Counted from the first letter of the stretch, positions 1-64,000 are shown. The stretch: DNA of 64,000 nucleotides from Nitrospirota bacterium (GCA_963699545.1 CAVOUE010000010.1:32001-96000), one strand, 5' to 3'. Notes: generated from the sequence alone by a model not told the origin. Numbers and translations: made by a program.

Positions 1-895
1 CAAACTCTTTGATCATCGCCGCCTCCCTTGGGCCTACATACACCGCATTGCTGAGGGTATCGAGCTTCACCACGTAGAGGGGTTCGGGAGAGGAGATACC
101 GAGTCCTTTCCGCTGACCGATGGTGTACGAATGGATACCTTTATGGGTGCCCATGACCGTCCCGCTGTCAACATGAATGAGAGGGCCCGGACCCCGCTCC
201 TCAGGCAGGAGCTTGTCAATGAATCTGCAGTAGTTCTTATCGTCCACAAAGCATATCTCCTGACTCTCGGGTCGCTTTGCCGCAGGGAGGTCCAGCAGCC
301 TCGCGATCTCCCTCACCTCGTCCTTCCTTTTCTCTCCCAGTGGAAGTATGAGACGGCTCAACTCCCCAGGTCTCAGGACATAGAGCACATAGGATTGGTC
401 TTTCTTCGGATCAACGCCTTTTTTTAGTAACATGCGACGAGTGACGAGTGAGGAGTCTCCTATTTCTTGGTCTGACTTGTTACTTGTTACTTGTAACTTG
501 TCACTTCTGTCAACCCGTGCGTAATGCCCTGTGGCTATGAACTCGGCGTTCCTTTCGTCGGCATATTTCATGAGATAAGGGAACTTTATGTGCCGGTTGC
601 AGAGGATGCAGGGATTCGGGGTCACCCCCTTTGCATATGCAGCAATAAAAGGCTCAATGACCTGGACCATGAATTCCTCTCTCAGATCCATGGTCGTATG
701 GGAAACGCCGATTCGCGCCGCGGTCCTTCTGGCGTCATTTATGGATTCTATGGAACAGCAGCCGGAGAAGGTATTCCTGAGTCTCGCCTCATACAGGATG
801 AAACTCAGCCCTTCCACCTCATATCCCTGCTCTTTCAGGAGGTATGCGGTCACCGAGGAGTCGACCCCTCCGCTCATGCCCACGATCACCTTCAT
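1..895 (-). CDS. mnmA: tRNA 2-thiouridine(34) synthase MnmA (3' end runs off the window)
   Basis: Absent from the ORF track; read manually on the minus strand from ATG at 895: MKVIVGMSGGVDSSV, TPNPCILCN, IATGHYAR, KDQSY, YTIGQRKGLG motifs. Confidence 0.95.
   Translation of the reverse strand, partial: MKVIVGMSGGVDSSVTAYLLKEQGYEVEGLSFILYEARLRNTFSGCCSIESINDARRTAARIGVSHTTMDLREEFMVQVIEPFIAAYAKGVTPNPCILCNRHIKFPYLMKYADERNAEFIATGHYARVDRSDKLQVTSNKSDQEIGDSSLVTRRMLLKKGVDPKKDQSYVLYVLRPGELSRLILPLGEKRKDEVREIARLLDLPAAKRPESQEICFVDDKNYCRFIDKLLPEERGPGPLIHVDSGTVMGTHKGIHSYTIGQRKGLGISSPEPLYVVKLDTLSNAVYVGPREAAMIKEF
436..508. repeat. Inverted pair of heptamer tandem arrays inside mnmA
   Basis: GACGAGT-GACGAGT-GAGGAGT (436-456) and GACTTGT-TACTTGT-TACTTGT-AACTTGT-CACTTCT (474-508), roughly reverse-complementary to each other. 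Confidence 0.8.
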
Positions 896-1079
896 GGTGT
901 TTTATAATAACAGAAGTGCTATAATACGGCAGGCGCTAAAAAGAAGTCCGGATTCTCTATTTAGGCAACGCTCCTCACTTTTCCCCGGTCAGTATAAGCG
1001 TGAATTTCGGTGGATTGCACACGCCTCTCCTGAGTGAACTCTGGTGAGGGTTGGGGCTCCGCCATCTTTCAAAGGAGTG

Positions 1080-2201
1080 ATGATGTCAGAATCTGTAGTT
1101 GCGTTGCCTCATCTTACCATTAAGGGGAAGAAAATAGCTGTCCCTATTATACAGGGCGGCATGGGTGTCGGGGTTTCCCTTCACCCCCTTGCGAGCGCTG
1201 TGGCAAGGGAGGGCGGCGTTGGTATTGTATCCAGCGCCTGCCTTGACAGGCTCGTTTCAAAGAGGACCGGGAAGAAATTTACCACCTATGAGGCCACATT
1301 CGATGAGGTCTCTCTTTCGAAGGCTGCCGGAGGGTATGCCGGCATAAACATCATGGTTGCCCTTGTCAGGGACTATGAAAGTTCCGTGAGGGGAGCCATT
1401 GACGCGGGAGCGGACGTTATTATCTCAGGCGCAGGGCTGCCGCTCGGCCTCCCCGCCATTCAGCCTCCTAAAGATACGGCGCTTATCCCCATTGTGTCGT
1501 CCGCAAGGGCGCTGGAGCTCATCTGCAAGAAATGGGGAAAATTGGGGTACCGTCCTGACGCCACGGTGCTTGAAGGCCCCCTGGCAGGCGGCCATCTCGG
1601 CTTCAAGATCGACTCAATAGACCTTGATTCCAATACCCTTGAGCGCCTTTTGCCGCCGGTCAAGGATATGGCGGTAAAATACGGGGATTTCCCTGTCATC
1701 GTCGCCGGCGGGATCTATACGCACGATGATATTGTGCGATTTCTGAAAATGGGTGCTGACGGCGTTCAGATGGGCACAAGGTTTCTTGCTACAGAGGAAT
1801 GCAGCGCTTCGCCGTTGTATAAGCAGGCGGTCATCGATGCTACGGAGGAAGATATTATTGTCGCACATGACCCCGGTTCTCCCTGCGGCCTGCCCTTCAG
1901 GATAATCAAGCAATCTCCCATGTATCTCTCTGCCCTCAAGCGGCTGAGAACACCCAAGTGCGACAAAGGATATGTGCTCTTGAAAGACGTTGAGGGCAAA
2001 TTTTCACGTTGCCCTGCAAAGGAGAGTAACGAACACACGTTCTGTATCTGCAACGGACTGCTCAGCTCCGCTGATTATAACCCGGAAGAAGAGGAACCTC
2101 TTTATACCGTGGGCACCAGCGCGTACAGGGTAGACCGGATCGTGCCGGTCAAAGCTCTCATGGATGAACTTGCAGGGAAAGCGGCCCTGTGCATGCCGTA
2201 A
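1080..2201 (+). CDS. Nitronate monooxygenase/FabK-family flavoprotein, FabX-like
   Basis: PIIQGGMGVG, GAGLP, EGPLAGGH, AGGI, GVQMGTRF motifs; Cys-rich C-terminus; RBS AAAGGAG before ATG 1080/1083. Confidence 0.85.
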   Translation: MMSESVVALPHLTIKGKKIAVPIIQGGMGVGVSLHPLASAVAREGGVGIVSSACLDRLVSKRTGKKFTTYEATFDEVSLSKAAGGYAGINIMVALVRDYESSVRGAIDAGADVIISGAGLPLGLPAIQPPKDTALIPIVSSARALELICKKWGKLGYRPDATVLEGPLAGGHLGFKIDSIDLDSNTLERLLPPVKDMAVKYGDFPVIVAGGIYTHDDIVRFLKMGADGVQMGTRFLATEECSASPLYKQAVIDATEEDIIVAHDPGSPCGLPFRIIKQSPMYLSALKRLRTPKCDKGYVLLKDVEGKFSRCPAKESNEHTFCICNGLLSSADYNPEEEEPLYTVGTSAYRVDRIVPVKALMDELAGKAALCMP

Positions 2202-2252
2202 CCCGGTTCTTTATCCGTACCCTCCCCCGCCTGACTTAAGGTATAATCTCTC

Positions 2253-4896
2253 ATGAATCTCTACCTCATCGACGGAAATTCATATGTCTATCGAGCCTTT
2301 TACGCCATAAAGAGTCTCGCCAATTCCAAAGGGTTTCCGACCAACGCCATTTACGGGTTCACCAATATGCTCCTCAAGATCATGAGAGAAAAAAAACCGG
2401 ATGGCATCGTTGTCTCCTTTGATTCCCCCGCCCCCACCGAAAGACACAGGATGTTTGAGGCATACAAGGCTCAGAGGCCGGAGACACCAGGAGAATTGGT
2501 ACTGCAGCTTCCCCACATCAGGAAGATGATCACTGCCTTTAATATAAAGATCTTCGAGGTTCCGGGGTATGAGGCGGATGATCTGCTCTGCACCATCGCA
2601 AAAAAGGCTACTGAGAAAGGAGCGAACGTCTTTATCGTGACCAGTGACAAGGACATGCTCCAGATCGTGGATGAGAGAATAAAGATATATGACCCGGTGA
2701 AAGACAGGGTGCTGGATGAGGAATATGTGAAAGAGAAATTCGGTGTCGGCCCCGAACGGGTAACCGAGTTCATGGCCCTGACTGGGGACGCCGTTGACAA
2801 CATCCCTGGGGTGAAGGGGATCGGCGAAAAGACGGCAAAGGAGCTGCTCCTGAACTTCAGGGACCTGGACGAGCTCCTGGATCATCCGGAGAAGATAAAG
2901 AAGGAGAGGCTCAGGACCCTCATTGCCGGGAACATTGAAATGGTCCGATTAAGCAAACAGCTTGCAACCGTAGACACTTCAGTGCCCATCGAAGTTGATG
3001 TGAATGACTTTGCGGTCGGCGAGCCTGACTGGCCTGCGTTGCTTACCCTCTTCCGCCAGTTCGAGTTCGGGAGTCTGCTGAAAATGATCCCCTCGGCAAA
3101 GAGCGCGAGGTGCTATGAGACGGTGCTGTCCATGGAGAAATTCGGAAATCTCCTGTCATCCATCAACAGCGCCTTTGCATTTGATATCGAGGCAACAGGG
3201 CGGGACCCCCTGCGGGACAGCATTGTGGGTCTCGCCATCAGCCGTGAAAAGGGGAACGCGTACTACATACCCTTCGGCCACTCTTACGGGCATGCTCCTG
3301 AACAGGTAGATAAAAGAGAGGCCCTGACACTGGCATCAGGGATATTCGGGAACGCTGATATACCGAAGGTCGGACATAACCTGAAATACGCCATCGCGGT
3401 GCTGAGACGGGAAGGGATCGAAGTCAGGGGGAAACTGTATGACGCGATGCTTGCGTCTTACCTCATCAACCCGAACAAACCTGACCACAGCCTTGGTGAT
3501 GTTCTCCTTCGAATATCTTTCGTACCGTAAAAAAACGTTCCAGGAAATCCTCGGGAAAAGGGGTTCGTTCTCCGGGGTTCCCGTGGAAGAGGCCACCGCT
3601 TATGCCGCCGAGGATGCCGCGCTGGCGCTGGAATTGAAAGATATCCTCTTTGAGAAGCTCAAGGAGCAAGGGCTTGACGGGCTCTATTTCGAGATCGAGA
3701 TGCCACTCATCCGTGTCCTGATGGAGATGGAAGAAGCAGGCTTCATGGTGGACGTGGAGAAGCTGAATGATATGTCCGGGGAGCTTTCACGGGAGATGGA
3801 CTCCATCCAGAGGAGGATCTATTTCCTTGCGGGGGAGGAATTCAATATCAATTCACCGAAACAGTTGAGCAAGGTACTGTTCCACAGCCTCGGACTGAAG
3901 CCGGGGAAAAAGACGAAGACCGGATATTCCACCGAGGTGGGCGTACTGGAGGAACTGGCCCTGACCCATGAACTTCCAAAAGAGATACTGGATTACCGGA
4001 GCCTGAGCAAACTGAAATCCACGTATACCGATGTATTGCCGAACCTCATCCATCCTGTGAGCGGGCGCATACACACTTCATTTAACCAGACGGTTACCGC
4101 CACCGGCAGGTTGAGCAGCAGTGAACCGAACCTCCAGAATATCCCCATACGGGGCGAATGGGGAAGACGCATCAGGGAGACCTTCATTGCGGAGGGAGAC
4201 AACCTGATCCTCTCCGCGGATTACTCCCAGATCGAACTGAGGATCCTTGCCCATCTCAGCCGGGATCAGGGGCTCATCAACGCATTTACCACGGGTGTGG
4301 ATGTCCATACAAGAACCGCCTCCGAACTATTCGGCGCAGCCTTTGAAAAGGTCACTCCGGCAATGAGAAGAGTTGCGAAGACCGTGAATTTTGGGGTTAT
4401 ATACGGCATCTCGCCCTTCGGCCTCTCAGAGGCACTGAACATCACCCCGGCCGAGGCAAAGAAGTACATTGACGGATATTTCGAGGGTCACCCCGGAGTG
4501 AAAGCGTATATAGAACAAACCCTGAAGGAAGCCAGGGAAAAGGGTCATGTGACTACCATGTTCAACAGGAAGAGGAACGTGCCCGAGATACAGAGCCAGA
4601 ACTCAAATACACGATCTCTGGGAGAAAGGCTCGCGGTAAACTCGCCCGTTCAGGGCACAGCCGCCGACATTATCAAGATCGCCATGATACACATAAAGGA
4701 CAGTTTTCATACCAGGGGACTCAGGTCAAGAATGATACTCCAGGTGCATGATGAACTCGTCTTTGAACTGCCTGAGGACGAACTGGATGAGGCCGGAGGG
4801 ATAGTGAAAGAGAAGATGGAAAATGTAGTGGATCTATCTGTCCCGCTGAAGGTCGAGATCGGCTACGGCAGAAACTGGGCCGAGGCCCACGGTTGA
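2253..4896 (+). CDS. polA: DNA polymerase I (one frameshift near 3500)
   Basis: 5'-3' exonuclease (LIDGNSYVYRAFYA, GYEADD) in ORF 2253-3530; polymerase motifs (TGRLSSSEPNLQNIP, ADYSQIELR, QVHDELV) in ORF 3439-4896. Confidence 0.95.
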
Positions 4897-4913
4897 CCCC
4901 ACTTCAACTATTT

Positions 4914-5338
4914 CTATTCCCAGCTTGTAACGTCCTTGTCCTCTTTGTCTCCCCGGGAGCGCCATCTCGGCCATAGGAAAAGAGGTCGTATTCGCCGTGG
5001 GTGCCGGGTGACTGATACTGGTAAGGCCTGCCCCACGGGTCGAGAATCTGCTTCTTCTTGGCGTACGGTCCGTTCCATTGCTCTATGCCGGGACTGTCCA
5101 CAAGTGCGTCCAGGCCTTCCTGCGTCGTTGGGTATCTGTCGATATCCAACCTGAACCTGTCCAAGGCCTGGCCAAGAAGTTCGACCTGGGCCTTTGCCGC
5201 GTCCTGTTTGGCTTTACCGAGTTGAGGAAAAAGCTTGGGACCTACAAGAGCGGCGAGGAGTCCTATAATGACCATGACCACGAGGAGTTCCACCAAGGTG
5301 AAACCCCTTCTGTCTGATACGCGCGATCTTCTCTGCAT
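4914..5338 (-). CDS. gspG: Type II secretion major pseudopilin GspG (frameshift near the C-terminus)
   Basis: Prepilin GFTLVELLVV, DPWGRPYQY, YDLFSYGRDG; correcting one base gives a typical ...EDKDVTSWE* end. Confidence 0.9.
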
Positions 5339-5417
5339 TGTTCTCTCCTGTATTGACACTAATGTGTGGTTTCTTTAAGCTACCAATAAATCAAGGATAA
5401 GTCAATACGGAGGCCTC

Positions 5418-5852
5418 ATGAAATATCAGGTGGGAAAGACCGGAAGGATCATAGTGGCGCGGTTCGAAGACAGAGAAGATGTCCTCGGCAACCTTGCGGA
5501 CATCGTCAAAAAAGAGAATATCAGGGCTGCCGCATTCTATCTCGTGGGAGGCATGCGCGAGGCGAGGATCGTCGTCGGTCCGGAAAAAGATGTGATGCCC
5601 CCTGTCCCGGTATGGAGAGAACTGGGGGAAAGCCATGAAGTGACCGGTTTCGGGACCATCTTCTATCAGGGCGATGAGCCAAAGGTGCATTTCCACGGGG
5701 CCTTCGGCAAGAAGGATATGGTAAAGGTCGGCTGCATGAGGGAAAAGACGGAGACGTTCCTCGTGCTCGAGGCGGTGATCATCGAGTTGGACGGGATTAC
5801 TGCGGTCCGGGAATTGGATCCGGTGTCCGGATTGACGCTTCTGAAATTGTAG
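5418..5852 (+). CDS. PPC/DUF296 domain protein
   Basis: GFGTI and VHFHGAFG (HxH) motifs; 144 aa; RBS GGAGG. Confidence 0.8.
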   Translation: MKYQVGKTGRIIVARFEDREDVLGNLADIVKKENIRAAAFYLVGGMREARIVVGPEKDVMPPVPVWRELGESHEVTGFGTIFYQGDEPKVHFHGAFGKKDMVKVGCMREKTETFLVLEAVIIELDGITAVRELDPVSGLTLLKL

Positions 5853-6045
5853 GCATTTCCCAAACCAAACGCGGGGCGGGCAGAAGAAGAATTTTTGTAC
5901 GACACCTTATAAAAAAGACCTGTTGAGAAAGCGAGAGAAAGCCATAATCTTATACAGAAGAAGCTATGCCATATTAATATTATGTCGATTAGAAAAATTC
6001 TGAGGCTGGCTGTCCCGCGTGGTTTCTTTTGATGGGAGGTTCACT

Positions 6046-6558
6046 ATGGAAACCTTAAAGGCGGTTAAAGAGAGAAGGAGCATCAGGAGTTTTCAGAAAA
6101 AGGATATCCCCCGTAACCTCGTTGACAAACTCGTTGACGCATTGATCTGGGCGCCCAGCGCAGGCAACCTGCAGGCGAGGAAGTTCTATTTTATAGAGGA
6201 TGAGAAACTAAAAAGGGAAATCGTCCCAGCAGCCCTCGGGCAGGGCTTCATTGCGGAAGCACCCCTCGTGATCATTGCCTGCACGGACAACATGATCTCC
6301 GGCAGATATGGCGACAGGGGAGTGAACCTCTACTCGATACAGGATGTTGCAGCCAGCATCATGGGGATGATGCTCGTGGCACATGAAAACGGCCTTGGCA
6401 CGGTCTGGGTCGGAGCGTTCAGGGAAGACATGGTTATCGAGCTCCTTGATCTGCCCCACAACCTCAGGCCCGTTGCCATGGTCCCTGTGGGATACCCGGC
6501 ACGCATACCCTCGCCTCCGCAAAGGGTCTCACGACAGTCAGCGGTGGAGTTCAGGTAG
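6046..6558 (+). CDS. Nitroreductase family protein
   Basis: RRSIRSF, APSAGNLQ, GLGTVWVG motifs. Confidence 0.9.
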   Translation: METLKAVKERRSIRSFQKKDIPRNLVDKLVDALIWAPSAGNLQARKFYFIEDEKLKREIVPAALGQGFIAEAPLVIIACTDNMISGRYGDRGVNLYSIQDVAASIMGMMLVAHENGLGTVWVGAFREDMVIELLDLPHNLRPVAMVPVGYPARIPSPPQRVSRQSAVEFR

Positions 6559-6621
6559 AGAGTAGGAATCATCTCTTTCTGGAAAAGAAAAGCCTCACGG
6601 GCCTTTTGTGCCCCGTTTTTC

Positions 6622-6650
6622 TTGACATGACACCCCCCGCCTTCTATAAT
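6622..6650 (+). promoter_or_regulatory. Consensus sigma70 promoter
   Basis: TTGACA (6622-6627), 17-bp spacer, TATAAT (6645-6650), upstream of the ORF at 6714. Confidence 0.8.
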
Positions 6651-6713
6651 CTGCACATAATGTGGAATACGCACAAAAAAATGTTGCATTACAGATAGAA
6701 GGAGAAGACGAAC

Positions 6714-7136
6714 ATGACCAAAAATGAAATATTTGGATTCCTGAATGCCAATCCCGTCTTCCATTTGGCAACGGTGGAGGGCAACAGACCCCATGTCAGA
6801 GGTATGTTGCTGTATCGGGCGGATGAAAACGGCCTGATATTCCACACAGGAAAGATGAAGGATATCCACAGGCAATTGACCGGAAATCCGCATGTGGAAC
6901 TGTGTTTTAACAACGGCAACTTCGAAGATCTTGTCCAAATACGGGTCAGCGGAACGGCAGAACTTGTGGAAGACCTCGAACTGAAGAAAGAGATAGTGCA
7001 GCAGCGTGAATTCCTGAAACCGTGGGTGGAGCAGAACGGATATGAACCGCTCGCGGTATACCGGATAAGCAAGGGTAAAGCCACGGCCTGGACCATGAAG
7101 GCCAATCTTGCACCGAAGGAGTTCACGGAGTTATAA
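6714..7136 (+). CDS. Pyridoxamine 5'-phosphate oxidase-like FMN-binding protein
   Basis: LATVEGNRPHVR, FHTG, NPHVELCF pattern. Confidence 0.85.
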   Translation: MTKNEIFGFLNANPVFHLATVEGNRPHVRGMLLYRADENGLIFHTGKMKDIHRQLTGNPHVELCFNNGNFEDLVQIRVSGTAELVEDLELKKEIVQQREFLKPWVEQNGYEPLAVYRISKGKATAWTMKANLAPKEFTEL

Positions 7137-7201
7137 CTGTTTGACTATGTCGTTGCGAGGAACGCAAGAATGATGACCGTAACCGGCATGGCAGCGAATT
7201 G

Positions 7202-8140
7202 TCAAATACGGGTCGTTGATAAAAGCTCCAGTGTCCTCTTCATATCCTCCGGCAACGGACTCGAAAACTCCATATACTCACCGGTTCCGGGATGCCTGAA
7301 ACCCAGCATTTCCGCATGGAGCATCTGGCGCGGCAGGGACACCTTTTTCTTTCCAATCTCCAGTTCTGTCTTCCTGCCGTAGGTCTTATCCCCGAGCACA
7401 GGATACCCTATGGAAGAGAAATGAACCCTGATCTGGTGGGTCCTCCCCGTGCCCAGGTGCACCTCCAGCAGCGTGGCGATGCCCAGTCGTTCAAGGACCT
7501 TCCACCTTGTGACCGCCTCTTTCCCTTTCCTCACCCTTGTTGACATCTTCTTCCTGTCCGACCCTGAGCGGCCTATGGGAAGAACAATTTCACCCGTATC
7601 CGCCTTGATATTCCCGTAGACCAGAGTGATGTACCTTCTTCTTATCGTCCGGCGCCTGAACTGTTCCACAAGATCATAGTATGCGCTGTCCGCAGCAGCA
7701 ACGACCATGACCCCTGAGGTATCCTTGTCAAGCCTGTGCACCACCCCAGGCCTGAGAGGACCGCCAATGGAAGCAAGCCTTCCGTAATGGTGCGCAAGGG
7801 CGTTCATCAGTGTGCCATGTCCGTGGCCGGCAGCAGGATACACCACCATGCCCGGAGGCTTGTTCACTACAACGACATATTCATCCTGATAGAGTATTTC
7901 GAGAGGTATCGGCTCAGGGGTCAGTTCCCCGGCCTCTTCTGCGGGAATGTCCAGACTGATGCGGTCGGATGCCTTCAGCCGGTAGTTCCGGCTCTCCGGG
8001 ATTCCGTTCACCAGCACGGCACATCGGTCTATAAGCTTCTGTATCCGCGACCGCGTTATCCCGGTCTTCACCGCAAGAAACGTGTCGATCCTCTGTCCCG
8101 CTTCAGATATATCGATAATGATATCCTTATCTCTGTTCAT
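7202..8140 (-). CDS. rluD: RluA-family pseudouridine synthase RluD
   Basis: S4 domain, NKPPGMVV, VHRLDKDTSG, TGRTHQIRVH, GDKTYG, QMLHA. Confidence 0.9.
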   Translation of the reverse strand: MNRDKDIIIDISEAGQRIDTFLAVKTGITRSRIQKLIDRCAVLVNGIPESRNYRLKASDRISLDIPAEEAGELTPEPIPLEILYQDEYVVVVNKPPGMVVYPAAGHGHGTLMNALAHHYGRLASIGGPLRPGVVHRLDKDTSGVMVVAAADSAYYDLVEQFRRRTIRRRYITLVYGNIKADTGEIVLPIGRSGSDRKKMSTRVRKGKEAVTRWKVLERLGIATLLEVHLGTGRTHQIRVHFSSIGYPVLGDKTYGRKTELEIGKKKVSLPRQMLHAEMLGFRHPGTGEYMEFSSPLPEDMKRTLELLSTTRI

Positions 8141-8319
8141 TCTCCCCGGCCCACGTATCCATACATCTGTTTCCGGCATGAGGTTTGTGAATGATCGCCT
8201 TGCTTAGCCCAACCTAACGTCATGTTTTCACAACCATTATACCTCATTGCCGCATATGGATCATTCTGTCAGGGCGAAGTCCTTTTGTAACCGGAGCGGT
8301 TATGTTAAAATAGTGCAGT

Positions 8320-9775
8320 ATGGCTGACGGTATCACCATACATATCCTTGGTGATTATGGTCCTTTCTCGAGGATGGGGAAGAGCATCGGGTACCAGGTC
8401 ACCATAGGTCGGTCCAGGTTCCTCGTCGACTGCGGCGCCCCCCTCTTCCAGCAGATCGGCGGCCACGGACTCAAGGGAATAAAAGGCCTGATCATCACCC
8501 ATTGCCACGATGACCACAAGAGATGGTTCAGCGACCTTACCCTGTTCAATATGTACGCCCTTGACATCTCCGGCCGGGTGTGTCTCCTCACCTCAGAGGA
8601 CGTTCACGATGAACTGATAAAGGCGTCAGGTCCCGCCCTGGAAAAAAGCCTTTCCGAGGATTCAAAGAGGATCGTGGATATCCCCTATGAAAACTATATC
8701 GATTACCGCGTGTTGGGTCCCCGGGCCCGTTACCGGATCGTTAAAAAGGATGAAGGCAACGGAAAGACATCCCTTGGTATCGCCGGCAGGAATGGTGCTC
8801 CCGTCGGTCCTGAGCGTGCAAAGATCGTGATCAATGAACAGACAAAGAGGCCGAGGATGTTGTTTAAGGACCCTCAGTATGGCGAGTGGATCGAACCTGA
8901 AAGCTTCTATCCCTTTTCCTCCACCGTATTCTATGAAGAGAACAGGAATACACACATCGAAGAGGAAGAGTTCACCATTGATGCGATCAAGGCCCCCGTG
9001 TGGCATGGCATTCCGGGGATCGGCGTCGTTGTCAGGACAAAAGAGGAGACCCCTCGTCTTCAGTTCAGACACCGCACACAATACTGAACTCTGGAAACAG
9101 CTTTCCGGCGAAAAAAAAGCCCAGCGCCTCGCCATATCAAGAAAAGAATTTGAATCCTCCTCCGTTCTCTGCGGCGATATCAACGATTACGTGGAGAGGA
9201 TGTGGAGCGAGGAACGGTACCGGGAGGCGGTGAACGCCTTTAACAATGCCGTGGTTGTCCATGATATCTCTGTGGGGAACAGCATTGTCCATACGAACTA
9301 TGAGAACCTCGATAAGACATCCCTGAAAAAAGACCGGGTCATGCTCACCCATGGTCCTGACAAGATGACCTCGGAATGGATCCTGTGCAGGGCCGAGAAG
9401 ACCTTCAAGGTCAAGGGGAACAGGTTTTTCGAAGTGGTAGGGGACAGCCTCTATCCGATGAATGCCGACGTGTACCATAAGGAAGCGGGGAGGTATTATG
9501 TCGGGTACGAGAACCGGAAAGGCCGATACGCAGTGTACGAAAAGGCAGGCCGTCTGAGCCTCTCTTCAGAGGAGAGATTCGACCCCGGCGCCGCAGGGAA
9601 GCTCCTTTATCATGTGGACCTGTATGAGGATATATCGGGCAGGTACTTCCCGAAGATAGAAGACGGGAATACTGTGTATCTTGAGCGGAAAGACGGGAAA
9701 GTCGAGCTCGTCAAGTTCACTGACAAAGGGTCGAGGGGACGCGTTGTGGAGGACCAGAGGGACCGGCTCAGGTGA
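8320..9775 (+). CDS. Metallo-beta-lactamase-fold hydrolase of unknown function (frameshift near 9050)
   Basis: LVDCG, THCHDDH (HxHxDH), WHG, then FSSDT, HT and THG in the second frame; ORFs 8320-9087 and 8834-9775 join. Confidence 0.7.
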
Positions 9776-9793
9776 AGACTGCCCGATAAGGAT

Positions 9794-10459
9794 ATGCCTG
9801 ACAGGTCGATAGTGCTCTTCATAAAGTCCCCTGGACCGGGGAAGGTAAAATCCCGCCTCGCTTCCGCCATAGGCGAGGAACGTGCGCTGGATATCTATAG
9901 GGCCTTCGTTCTCGACATCGTCGGCGCGCTGAAGAAGGGAAACCGCCCCATCACCATCGCCTTTTATTCTGAGGATGCCGGAGCTGTAGTCGACTGGCTT
10001 GGAAAAGATCTCGTCTATATCGCTCAGAAGGGAACAGACCTCGGAGCAAGGATGAGGAATGCCTTCCATGACGTTTTCTCACATGGCCATGAGAAAGCGG
10101 TCCTTATAGGGAGCGATATCCCGGATCTTCCTCCCGAGATCATTGATGAAGCGTTCTCCGCGCTGGAGAAAAAAGACGCGGTCATCGGACCTGCCTCTGA
10201 TGGAGGTTACTTTCTGATAGGTTTTAAAGAAACCACGTTCCTTCCGGATATATTCCATGGGATCGCCTGGAGCACTGATTCCGTATACAGGGAAACCATG
10301 AAGGCATTCGAAAGGGCAGGACACCATGTCCATATCCTGCCGAAATGGAAGGACGTGGATACCCTTGATGACCTGCGGTCTCTCTACCTGAGGAACAGGG
10401 ACACCAGCTTCAGGGATTCCCTTACCATGTCAGCCTGCAAAAAGGTATTTCATGACTAA
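9794..10459 (+). CDS. TIGR04282/DUF2064 arsenosugar-biosynthesis-associated glycosyltransferase
   Basis: PGKVKSRL, QKGTDLGARM, IGSDIPDL, GPASDGGYFLIG, DVDTLDDL. Confidence 0.85.
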   Translation: MPDRSIVLFIKSPGPGKVKSRLASAIGEERALDIYRAFVLDIVGALKKGNRPITIAFYSEDAGAVVDWLGKDLVYIAQKGTDLGARMRNAFHDVFSHGHEKAVLIGSDIPDLPPEIIDEAFSALEKKDAVIGPASDGGYFLIGFKETTFLPDIFHGIAWSTDSVYRETMKAFERAGHHVHILPKWKDVDTLDDLRSLYLRNRDTSFRDSLTMSACKKVFHD

Positions 10460-11156
10460 GAACACCATCAATAAGATAATCATTGTTGTCATTATCCTCG
10501 CCCTGATAGCGGTCTTTAAGATCTTCAGCCTGCAGGACTATCTCAGCCTCTCCTATCTGAAGGAATCACGCGAGAGATTCATACTTCTGTACGCCGGACA
10601 CCGGGCATCTGTGATCGCCGCTTACATGGTCATTTATATCGTTGTGACCACGCTGTCCCTGCCCGGTGCGGTCATCATGACCCTTGCTGGGGGAGCGCTT
10701 TTCGGGCTCTGGACGGGAGCCATTGTCGTCTCTTTTGCCAGCACCATTGGGGGAACTATGGCCTGCTTCGTCTCGCGGTTCATATTGAGAGACTGGGTTC
10801 AGAAAAGGCTTGGGGACAAGCTCAGAGCAGTAAACGAGGGCATAGAGAAGGAGGGTCCTTTCTATCTCTTCACACTCCGGCTGATCCCGGTCTTCCCGTT
10901 CTGGCTCACTAACCTGCTTATGGGACTCACGGAGATGCCGTTGCGGACCTTCTACTGGATCTCGCAGATCGGGATGTTTCCTGCCACCATCGTCTATGTG
11001 AATGCAGGGAAGGAACTGGCGCAAATAGATTCCCTTTCCGGAATTCTCTCCCCTGGTCTGATCCTTTCCTTTGTTCTTCTCGGGGTATTTCCCATAGCCG
11101 CCAGGAAACTCGTGGCATGGTACAAATCCAGGAAGGATACGTCCGCAAAGGACTGA
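10452..11156 (+). CDS. TVP38/TMEM64 (DedA/SNARE-associated) membrane protein
   Basis: LSLPGA, GALFG, LRLIPVFPF; hydrophobic; overlaps the previous stop. Confidence 0.9.
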   Translation: MTKNTINKIIIVVIILALIAVFKIFSLQDYLSLSYLKESRERFILLYAGHRASVIAAYMVIYIVVTTLSLPGAVIMTLAGGALFGLWTGAIVVSFASTIGGTMACFVSRFILRDWVQKRLGDKLRAVNEGIEKEGPFYLFTLRLIPVFPFWLTNLLMGLTEMPLRTFYWISQIGMFPATIVYVNAGKELAQIDSLSGILSPGLILSFVLLGVFPIAARKLVAWYKSRKDTSAKD

Positions 11157-11182
11157 GTGCTACTACATAAAGGGAGAGTGAC

Positions 11183-12634
11183 ATGGGCGATTACGACTTC
11201 GACATAGGCATTTTGGGAGGCGGGGCGGCCGGATTGACCGTTGCATCGGGAGCTGCGCAACTGGGAGCGAAAACCCTCCTCATCGAAAAGGACAGGAGAC
11301 TGGGAGGCGACTGCCTCCATTTCGGTTGTGTACCGAGCAAGACCCTCATCAGAACAGCCGGGGTTTATCATCTCATGAAGAGGGCCCGGGACTTCGGGCT
11401 TCCTCCCGTGAAGGTCCCGCCCGTGGATTTCAGCGAAGTTGCAAAGAGGATACAGTCCGTGATCAGCATCATCCAGAAACATGATTCGGAGGAACGGTTC
11501 TGCAGGCTGGGGGCAAGAGTGGAATTTGGAGGGGCAGAGTTTGCAGACGAGCATTCCGTCAGACTGAACGGAAAAACCTATTCCGCCAGAAATTGGGTGA
11601 TCGCAACAGGCTCCTCCCCTTTCGTCCCTTCCATCACGGGACTCGACTCAACTCCCTTCATAACAAACAGGGATATCTTTTCTCTGGGCAGCCTCCCCGG
11701 GTCCATGATCATTCTTGGGGGCGGGCCGGTGGCCATCGAGATGGCGCAGGCGTTCTGCAGGCTGGGGACAGCGGTATCAGTGATCCAGCGCGGCAAACAG
11801 ATACTGAACAGAGAAGATAAGGACATGGCAGACCTCGTGATGAACATACTCAACAGGGAGGGGGTGACCTTTTATCTCAATGCTTCCGTTATCAGCACGC
11901 GGGATGCAGGAGATGGGAGAGAGGTGCTCATAAGGACTGCCGAAGACAAGACGCTCACCTTAAAGAGCGAGACCATCCTTGCAGCCATGGGGAGAGAGGC
12001 CAATGTCAACGGACTGGGGCTGAAGGGTATCGGCGTGGCATTTGACAACAGGGGGATAAGAGTTGATGACCGTATGAGAACAACGCATAAGCATATCTAT
12101 GCGGCTGGGGATGTCACCGGCGCGTATCAGTTCACCCATGCGGCCGGATATGAGGGAGGCATTATTGTGAGCAACGCTGTTTTCCATCTGCCCCGGAAGG
12201 CCGACTACACGTTCTTCCCGTGGTGCACCTATACTGATCCCGAACTGGCGAGCATCGGGATGAACGAGCGGATGGCTGAAGATGCCGGGATTCGGTACTC
12301 GGTCTGGACAGAGGAATTCAGGACCAATGACAGAAGCATTGCAGAGGGAGAAGAGACCGGCAGGATCAAGATGCTCCTTGGTGCCCGGGAAAAACCTCTG
12401 GGTATCCAGATCCTGGGACCTCATGCCGGGGAATTGATCAGTGAATGGGTGGCAATCACCAACGGGAAGGTCGGACTCACGACCCTGGCCTCCGCCATCC
12501 ATCCTTACCCCACGCTCGGGGAGATCAACAAAAAAGTGGCCGGGACCTTCTTCGCAAGCAAGATATTTTCTGACAAGGTCAAGAAAGGGCTGAAATTCTT
12601 CTTCCATCTCAAGGGAAGGGCATGCGGCGAATGA
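11183..12634 (+). CDS. Pyridine nucleotide-disulfide oxidoreductase (Lpd/mercuric reductase-like family)
   Basis: GGGAAG FAD motif, GGDCLHFGCVPSK redox disulfide, GDV, HPYPT. Confidence 0.9.
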   Translation: MGDYDFDIGILGGGAAGLTVASGAAQLGAKTLLIEKDRRLGGDCLHFGCVPSKTLIRTAGVYHLMKRARDFGLPPVKVPPVDFSEVAKRIQSVISIIQKHDSEERFCRLGARVEFGGAEFADEHSVRLNGKTYSARNWVIATGSSPFVPSITGLDSTPFITNRDIFSLGSLPGSMIILGGGPVAIEMAQAFCRLGTAVSVIQRGKQILNREDKDMADLVMNILNREGVTFYLNASVISTRDAGDGREVLIRTAEDKTLTLKSETILAAMGREANVNGLGLKGIGVAFDNRGIRVDDRMRTTHKHIYAAGDVTGAYQFTHAAGYEGGIIVSNAVFHLPRKADYTFFPWCTYTDPELASIGMNERMAEDAGIRYSVWTEEFRTNDRSIAEGEETGRIKMLLGAREKPLGIQILGPHAGELISEWVAITNGKVGLTTLASAIHPYPTLGEINKKVAGTFFASKIFSDKVKKGLKFFFHLKGRACGE

Positions 12635-12752
12635 GCGCGGTCCTTTGTTCTTTTTCTCTGCGGAAATGCACTACCATGGTGAAGACTGATCGGATCAGAG
12701 GGGGACGGTGATGGGCTGCCCGGCCACACAAGGTAGCGGGGGAAATGTCCCC

Positions 12753-13748
12753 ATGGATCATTCTTCCGTGAAGTTCGAGGAAAGGATACGCAGCGTCAGG
12801 CCCGGACCCCTGAGGTCTTCCGGCATCGAAATACTTCAGGTGAACCTTGGCTACCGGTGCAACATGTCCTGCACGCACTGTCACGTGGAGGCGGGTCCCG
12901 GCAGGAACGAGGAGATGGACAGGGATACCATCGAGACCGTGCTCTCGGTGTTGGGGGAAAACACCATCGGCACCCTCGACATCACCGGGGGCGCTCCCGA
13001 GTTGAATCCCCATTTCAGGTACCTCGTGGAAGAAGCAAAGGCCATGGGCTGTGCTGTCATCGTACGCACAAATCTCACTGTCTTCTTTGAAAGGAGGATG
13101 GAGGGCCTGCCGGAATTTTACAGCAGCCACGGTGTTGAGGTGACTGCCTCCCTGCCCTGCCACCTTGAAACGAACGTAGACAGGGTGAGGGGAGAGGGAA
13201 CCTTCGAAAAATGCATAAAGGCCCTTCAGAGGTTAAACGCCCTCGGTTACGCTGATGGTCTGTCGAACAACAAACTGAACCTCGTCTACAATCCCTCGGG
13301 GGCTTTCCTGGCCCCCCCACAGAAAACGCTGGAGGATGATTACAGGCGGGAGTTGAAAAAAAGGTTCGGGGTCTTGTTCGATCATCTCTATACCTTTGCC
13401 AATATGCCTATAGGACGGTTCAGGGACCATCTGGTCCGTACCGGAACTCTTGAAACGTACATGGGAAACCTCAGGGGCGGTTTCAACCCCGAAACCCTTG
13501 ATGGACTGATGTGCAGGCACCTGATCAGCGTCCGTTGGGACGGAATGCTCTTTGACTGTGACTTCAACCAGGTTCTCGGCGTTCCTGTGGCAGATGCTCC
13601 CCGGCACATCCGGGGATTTGATTACTCAGCGCTCAAGGACAGAAGGACGGCGGTGGGGGACCACTGTTACGGCTGCACGGCAGGCCAGGGTTCCACCTGA
13701 GTGGGCGCTGTAGCGCAGAAGGCAGGTCGCCTTCTCCGGAGAGCGTAA
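12753..13748 (+). CDS. arsS: Arsenosugar-biosynthesis radical SAM protein ArsS, probable selenoprotein (UGA 13698-13700 read as Sec)
   Basis: QVNLGYRCNMSCTHCH, ITGGAPE, LMCRHLISV, DCDFNQ, HCYGCTAGQGST-UGA-VGA...; readthrough reaches TAA at 13746-13748, close to the next gene. Confidence 0.85.
13717..13735 (+). promoter_or_regulatory. Putative bacterial SECIS hairpin
   Basis: AGAAGGC-AGGTC-GCCTTCT perfect 7-bp stem with a GG-containing loop, starting 16 nt after the UGA. Confidence 0.7.
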
Positions 13749-13758
13749 TGACCGTCGT

Positions 13759-14463
13759 ATGCCGGACAACGGACAGATGAGACACGGCATTTCGGTAATC
13801 GTCCCTGTATGGAAAGAAGCGTCCATCATCGCCCAGTCCATCAGCCGCATCCTCGATCTGGACCCTGATGGCGGTCTTGAGGTTATCGTTGTGGACGGCA
13901 GTCCTGACGGCGAGACGCTGCACTCGATCCGGGAAGGAAGGGTGAGAAAGTACACCGCCCGGAAAGCGCGGTCCGTGCAGATGAATACGGGAGCTTCCCA
14001 TGCCTCACGGGAAATCCTCCTGTTCCTCCACGCTGACACGATGCTCCCTGAAGGCGCATTGCAGAGAATTTCTTCGCTCATTGACAGGGGAGACGTGGTG
14101 GGCGGAGCCTTTGATCTCGGGATCGATTCTGAGAGACCGATCTTCAGGATAATAGAAAACGCCGCCGCCCTTCGCTCCAGGATCCTGCGGATCCCCTACG
14201 GCGATCAGGCAATATTTATCAGGAAGGATTACTTTCACGCCATAGGCGGGTTCAGGGAAATACCTCTCATGGAAGACGTGGAGCTGATGAGACGTATCAA
14301 GAAGGCGGGCGGCAGGATCGGTATCATTCGTGAGAAAGTGAAGACATCTCCCCGGAGGTGGGAAAAGGAGGGTGTCCTGTCTTGCACACTGAGGAATTGG
14401 ACCCTGATCTCCCTCTATCTCCTCGGCGTTTCGCCGGAGAGGCTGGCTCGGTTCTACCGGTGA
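13759..14463 (+). CDS. TIGR04283 arsenosugar-biosynthesis-associated GT2 glycosyltransferase
   Basis: ISVIVP, VVDG, FLHADT, PYGDQAIF, IPLMEDVE, TSPRRW. Confidence 0.88.
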   Translation: MPDNGQMRHGISVIVPVWKEASIIAQSISRILDLDPDGGLEVIVVDGSPDGETLHSIREGRVRKYTARKARSVQMNTGASHASREILLFLHADTMLPEGALQRISSLIDRGDVVGGAFDLGIDSERPIFRIIENAAALRSRILRIPYGDQAIFIRKDYFHAIGGFREIPLMEDVELMRRIKKAGGRIGIIREKVKTSPRRWEKEGVLSCTLRNWTLISLYLLGVSPERLARFYR

Positions 14464-14475
14464 AGCGGTAGTCCC

Positions 14476-14721
14476 CTATTCCCTGTTTTCTTCGAGTTTC
14501 TTCAGAAGGTCCTTCTTCCTGATCCGTCCGTGGAGAGTTGAGCCGTCTTTGAATTCGAACACGGGGATATCGAACCGGTAGAGTTCGTAGAGGGTATCGT
14601 CGGAATCTATGGCAACCTTTTGCACAAGGATGCCGTACCTCTCCCTGAGTCCGTTCACCATCTCTTCAGCGGTATCGCAGAGCCAGCATCCCTCTTTAAA
14701 ATAGAACGTCAGCCTGACCAT
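14476..14721 (-). CDS. Glutaredoxin-like protein (DUF836 type)
   Basis: FYFKEGCWLCD CxxC motif, YRFDIPV; about 81 aa from ATG 14721. Confidence 0.8.
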   Translation of the reverse strand: MVRLTFYFKEGCWLCDTAEEMVNGLRERYGILVQKVAIDSDDTLYELYRFDIPVFEFKDGSTLHGRIRKKDLLKKLEENRE

Positions 14722-14862
14722 GTTTGCCTGATCCTCTCTCTTATCTGCTTTGACGGCGCGTGCTGCATCTAAGATAAATAATATTATATGTGGCGAGCGC
14801 TTTTTTCCAGCGGGACGAGACACGATGAGCGGCTTTCTTGTTCTTCCCTGGGCTGGCAGGCA

Positions 14863-14907
14863 CGAAGGAGCACTGCAGCATCCTTTGACGCACTGCAGGG
14901 CTCCTTC
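14863..14907. terminator. Hairpin downstream of the exported-protein gene
   Basis: GAAGGAGC-A-CTGCAG ... CTGCAG-G-GCTCCTTC inverted repeat. Confidence 0.5.
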
Positions 14908-14926
14908 ATTTCCGCATCTGCTTCGT

Positions 14927-15547
14927 TTATTTCTTTTGCGCTTTTTCGACAGAAACTCCGAGGGATTCGGTATAGGTGATCACCACCTGGTCGCCTACCT
15001 TCACATTGTCAAGCCTCTTGGGGTCCTTGATCTTTATCTCTTTTGTGTTGCCTTCCGGGCCTTTGAGGGTCACCGAGGGCTTCTTCTTGTCCATCGCCTG
15101 GACTGTGGCGGTAAAGGTTACCACATTCGCCACAACAGCCGCCGGCTTTTGGCCCGGCTTGGCTCTCTCGGTTATCTGTGCCTTTGTGACCCCGGGGGTT
15201 GGTTCTCCGGGCTTCTTCACTTCAACCGCAAGAGACTCATAATATTTCACCACCACCTGGTCACCCACTTTGACCTGGGCCAAATTCTTCACTTCCTCAC
15301 CTGCCTTGAAGGTGAAGGTATTGCCCTTCGATCCTTTGAGCGTCACCATACGGCTCGCAAGGTCGATCGCCTCAACGGTAGCCGTCGCGGTAACAAGCTC
15401 TGAGGTTACGTAATACGGCTTCTTCACCTCCGCAGCTGCCTTCTCCTTGGCAGGGGCTGATTCTGTTTTCTTCTCCGCAGCCATTGTCGTCCCCGCAAAT
15501 GCCAGGGTGAGGACTGCAACCAGGAACACAATAAATACTCTCTTCAT
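14927..15547 (-). CDS. Exported protein with two internal beta-rich repeats
   Basis: Signal peptide MKRVFIVFLVAV; repeated TATVxAxD...VTLKG...VKVGDQVV.xYxESL units. Confidence 0.75.
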   Translation of the reverse strand: MKRVFIVFLVAVLTLAFAGTTMAAEKKTESAPAKEKAAAEVKKPYYVTSELVTATATVEAIDLASRMVTLKGSKGNTFTFKAGEEVKNLAQVKVGDQVVVKYYESLAVEVKKPGEPTPGVTKAQITERAKPGQKPAAVVANVVTFTATVQAMDKKKPSVTLKGPEGNTKEIKIKDPKRLDNVKVGDQVVITYTESLGVSVEKAQKK

Positions 15548-15816
15548 GAAAACTCCTCCTTTTATGGGATTTTGACCCATAGTGTACATTATCCGAACGG
15601 CCCGCGTCTTGAAAAACATCTCTTAAGAGCACAATCCGCTTTTTGTCGGAAGGTTTTGATTCAGTAGACGAACGGCCCGACTGAAGATCCTGAGGCCGAC
15701 GCCCTCTCTCCCAGGGGGGCTCTGGCTCAGCCCCAGGTAACGTGCTGGTCCGACTAACAGGACGTTCATTCTATTGTTGTCCTGAGTACTGCCGTACGCA
15801 GGATCGGTCATTCGTC

Positions 15817-17313
15817 TTACCTGCCGCCGGCATGGCAGTCGCTGCAGTTCATCTCTTTATAGGAATCCCCTATATCGACCGGGTGGGGATATGCCGCAAA
15901 GGTAAACACCGCCTGCCCCTTTGGCCGGTCAACATTGTGCGCCAACAGAAGATGACAGGTGCTGCAGTCCTTTGACAACACCTTGCCGTCCTCACTCACA
16001 TGTTTGCCGTCATGGCAGCGGAAACAACCCAAAGAGTACATGTGACCGGCATTGTCCGGAAAATGCTTCCAGCTCACTTTCATAACGGGATCATAGTTGC
16101 GGTCATAGACATTCTGCAGTCCCGTAATGGCCTGCTCGATCTTGTCCCTATTTGAAGAGGCAACTTCCGGATAGGTCTTTTGATAGAATTCCATGATCAT
16201 GTGTTTAATACCATCACGCGCTGCCTGTCTGGAAGTGTACGTGTTTTCCAACGCCTTGACCGCAATGCTTTTCACTTCCGGAAGCGACGGATCGATTACT
16301 TTCCCCTGGAGGTAGGTGTTTACCAGCGTGGCCGGATGGCGGTAAGGATGTCCTGTTCTATTGTGACAATCGACGCAGTCCATAAGGCGTTTCTCTGCAC
16401 CATTCAACTCTTTGTCAGTGATCTTACTTTCGGTGCTGCGATAGATGCGAAGCTTCCCGTCGAACCCCGTCACCTGGACCCAGGGGATCACCATCCTTTT
16501 CGGGTCTGTGGCAGCATACCTGATTTCTTTTACAACAGTGTAATGCCAGTGAATCTTTGAGGGCTTGTCTGTCTCAACGCGGCCTGTTCCCATTTTGAGC
16601 AAGAGGTCTATTGTCCATGTTGTATTCTGTCTGTCGGAGAGAAAGTGAGCCCTGAACAATAATTTCTCGCTGGGCTGGTATTTCGGCCCATGACACGTTT
16701 CACAGACATCCTGTGAAGGCCTTAAGTTCTCCACCGGCACGGGAATAGGTCTCTGATATTTGTTGAACACAAGGGCATAAAGCTGGCGCGTCCCGTTCAG
16801 CTTTGCGAGAAGAAAATACTTGGCACCGGATCCCACGTGGCACTCTACACAACCAACCTCAGCGTGGTATGAGAAAGAGTGGGCAGTGCTTTCCGGCCCC
16901 ATGACCCTGTGACAGAGCATGCCACAGAAGGTGTTGGATTCCACATACTCATAGGCCTTGAAGCTTGCAAATGCATACAGCAACGACAGGAGAACGAAGC
17001 CGCCTCCCAGGACGGCCATCAGGGTGCGGTGCTTGGAATCATTGAAATCAATGATGGGAAGGCGCCCTTCAGCGGGTTCCCCTGCCCTCAGCCTGCGCCG
17101 TTCACGAACAATCCCGATAACCACAAGAGCCAAACCACAGATTACAATGATCGGAAGAATGATGAAAATAATGACGTCGGCATACGGCTTGGGATGCTTG
17201 GTAAGCATCTCAAAAACGATGAGAAAGGCGATGAGTCCTGCGTTGAACAGGGCAATCACCGCGCCAACAAGGGAAAGGGGGTTATAGAATACCTTCGGGA
17301 ATATCTTTCTCAT
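15817..17313 (-). CDS. Membrane-anchored multiheme cytochrome c, NapC/NirT-like N-terminal part
   Basis: Three N-terminal hydrophobic helices; CGMLCH plus CVECH, CETCH, CVDCH, CFRCH, CSTCH, CSDCH. Confidence 0.9.
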   Translation of the reverse strand: MRKIFPKVFYNPLSLVGAVIALFNAGLIAFLIVFEMLTKHPKPYADVIIFIILPIIVICGLALVVIGIVRERRRLRAGEPAEGRLPIIDFNDSKHRTLMAVLGGGFVLLSLLYAFASFKAYEYVESNTFCGMLCHRVMGPESTAHSFSYHAEVGCVECHVGSGAKYFLLAKLNGTRQLYALVFNKYQRPIPVPVENLRPSQDVCETCHGPKYQPSEKLLFRAHFLSDRQNTTWTIDLLLKMGTGRVETDKPSKIHWHYTVVKEIRYAATDPKRMVIPWVQVTGFDGKLRIYRSTESKITDKELNGAEKRLMDCVDCHNRTGHPYRHPATLVNTYLQGKVIDPSLPEVKSIAVKALENTYTSRQAARDGIKHMIMEFYQKTYPEVASSNRDKIEQAITGLQNVYDRNYDPVMKVSWKHFPDNAGHMYSLGCFRCHDGKHVSEDGKVLSKDCSTCHLLLAHNVDRPKGQAVFTFAAYPHPVDIGDSYKEMNCSDCHAGGR

Positions 17314-17421
17314 GTTTCTCCTTTGGAGGTTGTCGCCGGAGCCCGGAGGCGTTCCCCGTTACAAGAAACACCTCCGGAGTTCAGATGGCCTCTCTGTCCT
17401 CAGTACTTCAAATCCCCTTCA

Positions 17422-17982
17422 TCAGCTAACGCGCTGCATGACGGTGCTCCCGTTTCCGTAATCTATGATCAGCTTCTTCCCGTCCAAAGTGAATGTGGCG
17501 TTCACGACGTAATCCGCCCCGCTGATGATCAGCGTCGATCCCACGATGCGGTAACGTTCCGTTGAAGTGTCGACCATCCCGTCCATGTTCGTCTTCGTCG
17601 TCACAACGGTGCCGTCATGCCTGAAATGAGTAACGATTGACTTATGGCGCTTCTCAGGCTTCGGCGTAATACTGATGACCTGCCACGTAGAGCCACCAAG
17701 CGGCCTGGTCTCCTCTTCGCGGACAGCGCGCCGCTGTTCGGCATCCTTTTTGTCCTGTTCATTGCCTATGAGGTATCCAACTCCCGCACCGACACCTGCT
17801 CCGATCAGCGCTGTAGCTCCCCAGGAACCATGCATGTTCGCCAGCCCTCCGATGAGCGCACCCGCTCCGGCGCCTGCAAGCGCACCTGTCTCACCTTTTG
17901 TTGCACAACCAGTGCCCAGCGATACCGTAAGAACCATTCCCAAAATGCAGATGATGCTCACTAACTTCTTCCCTTTCTCCAT
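17422..17982 (-). CDS. Lipoprotein with glycine-zipper region
   Basis: Lipobox-like GTGC, then GALAGAGAGALIGG / GAGVGAGVG. Confidence 0.75.
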   Translation of the reverse strand: MEKGKKLVSIICILGMVLTVSLGTGCATKGETGALAGAGAGALIGGLANMHGSWGATALIGAGVGAGVGYLIGNEQDKKDAEQRRAVREEETRPLGGSTWQVISITPKPEKRHKSIVTHFRHDGTVVTTKTNMDGMVDTSTERYRIVGSTLIISGADYVVNATFTLDGKKLIIDYGNGSTVMQRVS

Positions 17983-18345
17983 TCCTGCCTCCTCTCGAAG
18001 CGATATTGCATAACTCCAATAGAGTCACTTTCCCGCGCCAGAAGAATGCCGCACCGGGACTCATCCGCTGAAATCACCACGGTGCCGCATCCCTCATCAT
18101 TCTCAATTACATTTTATTGCAGAACAGGGAATGTTGCAAGTCCAGTTGCCCGGCGCCCACTTCAAGCCGGCAGACTCGGCCCTTTTGTCAGGCAAAAAAC
18201 GTTTGCTCGGGATATCGTGTCTTCTCCCCTTGGTGGCAAAGTCATCGGCATTGGTATAGGATATACTTGAGTGACAGAGGTGGACAGCCGAGGGAGGCAG
18301 ATCCGTGATCGTAAGGCGATTCGAGAGATATGGACAGGGTGAACA

Positions 18346-19887
18346 GTGAACAAAAAAGTGACCGTTGACGATATGCCCGCAGTTGCCACTTCAAAGAGAG
18401 GATCCGGCATCCTTTTACATATCACTTCTCTTCCCTCGCCGTATGGGATCGGCGATATGGGACCAAGCGCCTGTGCGTTTGCCGATTTTCTTGTTCAGGC
18501 CAGGCAGCGCATCTGGCAGGTCCTGCCCCTCAACCCGACTGATCCTGCCTATGGGAATTCTCCTTACAGCAGCATGTCAGCTTTTGCGGGGAATAAACTT
18601 CTCATCAGCCCTGATCTCCTGATCGAAGATGGTCTCCTTTCCCAGGCGGACCTCGAACCCGTTCCCGGGTTTCCGGACGGCCGCTGCGATTTCGCCTCAG
18701 TGATCTCGTACAAGGGCAGATTGCTGGAACAGGCCTACCGGCACTTCATAAAGAACGGGGAAAAGCGGGAATCCTTTGACGCGTTTTGTCGGGAGAATGG
18801 CTCCTGGCTGGACGATTTTTCCCTCTTTACCGTCATAAAAGATCACCGTGCAGGAAGAATATGGAATCAATGGCCTCAAGAACTGAGAGACCGGAGCCCC
18901 CGATCCCTTGAGACAATAAAGAAAGACCATTACGAAGAGATGGAGAAAGAGAGATTCTGGCAATACCTTTTCTTCCAACAGTGGAACAGGCTGAAGGCGT
19001 ATTGCGGGGAGAAAGGCGTGCAGCTGTTTGGGGATCTCGCTCTCTATGTGAGCTTCGACAGCGCCGATGTCTGGACAAACCCCGGTCTTTTCAAACTGGA
19101 CAGGGCAAAGAGACCTGTTTTCGTCTCGGGTGTTCCCCCCGACTATTTCAGCACTACAGGACAATTGTGGGGCAATCCCGTTTACCGCTGGGACGTTATT
19201 AGACAGGGGGGATACCAATGGTGGATACGACGGATGATCCATCATCTCGGGCTTTTTGATGTCCTGAGGATTGATCATTTCCGTGGCTTGGTCGCCTACT
19301 GGGAAATCCCCGCAGGAGAGAAGACAGCGATGAACGGGAAATGGGTGAAAGTTCCGGTGAAAGATCTCTTCAAGACCCTCAGGAAATGTTTGCCGAAACT
19401 CCCTCTTGTTGCAGAAGATCTCGGTCTGATTACCCCTGATGTCAGGGAAGTCATGCAATGTTTGGGCCTTCCGGGGATGAAGGTCCTCCTTTTCGCCTTC
19501 GGAGAAGACAACCCTGAGCATCCGTATCTGCCGCACAATTATGAGAAGGATTTCCTGGTCTATACCGGCACTCATGACAATAACACTGTCCGCGGTTGGT
19601 TCGAGCATGAGTCATCACCGGATGAAAGGAAAAGGCTTTTCCGTTACCTTGGACGGGAGGTGTCTGTTGAGGAGGTCCATTGGGAATTGATCAGGTTAGC
19701 CATGATGTCTGCAGCAAATCTCGTCATTATGCCCATGCAGGATATCCTCGGCCTCGGGGCTGAAGCGCGGATGAACCGGCCCTCGGTCGCGCAGGGCAAC
19801 TGGGAATGGAGGGTCCTGCCTGAACACCTGACTGCGTCTGTCTCGGAAAGGCTGCGGGAGATGACAGAGACTTATGGCAGGGGTTAG
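18346..19887 (+). CDS. malQ: 4-alpha-glucanotransferase (amylomaltase)
   Basis: GILLHITSLP, WQVLPLNP, GVPPDYFS, RIDHFRG, AEDLG, YTGTHDNNT. Confidence 0.95.
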   Translation: MNKKVTVDDMPAVATSKRGSGILLHITSLPSPYGIGDMGPSACAFADFLVQARQRIWQVLPLNPTDPAYGNSPYSSMSAFAGNKLLISPDLLIEDGLLSQADLEPVPGFPDGRCDFASVISYKGRLLEQAYRHFIKNGEKRESFDAFCRENGSWLDDFSLFTVIKDHRAGRIWNQWPQELRDRSPRSLETIKKDHYEEMEKERFWQYLFFQQWNRLKAYCGEKGVQLFGDLALYVSFDSADVWTNPGLFKLDRAKRPVFVSGVPPDYFSTTGQLWGNPVYRWDVIRQGGYQWWIRRMIHHLGLFDVLRIDHFRGLVAYWEIPAGEKTAMNGKWVKVPVKDLFKTLRKCLPKLPLVAEDLGLITPDVREVMQCLGLPGMKVLLFAFGEDNPEHPYLPHNYEKDFLVYTGTHDNNTVRGWFEHESSPDERKRLFRYLGREVSVEEVHWELIRLAMMSAANLVIMPMQDILGLGAEARMNRPSVAQGNWEWRVLPEHLTASVSERLREMTETYGRG

Positions 19888-19894
19888 AAAGTGT

Positions 19895-21235
19895 TCAGTG
19901 CCTCAACCAGGAAAGGGCTAAAATATAGAGAGATGAGGCTGCCAGTTGACAGAGGGTAATCGGCAGGCCGATACGCAGAAATCTCACGAATGTCACCCGT
20001 GAGCCCTCACGCGCACATATGCCTGCGCTCACTATGTTGGAGGAGGCGCCGATCAACGTCGCATTACCCCCGAGCGTCCCGCCGAACATCATGGCGATAA
20101 AGACCGGTACCACGACGGTCGGCCAGTCAGAAAAGCCTGCAGCAAGCGCTGTTTCAGGGACCGCCTCAACCGCAACCAGGTACCCCTTCGTCATGACGAG
20201 CGAGGCCGCAACGACCGGGATGTTGGCGAGCAGGCTTGAGAGCATCCCGACGCCCGCCAACAGGGTAAGCGCAACAAGCGTGAACTCCTTCCCGAACCAT
20301 CCTGAGAGCTTCAGGGCCATTCCCTGCAAAAGTCCTGTCTTGACGAACCCCTCCACAAGACAAAAGATCAATGCGATGAACAGGAGCGATTTCCAGTCGA
20401 TGTCGCGGATAACGTTGTCGAGCGGCTCAACGCGCATTCCGTAAACCACAAGCAGAGCGAGCGTGGCGGCGATTATCGCGACCTCAGGCGGCACGATCCT
20501 CCCCGGCAGGTCCTCGCCAAGCACAAAAAGAACAATCATCAGCAGCAGCACCCCTAGGGAGAGGACCACGAATCTTGGCCGTTCAATGGGAGCGCGTGTT
20601 TTCTCCACGGGCAAGGCACGCCGGACGCTCCAAATCTCCGGCATCAGCAGAGGGAGGAGAGGTACTATGACCAGCATGGAGAGCAGCCCTCCGAGGCTGA
20701 CCTGTCGAAGATACTTCCCAAAGGTCATGCCTATCGAACTGCCAACGAGGAAGGTGGCAGGATCTCCCACGAGCGTGAGCAGGCCTGCCGAATTGCTGAT
20801 GACCGCCGCAAGCACCATCGGACCGACAAAATCCACTTCAAGGGCCCGGGCTACGCCGATGATCACCGGCGCGAGCAAGATCACCGTTGTCGCATTCGGC
20901 AGGAATGCGCAGACCGGCCCGATCAGCAGCATGAGAAGCAGCAAATAGCGTTTACCGCTGCCCCGGGTGGCATGGAGGAAACGATCGCCGAGGCGTTCGA
21001 ATATCCCGGTTTTCGCGAGAACTCTGGCTACGACCATGCCGCCGAAGAGCAGAGATAGCGCACCTCCCCCTGTCCTCATCGCATCGAGGATCTCCTTCCC
21101 ACTGAGGATCTCAAAGAGCATCATCAGGCAAACACCGAACAGTGCCGCGACCACCATGTCGACAATGTCGAACGCTATCGCGAGGATTACGGCTGCAAAG
21201 ATGCCGATCGTGAGGTATATCTGGAAGTCAGTCAT
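19895..21235 (-). CDS. ArsB/NhaD/SLC13 (IT superfamily) permease
   Basis: AFLPNATTV, TLVGDPAT, LGGNATLIGASSN repeats; many hydrophobic helices. Confidence 0.85.
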   Translation of the reverse strand: MTDFQIYLTIGIFAAVILAIAFDIVDMVVAALFGVCLMMLFEILSGKEILDAMRTGGGALSLLFGGMVVARVLAKTGIFERLGDRFLHATRGSGKRYLLLLMLLIGPVCAFLPNATTVILLAPVIIGVARALEVDFVGPMVLAAVISNSAGLLTLVGDPATFLVGSSIGMTFGKYLRQVSLGGLLSMLVIVPLLPLLMPEIWSVRRALPVEKTRAPIERPRFVVLSLGVLLLMIVLFVLGEDLPGRIVPPEVAIIAATLALLVVYGMRVEPLDNVIRDIDWKSLLFIALIFCLVEGFVKTGLLQGMALKLSGWFGKEFTLVALTLLAGVGMLSSLLANIPVVAASLVMTKGYLVAVEAVPETALAAGFSDWPTVVVPVFIAMMFGGTLGGNATLIGASSNIVSAGICAREGSRVTFVRFLRIGLPITLCQLAASSLYILALSWLRH

Positions 21236-21249
21236 GGACTCGCCTATCC

Positions 21250-22284
21250 TTAACGCAGCGGCGGGGCATACATCAGCCCTCCCTGTGTCCAGAGCCGATT
21301 CAGTCCACGCTCGAGCTTGAGCGCGCTGCCGCGGCCGACGTTTCTTTCGAACATCTCGCCGTAGTTCCCCACTGCTTTGACCGCCTGCACCGCCCAGTCG
21401 TCACGGACACCAAGCGCTTTGCCGAAGCCGCCATCAATGCCCAACGCACGCCGCAGCGCAGGATCACGCGTCTCTTTGAGGCTAGCAGCGACATTGTCGC
21501 GCGTGATACCCGCCTCTTCTGCGGCAATCAAAGCGAACAGCACCCAGCGGACAAGGGTAACCCAGTCATCGTCGCCCCGACGGACGGACGGCCCGAGCGG
21601 CTCCCTGGAAACCCGCTCAGGCAAGATGTCGAAAGACTCCGGACCTCCAGGGGCCTGAAGGCGCACGGCTGCGAGCTGCGAGGCATCAGACGTATATGCA
21701 CGACAGCGGCCAGTGAAAAACGCTGAGGCGACATCGGCGGTGGAGTTTAAGATGAGCGGAGTGACTTTCATGCCGCGTGCATCAAAGAAATCGGTCAGAT
21801 TCTGTACGTGGGTGGTCCCCTTCTCAACGCATACCGTCGTCCCGTTCAGTTGGACGATATTCTGAACGCCGGTCTTCCTTGACACCATAAAGGCCTGTCC
21901 GTCATAAAACAGAACGCCGGGGAACTGCACTTTCAGTCCCGCCTCGCGCCCGAGTGTCCAGGTGGTGTTTCGGAGGAGGAGATCGACGGCACGACTTTCG
22001 AGAGCGGGAAAACGCTCGGAAGCCTTCAGCGGCACGAAGACCACTTTCTCGGTATCGCCGAGCACCGCTGCGGCAACCGCTCGGCAGAAATCGACATCGA
22101 ACCCGGTCCAGCGACCCGCAGCATCCCTTGTTGAAAATCCTGCGATCCCTTCGCTTACCCCACACCGCAGATGGCCACGGGACTTCATCGCATCAAGGGT
22201 CTCACCTGCCTGCACGGTGAGTGGCAGCGCCGCAAGGAACAGATTGCAGACCGCGAGGAGCACAATACATTTGCCGTACTTCAT
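21250..22284 (-). CDS. Amino-acid solute-binding protein, AapJ/BztA-like
   Basis: Signal peptide; LRCGV, GFDVDFCRAVAAA, RNTTWT, EPLGPSVRRGD, VGNYGEMFERN, GGLMYAPP. Confidence 0.9.
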   Translation of the reverse strand: MKYGKCIVLLAVCNLFLAALPLTVQAGETLDAMKSRGHLRCGVSEGIAGFSTRDAAGRWTGFDVDFCRAVAAAVLGDTEKVVFVPLKASERFPALESRAVDLLLRNTTWTLGREAGLKVQFPGVLFYDGQAFMVSRKTGVQNIVQLNGTTVCVEKGTTHVQNLTDFFDARGMKVTPLILNSTADVASAFFTGRCRAYTSDASQLAAVRLQAPGGPESFDILPERVSREPLGPSVRRGDDDWVTLVRWVLFALIAAEEAGITRDNVAASLKETRDPALRRALGIDGGFGKALGVRDDWAVQAVKAVGNYGEMFERNVGRGSALKLERGLNRLWTQGGLMYAPPLR

Positions 22285-22636
22285 TCAGGTTATTGCCCCT
22301 GTTTTAGGATCGGACCCTGCCGCAGATTGTCGCCTACCTGTAACTATCATCGATAGTATAATGCAGTTGCGGAAAGCCTGCTGTCAAGACGGCAGTCCTT
22401 TGACGCGTCTGTACGCCAACCGTGCTGCAGATAGTGGCAACTGACAAGCGCAGGTGCCTGCAAGAACGCGCTGCGCATGCGCTTCATTGAAGAAAAGAAC
22501 GCGCACTTCAGCGATCAGCGGCCCAGAGAGATGTTGTCCGCATCTTTGAAACCTGATACAATGCTGGTGACAGACATTTTTTTGCTTTTCTTTAATAGCC
22601 ATACTGTCCCGGAGGACAACTGCGGGAGTGAGAGCT

Positions 22637-23386
22637 ATGTACAAACTCGTTTTACTCAGACACGGACAGAGCATCTGGAACAGGGAGAACCTCTTCACGG
22701 GGTGGACCGACGTGGACCTGTCTGAAGAAGGGGTGGAGGAGGCAAAGGAGGCAGGCCGCGTTCTGAGAGAGCAGGGCTTTACCTTTGAGATCGCCTTCAC
22801 CTCTGTATTGAAACGGGCTATCCGGACGCTCTGGATCGTGATGGATGAGATGGACCTCATGTGGGTTCCCGTAGTTCGCGACTGGCGACTGAACGAACGG
22901 CATTACGGCGCGCTTCAGGGACTGAACAAGGCCCAGACAGCCGAAAAATACGGGGAGCAGCAGGTGAAAATATGGCGGCGCAGTTATGACATCAGGCCCC
23001 CTGCACTTGAAGAAGGAGACCCACGGAATCCGTCAAAGGACAGGCGGTACAGAGAACTCCGCAAAGATCAGATACCCCTCACCGAGTGTCTGAAGGACAC
23101 CGTGGAACGCTTCCTCCCCTGCTGGAATGACGTGATCTCCCCTGCGGTGCGTTCCGGAAAGCCGGCGCTTATTGCTGCGCACGGCAACAGCCTCCGGGCT
23201 CTGGTGAAATACCTCGACACTATCTCCGACGACACCATCACAGAGCTGAACATCCCCACCGGGATACCCCTTGTCTATGAACTCAACGATTCACTGAGAC
23301 CGATACGGAACTATTATCTTGGAGACCCTGACAAGGTCAGGACGGCAACAGAGGCCGTGGCGAGCCAGGGCAGAATAAAGCAGTAG
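22637..23386 (+). CDS. gpmA: 2,3-BPG-dependent phosphoglycerate mutase
   Basis: [33 protein letters not shown]. Confidence 0.95.
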
Positions 23387-23396
23387 GAAAGGAAAC

Positions 23397-24830
23397 ATGG
23401 TGACTCTGCCGGCGCACAAGACAAAGATCATCTGCACCATCGGGCCGTCCTCGGATTCTCCGGAGGTCCTGAAGGCGATAATGCGGGCGGGCATGGATGT
23501 GGCACGACTCAATTTTTCACACGGCGTGTTCGACGAGCACAAGAGGGTTATCAACACCATCCGCGCAGCTGCAGCCGAGGTCGGCAAACGCATCGCGATC
23601 CTGGCTGATCTGCCGGGCCCGAAGATCCGTATAGGCCAGTTTGGACAGGAGCCGGTAGAACTGAAACCGGGCGACTCCTTCACCCTGACCACCGAAACCA
23701 TAAGAGGCAACGCTGAGCGCGTCTCGGTGACCTTCGAGAGGCTGCCCCGGGCAGTAAAGCCGGGGGATACCCTCTTCCTCAATGATGGACTCATACAACT
23801 TGAGGTGATGAACGTCACGGCCAATGACGTACAATGCCGTGTGCTCGTGGGTGGCGAGCTGCGGTCCAGGAAAGGACTTAACCTCCCCGGCATCGACCTC
23901 GGCATCAGCGCCTTCACCGAGCGTGACGGGGAATGCATGCAGTTCGCCCTTGCGCAGGGAGTGGATGCCATCAGCCAGTCCTTTGTCGAGAGTGGTGCCG
24001 ACATTGCCGCTGTCCGGAGCGCTGCATCAGCCCTCGGCTACAACCCCTTTGTTATCGCCAAGATCGAGCGTTCCAGGGCGCTGGAACGCATCGAAGAGAT
24101 CATGGATGCGGCGGACGGGATCATGGTCGCCCGCGGCGACCTTGGCGTTGAAGTCCCGATCGAACAGATCGCTATCGTGCAGAAACGGCTTATGCGTCTT
24201 GCGAACATGCGTGCAAAACCGGTCATCACGGCGACACAAATGCTCGAGTCAATGACTGATAACAGCCGTCCTACCAGGGCCGAGGTCACAGACGTGACGA
24301 ACGCCATTCTTGACGGGACCGACTGCGTCATGCTCTCCGAGGAGTCGGCCATGGGCAAGTATCCTGTAGATGCCGTGGCAATGCTGGCAAAGATTGCAAG
24401 CTCCGCGGAGCCGTATCGACCTGCCACTACGGTAAGACAGATGTTCAAGGGAATTGATCTCAAAGGAAAGCTTCGACCGGCCCACCTTGTCGCCGTCGGA
24501 GTGGAAGCGAGTCTCGAATACATGGTACCGGCAGCCGTGTTTGTCCCGACGAGGAGCGGGGCTACTGCGCGGAGTATCGGGCGGTTCCGCCTTCCGGTCT
24601 GGACGGTGGCCGTAAGTTCTCAGGAGGCAACCTGTCAGCAACTCCAATTCTCTTCGGGGGTCTATCCGGTACACGAACCGGAACATCCTGAGAACTGGAA
24701 CAGCTATGTCAAAAAGTGGCTAGCTGATCATGGCCTTGAAGGAAACCTTGTCGTTCTCACAGAGGGACCTTCATCAAGGCACCCTGAAGCGAATCACCGC
24801 ATGGAGATCATCGATTTGGAACAGGCATGA
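23397..24830 (+). CDS. pyk: Pyruvate kinase
   Basis: TKIICTIGP, RLNFSHG, IAKIE, MVARGDLG, ATQMLESM, DCVMLS. Confidence 0.95.
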   Translation: MVTLPAHKTKIICTIGPSSDSPEVLKAIMRAGMDVARLNFSHGVFDEHKRVINTIRAAAAEVGKRIAILADLPGPKIRIGQFGQEPVELKPGDSFTLTTETIRGNAERVSVTFERLPRAVKPGDTLFLNDGLIQLEVMNVTANDVQCRVLVGGELRSRKGLNLPGIDLGISAFTERDGECMQFALAQGVDAISQSFVESGADIAAVRSAASALGYNPFVIAKIERSRALERIEEIMDAADGIMVARGDLGVEVPIEQIAIVQKRLMRLANMRAKPVITATQMLESMTDNSRPTRAEVTDVTNAILDGTDCVMLSEESAMGKYPVDAVAMLAKIASSAEPYRPATTVRQMFKGIDLKGKLRPAHLVAVGVEASLEYMVPAAVFVPTRSGATARSIGRFRLPVWTVAVSSQEATCQQLQFSSGVYPVHEPEHPENWNSYVKKWLADHGLEGNLVVLTEGPSSRHPEANHRMEIIDLEQA

Positions 24831-25125
24831 GAGGACCGCGAACCTCCTGTCAAATGAAGCGCCCTTGCACAGCGGGAGTTCCTTTCCGGCGATACCATCT
24901 TTCTTTCCTGTGAAATCGTCACGCTCGTGTTGATAATTTCATTTTAACGTGTTAGTCTTTCTTATGCGTAAAAGCAGTGTCCTACCAGTTTGGGTCGGTT
25001 TCCCGGCATGGTATGAACAAAAAAAAAAGACAGGCGACCCCTCTGTCACAGGAGATAGTTCGCACTCTGTCCGGGGACATGGCCTCAGGCCGCATCCTTA
25101 ACCCTTTATAGGAGCCATCCCATCC

Positions 25126-26287
25126 ATGAAGAAGCGCATAATCCTCGCCCTCATCGGCCTTGTTATTCTCATCGCCATTCTGGGCGCTGTCAAGGCCCTG
25201 CAGATCGGTGCGATGATCGACCAGGGCAAGAAGTTCGTACCGCCGCCCGAGACCGTGACCTCTGCAGTAGTAAAGGCCGATTCGTGGGAGACCGCCCTGA
25301 CCGCGGTCGGCACGCTGAACGCTGTGCAGGGGGTCACCGTGGCCGCCGAATTGGTGGGCAAGGTGGTCAAGATCGCCTTCGAGCCCGGCACGTCGGTGAA
25401 GAAAGGGGACATCCTGCTTCGCCAGGACACCTCCTCTGAAGAGGCCCAACTCCCCGGCGCCGTGGCCCAGGCGGACCTGGCCCGGACGAACCTCGAGAGG
25501 GCCGAGCAGTTGTTTGCAAAGGGGATAATCGCCCGGGCCGACCTCGATAATGCCGTGGCAAACGCCGAGCAGGCACAGGCACAGGCCGAAAACATACGGG
25601 CCACCATCGCCAAAAAGACGATCCGGGCCCCCTTCAGCGGCCAGCTCGGCATTCGTCAGGTCAACCTCGGGCAGATCCTCCGCGAGGGGGATCCCATCGT
25701 CACCCTGCAGTCGCTCGACCCGATCTATGTCGACTTCACCCTGCCCCAGCAGCAGCTCCCGCATGGTCCACCCCGGCCTCCCGGTACGGGTGACGGGCGA
25801 TGCCCTGCCGGGCGTGACGATCGAGGGTCGGGTCACTGCCATGAACCCGCAGGTCGACGCCGAAACCCGCAACATCAAGGTTGCAGGCTACGGTCGCCAA
25901 CCGCGCCGGAAAACTGCGACCCGGGATGTTCGTCAACGTGGCGGTAGGATTGCCAGCCCGCCAGAAGGTGCTGGCCATTCCGGCCACTGCGGTCCTCTAC
26001 GCCCCCTACGGCGACTCGGTCTTCGTCATCGAGGCGCAAAGGGAGGAAAGGAGGGAAGGCAGTCATCACTGCGCCAGCAGTTCGTGCGCCTGGGCGAGAA
26101 ACGCGGCGACTTTGTGGCCGTGACCAGCGGGCTTAAGGAAGGCGAGACTATCGTCAGCACCGGCGTCTTCAAGCTGCGTAACGGCCAGGCAGTGGTGATC
26201 GACAACAAGCTTGGCGCCCCGCCTTCCAGAAGCGCCCCAGGCCGGAGAACAATGACCGGTCCTGCTCAGGACAGAGCCCATTTATGA
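25126..26287 (+). CDS. RND efflux periplasmic adaptor (frameshifted; end approximate)
   Basis: N-terminal anchor, IRAPFSG, LRPGMFV, GLKEGETIV spread over three frames. Confidence 0.85.
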
Positions 26288-29200
26288 AAATCACCGATCT
26301 CTTTATCCGCCGGCCTGTCTTGGCCCTTGTGGTCAACCTGATCATCGTCATTGCCGGTCTGCAGGCGATCCGCACGCTCAATGTCCGGCAGTACCCGCGC
26401 AGCGAGAACGCGGCGGTGACGGTGACCACCGTCTACGTCGGCGCCAGCGCCGATCTGGTGCGCGGTTTCGTCACCACGCCGCTGGAGCGGACCATCGCGG
26501 CAGCCGACGGCATCGAGTATATGGAGTCGCAGAGCAGCCTCGGGCTCTCGACCATCAAGGTGCGCCTCAAGCTCAACTACGACTCCACCAAGGCACTGGC
26601 CGAGATCAGCTCCAAGGTCGACCAGGTGCGCCGCGACCTCCCGCCCGGAGGCCGAGGTGCCGGTCATTAACATCGAGTCGGCCGACAGCCAGTTCGCCTC
26701 GGCATACCTCAGTTTCACCTCCGACATCCTGAAGCAGAATGAGATCACCGAATACCTGGTGCGCATCGTCCAGCCCCGTCTGTCGGCCATCGAAGGGGTA
26801 CAGCGGGCCGACATCCTCGGCGCCCGCACCTTTGCCATGCGCATCTGGCTCAAGCCCGAGCGGATGGCCGCTCTCAACATCAGCCCGGCCCAGGTGCGCC
26901 AGGCGCTGGCTGCCAACAACTTTCTGGCTGCCCTCGGCCGGAGCAAGGGCGCCTTCATCCAGGTCAACCTGACCGCCAATACCAACCTGAAAACGGTCGA
27001 GGAGTTCAGACGCCTTGCGGTGCGCGATCAAAACGGCGCCATCGTGCGTCTTGGCGACATCGCCGATGTCGTGCTCGGGGCTGAGGACTACGACGCCGAA
27101 GTCCATTTCTCCGGTCAGACTGCGGTCTTCATGGGGATCTGGCCGCTCCCCAACGCCAACTCCGTGGATGTCATCAAGCGGGTGCGGACCGAGATGGCCT
27201 CCATTCAGCGCGACTTGCCGAGCGGCATGCAGTCCCGTGTCGCCTATGACGCCACCAACTATATCACCAACGCCATCCATGGAGGTGCTCAAGACCCTCG
27301 GCGACACGCTGCTGATCGTGGTCGTCGTCATCTTCCTCTTCCTCGGTTCCTTCCGTTCGGTCTTCATCCCGGTGGTGGCCATCCCGGTCTCTCTTATCGG
27401 CGCGGTCTTCCTGATGCAGGCCTTCGGCTTTACCGTCAACCTGCTCACCCTTCTCGCCGTCGTCCTCTCGGTCGGTCTGGTTGTCGACGATGCCATCGTT
27501 GTGGTCGAGAATGTGGAGCGCCACCTGCGCGAGGGAAAATCATCTCTGGAGGCCGCCCTGCTCGGCGGCCGCGAACTGGTCGGACCGATCATCGCCATGA
27601 CCATCACCCTTGCGGCGGTCTATCTCCCCATCGGTCTGCAGGGAGGATTGACCGGCTCGCTGTTCCGCGAGTTCGCCTTCACCCTGGCCGGCGCTGTCAC
27701 CATCTCCGGGATCGTGGCCCTGACCCTTTCTCCGGTCATGTCGGCCAGACTGCTCAAACCCGGGAGTGGAGGAGCACGGCTTGGCCGGCCGCATCTCCCG
27801 CGACTTCAGGCGTCTGAGAAACGCATACGGCAGGTTGCTCAGCGGCCACCCTGAATGCCCGTCCTGCGGTCTACACGGTCTGGATCATGATCACCCTGCT
27901 GACCGTGCCGATGTTCATGATGTCTGCCAGGGAACTGGCCCCGACCGAGGACCAGGGGGTAATCTTCGGTATCCTCGACGCCTCGGCCAACTCGACCCTC
28001 GATCAGAACAGCCGCTTATGCAGCGGCGGTCAACCAGGCCTTTATGAGTGTGCCGGAGACCGACTTCACCTTCCAGATCACCTTCCCCAATTCGGGCTTC
28101 GGCGGCATGGTGGTCAAGCCGTGGAATGAACGCAAACGCAACAATCTTCAAGATCCTGCCTGAGGTCCAGCAGAAGCTTCAGGTGATCCCCGGCATCCAG
28201 ATATTCCCGGTAACGCCTCCGGCGCTCCCCGGCGGCGGACAGTTTCCCGTGGAGTTCATTCTGGCCTCGACGGCCGAGACCAGCGCAGATCCTCGATTTC
28301 GCCCAGCAGATTGCAGCTGAAGGCCATACAAAGCGGCATGTTCGCCTTTCCGCCGCAGATCGACGTCAAGATCGACCAGCCCCAGTCGGAATTCCTCATC
28401 GACCGCGACAAGGTCGCTGACCTGGGGCTCGAACCTGGAACAGGTCGGCGCCGACCTGGGAGGCATGGTGGGCGGTGACTTCGTCAACCGCTTCGATATC
28501 TCCGGACGCAGCTACAAAGTCATCCCCCAGATCCAGCGGGTCGGCCGCCTTAACCCGGAACAGCTCCAGGATGTCTACGTCACCGGCCCCAACGGCAAGC
28601 TGATCCCGCTGAGCACGATCGCCACCCTGCGCGATTCGGTCGTGCCCCGCTCTCTCAACCGCTTCCAGCAGCTCAACGCAGTCAAGATCAGCGGCGTGGC
28701 GGTGCGGCCTCTTGGACGAGGCCCTGCGCTATCTGGAGGACGAGGCGGCGAAGATCCTGCCGAAGGGGTACGTCCTCGACTACACCGGTGAGTCGCGCCA
28801 GCTCCGCACCGAGGGGAACAAGTTCCTGCCCGCCTTTGGCCTGGCAGTCATCCTGATATTCCTGGTGCTGGCTGCCCAGTTCAACAGCTTCCGCGACCCC
28901 TTCGTCATCCTGGCAGGTTCGGTGCCGCTGGCCATGTTCGGCGCGCTGATCTTCACCTTCCTGAAGATGCCGGACCCGAATGTCCCCTTCTGGACCCGCG
29001 GCTGGACCACCACTCTCAACATCTACTCCCAGGTCGGCCTGGTGACGCTGGTGGGGTTGGTGTCCAAGAACGGCATCCTGATCGTGGAGTTCGCTAACCG
29101 GCTGCAGCTGCAGGGCCACTCCAAACTTGAGGCGGTGCGCGAAGCGGCCATGACCCGTCTGCGGCCGATCCTGATGACCAGCGCTGCAACGATCGCCGGT

Positions 29201-29389
29201 CATTTTCCGCTGACCCTCGTCACCGGCGCCGGCGCCGCTGCCCGTAACTCCATCGGTCTTGTGCTGGTGGGCGGCATGTTCGTCGGCACTCTCTTCACCC
29301 TTTTCGTCGTTCCCTCGATTTACATGCTCATAGCACGCGACCACACCAAAGACCGCGAACGCGAAGCGGTCATCGCGTCGGGACCCTGA
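26284..29389 (+). CDS. RND efflux permease, MexW/MexI-like (many frameshifts)
   Basis: FIRRPVLA, GLVVDDAIVVVEN, KNGILIVEF, RLRPILMT across successive ORF fragments. Confidence 0.88.
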
Positions 29390-29490
29390 CCTCCTGAACA
29401 TATCAGTCTTGATCTTGTCTCCTTATCTGATACAATAAATTGATCCGCGATGCGAACACAACCATTGCATAAATGAATGGAGGCATGAGC

Positions 29491-30054
29491 ATGGAAGAAA
29501 CTTTCACTATTCTCGGTTTTGCCGGAAGCCTGCGGAAGGGCTCTTTCAATAAAGCCCTCTTACGGGCTGCCCTGGAACTCCTTCCGGAAGATGTAAAACT
29601 CGATGTGTTTGATCTTGATGGGATCCCTCCCTACAACCAGGATCTGGAAAATCAGCCTGTACAAAAGGTTAAGGAGTTCAAGGCCAAAATAAAAGCTGCC
29701 GATGCTATTCTCATAGCTACGCCTGAATACAATTACTCCATTCCAGGCGTGTTGAAAAATGCCATCGACTGCGCTTCCCGACCCTATGGAGATAACGCGT
29801 TCGCACATAAGCCGGTGGCTATCATGGGCGCTGCCCCCGGCATGCTGGGGACCGCGAGGGCCCAGTATCATTTGCGGCAATGCTTTGTTTTCCTGAGTTG
29901 TTTTGCCCTGAACCAACCGGAGGTCATGGTATCCTTTGCCCAGGAAAAGATTGACAAGGACGGCAAGGTGACCGATCAGAAGACGAGAGAGCTCATTAAG
30001 CAACTGCTGGAGAACCTTGTTGCCTGGACCAGAAGATTGACACCTCCTAAGTGA
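29491..30054 (+). CDS. NADPH-dependent FMN reductase (ChrR-like)
   Basis: GSLRKGSFN, TPEYNYSIPGVLKNAID, RAQYHLRQ. Confidence 0.9.
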   Translation: MEETFTILGFAGSLRKGSFNKALLRAALELLPEDVKLDVFDLDGIPPYNQDLENQPVQKVKEFKAKIKAADAILIATPEYNYSIPGVLKNAIDCASRPYGDNAFAHKPVAIMGAAPGMLGTARAQYHLRQCFVFLSCFALNQPEVMVSFAQEKIDKDGKVTDQKTRELIKQLLENLVAWTRRLTPPK

Positions 30055-30509
30055 AAACGAAAGGTTGCAGGAATAGCTCTCTTTTTTCTTGAATCCGCGC
30101 AGTGCACCTGAAAACTAACATTGTTTCCGTGCTGGCGAATAATGTGTGATTCACCGACAACTAAACACTTTTCAAAAAGTGAAACAGTTGAGGATTTACG
30201 ATTGAAATCCACACAAAAAAAGAGGGAGGCAATAGCCCCGCCCTTTCTCATATTACCGAACTCCGCCAGCGAAGGCACGGACGTAAATGAGGACAAAAAG
30301 CGCGGTTGGTATAATATGAAACAATTGTCTTGCTCATCTCCGGGTATACTTTACCTCTTAGACAACCTCTTACGTATTAACTTCACGAATGAATACTTGC
30401 GGTTCGATAAGAGTTGTTATTTACGCCAGCTGGTCAGCACTGACCGATATGTGAAACATTTTACAAAATACCAGAGTTCACTCAATAGCATAAATTTGAG
30501 CTAACATCG

Positions 30510-31265
30510 TCAAATCCTCATCCCGCCGTCAACTTCCAGAAAACGTCCTGTGAAAAAGTCATTTCTTATGATGAACTGGACAGCTTGTGATACTTCCTCT
30601 ATCGCGCCGAGCCTGCCCATCGGAATGGTCTGAATAATCCTGTTTAGCATATCCTCTCTGATCGTTTGCAACATCTCGGTATCGATAAATCCCGGGGCGA
30701 CGGCAGCAACTCTTATCCCGAACTTTGAAAGTTCTTTTGCCAACGTCACCGTCATCGCATCCACTGCGCCCTTGGAGGCAGAATAGTTCACTTGTCCCAC
30801 GTTGCCGCAGCGGCTTATGGAGGAAATATTGATTATCACACCTTTTACACCGTGCTTCACCATGTGGTAGGCAACCTCCCTTGAGAATAAGAATACGCCC
30901 GTAAGATTTATGTTAATAACCCTCTGCCAATTTTCATAAGGAAATTTCGTTACCTCCTCCCCTTTCTTCTTGATAAAGAGGCAGTCTGCTGTTATTCCAG
31001 CGTTGTTGATAAGTACGTCAGGAGGACCATACTCTTGGGTATATTTTTCGACAAAGGCTTCCACATTCTTCTCGTTGCTTACGTCAACAACCTTGCCCGG
31101 GATATCCGCCTCCTGTTTCAATGCATCGAGATGTTCCTGGTGAAGACACAAGACGTAAGGATTGGCACCGAGCGCCTTCAGGTCTAATGCGTATTGCCGT
31201 CCCAGCCCTCTTCCGCCGCCCGTAATAATTATGTTTTTGCCTGTGATGTCCATGACGTTCCTCAT
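30510..31265 (-). CDS. SDR oxidoreductase, FabG-like
   Basis: TGGGRGLG, NNAGI, YSASK, PGFIDT. Confidence 0.9.
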   Translation of the reverse strand: MRNVMDITGKNIIITGGGRGLGRQYALDLKALGANPYVLCLHQEHLDALKQEADIPGKVVDVSNEKNVEAFVEKYTQEYGPPDVLINNAGITADCLFIKKKGEEVTKFPYENWQRVININLTGVFLFSREVAYHMVKHGVKGVIINISSISRCGNVGQVNYSASKGAVDAMTVTLAKELSKFGIRVAAVAPGFIDTEMLQTIREDMLNRIIQTIPMGRLGAIEEVSQAVQFIIRNDFFTGRFLEVDGGMRI

Positions 31266-31344
31266 TTCCGCACTACATGTTCAGTTTTAGAAACTGTTTG
31301 GACCCAAGGGATTGGCCTTTGTTTCGAACCTGTTGTTCAAATTA

Positions 31345-31656
31345 CTAACGGCTCATGAGCAGGTCGATCGCAACTTCGCTAAAGTAGTTGCATCTATTTC
31401 CGTCATCACGAGCAGGGTCTATCGGACCTTTCCGCTTCGCGCTGGCATTTGCCTCATGCCCAGCACTGCCTAAATTCATGGCAGCCATATTTACTTCCTT
31501 TTCCGTCAATAATCCCTTGAACCTCCCGTCGTCTTCGAGAACAACGACCATATCCGCCTGTTTCTCTCTCATCTTTTTTGCGGCCGTACGGATCGATGCC
31601 GTAGGCCGAATTGTGACGATATCCCTGTGCAACAGCTGACTTGATATCATATTCAC
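31345..31656 (-). CDS. Small CBS-domain protein
   Basis: IVTIRPTASIRTAAKKM...VVLE...GLLTEKE CBS pattern; RBS AGGAGG. Confidence 0.65.
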   Translation of the reverse strand: MNMISSQLLHRDIVTIRPTASIRTAAKKMREKQADMVVVLEDDGRFKGLLTEKEVNMAAMNLGSAGHEANASAKRKGPIDPARDDGNRCNYFSEVAIDLLMSR

Positions 31657-31788
31657 CTCCTTGGGCCAATCCCCTTGGCCAAAATAGTCCCGATTTTCCG
31701 GCCCACATCATTTTTGTGGTTTTAGCCAGTTTTATAATTACAGATTTACTATACATAGTAATATTATTCTCAAGTCAGGAGCTTGTCA

Positions 31789-31802
31789 TTGATATTTGTC
31801 AA
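31789..31802. promoter_or_regulatory. Putative FNR/Crp-type binding site
   Basis: TTGATATTTGTCAA, one mismatch from TTGAT-N4-ATCAA, between the Crp/Fnr gene and the CBS/SDR genes. Confidence 0.55.
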
Positions 31803-31908
31803 GGAATGTATGCATAAATATCAAGCTGTTAAGACTTTTCAAACGGATAATGCTCAGACTTGTGATAGGTCCTTCAGTATTGAGGAGGCAAAAGAGGCTG
31901 AACAGGAT

Positions 31909-32805
31909 TTACAACCCACATCCTTGCTTCAGGCTGCAGGTATCGTTGACGATCAATGAACCCTTATCTCTCGTGATGATCTTTTCTTGTTCCAGTTTCT
32001 TTAGCAGCCGGCAAAGATATTCGGGAGTAATGGCGATCATCTGCGCCATCTCGTGGTGTTTCAAAGGTACTTGGATTTTGACCTGATGGGAAGACCCCTG
32101 CACGTCTGCCGTAATTTCATAGAGCAGCTGCTTCAACCGATCAATGGCAGGCAGACAGCCGAGGCCAACAAGAGTCTCGCTCTGCTTGTAGTACTCCCGG
32201 CTGAGCACGATGAGCATCTGGAATGAAAAGTGTGTGTCTGTCGATACATTGTTGAGGAAGGTCTCAGCAGATACGCTTCGCAGCGAGCAGTGCGTCAACG
32301 TGGTTGCCGTGAATGAGTACGTTTTTCCGAGTAGCACCGCTGGGGCCCCTATCATCCAATGCTGCCGGCGAAGACCGGCGATTACTTCACGCCCTGTTTG
32401 GACTGTCCGCGATAGCTTCAGGAGTCCGCTTTCCACAAGAAAGACGGCCTTTGCGGGGGTATCCTGCCTGAGTATATGGGTACCTGGGGGATATGCCCGA
32501 GAAGGTCCCCAGCAGAAGGCATTAGTGTCTTCTTTGCGAATGTCTAAGAAGACATCTGAACCGCGCCTGCTTTTCCGAGAAGACCTTGTTATCAGCGCAT
32601 CATACTGCTCTTTCGGTACGTGGCTGAGATCGATATAAAAATCAATCATTTTTTCGAAAATATCCGATGCATTCGGGGGATAGATGTTTTTGTAAGGATA
32701 TGAATCCCAGAAGTTTCTTGCGGCCTCTATGCCATCAAGCTGCATTTTTTGGAAGAAGTCGAAAAAGCATTTTGTAAAAAGAAAATTATTGAGGAGGTTG
32801 AGCAT
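31909..32805 (-). CDS. Crp/Fnr-family regulator with atypical N-terminal extension
   Basis: cNMP-binding-like domain (VFLVESGLLKL) and HTH (HHEMAQMIAITPEYLCRLL). Confidence 0.8.
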   Translation of the reverse strand: MLNLLNNFLFTKCFFDFFQKMQLDGIEAARNFWDSYPYKNIYPPNASDIFEKMIDFYIDLSHVPKEQYDALITRSSRKSRRGSDVFLDIRKEDTNAFCWGPSRAYPPGTHILRQDTPAKAVFLVESGLLKLSRTVQTGREVIAGLRRQHWMIGAPAVLLGKTYSFTATTLTHCSLRSVSAETFLNNVSTDTHFSFQMLIVLSREYYKQSETLVGLGCLPAIDRLKQLLYEITADVQGSSHQVKIQVPLKHHEMAQMIAITPEYLCRLLKKLEQEKIITRDKGSLIVNDTCSLKQGCGL

Positions 32806-33333
32806 AGATTTATCGTTTTTCTTCGCTAAACGTAGCTCCCAGGTTATTCAGGAAGAGTAATTCAGCTTCTAATCAATAAGTATCACAATATGTGTTGCTT
32901 GTCAAATCGGTATACGCATTGCAAGCATTTTCGACATTACCCATTTTCCGACAAGTGCGTGTCGCCAGCAGAGCTGCACACATCGGATCTGAACGAGGCA
33001 ACTCGCTCGGTGACTGCTTCGCATTCGGTCTTACCTCCTGAAGGATCATCCGACTGAAAGACCTTCGCCAGACGCTCATCCCCAACCCTTTCCTCTTCTC
33101 CACGATATGAGCCGTTATGATTTTACTATGTGCGGATAGCGACATGAACTCCGCAAACTCGGTGTGATGTAATCGGTGAAGTCACCGCTGGGTGCTGACA
33201 ATACGTGCTCATATCTTTTTAGAACATTTCCGATGAAGGTTACTCTTGGAATTCCGCACGAGTGGTGTTAGGGCACCCAGGTTCCCGCGATGCAAGTTTT
33301 TCACCTCCATCTTGTCTCAAATGAGGCTGGTGT

Positions 33334-34086
33334 TTAGTCCTGTGAGCACTTCGCATCGACCTTACCCCTGTCTCCCATCTTCCTCTCGATCTGCGTGCAT
33401 ATCCCCCTGAGCATTCTCAGTTCCCAGCCGGTGAGGCCTGCCCTCCCGAAGAGATGCTTCAGGTTCCTCATGATCCTCGCCTCGAGGTCCCGGTCGCCTC
33501 TGGGGATATATTCAAGGAGTTTAAGGGTGGAGCGGAGGTGCCGGTAAAGCAGGTCGATCTCTGCACGTTCCACCAGTTCCGGGGCCTCTGCCCGGTAAGT
33601 CCCCTGGCTGAGTTCGTACGCCACAAGGAGCACGCTCTGGGCAAGGTTGAGTGACGGCGATGACGGATCAGAGGGGATGGTCATCAGAAAACCGCATTCC
33701 TCCACCTCCCTGTTGTTCAATCCTTTGTCTTCCCTTCCGAAGAGGAGGGCGACCCTGTTCTTTCGCGCTGCGGTGACGATCCTGTCAATGCCCTCCTTCA
33801 GGGGCAGAATGACCCCCCTCCTCTTACCCAGTCGCCTCGTGGTGCCGACGATCATGCCTTTGTTCTTCACCGCGTCTTCGAACCCAGCATGGATCGATGC
33901 CCCTTCCAGGAGATCAACGGCGCTGCACGCCATCTGTCTCGATTCCTCAGTAAGGAAGTTCCGTGGCCCCACCAGTTCGAGGTTCCTGAAGCCCATGTTC
34001 TTCATCGCCCTTGCAGCGGCGCCGATATTTCCCGGTTCTCTTGGTCCAACGAGGACAAATGAGATGTTGTCTTTCCAGTTCTTCAT
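33334..34086 (-). CDS. trmJ: SPOUT RNA methyltransferase, TrmJ/LasT family
   Basis: PGNIGAAARAMKNMG, FGREDKGL, SLNLAQSV. Confidence 0.9.
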   Translation of the reverse strand: MKNWKDNISFVLVGPREPGNIGAAARAMKNMGFRNLELVGPRNFLTEESRQMACSAVDLLEGASIHAGFEDAVKNKGMIVGTTRRLGKRRGVILPLKEGIDRIVTAARKNRVALLFGREDKGLNNREVEECGFLMTIPSDPSSPSLNLAQSVLLVAYELSQGTYRAEAPELVERAEIDLLYRHLRSTLKLLEYIPRGDRDLEARIMRNLKHLFGRAGLTGWELRMLRGICTQIERKMGDRGKVDAKCSQD

Positions 34087-34099
34087 CGCATCAGGGAAA

Positions 34100-34139
34100 A
34101 AGAAACCCTGTCCCGAAGGCTTCCGAGACAGGGTTTCTT
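34100..34139 (-). terminator. Intrinsic terminator
   Basis: AAGAAACCCTGTC ... GACAGGGTTTCTT stem with a T-run on the minus strand, downstream of the DUF4412-like gene. Confidence 0.65.
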
Positions 34140-34174
34140 ACCACGAGCAAGGCCGGCTCTCCTGATCCCGGGGT

Positions 34175-34918
34175 TCAATTCTCACGAAACAACATTTCGA
34201 TGACCGGAATCTTCTTATATCCCTTTGGGACTTCAAACTCCGCTGCCGGGATATCCTTCTTCTCGAGTTTGACGACCTCATAGGTGACAGGTCCCCTGCT
34301 TCCCAAATAGTTTTTGCTTTTCATCTGCCATCCTCCCTGTTCCAACTTTCTGTATTCGGGGGTTTCTTCGACAGACAGGGGAAGCGAATCCGTAACGTTG
34401 GCAACGCTGAAAAGGCATTTCTCGAATTTCTTCATAAGGGTCCTGAAGAGGGACTCCAGGTCTTTCATCACTGCAGGATCAGAGGTGAGCCATACCTCCT
34501 CGTAGAGCGCTCCATCGGTCAGCACCTTATATTTCACCGTACCGTATCCCGCAATGACCCCTCCGTCCCCCTCGTTCACAACAGCCACCCGGGGCGCATC
34601 CTTGCCGGCCTTTTGCTTCCCCTGGTTCTCCTCCGGCATATTCTTCTTCATCTTGCTCATGCCGGCGACCACCGCCTCGCAGAAATCGTCGATGCTCTCC
34701 CTTGAATAGACCTGCCGTTTGACATCGACAAAGACAATATTCCCCTTTTTTGCGTCCAGGATCGAATACTGATCATCGCCGCTGGAGGTCGCCTTGAGCA
34801 TCCCGTCGGAAATGAGCGTTGTCGCCCCTTGATTGTCAACCTGAACCCATCCTGCAAAAGCAGAGACAGCGAACCCTGCTATCGCTGCGATGACAAAAGA
34901 TACTTTCAGAAGTCTCAT
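34175..34918 (-). CDS. Exported DUF4412-like protein
   Basis: Signal peptide; IAGYGTVKY, EEVW, FEVPKGYKK C-terminal signature. Confidence 0.7.
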   Translation of the reverse strand: MRLLKVSFVIAAIAGFAVSAFAGWVQVDNQGATTLISDGMLKATSSGDDQYSILDAKKGNIVFVDVKRQVYSRESIDDFCEAVVAGMSKMKKNMPEENQGKQKAGKDAPRVAVVNEGDGGVIAGYGTVKYKVLTDGALYEEVWLTSDPAVMKDLESLFRTLMKKFEKCLFSVANVTDSLPLSVEETPEYRKLEQGGWQMKSKNYLGSRGPVTYEVVKLEKKDIPAAEFEVPKGYKKIPVIEMLFREN

Positions 34919-35069
34919 ATCGCTCCTTACCTCCTTCGTTCTGATGCGTACATGATATCACAAAATACTGAACGGCATACAGCAGGGCATCCGGCGGGGA
35001 ACGACCGGAATTGTGTCCCATGGCGCCTTTCTGTATGGATCAAGCCTTTTTGTGGTATCATGTATGTTC

Positions 35070-35804
35070 ATGGAAAAACGTCTCCAGAAGATCCTCTCGG
35101 AATTGGGTATAGCCTCAAGGCGGAAGGCGGAAGAACTCATCCTCCAGGGCAGTGTGACCGTCAACGGCCAGGTCGCCACCGTCGGAATGAAGGCCGACGC
35201 CGAACGAGATCATATAAAAGTCGGAGGGAAACTCGTGGCGGGTCCGAGCCTGAGGGGGGTCCGGAAGGTCTATCTCATGTGGAACAAGCCCAGGAACGTG
35301 GTGACGACATTGTCCGACCCCCAGGGAAGACCGACGGTGAAGGACTATCTGAAAGAGGTAAAATGCAAGGTATTCCCGGTGGGGCGGCTTGACTTCGACT
35401 CCGAGGGGCTTATCCTGCTGACGAATGACGGCGATTTTGCCAATGCCGTTATGCATCCGTCACGGGAGATGCCCAAGACCTATCTCGTCAAGATCAAGGG
35501 AGAGATAGAAGAAGAGAAACTCGATAAACTGAGGCGCGGCATGAAACTGGAGGACGGCATGACCCTCCCTGCCAGGGCGAAGAAAGTGAGGAAGTCGGAG
35601 AATAACTCTTGGATCGAGATGACCATATTTGAGGGAAGAAAAAGGCAGGTCAGAAGGATGATCGAAAAAGCGGGACATCTTGTGCTGAAACTAAAAAGGG
35701 TCGCGATAAACGGTCTGAAGCTGAGAGACTTAAAGCCCGGTGAACTGAGACCCTTGACGCAGGATGAACTGCATGCGATACAAAAAGAGATAGCGATCAG
35801 GTGA
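35070..35804 (+). CDS. rluB: 23S rRNA pseudouridine synthase RluB/RsuA family
   Basis: RLQKILS...ASRRKAE S4 domain, PVGRLDFDSEGL, EGRKRQVRRM. Confidence 0.88.
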   Translation: MEKRLQKILSELGIASRRKAEELILQGSVTVNGQVATVGMKADAERDHIKVGGKLVAGPSLRGVRKVYLMWNKPRNVVTTLSDPQGRPTVKDYLKEVKCKVFPVGRLDFDSEGLILLTNDGDFANAVMHPSREMPKTYLVKIKGEIEEEKLDKLRRGMKLEDGMTLPARAKKVRKSENNSWIEMTIFEGRKRQVRRMIEKAGHLVLKLKRVAINGLKLRDLKPGELRPLTQDELHAIQKEIAIR

Positions 35805-35816
35805 AACGGAGGACCT

Positions 35817-37622
35817 ATGGTTCGTGACAGCGGTTGTGGCGATATCAGGGAGGCGGATATCGGCTCTACGATACACCTTGCAGGGTGGGTATTCCGAAGG
35901 AGGGACCACGGGGGCCTGATCTTTGTTGATCTGAGGGACCGGAGCGGTATCCTCCAGGTGGTCTTCAACCCCGATGGTGCAAAGGACGCCCATGAACTTG
36001 CCCATGGACTGAGAGGGGAGTTCGTGATCAAGGTTTCGGGTGTGGTACGACGCAGGCCTGAAGGGACCGAAAATCCTAACCTCCCCACAGGGATGGTGGA
36101 ACTCTCTGCAGACTCCCTTACCATACTCAATGAAGCCTCGCCCCTCCCCTTCCCTATGGAAGAGGCAGGGGAGGCCTCGGAGTCCCTGAGACTGAAGTAC
36201 CGGTATCTCGACCTGAGAAGACCGGAGTTGCAGCGCAATCTCATCGTCCGCCACAGGGTCACGAAGGTCATAAGGGATTATCTTGACGAGGAGAAGTTCC
36301 TCGAAATAGAGACCCCCATGCTCACAAAATCCACACCGGAAGGCGCCAGGGACTACCTCGTCCCCAGCAGGCTGAACCCTGGTCATTTCTATGCCCTCCC
36401 CCAATCACCTCAGCTCTTTAAGCAGATACTCATGGTTGCGGGCATGGAGAGGTATTTTCAGATAGTGAAGTGTTTTCGCGACGAAGATCTGAGAGCGGAC
36501 CGGCAGCCGGAGTTCACCCAGGTGGACATTGAGATGTCTTTTGCAGAGAGAGAAGACATCATCAGCCTTACCGAAGGCATGCTCCAGCTGCTCTTCAAGG
36601 ACGTTCTTGATATCGACGTCGAGGTCCCTTTCAGGAGGCTTTCGTACAGGGAATCCATGGAGAGGTTCGGGAATGACAAGCCGGACTTGCGCTTTGATCT
36701 CGAGCTGAAGGAGATGGCGGACCTTGCAAGAGGCGGCTCCTTCAAGGTGTTCCTGGAAATCCTGGGATCAGGGGGAAGGGTGAAAGCCCTCAACGGCAAA
36801 GGCATGGCGGGGATGTCGAGAAAGGAGATCGATGTCCTCACAGAGGACGCCAAGTCACTCGGCGCGAAAGGCCTTGCATGGATAAAGGTAAAGAACGGCT
36901 TTGAATCCCCCATCGCGAAGTTCTTTCCCGAGGAGGTCCTGAGGCAGATGGCTGAGAGACTGGGCGCAGACGACGGGGACCTCATGGTCTTTGTGGCTGA
37001 CAGGGAAAAGGTCGTCCATGATGTGTTGAGCCGGCTCAGGCTTGAGTTTGGAAAGAGCCTGAACCTCATCAGGCCGGTCTATAAGTTTGTCTGGATCGTG
37101 GATTTCCCCCTTCTTGAATGGGACGAGGAAGAGTCCAGATTCCAGGCGATGCACCATCCCTTCACTTCTCCGGTCGATGAAGATCTGCAAACCCTTTTTT
37201 CGTGTCATGTCTCCGAACTCCGGTCCTCTTCACGCGGACCGAACTCCGCACTCTCTTTGATAAAGGCCAAGGCCTACGATATTGTTCTCAATGGCTACGA
37301 GATCGGCGGCGGCAGCATCAGGATCCACAGGAAAGATGTTCAGAAAAAGATGTTCGAGGTTTTGGGGATCACCGAGGAAGACGCGAGGATGAAGTTCGGC
37401 TTTCTCCTTGATGCCCTTGAATTCGGGGCTCCTCCCCACGGCGGCATCGCCCTCGGCCTTGACAGACTGTTGATGCTCATGGTCGGCGCGTCATCCATCC
37501 GCGATGTCATCGCTTTTCCAAAGACCCAGAAGGCGGTATGCATGATGAGCGGCGCCCCCTCCACCGTAGAACCGAAGCAGCTGAGAGAACTCTTCATCAA
37601 GACACTGGATCTGGGCGCTTAA
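35817..37622 (+). CDS. aspS: Aspartate--tRNA ligase
   Basis: [55 protein letters not shown]. Confidence 0.97.
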
Positions 37623-37647
37623 AATCTTTGATTTCGAATCCGGAAAA

Positions 37648-37695
37648 GCGGCTTAGGGCAGGACCCTTTGGGGAATAGCTCCTGCCCTAAGCCGC
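37648..37695. terminator. Bidirectional hairpin between convergent aspS and degP
   Basis: GCGGCTTAGGGCAGGA ... TCCTGCCCTAAGCCGC 16-bp inverted repeat. Confidence 0.75.
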
Positions 37696-37707
37696 TCGCT
37701 CACTACA

Positions 37708-39174
37708 TCACCGGGGTGTCAGTGTTACAAAAGTCGTAGAGCCTTTCCTGTACACAAGTACCAGGATGCTCTGGGCCGAATTGATCTTTCCGGCCACCGC
37801 CATGTAATCCTTCATGTTGTGGATCTTCTTCTTGTCGATTTCCAGGATAACGTCGCTCTTCGCCAGGACTCCATCCGCAGGACTGCCTCCCCCAACCCCG
37901 GCTACCACTACACCGTCGATCTGTTTTGGTAAGGCAAGGGCCTTTCTCACCTCGGGCGAGATATTTCGGACATCAACTCCCTTGAGGAGATTATCGAGAT
38001 CCCCTGAAACCTTCTGCGTCTCTGCCGGCAACTCTTCGATGGCGAGCTGTAGTGTGACCGGCTTACCCTCACGGAGGACACCCAGCGTCACCTCTCTGTT
38101 CGGCGGCGTACTTGCGACCATGTTCCGCAGGTTTGAGGGCTCATCAACCTCTTTGCCGTCGTAGTGCGTAATGACATCGCCTCTTGTTATTCCGGCCTTT
38201 TCTGCCGGACTCCCCTGGGTAACGTCGCTCACAAGTGCACCCTTATCTTCCCTGAGATTGAACTGTTTAGCAAGATCCGGGGTCACCGATTGTACCGAAA
38301 CACCCAGCCATCCCCTCACAACCTTACCGTTCTTTATGAGGTTTTCCATAACCGCGTTCGCCATGCTGCTCGGTATGGCAAACCCGACCCCCTGATAGCC
38401 CCCGGAGGTGCTGAATATGGCGGTATTGATCCCCACAAGCTCACCTCTTACATTCACCAGGGCACCGCCGGAATTCCCCGGGTTAATGGCCGCATCGGTC
38501 TGGATGAAGTCCTCATAATCGGCAATGCCCATGTTGGCCCTGCCGGTTGCGCTCACGATTCCTGAGGTCACCGTCTGACTTAATCCAAAGGGGTTGCCTA
38601 TGGCAATCACCGTCTCTCCCACCTTCAGCTTCCCGGAGTCTCCCAGCCTTACTGCGGGAAGGTGATCCGCCTCGATCTTCACGACCGCAAGGTCGGTCTT
38701 CGGGTCGGCACCGATGACCTTCCCTTTGAACTCCCTCTTGTCCGATAACCTTATCTTGATCTCATCGGCGTTCTTCACAACATGGTTGTTCGTAAGTATG
38801 TAACCGTCCTTATCGACGATGACCCCTGAACCGAGACTAGCCCGCTTCTGCTCTCTCGGCCTTTCGGGCGAGCCAGACTCGTCGCCGAAAAACCTCCTGA
38901 AGAAGGGGTCATTCAAAAAAGGCGATGATCCCCCCCCTGTCTTGATGGTCTGGGTCGATGATATATTCACTACCGCAGGCTTGACAGCTGCGGTAACCTC
39001 CGCCATTGCGTCACTGATCTTTGAAAGTGTGTCGCTGGCGCCCCTGGATACTGTGGGCTCAGCCGCGTCGGCCTTCGCGCAAAAGCTGCCGTGAGGTGAA
39101 ACTGCCAGGCCGATGGTGAGGCCGATGATCAGAAACGTTGCTGCCCGGGAAAGGGACCTTCTAAGGACGTTCAT
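37708..39174 (-). CDS. degP: Do/DegP-family serine endoprotease with two PDZ domains
   Basis: GSGVI, TNNHV, DLAV, IQTDAAINPGNSGG; signal peptide. Confidence 0.93.
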   Translation of the reverse strand: MNVLRRSLSRAATFLIIGLTIGLAVSPHGSFCAKADAAEPTVSRGASDTLSKISDAMAEVTAAVKPAVVNISSTQTIKTGGGSSPFLNDPFFRRFFGDESGSPERPREQKRASLGSGVIVDKDGYILTNNHVVKNADEIKIRLSDKREFKGKVIGADPKTDLAVVKIEADHLPAVRLGDSGKLKVGETVIAIGNPFGLSQTVTSGIVSATGRANMGIADYEDFIQTDAAINPGNSGGALVNVRGELVGINTAIFSTSGGYQGVGFAIPSSMANAVMENLIKNGKVVRGWLGVSVQSVTPDLAKQFNLREDKGALVSDVTQGSPAEKAGITRGDVITHYDGKEVDEPSNLRNMVASTPPNREVTLGVLREGKPVTLQLAIEELPAETQKVSGDLDNLLKGVDVRNISPEVRKALALPKQIDGVVVAGVGGGSPADGVLAKSDVILEIDKKKIHNMKDYMAVAGKINSAQSILVLVYRKGSTTFVTLTPR

Positions 39175-39315
39175 ATCGCTCCTCCTTGATGGTTCAGTAA
39201 ATTTTATAAGTGCCGGCAATTAGTTTAATGATAAAACATGAAGAAAAAGTGAAGACGATACCATGCCTTGGTCAACGGGCGGTCCCACGGCACTCGTTCT
39301 CGCCTCCCGACAAAT

Positions 39316-39458
39316 TAGTGTAGTGCGTCTAACGCTTCTTTACATTACTTCCGAAGCTGTCATTCCCGTGAAAGCGGGAATCCAGACCGAAAAGACTGGA
39401 TTCCGGGTCAAGCCCGGAATGACAAACAGAGTAAAGGGACTTTTGCCGCAATACACTA
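39316..39458. mobile_element. MITE-like element carrying a REP-like palindrome
   Basis: Imperfect terminal inverted repeats at 39316-39343 and 39431-39458; internal TGTCATTCCCGTGAAAGCGGGAATCCAG...CTGGATTCCGGGTCAAGCCCGGAATGACA. Confidence 0.65.
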
Positions 39459-39483
39459 GGTGCGATGAATAAGCTGAGAACAT

Positions 39484-41067
39484 CTATTTTGATTCGATAT
39501 ATCCCAGATGGACCTGAGATTGAAAAATCTCTTTGAAATTTTGGTTCCCTGAGAGGGTTAGATGCTTTACCCTTTTCGCAAGGAGGCAGGCATTCTGAAA
39601 AGCCGATTTGGACAATGCCATCATCACGGCACCAGTTGCTGGAGTGTTGCCCACATTTTGTATCTTCCGTAACTCTGAAGGCGGAAGAAGCCCGGTTGTC
39701 AGAACATCCCTTGGGTTGATTCGGCTTGCAAAGACACCTGAAAAGAAGATTGCGTTGATCTCATCTGCCCTTAGATTGACATGGGCGAGCACGGTGTCCA
39801 GCGCAGCCCTTGTTGCGGCCTTTGCAAGAATGAATTGTTGTATATCATCTTCACTGACCGTCACATCAGGTGAAAGAATTACCTCCCGACCAGATTTGCC
39901 CCGACGCACTAATTTTTGAGGAATTCTCTCAGGAACCACGGCACCAAACTGATCCAGAGCACCGGCCCTCAGAAGTTCCCCAATCAGACTAAAAAGCCCC
40001 GAACCGGTAATACCGACAGCTGACTTGTTCCCGATCACTGAAATTTCAAAGGCCCCTTTAGCGAATCTCACCTTCTCAATAGCTCCTTCAACACCTCTCA
40101 TACCGCAGGAGATGCCCACGCCCTCAAATGCCGGTCCTGCAGCGGTAGAGCAAGCGACAATAGTTTCCTTTGTGACGACAACTACCTCGGCATTTGTGCC
40201 TATGTCTACGAGCAGGTTTGGAGGTTCTGGATTCAGAAGCGAAACAGCCAGAAGTGCAGCTACTGTATCCGAACCAACAAATCCTCCAACAACAGGGGGA
40301 ATGTGAATAGTAGCTCTCCCCAGAGGGCCCTTCTTAAATGGGGAAAAATGGACAGGACTGTCTATGCCCGATTCATAGGGACATCTCCCTAACTTATCAG
40401 GACTCAGCCCCAACATGAGCGTTTCCATCGCAGTATTCATCACCACTACAACGTCAGTTATCCTCTTGCCTTTATCCGCTGTCAGTTTTGCAAGCTTTTC
40501 CATATCTGAAAGAGTCAAATCCATAAAGGTTTTTCTTGCTTCATCCCAATGATGCGAACAATAAGCAAGACGAGTCATCACATCCGCCCCAAAAATTGAT
40601 TGACCATTGGCAATCGTCGCGGAGGCGATAAGTTTCCCTGTAACGGGGTTCAATAAATGCCCAACTATATTCGTAGTACCCAAATCAACCGCCAGGACGA
40701 CGCCCTCGGAGGGACGATCTTGCCATGGATCAACAGGGAAGCTTAAGTCTTCTATTTTCAACTTGTGTTCAGAGGCCGATACCGGTTCAGGGATTTCTAC
40801 GACCATATCGACCTCCGGGTAAAGTCCACAAGCCAGCCTTATTCCTTCATTTATCTCATCGGTAGAAAGGTGGCTACGTTCAAATTCTGACGGGGCGGGA
40901 GCCATGTTAAAGAGACGAACCCTGCACTTCCCGCAAATACCTTGGCCGCCGCAATAAGAGTTCAAACTCATTCCGGCTCTTGTCAGAACCTGGAACAGGC
41001 TTTCTCTATGGGAAATAGGTAATATCGTTCCTCGGGGAAGAACGGTTATTCTTGCGAACCCAGTCAT
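39484..41067 (-). CDS. ASKHA-type reductive activator of corrinoid proteins (RACE/RamA-like) with N-terminal 2Fe-2S domain
   Basis: CGGQGICGKC...RLAC ferredoxin; DLGTT, FGADVMTR, GGFVGSD, DIGTNAE, TAAGPAFEG. Confidence 0.9.
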   Translation of the reverse strand: MTGFARITVLPRGTILPISHRESLFQVLTRAGMSLNSYCGGQGICGKCRVRLFNMAPAPSEFERSHLSTDEINEGIRLACGLYPEVDMVVEIPEPVSASEHKLKIEDLSFPVDPWQDRPSEGVVLAVDLGTTNIVGHLLNPVTGKLIASATIANGQSIFGADVMTRLAYCSHHWDEARKTFMDLTLSDMEKLAKLTADKGKRITDVVVVMNTAMETLMLGLSPDKLGRCPYESGIDSPVHFSPFKKGPLGRATIHIPPVVGGFVGSDTVAALLAVSLLNPEPPNLLVDIGTNAEVVVVTKETIVACSTAAGPAFEGVGISCGMRGVEGAIEKVRFAKGAFEISVIGNKSAVGITGSGLFSLIGELLRAGALDQFGAVVPERIPQKLVRRGKSGREVILSPDVTVSEDDIQQFILAKAATRAALDTVLAHVNLRADEINAIFFSGVFASRINPRDVLTTGLLPPSELRKIQNVGNTPATGAVMMALSKSAFQNACLLAKRVKHLTLSGNQNFKEIFQSQVHLGYIESK

Positions 41068-41948
41068 GCGATCTTAAACAACGGATGGGACAAATCCGGA
41101 CATTTTCCCCTTTCCATCATGGACTGGCCGAGGGCTGCTTCCACCATCGCAACTGCTGGGAAAACCGTGTCGGCGAGGGCCATCGGACCATAAATTACAA
41201 ATTCTCCGCCCCAGGCCACTGTGAGGGCGTTTATAACTGCCGTTGCCGGTTTTTTGAAGTTGTCCCCTATCTTGGCTTTTAGGCCGGACCATGTGCTGAT
41301 TGCATTGTGGGCGGCTGCGCCTGGCAGGTATCCTAATTCCTTCGCTTTGGACATGACCTCCTTTGCTGTCCCCATCGAAGGCAAATCGATTATTCCGGGA
41401 TCTATGAGGAAATCGCTTACCCCTTCCGACTTGAGTTTAGCAATAAGACCATCCTCTTTTGTCATCATTCTTATTTTGCCTTCGGCCGAGAAATCGGCGC
41501 TTTCGACCAGCAGTACCACCGCGGCCTTAACCCCGCACTTCCCGATTGCTTCGAACTCTTCTTTCGTGCTTTCTTGCGAGATGCTGTTGTAGATGACACG
41601 ATTGGAGAGGCCCTTGGCTGCCATGTGGCGAATCCCTTCTATTTTCACGACGCTGCTGGTTCCATCCACCATTATAGGTCCTGCGAAATTTTCCACGACA
41701 AAGTCTAAGTAGGTCTTCATAGCGCTTGGCGTAGATGCGAGCACATCGGCACAGCAGGGGATACCGGTAATTTCCGACCACTTTGATTGCAGATCGATCA
41801 ACTTTCCTGCTTCACTTTTATCGAACTGGCCCGTGAGCGGATCGGTCACTATCTTCTGCCTGTCGTAAAAAATGCTTCCGGCAAGAAGGGCAGGCGTCTC
41901 ACCTAAATCCCCGCCCATATTTATTCCACAAACCTTCCTCACTCCCAT
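41064..41948 (-). CDS. MtrH/CmuB/MtgA-family corrinoid:pterin methyltransferase
   Basis: GSIFY..QKIVTDP..G.FD, IMVDG, IYNSI, AAHNAISTW, IYGP pattern of the MtrH family. Confidence 0.85.
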   Translation of the reverse strand: MGVRKVCGINMGGDLGETPALLAGSIFYDRQKIVTDPLTGQFDKSEAGKLIDLQSKWSEITGIPCCADVLASTPSAMKTYLDFVVENFAGPIMVDGTSSVVKIEGIRHMAAKGLSNRVIYNSISQESTKEEFEAIGKCGVKAAVVLLVESADFSAEGKIRMMTKEDGLIAKLKSEGVSDFLIDPGIIDLPSMGTAKEVMSKAKELGYLPGAAAHNAISTWSGLKAKIGDNFKKPATAVINALTVAWGGEFVIYGPMALADTVFPAVAMVEAALGQSMMERGKCPDLSHPLFKIA

Positions 41949-42047
41949 AATGTTCTCCCTAAATTTTATTTATAACTCAAAATCTCATAAAGCTCAGAGC
42001 CCCCCTGGGTGAAGCACATCTTTTAGATACACTCTAGGATTAACTCC

Positions 42048-42087
42048 TTTAAGGGAAGCTCCTGAATTTGGCGGAGCTTCCCTTAAA
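42048..42087. terminator. Strong intra-operon hairpin
   Basis: TTTAAGGGAAGCTCC ... GGAGCTTCCCTTAAA 15-bp inverted repeat. Confidence 0.7.
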
Positions 42088-42143
42088 CGGTTGTCTTAGC
42101 TGATCTCAGGAATCCAAAAACAGCGGTTACCTTAGTGCTACCA

Positions 42144-43224
42144 TTACATAACCATTTCTACCGGTCTCGGGTAAGACTCCCGGATGAATGATACGGTCAG
42201 ATCATCATTGTAAACGGTGTCCTTAGCGGCTTGAACCATTGCCAGGATATTTGCCTCAGGCGTTCTCGGATTCAGGTCGCAGCCAGACCCCAGGATGAAA
42301 CCCGAGCCGTTTCCTGCCTCTTCGATGACACTCCGGGATTTCCAATAGACCGCTTCCGGAGTCCCGTAAAGCATGTAATCGATGGGATGGACATTACCGG
42401 AAATACAAATCTTCTTACCGACTTTTGCCTTGCACTCCTTCATGCTTATCGGATGGTCAACCTGTAATGCAAGGGCGCCCACGCTTGCCATCTGATCCCA
42501 TATCAGAGAAGTATCAGCACAGGTATGGTTCACTCCAACAACACCTTTGGACCAGGAGAAGTTAAATATCTCCTTAAGATAGGGAGCGGTGAATTCTGCA
42601 TACTGCTCGGGGAGACAGGATCGTGTTCGAAGAGAAAGGCTCAAGGGCAACAATGGCATGTGATCCTGCCGTGATCAACGCTTCCCAATAGGCGAGAGAG
42701 ACGTCTGTGCAGAAGCGAAGCAGTTTGTGCACCCATTCCGGGTCTTCGTAGGTCGCCATGAGGAGTTGCTCGGGGCCGTAAAGTTGACTGGCTGTCGTAA
42801 AAGGGCCGCCCGTTACAGGTACAATGATCTTTGTGTTATCGAGTCGTTTCTTCAGAAGTTCGATTTCCTTGCAAACATAAGGCATCCTTCCGTCCTTTTT
42901 GGGATCGGGCATCTTGAGTTTCTTGATGTCGCTTTTGTTTTTGATGAAGTAATCGACCACTACCGGGGTGTGCTCATAAACCTTCACCTTGGACCCGAGG
43001 CATTCTGCTTCCACAAAGAGGTCAGATCCTGCAACTACCGCGTCATCTTCAAATCTCTCAGCCCCCGCAAGCTTCCCTCCTACCATCTTTTCAGGATTAT
43101 AGAGACACTCCTCGGTGGTGAAACCTGCCACCCTCAATGACCGCGTGATGGAAAGTGGAGTTACCGGTACACGGTCCGGTTTCTCAAGTTTTACTGCTGC
43201 AACTATCCTTTCTAGTGAATTCAT
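42144..43224 (-). CDS. URO-D-fold Zn methyltransferase, MtaA/CmuA family (frameshift near 42610)
   Basis: PDRVPV, VEAECLG, DGRMP, GPFT, HTC and GSGC Zn ligands, ISGNVHP; two ORFs joined at a G-run. Confidence 0.88.
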
Positions 43225-43269
43225 TTTTTTGCCTCCTTCTTATTGAGGAAATATTTGCTTTGCTTCTTA

Positions 43270-43917
43270 TCATGCTGCCAGGCCGATGAGCTTTTTTGCG
43301 GCGTGAACCGCCGTTGGCGCGTCAAAGCCACCGTAAGCGTCGGCCCCGATTTTTGCAGCCACTTTCTCGCTGGTAGCTGGGCCGCCGATAAGTATTTTAG
43401 CCTTGATACCCGCGGCCTTGGCCAGTTTGCAAACCTCTTCCATCTTGTCCAGGCAGATGCTCATAATAAGGGACATACCGATGAGGTCGGCATTCACCTC
43501 TTTTGCCTTGTCGATGAAAGCTTGCGGTTCCACGTCCACTCCAAGGTCGTAGACCTTAAACCCGCCGGCCCTCATCATCATACCGACCAGATTTTTGCCG
43601 ATGTCGTGCAGATCCCCTTTTGGAGTGCCAAGCACCATTGTTGCCTTGTAGTTCCCTTCCTTGCCCGCAAGTTTTTCTTCCACAAGTGCCTGTCCTGCTC
43701 CCAGGGCTTTGGCTGCCATTAGAACGTGAGTAATGAATCTCTCTCGCCTGAGCCACATATTTCCCACCTCTGTGAGACCAGCCGCGAGGCCGCTCGTGAT
43801 AATTTTTTGGGGGTCTACGCCTGCCTGAAGGGCTTCCCTTGTTGCAGCTTCAGTTTCTGGGACAGACATCGAAACAATAGCCTGCCGAATCCTGCCAAGT
43901 GAGTCTTTCTCTGACAT
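43270..43917 (-). CDS. Corrinoid (B12-binding) methyl-carrier protein
   Basis: Cap domain plus GDLHDIGKNLV (DxHxxG), GMSL, IGG. Confidence 0.93.
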   Translation of the reverse strand: MSEKDSLGRIRQAIVSMSVPETEAATREALQAGVDPQKIITSGLAAGLTEVGNMWLRRERFITHVLMAAKALGAGQALVEEKLAGKEGNYKATMVLGTPKGDLHDIGKNLVGMMMRAGGFKVYDLGVDVEPQAFIDKAKEVNADLIGMSLIMSICLDKMEEVCKLAKAAGIKAKILIGGPATSEKVAAKIGADAYGGFDAPTAVHAAKKLIGLAA

Positions 43918-43968
43918 TTTCCTCGTCCTCCTTTTTCCGAATTTTCAGGGTAAGAAATATTCATCCCC

Positions 43969-44063
43969 GATAAGATAATTGTTACCATATATTAATATAT
44001 GTTGTCAAGTGATAATAGTTGTTATAATATGTTTACTTAGAAATAGATATGTGATAAGATAAT
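43969..44063. promoter_or_regulatory. Divergent promoter/operator region
   Basis: Perfect palindrome CATATATTAATATATG (43986-44001); GATAAGATAAT direct repeats (43969, 44053); minus-strand TTGACA at 44003-44008. Confidence 0.65.
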
Positions 44064-44114
44064 CAAATTGAAGGTCGAAGGCAAAATCAGTAAAATAATC
44101 CGGAGGGAAGGAAT

Positions 44115-44867
44115 ATGGAATTCCTAACGATACAGGAAGTTGCTCAAATTCTCAAAACACATACCAACACCGTTTATAAGATGTGCCGTGAAGGTAGTTT
44201 GCCATGTGTCAAAATAGGTAAGGAGTGGCGTATCGACCGGGCCAAATTTGCAAAGTTCATGGAGAGCGGGACCAAACAAAAGATGGAAGACCCGCTTCAC
44301 GGGTTTATTAGTGATGCCCTTAAAGGTGGTCATGTTCTCGGCGTTTTTACTGAGCAAGATGATATTGCTGAGTTTGAACTGGAATTTTTTAAAGCAGCGC
44401 CGAAGGATGGACGGCGGTTTCTTAAAGCGTGCTGGTGGCAGCATCCGGATGATGTCCGACAGTATCTTGCCAGGGGAGATTTCCCGGTGGAGGCGATGGA
44501 AGCTTCCGGGTCATTTGTCATAGCAGATTTAGGAAAGATCTTTTGCAGTTCCGGCCCGGTCAGCGCAGCAGAGGTCTGGATAACCGCCACTGAGGATGCC
44601 TTAAAACATGGTTTGAAGGGTCTAATTGGCTCTGGTTCCCCTCATTTCAACTGTTGCGGCAGCCACAGTGCCTTGTTAGAGTTTGAAGGCGCTTTAGACA
44701 AGGGATTAAAAGGTTTGCCGGTTGCCGGCGTTTGTTCTTACTTTATGGACAATGACGTGCCGGATGCCTTTCCCAGGTTTGTTGACCTCGTGGCGGATCA
44801 CGATAGGTTCTTTGTTAAGACAAAGGATGGCGGAATTTTCGCTAAGAATATAAGCTCATTCTCCTAA
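44115..44867 (+). CDS. DcmR-like regulator: excisionase/MerR-type HTH plus probable MEDS sensor domain
   Basis: LTIQEVAQILK..TVYKM..G.LP..KIGKEWRI HTH; C-terminal GHVLGVF...LLEFE...VCSY...HD fits my recollection of MEDS. Confidence 0.75.
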   Translation: MEFLTIQEVAQILKTHTNTVYKMCREGSLPCVKIGKEWRIDRAKFAKFMESGTKQKMEDPLHGFISDALKGGHVLGVFTEQDDIAEFELEFFKAAPKDGRRFLKACWWQHPDDVRQYLARGDFPVEAMEASGSFVIADLGKIFCSSGPVSAAEVWITATEDALKHGLKGLIGSGSPHFNCCGSHSALLEFEGALDKGLKGLPVAGVCSYFMDNDVPDAFPRFVDLVADHDRFFVKTKDGGIFAKNISSFS

Positions 44868-44976
44868 TGCGCCAGAAAAGTGGTATATTCAGAAGAAAGT
44901 TCTTATCGTACTATGGCAGAATTCATCCAGGAAAACTCACAGAGCCTTAAGAGTTAAACCATCGTATATGTTTCAC

Positions 44977-45066
44977 CTAAAGCCAATACTCGGGATATCT
45001 TCTGTTCTTTGAAAGGTTATTCACCACAAGGGCAACGATCAGAAGGATGCAGGCGCCGAGACCTGC
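44977..45066 (-). pseudogene. Orphan 3' fragment of an HPP-family gene
   Basis: Reads AGLGACILLIVALVVNNLSKNRRYPEYWL*, 26/29 identical to the C-terminus of the gene ending at 54813. Confidence 0.85.
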
Positions 45067-45080
45067 AATAGCGGGATTCG

Positions 45081-46427
45081 TTATTTTGTCTTTCTCATTT
45101 TTTTCAGCGCCTTTGCTATCTGACCCGTAATACTTTTTGTTCTTAGCTGAACATCTATCTTCCCGATATCTTCCATGACTGTATCTTTCTCGACCGCGAT
45201 CGACGACGATTTCCGCATGGAAAGGACCTGACTGGGATATACACTCCTGTGTCCGGTCATTAAGAAACTGATAATGCAGGAAATCGCAGCATAGGGCCCC
45301 ACGGACGCACCGAAAAGCTCTATGGCCATGATGCTTGCGGAAATAGGTGTATTCGCCGCGCCGGCAAGCACGGCTACCATTCCAAGAGCGGCGAACATGG
45401 CCGGGTCCAGTCCCAGTACGCTCCCAAACATGTTGCCCGATGCGGCCCCGACGAAAAAGATCGGCGTAACAATCCCGCCGCTCCCTCCGAAATTAAGGGT
45501 AATTGACGTGAAAAGCATCTTAAAGAGAAAAGCCAGTTTAGGTGTCTCCCTACCCTGCAGGGCGCCCTGGATAGTGTCTAACCCGAGGCCGAGGTACCGG
45601 CTTGAAAGAAGAAACGAAAAGATCGCAAGCACGGTTCCGCCCGCCACCGCCTTGTACGACATCGCCAGCTTTATCTTCTGGCTCATATCCTTAAAATATG
45701 TAAGCATCTCCACGAACAAGAAGGAACAAAGACCGAAAAACACGCCGCTGAAGCATACCTTGAGAAAAAAGAAACTGCTGAAAACGGGGACGAACTTCAG
45801 CGGCTCATGAAAATAGGTGATTCCCATGAGCGACGAGACGTGAAACCCAACAATGCCCGCAACGAACGAAGGGAGCAGTACGTCATAAAGCAGACCACCT
45901 ACAAAGAGCACCTCAACCCCAAATATTGCTCCGGCAATGGGGGTTCCGAATACGGTTGAAAATCCTGCACTGATGCCGCATATGACCAATCTTCTGCGGT
46001 CTTTATCATCGAACTTCAGCAGGTCGGAAAGTCCCGATGCAAGACCAGCGCCTATCTGAGCGCACGGTCCTTCTTTCCCCGCCGAGCCTCCAAAAGCAAT
46101 GGTGATGATCGTCGCGGCAAGTTTTACGGGAACAACCATCGGATTTATTTTCCCCGCACGTTTGTGCACCGCCTCTATCACCTTCTCTGTCCCGTGTCCT
46201 CCAGCTTCAGGGGCGAGATACTTCACGATAACAACGCTTAATAAAAATGCCACCGGGAGCAACAGATAATAATACTTGTACCCGTTTGTGAAATCAATTC
46301 CCAGTGCAAGCAGCTTGAGGAATACCGCCGTTGATGTCCCTACCACAACGCCCACACAGGCTGCGAGAAAGATCCATTTGCTGATGCTCACGAACAAAAC
46401 GGAGCTTTCGAGAATCTTTTTCCTCAT
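45081..46427 (-). CDS. ClC-family chloride channel/antiporter
   Basis: GHGTE, GGSAGKEGP, FGTPIAGAIF, GGIVTP, NTPI motifs. Confidence 0.92.
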   Translation of the reverse strand: MRKKILESSVLFVSISKWIFLAACVGVVVGTSTAVFLKLLALGIDFTNGYKYYYLLLPVAFLLSVVIVKYLAPEAGGHGTEKVIEAVHKRAGKINPMVVPVKLAATIITIAFGGSAGKEGPCAQIGAGLASGLSDLLKFDDKDRRRLVICGISAGFSTVFGTPIAGAIFGVEVLFVGGLLYDVLLPSFVAGIVGFHVSSLMGITYFHEPLKFVPVFSSFFFLKVCFSGVFFGLCSFLFVEMLTYFKDMSQKIKLAMSYKAVAGGTVLAIFSFLLSSRYLGLGLDTIQGALQGRETPKLAFLFKMLFTSITLNFGGSGGIVTPIFFVGAASGNMFGSVLGLDPAMFAALGMVAVLAGAANTPISASIMAIELFGASVGPYAAISCIISFLMTGHRSVYPSQVLSMRKSSSIAVEKDTVMEDIGKIDVQLRTKSITGQIAKALKKMRKTK

Positions 46428-46624
46428 TACGTTAATCTCCAATGATCTTCGGGATTATGTATTATAATTGTTTCTTCCGCTCTTTGACAGGCCTCTCACC
46501 CGACGGCAAGATGATGATGGGCAACAAAGATATGATGAAAGCGCTGAAGAAGGTGAGGAGAAAATGAACTCGTGTGCCTTCTTGGGTTAAAAGTCTTTGC
46601 TGCGCTTTCCGAATTGTCAGGCAA

Positions 46625-47623
46625 TTACTTTAGAAGATATAAGAGCGCCATATTGGCTATATAAACGACAATGATTCCGATGGAATCCCACGCCAGAAAC
46701 AACCTTTTTTTCTCTGCCCTGTAAGTCAGACCGATAACTGCGACAGAGGTCATGGCAATAGCGGATAAGGCCGATATTACATGACTGGGATTCGTGAAAG
46801 ACAGGATGGGGCCTTTTACGAAAAAGATGTCGTCAATAGCGAGAATGAAGATGTTAAAAATATTACTTCCGAAGAGATTGCCGATTGCAAGGTCTATGGA
46901 AGCCATTCTTACGGCTGCTACAGAAACCACTGCCTCGGGAAGGGATGTGGAAACCGCGATAAATATGTTCGCCACAAACGTCTGTCCAAGCCCCGTCGCC
47001 TCGGCAATGCCTTCACCGACCTTAGGTAAGAATATCGCAGCAATTACGACAATGCCCGCATTGATAACATAATGCAGAATGGCGTCTTTTGTTTTCACGC
47101 TTTCATATCTGAGTTCTTTGGCGATCTCCTTCAGGAAGGTGGCCACCTGTCTCTTCTCATAAAAATAGACTAACCTCATTGCAATGAAGTAATTAATCAC
47201 AAACAGGAAAGTGTAGGCGCCGATCCAGCCCAACGGAGTGGCATATTCCGCAAAAGAGATACTTAAAGCAACGATACTGAGAAGAAGGATTCCGAAGCCT
47301 GCCGATAGGACATGTCCGTGATGGGCCTTTGTGGAAATCGGCACTGGTTTATAGAGAGCATCGAGGATCGCGAGAATAAGCATATTGAATACGCAACTTC
47401 CAAGCACATCGCCGACGGCTATATCCGGCACACCGGCATAAGTGACGGAGCTTACCCCCGTGACGAGTTCCGGCAGGGATGTAACAGAAGCCATGAGCAC
47501 AACACCAATCCATGCTCTTCCCATGCCTGTCTTTTCAGCGATCATATCGCCGTATTTTGAAAGCTTCGTCCCGGAATACACAATCGCCGTTGTACAGATT
47601 AGAAATTCAAGCCAGAGAAGCAT
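46625..47623 (-). CDS. Sodium:calcium antiporter (CaCA family)
   Basis: Two alpha repeats: TSLPE...GDVLGSCVFN and TSLPE...GNLFGSNIFN. Confidence 0.9.
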   Translation of the reverse strand: MLLWLEFLICTTAIVYSGTKLSKYGDMIAEKTGMGRAWIGVVLMASVTSLPELVTGVSSVTYAGVPDIAVGDVLGSCVFNMLILAILDALYKPVPISTKAHHGHVLSAGFGILLLSIVALSISFAEYATPLGWIGAYTFLFVINYFIAMRLVYFYEKRQVATFLKEIAKELRYESVKTKDAILHYVINAGIVVIAAIFLPKVGEGIAEATGLGQTFVANIFIAVSTSLPEAVVSVAAVRMASIDLAIGNLFGSNIFNIFILAIDDIFFVKGPILSFTNPSHVISALSAIAMTSVAVIGLTYRAEKKRLFLAWDSIGIIVVYIANMALLYLLK

Positions 47624-48044
47624 CAGAACCTCAGAGTATCAGATTAAAGATTTCACTTGCAAAATTATATCAGAATCTCATAACGAAAAGAGATTGTTGA
47701 CTTTCAGACCAAGATTCAAGGTGTTGCCGACAAGGTCACAGGATGGGGTTTTTATAAACGCTATGATGGGTCCTCACATGATGGGCAAGGTCAGAATGGG
47801 TTCCCGTTCGTGTTGGTTTTAAAAAACGAGGCGACAGCCCCCTGCTCGACTCTCAAGAAGTCGACATCGTCGGACTGTAAAGATTCTTGACAATTACCGC
47901 TGTGCAGGATGTTCTTTAAAAAGGGGTATGTGACTTTCCGGGTCCAGAAATCAACAAATGTTTCTGGAGGTAATATGTTTTGATAGTCGGGCCGCTATCT
48001 ATTTTAGTTAGCGGCTTTTTTATTTGGAGGCGAAAGACCGGAGA

Positions 48045-48701
48045 ATGGATCCTTTTGAATTCAAACAGTGTATAGGCCTTCTTAAAGCAACCGGAAGGAA
48101 GGCAAAGAATCTGCATGAGCTGCGCGCCGGAATAGAGGGAGCGAGCAAAGAATCTGTTTATTATCACACGTCTCAGTATTTATTAAAGGCGCGCAAGCTT
48201 GAATACACCAATGAGTTTGCACAATGGGCAGGTGAGAGCCTTGGGGAAAGAGTGCTTGCAGAGCATCTTTCTATTGTAGACCCTTATGAGTTTAAGGACT
48301 TTGTTGATCTGAAGGACAAGTTGCTGACCGTGATCGATGATTATCTGGAGACCTTCCCTGAGCCGAGAGAGGTAATTCCCGGCAATGAGTTCTATTTTAA
48401 CGAGACGATTACCCTGGTGATGTCTTCAGGGATGGAAGTGGATAACCTTGCTGAATTTCTTGTCGCTGCAAGGCATCTTGACGACAGCTCGATATACTAT
48501 CACTTTTATGAGTCAAGAACGCGGCTCGGCGGCGAGGATGATTTTACCAATTGGCTTGAGGACTCACTCGGAGAAACAGAACTTGCGGAAAAAATGAGGG
48601 CAATCGATCCTTTCATGTACGGAATAGAAGGAACGAGGAACCTCATAGTTAAGATGGTCGAGGAGAGGGTTAAAACAACAATGGAGAGCTTAGAGATATG
48701 A
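48045..48701 (+). CDS. DUF5752-like protein (TreT-associated)
   Basis: Duplicated S(V/I)YYH...(N/D)xFxxW units; overlaps the treT start. Confidence 0.7.
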   Translation: MDPFEFKQCIGLLKATGRKAKNLHELRAGIEGASKESVYYHTSQYLLKARKLEYTNEFAQWAGESLGERVLAEHLSIVDPYEFKDFVDLKDKLLTVIDDYLETFPEPREVIPGNEFYFNETITLVMSSGMEVDNLAEFLVAARHLDDSSIYYHFYESRTRLGGEDDFTNWLEDSLGETELAEKMRAIDPFMYGIEGTRNLIVKMVEERVKTTMESLEI

Positions 48702-49948
48702 ATTCTACGGAGGAAAACGGGAATGCCCTGCAGCTGGAGCTTAGGGATTATGTCGAGATCGCCCCAAGAGTTGACCTGTTGGTTATCCAGAAGCTTGCCG
48801 AGAGGTTCTCAGGACGTAGCTTCTTGCATGTGAATTCGACGAAAAGCGGCGGCGGGGTTGCCGAGATTCTCCAAAGGATGGTAGCCATTTTGAAGCGCCT
48901 CGGGATCAATACACGTTGGGAAATCTTACGAGGCGACACGAGATTTTTTGAAATAACAAAGAAGATCCATAATTCCCTTCAAGGTTCTATTGAAAGAATC
49001 ACGAAGGAAATGTGGCAACACTATTATGAAGTCAACAGGCAGAATGCCGAGAATATAAGCCTTGACGCAGACCTGGTTCTAATACATGATCCCCAGCCTG
49101 CGCCGCTGATAGAATTCAGAAAGACGGGAAGATGGATCTGGAGATGCCACATTGATGTCTCGAACCCCTTAAAAGAGACATGCGATCATCTCAGGCAATA
49201 CTGCGAGAAGTATGACGCTGCCATCTTTTCCTCTTCCAGATTTGCTCAATTACTTCCGATAGACGAGTTTATTATTCCGCCGTCGATAGCTCCTCTAAGC
49301 GACAAGAACAGGGAACTTCAAAAAGACGAGATTTCGGTTGTGCTGAAAAGGCTTAATGTGCCGGGTGATAAACCCATTATCCTTCAGGTATCGCGATTTG
49401 ACAGGTTCAAAGATCCGATAGGAGTAATCAAGGCATACAAACTTGTTAGAAAGTACAATGACTGCAGGCTTGTCCTCGCCGGAAGTCCCGCGGACGATGA
49501 CCCTGAAGGGGAAACCGTCCTGAATGAAGTGAGGGAATTCGCGGGGGACGATCCGGATATACACATTCTTCTCCTGCCGCCGTTCAGTGACATTGAGATA
49601 AACGCATTGCAGAGAGCGGCCACCGTTGTTTTTCAAAAATCTTTGAAGGAAGGGTTCGGGCTTACGGTCTCTGAGGCGATGTGGAAGGGGAAGCCTGTAA
49701 TAGGTGGCGCAACAGGCGGCATTCCACTTCAGATACTGCATGGTGTTACAGGATTTCTTGTGTATTCAGTGGAGGGTGCGGCATTCAGAGCTAGACAGAT
49801 CCTTAACAATCCTGCTATGGCAAAGAGGATGGGCGAAAAGGGCAAAGAATACGTACGGCAGAATTTTCTCATAACCAGGCAGGTGAGAGATTATCTTTCT
49901 TTGTGGTACACACTGGAAAACAAAGGGAAAAGTGTTCTGGAGATTTAG
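48698..49948 (+). CDS. treT: Trehalose synthase TreT (GT4)
   Basis: HVNSTKSGGGVAEIL, IHDPQP, WRCHID, QVSRFDRFKDP, EGFGLTVSEAMWK. Confidence 0.88.
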   Translation: MNSTEENGNALQLELRDYVEIAPRVDLLVIQKLAERFSGRSFLHVNSTKSGGGVAEILQRMVAILKRLGINTRWEILRGDTRFFEITKKIHNSLQGSIERITKEMWQHYYEVNRQNAENISLDADLVLIHDPQPAPLIEFRKTGRWIWRCHIDVSNPLKETCDHLRQYCEKYDAAIFSSSRFAQLLPIDEFIIPPSIAPLSDKNRELQKDEISVVLKRLNVPGDKPIILQVSRFDRFKDPIGVIKAYKLVRKYNDCRLVLAGSPADDDPEGETVLNEVREFAGDDPDIHILLLPPFSDIEINALQRAATVVFQKSLKEGFGLTVSEAMWKGKPVIGGATGGIPLQILHGVTGFLVYSVEGAAFRARQILNNPAMAKRMGEKGKEYVRQNFLITRQVRDYLSLWYTLENKGKSVLEI

Positions 49949-52215
49949 ATGAAGATTACGTTTCGCCTTATCGTTTCACTTCTTATTGTGGTAGCTCTGA
50001 CTGCCATTGTTTTTTCGTTTTATCAAGTCAGCGCTGAAAGGCTACGTCTCACATCCGAGTTGGAACGGCGAGCTATCGTCCTGGCAGAGAGTTTACAGGA
50101 ATCTGCTATACCTCTGGTGCAGTCAAATGCACTCCCCAGATTGAATCGCCTTGTCGAGCGATTCGGAAACCGCGAGAGGCTCAAGGGAGTTGCCGTGCTC
50201 GACGGGCAGGGAAATATAATAGTAACAACAGCCGGGCTCAAGTCTCACATACTCCAGCCCTTGCCCCAGGCGGTCACCTCCGTCGCGGAAAGGAGACCAG
50301 TGGACGGCTTCTTAGCCGTCGAGGGAAAGAAAACTTATATTTATGCGCTTCCCTTGTCGGCGGAGGATCAACTTATAGGTTCTCTTGCGCTTTTTTATGA
50401 TGCTTCCTACATTGGCGTGAGGCTTGAAGGCATATGGAAGCATAACCTTTTTCGGTTTTTGACATTATCGGTTCTGATCGCGGTGATTACCCTTTTGGTG
50501 ATAAGGTGGAGCATCACAGGTCCGATTGCAAACTTTGCAGAATGGATGAGGGAATTGCGAATGGGGAAAAGCAAAATCAGCCAACCGGTTCCTTCCGTAA
50601 GGGGAGACATTTTAGCGCCGCTGATTACAGAAGCTGCCCACTTGGCGAAGAGTCTCGCGATTGCACGGGCACGGGCGGAAGAGGAGGCGAGGTTACGTGT
50701 TCAGGCTGAATCACTCTGGACGGCAAACAGGCTGAAGGAGCATATGCGTGTTGAACTCGGAGGCAAGAAACTGTTTTTGATTTCGAACAGGGAACCTTAT
50801 ATGCATGTTAAGGATGGCCGCAATGTCAAGTGCATCACCCCGGCAGGCGGATTAGTCACCGCGCTTGATCCGGTCATGCGGATATGTGACGGCGTCTGGA
50901 TTGCCCATGGAAGTGGAGAGGCGGATCGCGAGGTTGTCGATGCCGGCGACAGATTGCGCGTGCCTCCCGAAGAACCTGCCTATGCCTTGAAGAGGATATG
51001 GCTTACCAAGGAAGAGGAAACGGATACTATTATGGTTTTTCGAATGAGGGACTTTGGCCCTTATGCCATATTACTCACACACGTCCCATTTTCCGGTTGG
51101 AGGATTGGGTTCTATTACCAAAAGGTAAATGAGAAGTTCGCGGAGGCATTGCTGCAAGAGGTCGCCGATGAAGAATCTCCTCTCGTTCTGATCCAGGATT
51201 ATCATCTTGCATTGCTGCCGTTTCTGGTCAAAAAGAAGCGCCCGGATGCAAAGATAGCGCTCTTTTGGCACATCCCGTGGCCCAATCCTGAAGCGTACGG
51301 CATCTGTCCCTGGCATCGGGAGATCCTTATGGGGATGCTGGCGGCTGATATAGTCGGCTTTCACATACAGTTCCATTGCAATAATTTTCTGGATACGGTC
51401 GATAGGTTCCTGGAATCAAAGATCGACTGGGAGCAGTTCTCTAGTGAGCCGCGGCGGGCACACGACGTTGATAAAGCCCTTTCCCATAAGTGTCAGTTTT
51501 GAAGCGCGCTTCGGATAAAGAAATCGCAATCCGTGAGAAGACAAGTTCAAGAGAAAACATACTTAAGGAGATAGATGCACATGCGGACTACCTCGGGGTC
51601 GGCGTCGACCGCATCGATTATACCAAAGGCATCCCCGAGCGATTCAGGGCAATTGAGAGGTTTCTGGAAAAATATCCCGAATTTGTGGGCAGGTTCACAT
51701 TTGTAGAGCTTGGCGCGCCGAGCCGTACGCATATCAAGAAATACAGGGATCTCACAACGGAGGTCGAAGAAATGGTTGACAAGATCAACTGGAGATTTCA
51801 GACAAAGGGATGGAAGCCTATTGTCTTTCTTAAGGCGCACCACAGCCACGAGGAGATAACCCGCTTCTATAAGACAGCCGACATCTGCATGGTGACCTCC
51901 CTGCATGACGGTATGAATCTGGTCGCCAAGGAATTTGTGGTAGCGCGTGATGACGAAGACGGGGTATTGGTTCTCAGTCAATTTGCCGGCGCGTCGCGTG
52001 AACTGAAGGATGCGGTGATTATAAATCCTTATGATATCGAGGATATGGCGGATGCGATACATCTTTCGCTTACAATGGAGCCCTCGGAGCGAACTGAACG
52101 GATGCAGAGGATGCGGGCTGTGGTCAAAGAGCATAATATCTATCGCTGGGCTGGAAATCTGATCACGTCATTGGCACGCCTGAGACCTGTGGGAATGCAG
52201 AATGGGAGAACTTAG
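49949..52215 (+). CDS. otsA: Trehalose-6-phosphate synthase with N-terminal TM-sensor-TM-HAMP-like region (frameshifts near 51020, 51105, 51445)
   Basis: SNREPY, AGGLVTAL, QDYHL, FWHIPWP, GVDRIDYTKGI, DGMNLVAKE, LSQFAGA; two TM helices in the first 190 aa or so. Confidence 0.88.
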
Positions 52216-53018
52216 TAAGATCGCGCAGCCGCGATATCTTTTCGGGGATCTAAATGAAACCCCTTTTTAAAGAAACTCGCGCGCGATCGCACGGTTGCAT
52301 TGTTTCTTGATTTTGACGGCACATTAGTTCCCATTCGGCAAGACCCTGCAGAATGTTTCCTGTCTGAAAAGATAAAAAAACAGTTGCGCTCGCTGGCAGA
52401 CTCTGAACGCATCCGTCTGACGATTATGAGCGGGAGGTCTTTGTCCGACGTTAGGAAGAGGGTCGGTATACGTAAGATTTATTACGGCGGCAATCATGGA
52501 TTGGACATCACCGGCCCGAGTGCGAGATATACACACGCAAAAGCTTTATCTGCCAAACCTCTTATGAGGCATGTAAAGCATCTGCTCAAACGTGAGATAG
52601 CGGGTATTAAGGGCGCGTGGCTCGAAGATAAGAAATTTACGGTGAGCCTTCACTTCCGCACAGTGAAGAAAGGACATGTGCAATTACTTAAGAAATGTTT
52701 TTGTAGAGTTGCAAGTGAATTCCTGGAGGACAGATCACTGGGCGTAATCAAGGGAAAAAAGTCCTTGAACTGACGCCTGATTCAACGTGGAACAAGGGCA
52801 GTGCGGTCCTCTGGATTTTACGGCACTTCAAAGGTAAGTGGTTGCCCATCTATGTGGGTGACGACACAACCGACGAGGCGGCGTTTACGGCCCTTAAAGA
52901 AGGAGGCATTACTATACGGGTCGGAAAAGCGAAGAGTACCGGTGCGAAACACTATGTCAAAGGCTATTGGCAGATTCCGCAATTATTGGAACAAATTCAG
53001 GAGTACATCTCTGTATAG
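52202..53018 (+). CDS. otsB: Trehalose-6-phosphate phosphatase (frameshifts near 52260 and 52760)
   Basis: FLDFDGTL, SGR, GNHG, then WNKG, YVGDDTTDE in the shifted frame. Confidence 0.85.
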
Positions 53019-53293
53019 CGAAGTCAAGCTATTCATAACCGTTCTTCAGGCCCAGAAGTGTGAAGAGACAGTGGACGGAGGTCAAACATGCTGGTCAAAT
53101 CTCAGGGTGGGGACTCCACAACGAAGATTGTTTTGAAAAAAAGACAGTAGCATGACAGCGTTTAATTTCTATAACTTTTTCAGAACCAAGGAGAACCGCT
53201 TGGTCTCCCGTCAAAGGGCACAAAATTAAAGATTATATCGATTTCTGATCGGACAGGTTGGAACGGTTTCCACAGTATTACATAATATTATTA

Positions 53294-54360
53294 TCATTCT
53301 TTTCTCGCGTTTACCTTCACAGAGTGGAGCCCTTTGGCCCCGTCAGGAAACGATCTGAACAACTTTCCCAGGAGAAATGAAGACTCCTGGACCTTGCCTG
53401 ACCTGTCGAACCCCCGAACGGTTATCGTGTACTCGCCCTCCTTCGAGGGTTTCCAGTCGTACCGCCAGAGTGTCCACGACCACTTCGAAAGCGGTGACTT
53501 GAGTTCTGCGTCATGCCATGATCTTTCATCGTCCGGAGAAACCTGAACCTTGCTTATGCCGTACCTGCCGCCAAAGGCGATCCCGCCGATAACGTAATTC
53601 CCGAGCGGTATCGTCTTTCCCTCCATCGGCATGAGGATATGCGATCTCACAGGAATGATCGCCTCATCGGACCATCCCCTCTTCTCCCAGTATCCCTTGA
53701 AATTGTAATTGACAAGCTCAATCTTCGAAAGCCATTTGACGTGCTTCATTCCATAAATGCCCGGAACAATCGCCCTTAGAGGATAGCCGTGCTGCTTTGG
53801 CAAGGGTTCTCCGTTCATCCTGGATGCGAGGAAGACGTCTTCCGCGAGCGATAAAGAATACGGGATGCTGTCAGTGTAACCATCATCCGCATAAAAGGCT
53901 GTCTTCACGATTCCCTTTTGCGGAACTGCCCTCTCTATGACCTTTCTCAGGGTCACACCATCCCACAGGGCATTGCTGATGGCATCGCCCCCGACCGGAT
54001 TGCCGATACACTCGAGCGTAACAAACTCGGTCTTGTCCCTCATCTCTTCGAGCTCCTTCAAACTGAGCGTATATGGCTTTTCGACGAGACCCTCGATCCT
54101 CAACCTGAATGCCGCAGGATCAATGGTCGGCACCGTATCTGAATAGGTGGTGATATAGAACTCGTTATTGGGAGTGATCTCTTTTGCCATAAATCCCATA
54201 AAATTTACCGAGCCTTTCATGAGAAGGGAATGTTTTTCCTCTTCGGTAACTGCCTCGGCATATTGATATATCCCATCGAAGACAGAAACTCCGAATCCCA
54301 GTCCTATGGTTCCTATGCCAAGGCCTCTGAAGAAATCTCTTCTGGTATAGTCTTTGTCAT
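53294..54360 (-). CDS. Tat-exported molybdopterin oxidoreductase, sulfite oxidase family
   Basis: TRRDFF Tat motif, TLECIGN Mo-ligand Cys, HGYPLR, GMKHVKWL; RBS GGAGGG before ATG 54360 (needs one indel). Confidence 0.85.
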
Positions 54361-54449
54361 CTTGCCCTCCTGAATGTGCTGTTATTGAGAGAGCCTGAAA
54401 GTATTGTGTTCCAGTATACCGGGCTCCTCTCTGAAAGGAGGTGAAAGTC

Positions 54450-54668
54450 ATGTATTGGAATTACGGTTGGGGAATGGGATTCGGATGGATCTTTATGGCT
54501 ATTTTCCGGGTACTGGTCATCGCAGGAATTGTGTATCTTGTCAAACTGGTTGCTGTTCGCTCTGGGAAAAAGCAGGATACTGCGCTGGACATACTGAAGA
54601 AGAGGTATGCCGGAGGGGAGCTGACGAAGGAAGAATTTGACAGAATGAGGGATGACCTTATCAAGTAG
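54450..54668 (+). CDS. Small SHOCT-domain membrane protein
   Basis: GMGFGW, one TM helix, ALDILKKRYAGGELTKEEF. Confidence 0.8.
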   Translation: MYWNYGWGMGFGWIFMAIFRVLVIAGIVYLVKLVAVRSGKKQDTALDILKKRYAGGELTKEEFDRMRDDLIK

Positions 54669-54812
54669 TATTTGCCATCGCCGCTAAGGAGAAGATCGAA
54701 CGAGCGATGGGATCAGCAACTGCTGGAGACATAGCGATGAACTCGCGGACAAGAAGTGCCCTCTACGAGGTCATTATAAATCAAATTTTAGCCAGTCGTG
54801 TCTGCAGGCGGC

Positions 54813-55353
54813 CTAAAGCCAGTACTCAGGATATCTTCTGTTCTTCGAGAGGTTGTTCACCAGGAGAGCGACGATCAGAAGAACGAGGGCGCCGAGGCCG
54901 GCGGGGATAAAGGCATACAGGAAACCAAGGCTGTGAATTTTCTCCCCACCGATCACCGCGATCAATGCCGTTGCACCACCTGGTGGATGGAGCGTCTTCG
55001 TGATGAGCATCAGCCCAATGGCAAAGGCTACGCTCAGGGCCGCCGCGATCCAAAGGGTACCACCAAACAGTTGAAAGCACGCGACTCCGGTAAGACCCGA
55101 TATCACGTGGCCCCCTATCAGGTTGCGGGGCTGGGCAAGCGGGCTTTTGATAGCGGCGTAGACCAGTACGGCAGACGCTCCAAAAGAACCTATTAGCAAC
55201 GTCGAATCCGCAGGTTCAAAATAGTTCACTGACATATAACCACATATGCCGATTCCCATTGCAGAGCCGAGCCACGACCAAAGCACCTCTGTGAAACCGA
55301 CCGCCCGGGGGGCTCTTGGCGCCGCCCTTCATCTTTGCGATGTAATCCTTCAT
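54813..55353 (-). CDS. HPP-family membrane protein (frameshift near the 5' end)
   Basis: GSFGASAVL, SPLAQPRN, HPPGGA. Confidence 0.9.
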
Positions 55354-55940
55354 CTCTTCCCCGTGGCCCTGACAATGTCGGCCCTTGAGATAATCCCGAT
55401 GAGCTTATTTTTCTTATCCACGACAGGGAGCCTTTTGATCCTCTTTTCATCCAGGATCTTCGCCACTTCTTTTATATCCGCGTCGGGCCTCGTGGTTATG
55501 GCAGGTGATGACATTATGTCACCCACAAGATGTCCTGACTTGCGCTCGGGCAACGGCTCCCCAAGGATGTGCCGCAGAATATCTCTGAAATTATGACCGT
55601 CCCTTATCCCCGTCATGGAAAGGATATCCGCTTCCGTGACAACGCCGAGGACACTGTTCTCCGCATCAACGACCGGAAGACCGCTGATCCTGTTTTCCGA
55701 AAGAAGCCTTGCCGCCTCCTGAATATCATCGTACTTCTTGAGCGCCACCACTTCTTTCGTCATTATCTCATCCACCAGGACCTTATCGACAAGCCGTTCC
55801 CTCGCATGTCTCAACGCAATAGTATAGATCTTCTTCAGGTCTTCCTCCGTGATATCCACATAGGCCTTTATCTCCTTCAGCGCAGCCCGGAGGTCTTCAT
55901 CTGAAATATCCACATCCCCTTGTTTTCCAGCCATTGGCAT
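55350..55940 (-). CDS. CBS-domain protein (HPP-associated)
   Basis: YVDITEEDL, ISGLPVVD, IKRLPVVD, GIISRADI. Confidence 0.88.
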   Translation of the reverse strand: MPMAGKQGDVDISDEDLRAALKEIKAYVDITEEDLKKIYTIALRHARERLVDKVLVDEIMTKEVVALKKYDDIQEAARLLSENRISGLPVVDAENSVLGVVTEADILSMTGIRDGHNFRDILRHILGEPLPERKSGHLVGDIMSSPAITTRPDADIKEVAKILDEKRIKRLPVVDKKNKLIGIISRADIVRATGKR

Positions 55941-56060
55941 ACACTCCTCTCCCGGTCGTGAGGGTTGCCACAGATTAGCCTTTCCCGCAGACCATCTGTT
56001 ATGATTTATATCACAAATGCGCGGGGATGGCAACGGCTGCCTGCAAACGGGATCTATCGA

Positions 56061-56741
56061 ATGACCAGAATAAAACTCACTGAAACAGGAATAGATGAGG
56101 CCGTCAATGAGGCGAGCGCGGTCTTACTGCGGGGCGGCATTGTCGCTTATCCTACCGAAACGTTCTATGCGATCGGGGTGAAGTTCGACATGCCGGAACC
56201 TCTGAAGCGGCTTTATGAACTTAAGAAGAGGCCTGCGGAGAAAGCTATGCCCGTCATCATCGGCCACAGGGGATTGCTTTCCGGGGTAGTATCGGAAGAA
56301 TGGCTCGCACATCTTCCCGGTCAAGCGCAGTCGCTCATGGAGAGTTTCTGGCCTGGCCCCCTCACCATGCTTTTCCCTGCGAAAAAAGGCCTCTCGGAAT
56401 TCCTCACTGCCGGTACCGGGATGATAGCGGTGAGAGTCCCGGGAGAATCCTTCGCCCTCCAACTGGCAAAAAAGGCGGGGTTCCCCTTTACGGCAACCAG
56501 TGCGAACCTCTCCGGCATGCCCCCGGCCGTAAATGCGGAGGAAATTATGCGCTCCTTTGGAGAACGCCTCGATCTCATCGTCGACGGCGGCCAAACTCCT
56601 GGCGGTCAGCCATCCACCATTGTTGGCGTATCAGGGGCCGGGATAAGGGTCGTTCGCGAGGGCGCCATACTCCGCAGGGAGATAGAACATTGCTTGCACA
56701 GGGAAGCGCTCAAGGGGAAGATAATTAAAGGCATGGGATGA
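56061..56741 (+). CDS. tsaC: L-threonylcarbamoyladenylate synthase (TsaC/Sua5)
   Basis: YPTETFY, KKRP, WPGPLT, ATSANLSG, PSTIV. Confidence 0.92.
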   Translation: MTRIKLTETGIDEAVNEASAVLLRGGIVAYPTETFYAIGVKFDMPEPLKRLYELKKRPAEKAMPVIIGHRGLLSGVVSEEWLAHLPGQAQSLMESFWPGPLTMLFPAKKGLSEFLTAGTGMIAVRVPGESFALQLAKKAGFPFTATSANLSGMPPAVNAEEIMRSFGERLDLIVDGGQTPGGQPSTIVGVSGAGIRVVREGAILRREIEHCLHREALKGKIIKGMG

Positions 56742-58265
56742 TCCTTATATACCCCCCTGTCGCAAAACCCACCGAACCACCCCCGGGTATCGCACACCTC
56801 TCCGGAGCCTTGAACCGGCACGGGGTGAGCCATACCGTCCTTGACGCAAATATCGAAGGGCTCCTTCATATCCTGCGACAGCCTCACCATGCACCTCTTG
56901 ATCCGTCTGACAGGTGGACAGCACGCGCATTCCGCAATTGTGCAGACAATCTCTTTGCCCTGAAAAGACTTGGCACATACGACAATGCAGATCGCTACAG
57001 GAAGACCGTCCTCGAAGTGAACCGGGTCCTCCAGTCCTCGTCAGCGTCCACTGATATCGCCGTGGGTCTGGCAAACTACGAGGACAGTGAATTGTCCCCT
57101 TTAAGGAGCAGAGACCTTAACAGGGCCGCTGAAGATCCGGAACGAAACCCCTTTTATCCGTATTTCGAGAAAAGGCTCGCGGCGCTCATGGAGGAAAAAC
57201 GGCCGTCGGTTGTGGGGTTCTCTCTGAATTACCTGAGCCAGGCCCTCTGCACTTTTGCCATGGCAGGTTTCATCCGCAAGAACTTTCCGGGGGTTACCAT
57301 TGTTCTGGGCGGCGGACTGGTCACCTCGTGGATGAGAAGACCACACTGGAAGGATCCTTTTGGCGGGCTGGTGAACCATCTCGTTGCGGGACCGGGAGAA
57401 TATCCGCTGCTCTCCATGGCCGGTATTCATGATATCAAAAAGGACGTTACCCCGGATTATTCTTCCCTCACGGCCAATGACTACCTCTCTCCCGGCCTCA
57501 TCCTCCCTTACAGCGCTTCACGAGGATGTTTCTGGCACCGGTGCTCATTCTGTCCCGAAAGGGCCGAAGACAACCCCTATATTCCGGTTCCGGTGCCCCG
57601 GGTCGTCTCGGATATTCCCGAGCTTGCAAGAAAAACTAATTCAGTCCTGGTGCACTTTCTTGATAATGCGATGAGCATATCTCTCATGGGGGCGCTTTCA
57701 AAGACTGCCGGAGGTGTGCCGTGGTACGGTTTTGCCCGGATAAGCCGGGAACTCACGAATGGAGATTTTTGCGCTGCGCTGAAGCGCTCGGGATGCGTGA
57801 TGCTCAAGCTCGGTCTCGAATCCGGCGATCAGGGAGTGCTGGACGGGATGCAGAAGGGCATCGACATCGAGACCGCATCACAGGCATTGAAGACGTTGAA
57901 AAAGGCAGGGATCGCCGCGTATGTATATCTCCTCTTCGGTACCCCGTGGGAACGGCATCCTCGGCAAAAAGGACCTCGAGTTTACGGTGAGGCACAGGGA
58001 CGCGATCGGTTTCCTGAACCTCGCCATATTCAACATGCCTGTCTGCTGGTCTGGAGCTGAACAGCTTGAAACCCGCAGCTTCTATGATGCCGACCTTTCT
58101 CTGTATACCGATTTTCTTCACCCTGCGGGGTGGGACAGGAGACGGGTGCGATCCTTTCTTGAGAACGAGTTCAAGAGACAAAGGGATATCTCCTCCATCC
58201 TGAAAAAAGACCCTCCCCTGTTCACCTCGAACCACGCGCCTTTTTTTGTGATGAAAAGGGGGTGA
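56738..58265 (+). CDS. B12-binding-like radical SAM protein (frameshift near 57955)
   Basis: SRGCFWHRCSFC CxxxCxxC, LGLESG, YLLFGTP; N-terminal GFSL/LGGG. Confidence 0.8.
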
Positions 58266-58391
58266 TATCGTGTCTATCCTGCTGATAGTAACGTTTCCGA
58301 CAAGGTAGGCTCTGAGATGTTTTCGGCACGGTTTGTCTTTCCGTAGCTGATACCGGCCTTGCAAAGGACTTAACATTTCTTGGGCAACCGA

Positions 58392-59366
58392 CTATTGAAT
58401 TCTGATCCGATAATGGAACAATTCTTTTAGAAAACTGAGCTTTTTCTTTTCATCTGCGAGTATATCAACGAGATTGAAATGCACGTCAATTTCCCTGTCT
58501 GTTTTTAGTTGTGCATATACCGCCTCAGTAAAGCAGCTTGCAAGATAAATTGTCAAACAGTGAGCATTCTCTGATTTTGCTTTTGCAAAAGATTTCTTAG
58601 CCTCACCCAATCGCGTCTGCGCTCCAGCCTTATCCATGCTGCCTTTGATTTCAATTGCAGCAATCAGCTTGTCTTTAGCATCTCTTATCGAAACATCAGG
58701 CTCATGCGAAAAAATAATCCGCCACAAATTTTTTAGGATGATATGAGTCTGTTTCTGACTTTTGCCTTTGATTTTTACAGCCTTTTTTTCTAAAGATTCA
58801 AAGAATCCTTTCTCATGGGCATAGTCATAAATAATGCCTTCAACAGCCTTTGCCGCTCCTTTTCCGATTACATTGACCCATGTTCCCTGAATTTCCGTTC
58901 CCACTTCAGCAATAAGAGCTTCTCTGGCCAGAGAAAGAGAGAATCCGTCAGTATCTATAACTATACTTGAGATAAGCTGATTCAATATTTTCGAGATTAG
59001 TTGAAGACGTGTTTCATGATTCTCTTTGCTTAACCGGGGCAGTTTCCCCGACAAAATTTGACTCAGCCCCTTTTGGGAAAGAGCCGCCAGGTTTCTGTAG
59101 TATTCAATTATTTCAGGACACGCTGCCAAAATTGTCGGATGGCAAAATACAAGGGCAGGGTTAACTGATATTCTTTGGACGATAGAGAGTGCCTCCCTGG
59201 ATATTCCGAGATGAGGAGAAGCCCAAGAAACTTTATTGGACGCACATTCTTCAACACGAGAAAAAATCTTGGTGAGGTTCTTCTTTTCAAGAATGGAATA
59301 GAAAAGCTTAGCTCTTGCTATGTAGGATTTTATTAAAGCATCCGACAAAGTATCTTTCCTTTTCAT
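58392..59366 (-). CDS. Type II restriction endonuclease, XcyI-like
   Basis: EPDV...IEIKG PD-(D/E)xK motif, RLGEAKKS, YYRNLAALSQK; coupled to a methyltransferase; AT-rich. Confidence 0.7.
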   Translation of the reverse strand: MKRKDTLSDALIKSYIARAKLFYSILEKKNLTKIFSRVEECASNKVSWASPHLGISREALSIVQRISVNPALVFCHPTILAACPEIIEYYRNLAALSQKGLSQILSGKLPRLSKENHETRLQLISKILNQLISSIVIDTDGFSLSLAREALIAEVGTEIQGTWVNVIGKGAAKAVEGIIYDYAHEKGFFESLEKKAVKIKGKSQKQTHIILKNLWRIIFSHEPDVSIRDAKDKLIAAIEIKGSMDKAGAQTRLGEAKKSFAKAKSENAHCLTIYLASCFTEAVYAQLKTDREIDVHFNLVDILADEKKKLSFLKELFHYRIRIQ

Positions 59367-60811
59367 TGAATGAACTCACCACAACGCTTTGACCACACAT
59401 AGACGCATTTTCGCAATTCATTGCGCCCATATGCACCCATCTGCTGGCTGCTGTTTCCTTTGCCTCGCGGCAAGACCCAAATGCAATCAACCGTCAGCCC
59501 GGCGCTCTCAGCAAATTCAGAAAGGATCAAGTCTACAGGAATTTCTTCACCATGGTAACGAACATTGTCATTAACCATTATTATACGACCGCCCGGTGCG
59601 AGAACTCTCGAAAGTTCATGAATTATGAGATTCATCTCAAAAAAATAGTTCTCGATCATGTTGGGAATATTGTTATTATTTAGATCGCCTCTATTTCTCG
59701 CTTTATAAAGAAGCCCTAAGACCTCATGCAAAGCTTCCTGTTTATCGAAAGTCCGTACGGCAGAGTCAAAGAAGGCCTGCTTATTCCGTCGCTTATATTC
59801 AACAAATAATTGTTCCCGCTTGCTCTTGTTTTCAACTGTTGCAGAGAGAAGCGTCTGCCGTAAATTCTTTAGCGCTTCTTCGTCATAACCGATGAAAGCC
59901 AACTCGACTGCATATGTTCTGGTATAATCGTACCGATTACAATAGGGAGGCGAAGTCAGAATAAGGTCAAAAGAATCAGCAGCCAAATGAGGCAACTCCT
60001 TTAGGCAAGAGCCCTCGATTATTTTCACATTACGTGAGTAAGAGCCGCCGTTGCGCTGTTTAATGTCGTCCAGCATCATGTGCAATTTATTTGTTATTGC
60101 GTGTCTGAAATCCGGAATAACACCCTTATCAAAACTTGACTTTAGGTCGCGCTCCGACCGATAATCCCACCGAAGGTATTGCCCATCCTTCCGCGTAAAA
60201 CTCACTTCTTCGAGAATGGAAAGGCAGGCAAACCAAAAAAGGTAACGAACATCTTGCTCCCCAATTTCATTTAGAAATGTCATATAGGAAGCAATCGCCT
60301 GTTCTGTCGCTTTCCGGAAAGCCTTCTCGGTAATACGCAAATGCGGGAACTGGAAATCGCTTCCCGTCTTTTCCAATGGATACTCTTTAAATCTGAGCAA
60401 ATAGTTCTCAACCAACCGAATGTCGACCTTAGCCGCCTTCAGTCTGGCTTTCATTGCAGCAACGCCAACAGGCAAGAGTTCGATACCTGTAGCATTCCAG
60501 CCAGCTTTTGTTGCAGTGGTTAAAGTAGTGCCTGCACCGGCAAATGGATCCATAATCTTCGGCGCACCCTTCTTGACAGGCCGAAACCTTTGTATAAAAA
60601 AACGGACGAGTTCAGAAGAAAAGGCTTCTTTGTATTTCAGCCAGCGATAAAACGGCACATTTTTATTCGCTTGAAATGACACAATCGCCCTTGAAAGATC
60701 GCCATTAATACTTAACTTATCCGCATACTTCCGAAATAGAACCCTTCTCTTTTTATCGGTCCTCGGAATCGACGCTGGAATGATTGGCCGTTCAATTAAA
60801 GTGATATTCAT
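59363..60811 (-). CDS. Site-specific DNA methyltransferase (SPPY type, probably m4C)
   Basis: DPFAGAGTT (motif I) precedes TSPPY (motif IV); overlaps the REase start. Confidence 0.88.
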   Translation of the reverse strand: MNITLIERPIIPASIPRTDKKRRVLFRKYADKLSINGDLSRAIVSFQANKNVPFYRWLKYKEAFSSELVRFFIQRFRPVKKGAPKIMDPFAGAGTTLTTATKAGWNATGIELLPVGVAAMKARLKAAKVDIRLVENYLLRFKEYPLEKTGSDFQFPHLRITEKAFRKATEQAIASYMTFLNEIGEQDVRYLFWFACLSILEEVSFTRKDGQYLRWDYRSERDLKSSFDKGVIPDFRHAITNKLHMMLDDIKQRNGGSYSRNVKIIEGSCLKELPHLAADSFDLILTSPPYCNRYDYTRTYAVELAFIGYDEEALKNLRQTLLSATVENKSKREQLFVEYKRRNKQAFFDSAVRTFDKQEALHEVLGLLYKARNRGDLNNNNIPNMIENYFFEMNLIIHELSRVLAPGGRIIMVNDNVRYHGEEIPVDLILSEFAESAGLTVDCIWVLPRGKGNSSQQMGAYGRNELRKCVYVWSKRCGEFIQ

Positions 60812-60886
60812 GGAGCCACCTTTCATCAAGATAGAACATTATAGCAAAATCAGTTCGACAAGTGCCGTAGACCTCTACGACCTCTC

Positions 60887-61144
60887 TCAGAGAACTTTCA
60901 TAAATCCAGTCCATCCCTCTTCAGCCTCTTTCTCAACCACGTCCGGTCGACACTGGAAAAGTCTTTGTAATTGCTTGATAACCAGGTCCCACACGAAGTC
61001 TCAATTCTTTTCATATGAATATGTAGCAAGCTTTCCTTTTGATACAAGGACCAGTCCGCGAAAAGCACAATCCTGATATATCCAAGCCGGATAACCACCG
61101 CAGTCGGCCTTCACACCGGCACCCTTGGACATGCTTGATTTCAT
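60887..61144 (-). pseudogene. Short hypothetical ORF interrupted by in-frame TGA (61001-61003)
   Basis: ATG 2 bp after the previous stop; 86-codon frame with a single internal stop. Confidence 0.35.
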
Positions 61145-61146
61145 AA

Positions 61147-61473
61147 TCATCTGCACTCCTCAGTAGTAGCCAAGTCGGTCAGGTCTTCATGTTCAAGACT
61201 TAGGGTTTCGGCGATGGACAAGGCCGACTTGTCATAAACTTCGAGGGTCCCTAAGAGGATATCGGCTTTTCTCAGGGCTCGCACGAGTTCTTCAAGGCGG
61301 TGAGTAACGACGTGAAAGACAAGACTTCCCCCATAATCCTCAGTCTCGTAGTTTGTCTCTATGCCGAGATTATCGGCAATTCTCTCAGCCCTTTCGAGCT
61401 GTGACGCCCTGGCCGCGAGAAGACCCAAGTCATTCTCCCTGAGATATATTGTGACATACAATCTGTTTGTCAA
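61147..61473 (-). CDS. Hypothetical protein (108 aa)
   Basis: Open frame with RBS AAGGAGG and TTG start; no recognisable motif. Confidence 0.55.
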   Translation of the reverse strand: MTNRLYVTIYLRENDLGLLAARASQLERAERIADNLGIETNYETEDYGGSLVFHVVTHRLEELVRALRKADILLGTLEVYDKSALSIAETLSLEHEDLTDLATTEECR

Positions 61474-61603
61474 TTATTATAGAACCTCCTTTCATTTAGG
61501 TAAAACTCAAAGAAAAGGTGAAAAGCCCCCATCCTTCTCCATCCGCTTCCCAATAACATGTGGTGAATGCCAAAAAGCCTTCGCCACATGCGCATGTTAT
61601 CGG

Positions 61604-62006
61604 TCACTTTCCGAAATACTTCAATATCCTCTCCCTATCCTCACTCTCCTTGTCACCCTTATAATAAAGCTCAATGAACTCTATCCTGTCCTCTTCTTCG
61701 TGATAGGCATAGATGACCCTTATCCCCGAATGCGACGCCCTTCCCCTTCAGCGCCTTGCAGGCGAACTTCTTGGCCTTATATATTTTCGGTGAATGGATG
61801 CCGAGATCGGATATGTGAAGGATCGCCCCGCTGTCTATCTTCTGCTTGTGAAATATATTCATCGCGACTTTAATGAACGTCTCCAAATCCTCCTCAAGAG
61901 AAGAGAACCGCTTAACAAGCTTCTTGAGGTCCTTCTCGAATTCCGGGACATGGGAAATCTCCTTGAACAGTTTCCCGACGAATGGACTGTAAAACGTCTC
62001 ACTCAT
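61604..62006 (-). CDS. RelE/HigB-like toxin candidate (frameshift near 61730)
   Basis: PEFEKDLKKL, IYKAKKF, then GIRVIYAY...IELYYKGDK in the shifted frame; overlaps the antitoxin stop. Confidence 0.6.
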
Positions 62007-62792
62007 CCGTTCTCTTCCGCATACGCCCGCACGGAATAAGGCGGTGTGCGGTAAAAGACTGATTCATATTCGATGACCTCGCCGTCGTCGGTCGTAAGCC
62101 AGGGCACGTCTCCGTGGGAATAGGCGCTGATCTGGCTTCCGTTCATCTCGGAAAGCCTGTTCAGAACGTCGTCGATCACCTCGATCTCGCTTGCCTTGAA
62201 CTTCGTAAGGTCCGGTTTGTTTCGCGGCAGGTATTTCGTCTGGGGGTAGTTGAAATAGTCGCTCTTTACCTTCTCTATTTCCCCATTCTTGATCATCTGC
62301 TCCACGATCTTGGCAAACTCGATAGGCGTGGGACCATATTGATTCTTCATATACGTCGCGCCAATCAAGCTGCTCTTCATATTTTTCATAGAAGTCGAAA
62401 TCAATAAAATAGAGGAGCTTGTAGATGACCGTCTCGCCGATGTTAGGCTTCGAGCCGACCTTGTTAAGGATATACAGCAGCACTTCCTTGAACTTCTGAA
62501 GATTCTTTTGAGGCACACTGATCCGCATTCTGGGCTTGAGTTCCTTTTCTTCTTTTCCTTCATGCAGGCAGACTTCCGGCTCTTTCCCGGGATTGAGCAG
62601 GTCATCCACAGGTACATGAAATATCTGCGACAACTTGAGAAGCTCGTCGGTAGCGATCTTCCGTGCGCCGCTCTCGATTTGAGAGATGGCCGGACGGGGT
62701 AGTTTCATGCTCCTCGCCAGTGCATCCTGGCTCATTCCGGTCTTTTCCCTTAATTCCCTGATCCGGCGCCCTATTTTTCCATAAATATTCAT
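62003..62792 (-). CDS. XRE-HTH plus DUF4065 (Panacea/SocA-like) antitoxin (frameshift near 62360)
   Basis: IRELREKTGMSQDALA...ISQIESG HTH; KLLYFIDF, YGP, SAYSHGDVPW. Confidence 0.8.
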
Positions 62793-62980
62793 TGAATTCC
62801 TCCCTTTATAACACCATACTATCATATGTAATGATTATCTGTCAATGTAATGTTTGATAAACTTACAAATTGGCAGGCGTCGATAAGAAGAATTCCGAGG
62901 CATGTGCACCTGTACAGTTCTACGGTTTTCTTTACCTTTTTTGCTATAATACAGCAATTTCAGGGAGAGTGGGAGAGGAA

Positions 62981-64000
62981 ATGAAGGCTTTGATCCTGAG
63001 CGGAGGGAAAGGGACCCGTCTGAGGCCCCTCACCTACACCACCGCAAAACAGCTCGTTCCCGTTGCAAACAAGCCGATCCTCGGCTATGTCATTGACCAC
63101 ATAAAGGACGCCGGGATAAAGGACCTTGGGGTGATCATATCCCCTGATACCGGGGACGAGGTGAAGAGATATATTGACGGGGGGAAGAGATGGGGGATAC
63201 GGGTGACGTTCATTCCCCAGGAAGAGCCCCTCGGCCTGGCCCACGCGGTCATCACCGCCCGGGATTTTCTCAAGAACGATGATTTCGTGATGTATCTCGG
63301 TGACAATCTTTTGAGCCATGGGGTAAAGGATGCCTTGAAAAAATTCAGGCGGGAGTTCCCCCAGGCATTGATCTTCCTGAAGGAGGTCGACAACCCTAGG
63401 CAGTTCGGCGTGGCAAAACTTGATCGCAAAGGGAATATCGTTCAGCTGATCGAAAAACCAAAGAGGCCGCCGTCAAATCTTGCGCTTGTGGGGGTCTATA
63501 TGTTCTCCCGGGAGATACATGACGCCATCTCACGGATCAAACCGTCCTTCAGGGGAGAACTGGAGATCACTGACGCCATACAGGAACTGATCCATATGGG
63601 CTATGAAGTGAGAAGTCGAGATCCTTCGCGGCTGGTGGCTTGATACGGGCAAGAAGGACAGCCTCCTCCAGGCGAACACCGTTGTCCTTGACGACTACAT
63701 AAAGAGAGATATTCGGGGTTCTGTCGACGCGAAGAGCCAGATAACGGGCAGAGTGACCATCGAGCAAGGCGCCGTAGTGAAGAACAGCATTGTGAGAGGC
63801 CCGGTCATCATCGGCAAGCAGGCAAAGATCAGCAATGCCTTTATCGGGCCCTTTACCAGTATCGGTGACGGAGTGACCATAGTGAACTCTGTTGTCGAGC
63901 ATTCAGTGGTCTTGAATAATGCTTTTCTCTCTGGAATAGAGCGGCTTGAGGACAGCCTCATAGGGAAAAGCTCAAGGGTCATAAAGAACGCTTCCCGTCA
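62981..64000 (+). CDS. rfbA: Glucose-1-phosphate thymidylyltransferase, long form (partial; frameshift near 63615)
   Basis: ILSGGKGTRLRPLT, KQLVPVANKP, GLAHAV, YLGDN, RGELEITDA, GWWLDTG, then a hexapeptide-like tail. Confidence 0.9.

Follow-up and report, generated by a model that had tools for sequence, protein, structure and literature searches.

A corrinoid methyl-transfer cassette with a sister family of CmuA in a Nitrospirota bacterium, a candidate route for methyl halides or methyl sulfides

Several described methyl-transfer systems share components with the locus reported here. In the aerobic methylotroph Methylorubrum extorquens CM4, which served as the cmu reference (genes read from pJM50 and pJM105), a methyltransferase domain and a corrinoid domain are fused in CmuA (617 aa), which is partnered by the MtrH-family protein CmuB. 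The anaerobic dichloromethane degraders Dehalobacterium, Ca. Dichloromethanomonas and Ca. Formimonas carry the mec cassette, mecA-J, which according to the available text specifies a PocR kinase and regulator, a corrinoid protein, three URO-D methyltransferases (MTs), an MtrH methyltransferase, MecG, a RACo protein and a cation transporter, with DcmR-type genes adjoining the marine cassettes (10.1101/2021.08.30.458270, PMC9768040). Chloromethane is used by Acetobacterium dehalogenans through CdmBCA, and in the accessible part of that report CdmB is a zinc-free protein of 429 aa; the O-demethylase MT1 proteins MtoB, OdmB and MtvB are placed with it in the UroD superfamily, where two members with 31% identity can have different substrates, CdmB acting on haloalkanes and MtoB on methoxy-aromatics (PMC13222342). 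The MtoA partner of MtoB is MtrH-like, as described in the portion available of PMC8630106.

The window examined is a 64,000 nt stretch of a Nitrospirota genome assembly (GCA_963699545.1, CAVOUE010000010.1:32001-96000). Profile searches (Pfam, NCBIfam) bore out the five genes of the preliminary description, four co-oriented and one divergent, with their coordinates and families. On the minus strand these are a corrinoid (B12) carrier protein (43270-43917), a zinc-type methyltransferase of the URO-D/MtaA-CmuA family (42144-43224), an MtrH-family methyltransferase (41064-41948) and a RACo-type activase (39484-41067). They are followed 3' of the activase gene by a terminator-like hairpin with a T-rich tail (39400-39420, minus strand; 8 pairs, 5 of them G-C), which probably marks the operon end, although the pattern scan returned 10 such sites against 6.9 expected and such a hairpin is thus weak evidence. 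An HTH_17-MEDS regulator gene (44115-44867, plus strand) lies beyond an AT-rich divergent control region (43918-44114). The cassette had also been called AT-richer than its flanks; its GC content (48.5%) is below that of the genome (52.2 ± 2.7%), but the right flank is lower still (47.3%), and values as low as the cassette's or lower occur in 8.9% of equal-length genome windows.

Eleven of 12 related genome loci have the same gene order (the remaining one spans just 3.1 kb), indicating that the arrangement is more than chance. These loci come from five phyla (Nitrospirota, Desulfobacterota, Nitrospinota, Thermoleophilia and Anaerolineae), and belong to organisms that reduce sulfate or sulfite or that live as anaerobes in sediment. 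The RACo gene follows the MtrH gene in 10 of the 12, L009 being cut and L011 too short. Ten of the 12 also add a gene for a CobW-like GTPase and one for a protein of about 115-120 aa of no known family, at the site of the 195-base spacer at 41949-42143; only the window, L007 and L010 lack the pair. Across phyla, the methyltransferases share 73-76% identity compared with 57-59% for AspRS, suggesting that the module moves as a unit. The best explanation of these sequence data is a corrinoid methyl-transfer module of the Cmu type that is self-contained and has spread horizontally, with the functions of CmuA divided between two genes.

The methyltransferase is read in two frames, the halves matching the Pfam profile at 42574-43224 (minus strand; 147 bits, profile positions 3-216) and 42144-42659 (minus strand; 97 bits, positions 214-345). 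Intact orthologues are 343-366 aa long (46-90% identity), and the AF2 model of the orthologue at 90% (pLDDT 93.3) has MtaA (4ay7/4ay8) as its best fold match (TM 0.85-0.90). The H-x-C...C zinc ligands noted earlier are present as NHTCAD...GSGCDL, and H233, C235 and C315 are invariant in an alignment of 34 orthologues. An exhaustive profile search of 1.84 billion representatives returned the family as a single 50%-identity cluster (622 bits), with the next matches at or below 323 bits. The two nearest clusters, P0199 and P0200, are also those stand-alone proteins that most resemble CmuA (32-35% identity), and P0199-type genes show the same logic as the cassette, with a corrinoid protein gene and an MtrH gene downstream of them (L015). 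Among the 30 matches listed for a search with P0200, no protein was named from a dichloromethane degrader.

In tree reconstructions, the family and P0201 fall in one clade with a group comprising P0199, P0200, P0360, CmuA and P0248. The family is sister to the CmuA-containing clade in four trees, with SH-aLRT values of 95-99 (95 and 97 for 47 rows under LG+G4 and C20-PMSF, 98 and 99 for 53 rows); all four were quick searches without bootstrap, over rows that include no MtaA, MtbA, MtsA or Mec sequence. CmuA sits on a long stem (0.85-1.8 changes per site), and identity to it is only 29%. Nine positions (R28, K51, A65, G66, L69, F70, L194, W242 and D316) are conserved in the family and on the CmuA side and rare in 47 other representatives; read from alignments, CmuA has all nine and MtaA (4ay7) one, and the secondary structure of the AF2 model places seven of them at the ends of strands or in the loops that follow. 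With the orthologue P0001 as query, phmmer scored CmuA at 147 bits, MtaA at 106 bits and CdmB (PDB 9rui) at 23 bits (E 3.5e-4, 118 residues, 195-312). Orthologues score 221-264 bits against the Cmu-type methyltransferase cut-off of 235.4, a borderline result. By sequence, then, the methyltransferase is a sister family of CmuA and not its orthologue, and the term 'split CmuA' with an MtrH-type partner is fair as a description of homology. The fused arrangement of Cmu (about 615 aa) is replaced here by separate corrinoid and methyltransferase genes; all 34 aligned orthologues are unfused, and fused forms such as P0248 (632 aa) sit on the CmuA branch. Membership of the methanogen MtaA or MtbA families is not borne out by the NCBIfam equivalog scores (MtaA_Meth 164-187 against a cut-off of 400; MtbA 143-161 against 600) or by the single clade residue in MtaA, although the fold remains closest to MtaA.

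The corrinoid protein carries B12-binding (81.9 bits) and cap (B12-binding_2, 52.7 bits) domains in Pfam. Its translation contains D-L-H-D-I-G, the D-x-H-x-x-G base-off/His-on motif that had been reported for it, and it shares 37% identity with the corrinoid domain at the C-terminus of CmuA and 35% with a paralogue from its own genome. The MtrH-family protein (Pfam MtrH, 214.2 bits) had been likened to CmuB, but within the same Pfam family it is nearer to MtgA of Desulfitobacterium hafniense (PDB 6sj8, 175 bits over 289 residues) than to CmuB (31.5% identity, 122 bits). MtgA and 8z9u_B (185 bits) are its best solved relatives; archaeal MtrH (9qtp) scores 122 bits, and in NCBIfam the protein reaches 259 bits for the PRK00979 subfamily (cut-off 287) and 204 bits for MtgA. 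Its likeness to MtgA supports tetrahydrofolate (THF) as acceptor, and the protein is predicted to be a methylcorrinoid:pterin methyltransferase, the MT2 of the system, with THF as the pterin. The MT1 partner of MtgA is an MttB-type glycine betaine methyltransferase, whereas no MttB gene was found in the present genome, which is 87% complete. The activase gene overlaps the MtrH stop by 4 bases at its start. Judged by its domains (Pfam RACo_C_ter 215.7 bits, Raco_middle 104.2 and Fer2 26.1), its product is a RACo-type ATP-dependent reductive activator of corrinoid proteins, with an N-terminal 2Fe-2S ferredoxin domain and an ASKHA domain; NCBIfam AcsV scores 298 bits, under the cut-off of 800.

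Neither MtaB nor MttB was found in the genome at that completeness, and the URO-D enzyme is by elimination the probable substrate-side methyltransferase (MT1), as had been proposed. The accompanying argument that an O-demethylase MT1 is missing fails at the family level, since MtoB, OdmB and MtvB are themselves of the UroD superfamily in the text available of PMC13222342. A survey of the rest of the genome for a methyl-THF route, as earlier suggested, found three MTHFR genes and ACS, together with DsrA/DsrAB, so that methyl-THF can be oxidised. We infer which way the methyl group moves, that THF accepts it, what the substrate is and what the regulator controls. The activase would use ATP and its 2Fe-2S cluster to reduce Co(II) to Co(I) on the corrinoid protein; the zinc methyltransferase would transfer the methyl group of a small uncharged CH3-X with an anionic leaving group to Co(I), yielding CH3-Co(III) and X-; and the MtrH-family enzyme would pass it to THF. 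Oxidation of methyl-THF could then proceed via MTHFR and the Wood-Ljungdahl enzymes and be coupled to the reduction of sulfate or sulfite, while the HTH_17-MEDS protein would sense substrate or product and control the divergent promoter.

Compared with Cmu, the locus shares the zinc motif, all nine clade residues, a D-x-H-x-x-G corrinoid carrier, an MtrH-family MT2 and the presumed delivery of methyl groups to THF. It differs in lacking cmuC, in having its own RACo activase and HTH_17-MEDS regulator, and in residing in anaerobic sulfate reducers with Wood-Ljungdahl enzymes rather than in aerobic serine-cycle methylotrophs. The similarity to mec claimed earlier stands for the families, a corrinoid protein, an MtaA/CmuA-family methyltransferase, an MtrH-family methyltransferase and a RACo activase being clustered in both, but, as far as gene content and order are given in the mec sources, not for the architecture: there is one URO-D methyltransferase rather than three, the order is CP-MT-[CobW-x]-MtrH-RACo rather than the BCFGHE of marine mec, and the PocR histidine kinase/response regulator, MecG and MecJ are missing. 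No mec-type kinase/receiver pair, MecG-like gene or antiporter occurs in the conserved unit of the window and 11 related loci. The Cdm system, in the portion of PMC13222342 available, is also an anaerobic three-part corrinoid route from methyl halide to THF with an MT1 of the UroD fold; its CdmA is, however, a pterin-binding protein of the MeTr/MtqA type, the CdmB similarity is marginal, and no Cdm regulator is known from that text. A Cdm-type system does not fit the locus: CdmB matches only residues 195-312 of P0001, at 23 bits, and the MT2 is of the MtrH family.

For a transfer from CH3-X to THF with X either halide or sulfide, the sequence evidence makes a reasonably good case. Within it a methyl halide (CH3Cl, CH3Br or CH3I) is the leading candidate, though tentatively so. 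No conserved transporter was found in the cassette across the related loci, which fits a membrane-permeant substrate. Carried by a sulfate-reducing bacterium, the cassette may make anoxic sediments a sink for methyl halides or methyl sulfides. Counted against a methyl halide were the 29% identity to CmuA, the long CmuA stem, the MtrH protein being nearer to MtgA, and the lack of a ClC channel in all 12 related loci; the occurrence of the regulator type beside other URO-D cassettes was counted likewise. An HPP membrane gene lies 3' of the operon in only 3 of 11 loci.

The strongest rival keeps the machinery and direction but makes the substrate a methylated sulfur compound (methanethiol, dimethyl sulfide or a methylthio-acid), the leaving sulfur being bound by zinc, as it is in methanogen MtsA, and THF again receiving the methyl group. 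MtsA is an MtaA homologue that acts on dimethyl sulfide, and bisulfide is a methyl acceptor of a CmuA-type enzyme from a chloromethane-using aerobe. The invariant zinc ligands and the CobW-type metallochaperone in 10 of 12 loci are no less compatible with a thiolate or alkoxide leaving group than with a halide; zinc transporters adjoin the cassette in L006 (ZnuABC) and L010 (ZIP), the hosts are as described above, and neutral volatiles need no transporter. Against this, the family groups with CmuA and not with the other 35-47 representatives sampled (MtsA not being among them), and the methanogen MT2 equivalogs are far under their cut-offs. We consider a methyl sulfide possible but rather unlikely; if true, the cassette would be a hitherto unknown methyl-sulfide route of sulfate reducers.

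Since corrinoid methyl transfers of this type are reversible, the module might also run backwards, MtrH taking methyl groups from methyl-THF to load the corrinoid protein, and the zinc enzyme methylating a thiol or anion (sulfide or halide volatilisation, detoxification, or a soluble methyl-pterin:thiol transferase). MtaA-family zinc enzymes, the best fold match, are typically thiol methylases, and the host makes methyl-THF via the Wood-Ljungdahl pathway. Yet an accessory operon that is under sensor control, has spread horizontally and brings its own activase has the look of a catabolic one, the closest characterised relative, CmuA, acts in the direction from CH3-X to cobalt, and no acceptor-forming genes are conserved near the cassette, which together make the reverse direction improbable.

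Less probable still is an Mto/Odm-type O-demethylase or other methyl-ether (or methanol) system, in which the URO-D enzyme would demethylate methoxylated aromatics or another O-methyl compound. Desulfomonile tiedjei, which has a relative of the regulator at 45% identity, O-demethylates methoxybenzoates, and at least four further URO-D/CP/MtrH/RACo clusters occur in the genome. The four-part architecture (UroD MT1, corrinoid protein, MtrH-like MT2 and RACo-type activase) is that of mtoABCD of Methermicoccus shengliensis and Archaeoglobus fulgidus and resembles bacterial O-demethylases at the family level, as far as the available text describes them (PMC8630106, PMC13222342). However, the MT1 has an MtaA/CmuA-type zinc site and shares its active-site signature with CmuA, it is remote from the CdmB/MtoB O-demethylase branch (judged via CdmB, at 23 bits, E 3.5e-4 over 118 residues; CdmB is 31% identical to MtoB in the text available of PMC13222342), and no aromatic-acid transporter is conserved.

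A true frameshift in the methyltransferase gene, the cassette being a decaying remnant, is just as doubtful: the extra base in the G-run at 42609-42612 (plus strand), at the junction of ILSP and EQY, is present in the assembly as given, confirming the frameshift earlier placed at 42610, and no sequencing run contained more than 26% of the words of the stretch, so that the very strain was not re-read, but the base is missing from contigs of four of four related metagenome runs (four studies), the site is a homopolymer, both halves retain 84-88% identity to an intact orthologue and show no other damage, and the many other split genes of the assembly, including ACS and trehalose-phosphate synthase, point to an assembly error.

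The regulator has an N-terminal excisionase-type HTH_17 domain (59.5 bits, Pfam cut-off 27) and a C-terminal MEDS sensor domain (47.7 bits, cut-off 29.8), so the DcmR-type domain pair suggested earlier is present above both cut-offs. It is the sole MEDS gene in the genome; in related loci it is divergent from the operon in nine and co-directional at the operon end in L010. As a pointer to halomethanes it fared less well, since HTH_17-MEDS regulators adjoin other URO-D methyltransferase cassettes in both of two further cases examined. None of the 88 clusters of regulator relatives bears the name DcmR, and a plasmid search returned HTH matches only. The control region holds a 15+15 nt palindrome (43979-44008), the right arm of which contains a TTGACA -35-like box for the operon on the minus strand (about 43996-44009), flanked by repeated TAACA/TTAACA half-sites; this region is a putative operator of the MEDS regulator. 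By eye, the box CTTGACAAC(A/T)TAT with TAACA repeats recurs 5' of the corrinoid gene in most of nine related loci.

The five genes of a corrinoid methyl-transfer cassette, as proposed in the preliminary description, were borne out by open reading frames and by Pfam and NCBIfam matches. Four are on the minus strand and are transcribed in the order corrinoid protein, methyltransferase (MT), MtrH-family methyltransferase and RACo-type activase. The corrinoid protein (nt 43270-43917) has B12-binding and cap domains and a D-L-H-D-I-G motif. The MT belongs to the URO-D/MtaA-CmuA family and occupies two overlapping frames (nt 42574-43224 and 42144-42659), the MtrH-family protein is encoded at nt 41064-41948, and the activase (nt 39484-41067), the start of which overlaps the MtrH stop, combines 2Fe-2S ferredoxin, RACo middle and ASKHA domains. 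The divergent regulator (nt 44115-44867) was checked for the MEDS domain, and both MEDS and HTH_17 exceed the Pfam cut-offs. The cassette had also been described as AT-rich. Its G+C content (48.5%) is indeed below the genome mean (52.2 ± 2.7%), but it does not stand out as an island, because 8.9% of genome windows of this length do not exceed it and the right flank is poorer still in G+C; an AT-rich island as a trace of recent transfer was rejected as weak on these statistics. Housekeeping and trehalose genes surround the cassette, with no mobility genes nearby and no tRNA found between 25 and 60 kb of the window.

The two MT frames join at ILSP|EQY, within a four-G run (nt 42609-42612, + strand), and each half shares 84-88% identity with an intact orthologue of 359 aa. 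The extra base is very probably an assembly error. In the four best public sequencing runs, from four studies and with one site-crossing contig each, the base at 42609 was absent in all four. These contigs are 92-98% like the window, that is, related rather than the same strain (the best run holds at most 26% of the sampled words of the stretch), and the extra base may alternatively be a mutation private to the strain. No RNA data set was among the 24 runs listed as sharing words with the stretch. Other genes split in the assembly are three URO-D paralogues, one RACo, the acetyl-CoA synthase and a trehalose-phosphate synthase. The last of these, a GT20 trehalose-6-phosphate synthase, is broken into two frames (nt 49949-51502 and 51490-52215, + strand), and the trehalose phosphatase gene (nt 52300-52773, + strand) covers just positions 1-155 of the 235 in the profile; both are further signs of indel errors.

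A word-based search with the MT returned 35 clusters at 46-90% identity before a drop to 38%; their members are 343-366 aa long and annotated solely as "uroporphyrinogen decarboxylase family". When 1.84 billion representatives were searched exhaustively by profile, the family resolved as a single 50%-identity cluster (622 bits, the next at most 323 bits). Its nearest neighbours are P0199 and P0200; among stand-alone proteins, these two clusters also resemble CmuA most (32-35% identity). P0248 is a fused 632-aa protein 60% identical to CmuA. Phylogenies were reconstructed by quick, sub-sampled searches without bootstraps, the rows of which do not include MtaA, MtbA, MtsA, Mto or Mec sequences. 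In 47-row trees, with every third of P0036-P0110 taken, the CmuA N-terminal domain is sister to the MT family (SH-aLRT 95 under LG+G4 and 97 under LG+C20 PMSF). In 53-row trees, drawn from the profile search (33 of its 150 listed representatives, together with fused forms), the MT family, P0201 and a group of P0199/P0360, P0200 and CmuA/P0248 form one clade (SH-aLRT 98 and 99). The comparison with CmuA suggested in the preliminary description thus places the MT family as sister to the CmuA side.

Pairwise and structural comparisons were also made. With orthologue P0001 as phmmer query, CmuA scored 147 bits, Methanosarcina MtaA (PDB 4ay7) 106 bits and CdmB 23 bits. The MT orthologues fall at the edge of the NCBIfam MtaA/CmuA subfamily (221-264 bits against a cut-off of 235.4) and far under the MtaA and MtbA equivalog cut-offs. 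An AF2 model of an orthologue (pLDDT 93.3) returned MtaA as the best fold match (TM 0.85-0.90, 28% identity), with UroD next. Nine positions (R28, K51, A65, G66, L69, F70, L194, W242 and D316) are conserved in the MT family and on the CmuA side and are rare among 47 other representatives; as read from pairwise alignments, CmuA has all nine and MtaA one. Two basic residues and a tryptophan belong to this common signature. Judged by the secondary structure of the model, seven of the nine lie at strand ends or in the subsequent loops, the catalytic side in a TIM barrel. Ten neighbour clusters carried no informative member names, no named dichloromethane degrader was among the matches listed for P0200, and a metagenome scan with the neighbour clade kept 80 loci, only two of them at least 46% identical. 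On one metagenome contig (L015, nt 26-2621) a P0199-type MT gene is followed by corrinoid protein and MtrH genes in a three-gene unit, and for this reason the whole CmuA-side clade probably works with the same partners. The unit is another unfused Cmu-like arrangement.

The MtrH-family protein, the putative MT2, best matches the solved structure 8z9u_B (185 bits) and, next, the Desulfitobacterium hafniense enzyme MtgA, a methylcorrinoid:THF methyltransferase (175 bits). Lower scores, of 122 bits each, were obtained for archaeal MtrH and for CmuB, the latter with 31.5% identity. Since 8z9u_B and MtgA outscore CmuB, the protein appears to be a bacterial THF-type MtrH relative rather than an orthologue of CmuB. 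The corrinoid protein is 37% identical to the C-terminal domain of CmuA and 35% to a paralogue in the same genome. Of the split CmuA/CmuB module originally envisaged, the CmuA half was upheld, with an unfused MT sister to CmuA and an MtrH-type partner, but CmuB as the MT2 was not. Judged by homology, the cassette is a Cmu-related system, anaerobic and split, which resembles Cmu in these two enzymes and differs from it in its unfused genes, its own activase and its own sensor.

The MT orthologue alignment was used to scan 185,579 species, each represented by a single genome. At least 12 related loci were detected, a lower bound because the scan was pattern-limited, and their host titles name Nitrospirota, Thermodesulfobacteriota/deltaproteobacteria, Nitrospinota, Thermoleophilia and Anaerolineae. 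Eleven of them keep the order regulator, corrinoid protein, MT, MtrH and RACo; the remaining locus is on a 3.1-kb contig whose sequence stops past the CobW gene. Ten loci (L001-L006, L008, L009, L011 and L012) have two added genes between MT and MtrH, specifying a CobW/HypB/UreG-type GTPase (e.g., L004, nt 11072-11671) and a conserved protein of ~115-120 aa that matched no Pfam or NCBIfam family (e.g., L004, nt 11668-12036). The two products possibly act as a pair that inserts metal into the zinc enzyme. A short spacer takes the place of both genes in the window, in L007 and in L010. The genes flanking the loci are not conserved. Across phyla, MT identity (73-76%) exceeds that of AspRS (57-59%), which indicates that the module has probably spread horizontally as a unit.

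Genes for a ClC chloride channel/antiporter (nt 45081-46442, minus strand), which adjoins the regulator gene, and a Na/Ca exchanger (nt 46625-47623, minus strand) are convergent with the regulator. Neither occurs at any of the 12 related loci, and ClC was rejected as a halide link, being convergent with the regulator and outside the operon. An HPP membrane protein gene directly follows RACo in three of 11 loci (L004, L005 and L008). The HPP homologue of the window (nt 54813-55286, minus strand) is 10 kb from the cassette and adjoins CBS-domain and molybdopterin oxidoreductase genes.

The intergenic control region is AT-rich, 197 bases long, and includes a 15+15-nt palindrome (nt 43979-44008), the right arm of which reads TTGACAACATAT on the operon strand. 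On inspection by eye, most of nine related loci have this box and flanking TAACA/TTAACA repeats ahead of the corrinoid gene, and we infer a shared promoter and operator. Relatives of the regulator make up 88 clusters of the same HTH_17-MEDS architecture, named "excisionase family" or "MEDS domain-containing" and in no case DcmR; one relative, at 45% identity, is from Desulfomonile tiedjei. Twelve records of a plasmid collection matched, all through the HTH domain and none over 80% of the query. Two cassette-carrying genomes were examined for paralogues, and in both an HTH_17-MEDS gene lies beside another URO-D cassette. The Nitrospinota paralogue (L102, nt 8527-9318) is accompanied by CbbQ/NorQ-type AAA, VWA and DUF2284 genes, and that of Thermoleophilia (L104, nt 8910-9674) is between an MttB-type system and a URO-D/MtrH-type system consisting of corrinoid protein, URO-D MT and MtrH, with MttB genes near. 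A third MEDS gene, without an HTH domain, adjoins a SpoIIE phosphatase gene. The regulator type is a general partner of corrinoid methyltransferase cassettes. The DcmR-like architecture noted earlier is therefore real but, as it accompanies other URO-D cassettes, is not a marker of chlorinated methanes.

As published, the mec cassette has ten genes, specifying a PocR kinase, a response regulator, MecB, three URO-D-type enzymes, the MtrH-type MecF, MecG, the RACo-type MecH and an antiporter; in marine versions the gene order is BCFGHE, and two of these are accompanied by dcmR homologues (10.1101/2021.08.30.458270, PMC9768040). In the Cdm system of Acetobacterium dehalogenans, CdmB is zinc-free with a UroD fold and CdmA is pterin-binding, and that report has CmuA, MecE and MecC as early branches (PMC13222342).

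Among the possible substrates, a methyl halide survives best, as a tentative reading with somewhat less than an even chance. The MT family is sister to CmuA and has the active-site signature in common with it, and no transporter is conserved at the related loci; however, the MT is just 29% identical to CmuA, and superfamily relatives at 31% identity switch substrate. The unconserved ClC channel and the MtgA-like MT2 also weigh against a halide, and a zinc site that does not vary, accompanied in most loci by its own metallochaperone, would be just as compatible, or more so, with a leaving group based on sulfur or oxygen. A methylated sulfur compound is, even so, an unlikely substrate. We know of no enzymes for methanethiol and dimethyl sulfide use by sulfate reducers. 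Reverse methylation by the cassette is very unlikely. Most improbable is a methyl ether or methanol. MttB and MtaB were not found in the 87% complete host assembly. The earlier argument that no O-demethylase MT1 is present fails at the family level, because O-demethylase MT1 enzymes have been assigned to the UroD superfamily (PMC13222342) and MtoA is MtrH-like (PMC8630106).

Returning to methyl halides, the wider proposal is that sulfate reducers of the Nitrospirota and Desulfobacterota, along with Nitrospinota, Thermoleophilia and Anaerolineae, oxidise them anaerobically via a mobile, MEDS-regulated, split CmuA-like system, which is possible but on balance rather doubtful. Ozone-destroying halogen is naturally carried chiefly by methyl chloride and methyl bromide, and little is understood of the enzymes behind their anoxic sinks. 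To our knowledge, the only anoxic halomethane enzymes are Mec (dichloromethane) and, since 2026, Cdm (acetogen). The proposal, if true, would add a third anaerobic route and an unaccounted biological sink of CH3Cl and CH3Br in sediments, groundwater and wet soils; cassette-bearing lineages dominate sulfidic sediments. No papers on this cassette were found in the open literature collection searched. It is a compact candidate of five to seven genes for anoxic methyl halide or methyl sulfide use, small enough for direct expression and assay. Among free-standing enzymes, its key enzyme is the closest to CmuA, and the cassette supplies an activase of its own, a dedicated sensor and a predicted conserved operator. 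The MT is also a potential marker gene in metagenomes.

The host assembly comprises 3.04 Mb in 13 contigs. Its AspRS is 80% identical to that of a Nitrospirae bacterium, 79% to a Thermodesulfovibrionales bacterium and 76% to Candidatus Sulfobium sp., compared with 59% to a Nitrospinota and 57% to a deltaproteobacterial genome. DsrA is present above the cut-off (530 bits), and acetyl-CoA synthase and three MTHFR genes were found, genes of the kinds that the preliminary description had suggested looking for. At least four more URO-D/corrinoid/MtrH/RACo clusters are encoded (C3:870001-877290, C3:823143-844612, C1:23949-31273 and C9:6180-14285). Because of these genes, the host is read as a probable sulfate- or sulfite-reducing member of the Nitrospirota with Wood-Ljungdahl enzymes and many URO-D-type methyltransferases. 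Several of the additional clusters have split genes, and CobW-like GTPase genes adjoin three of them. Two of the MTHFR genes are at C9:15133-16891. A second DsrA/DsrB-like pair (C4:38439-40554 and C4:41005-42087) scored 316 bits, below the dsrA cut-off, and is directly adjoined by a URO-D family methyltransferase gene.
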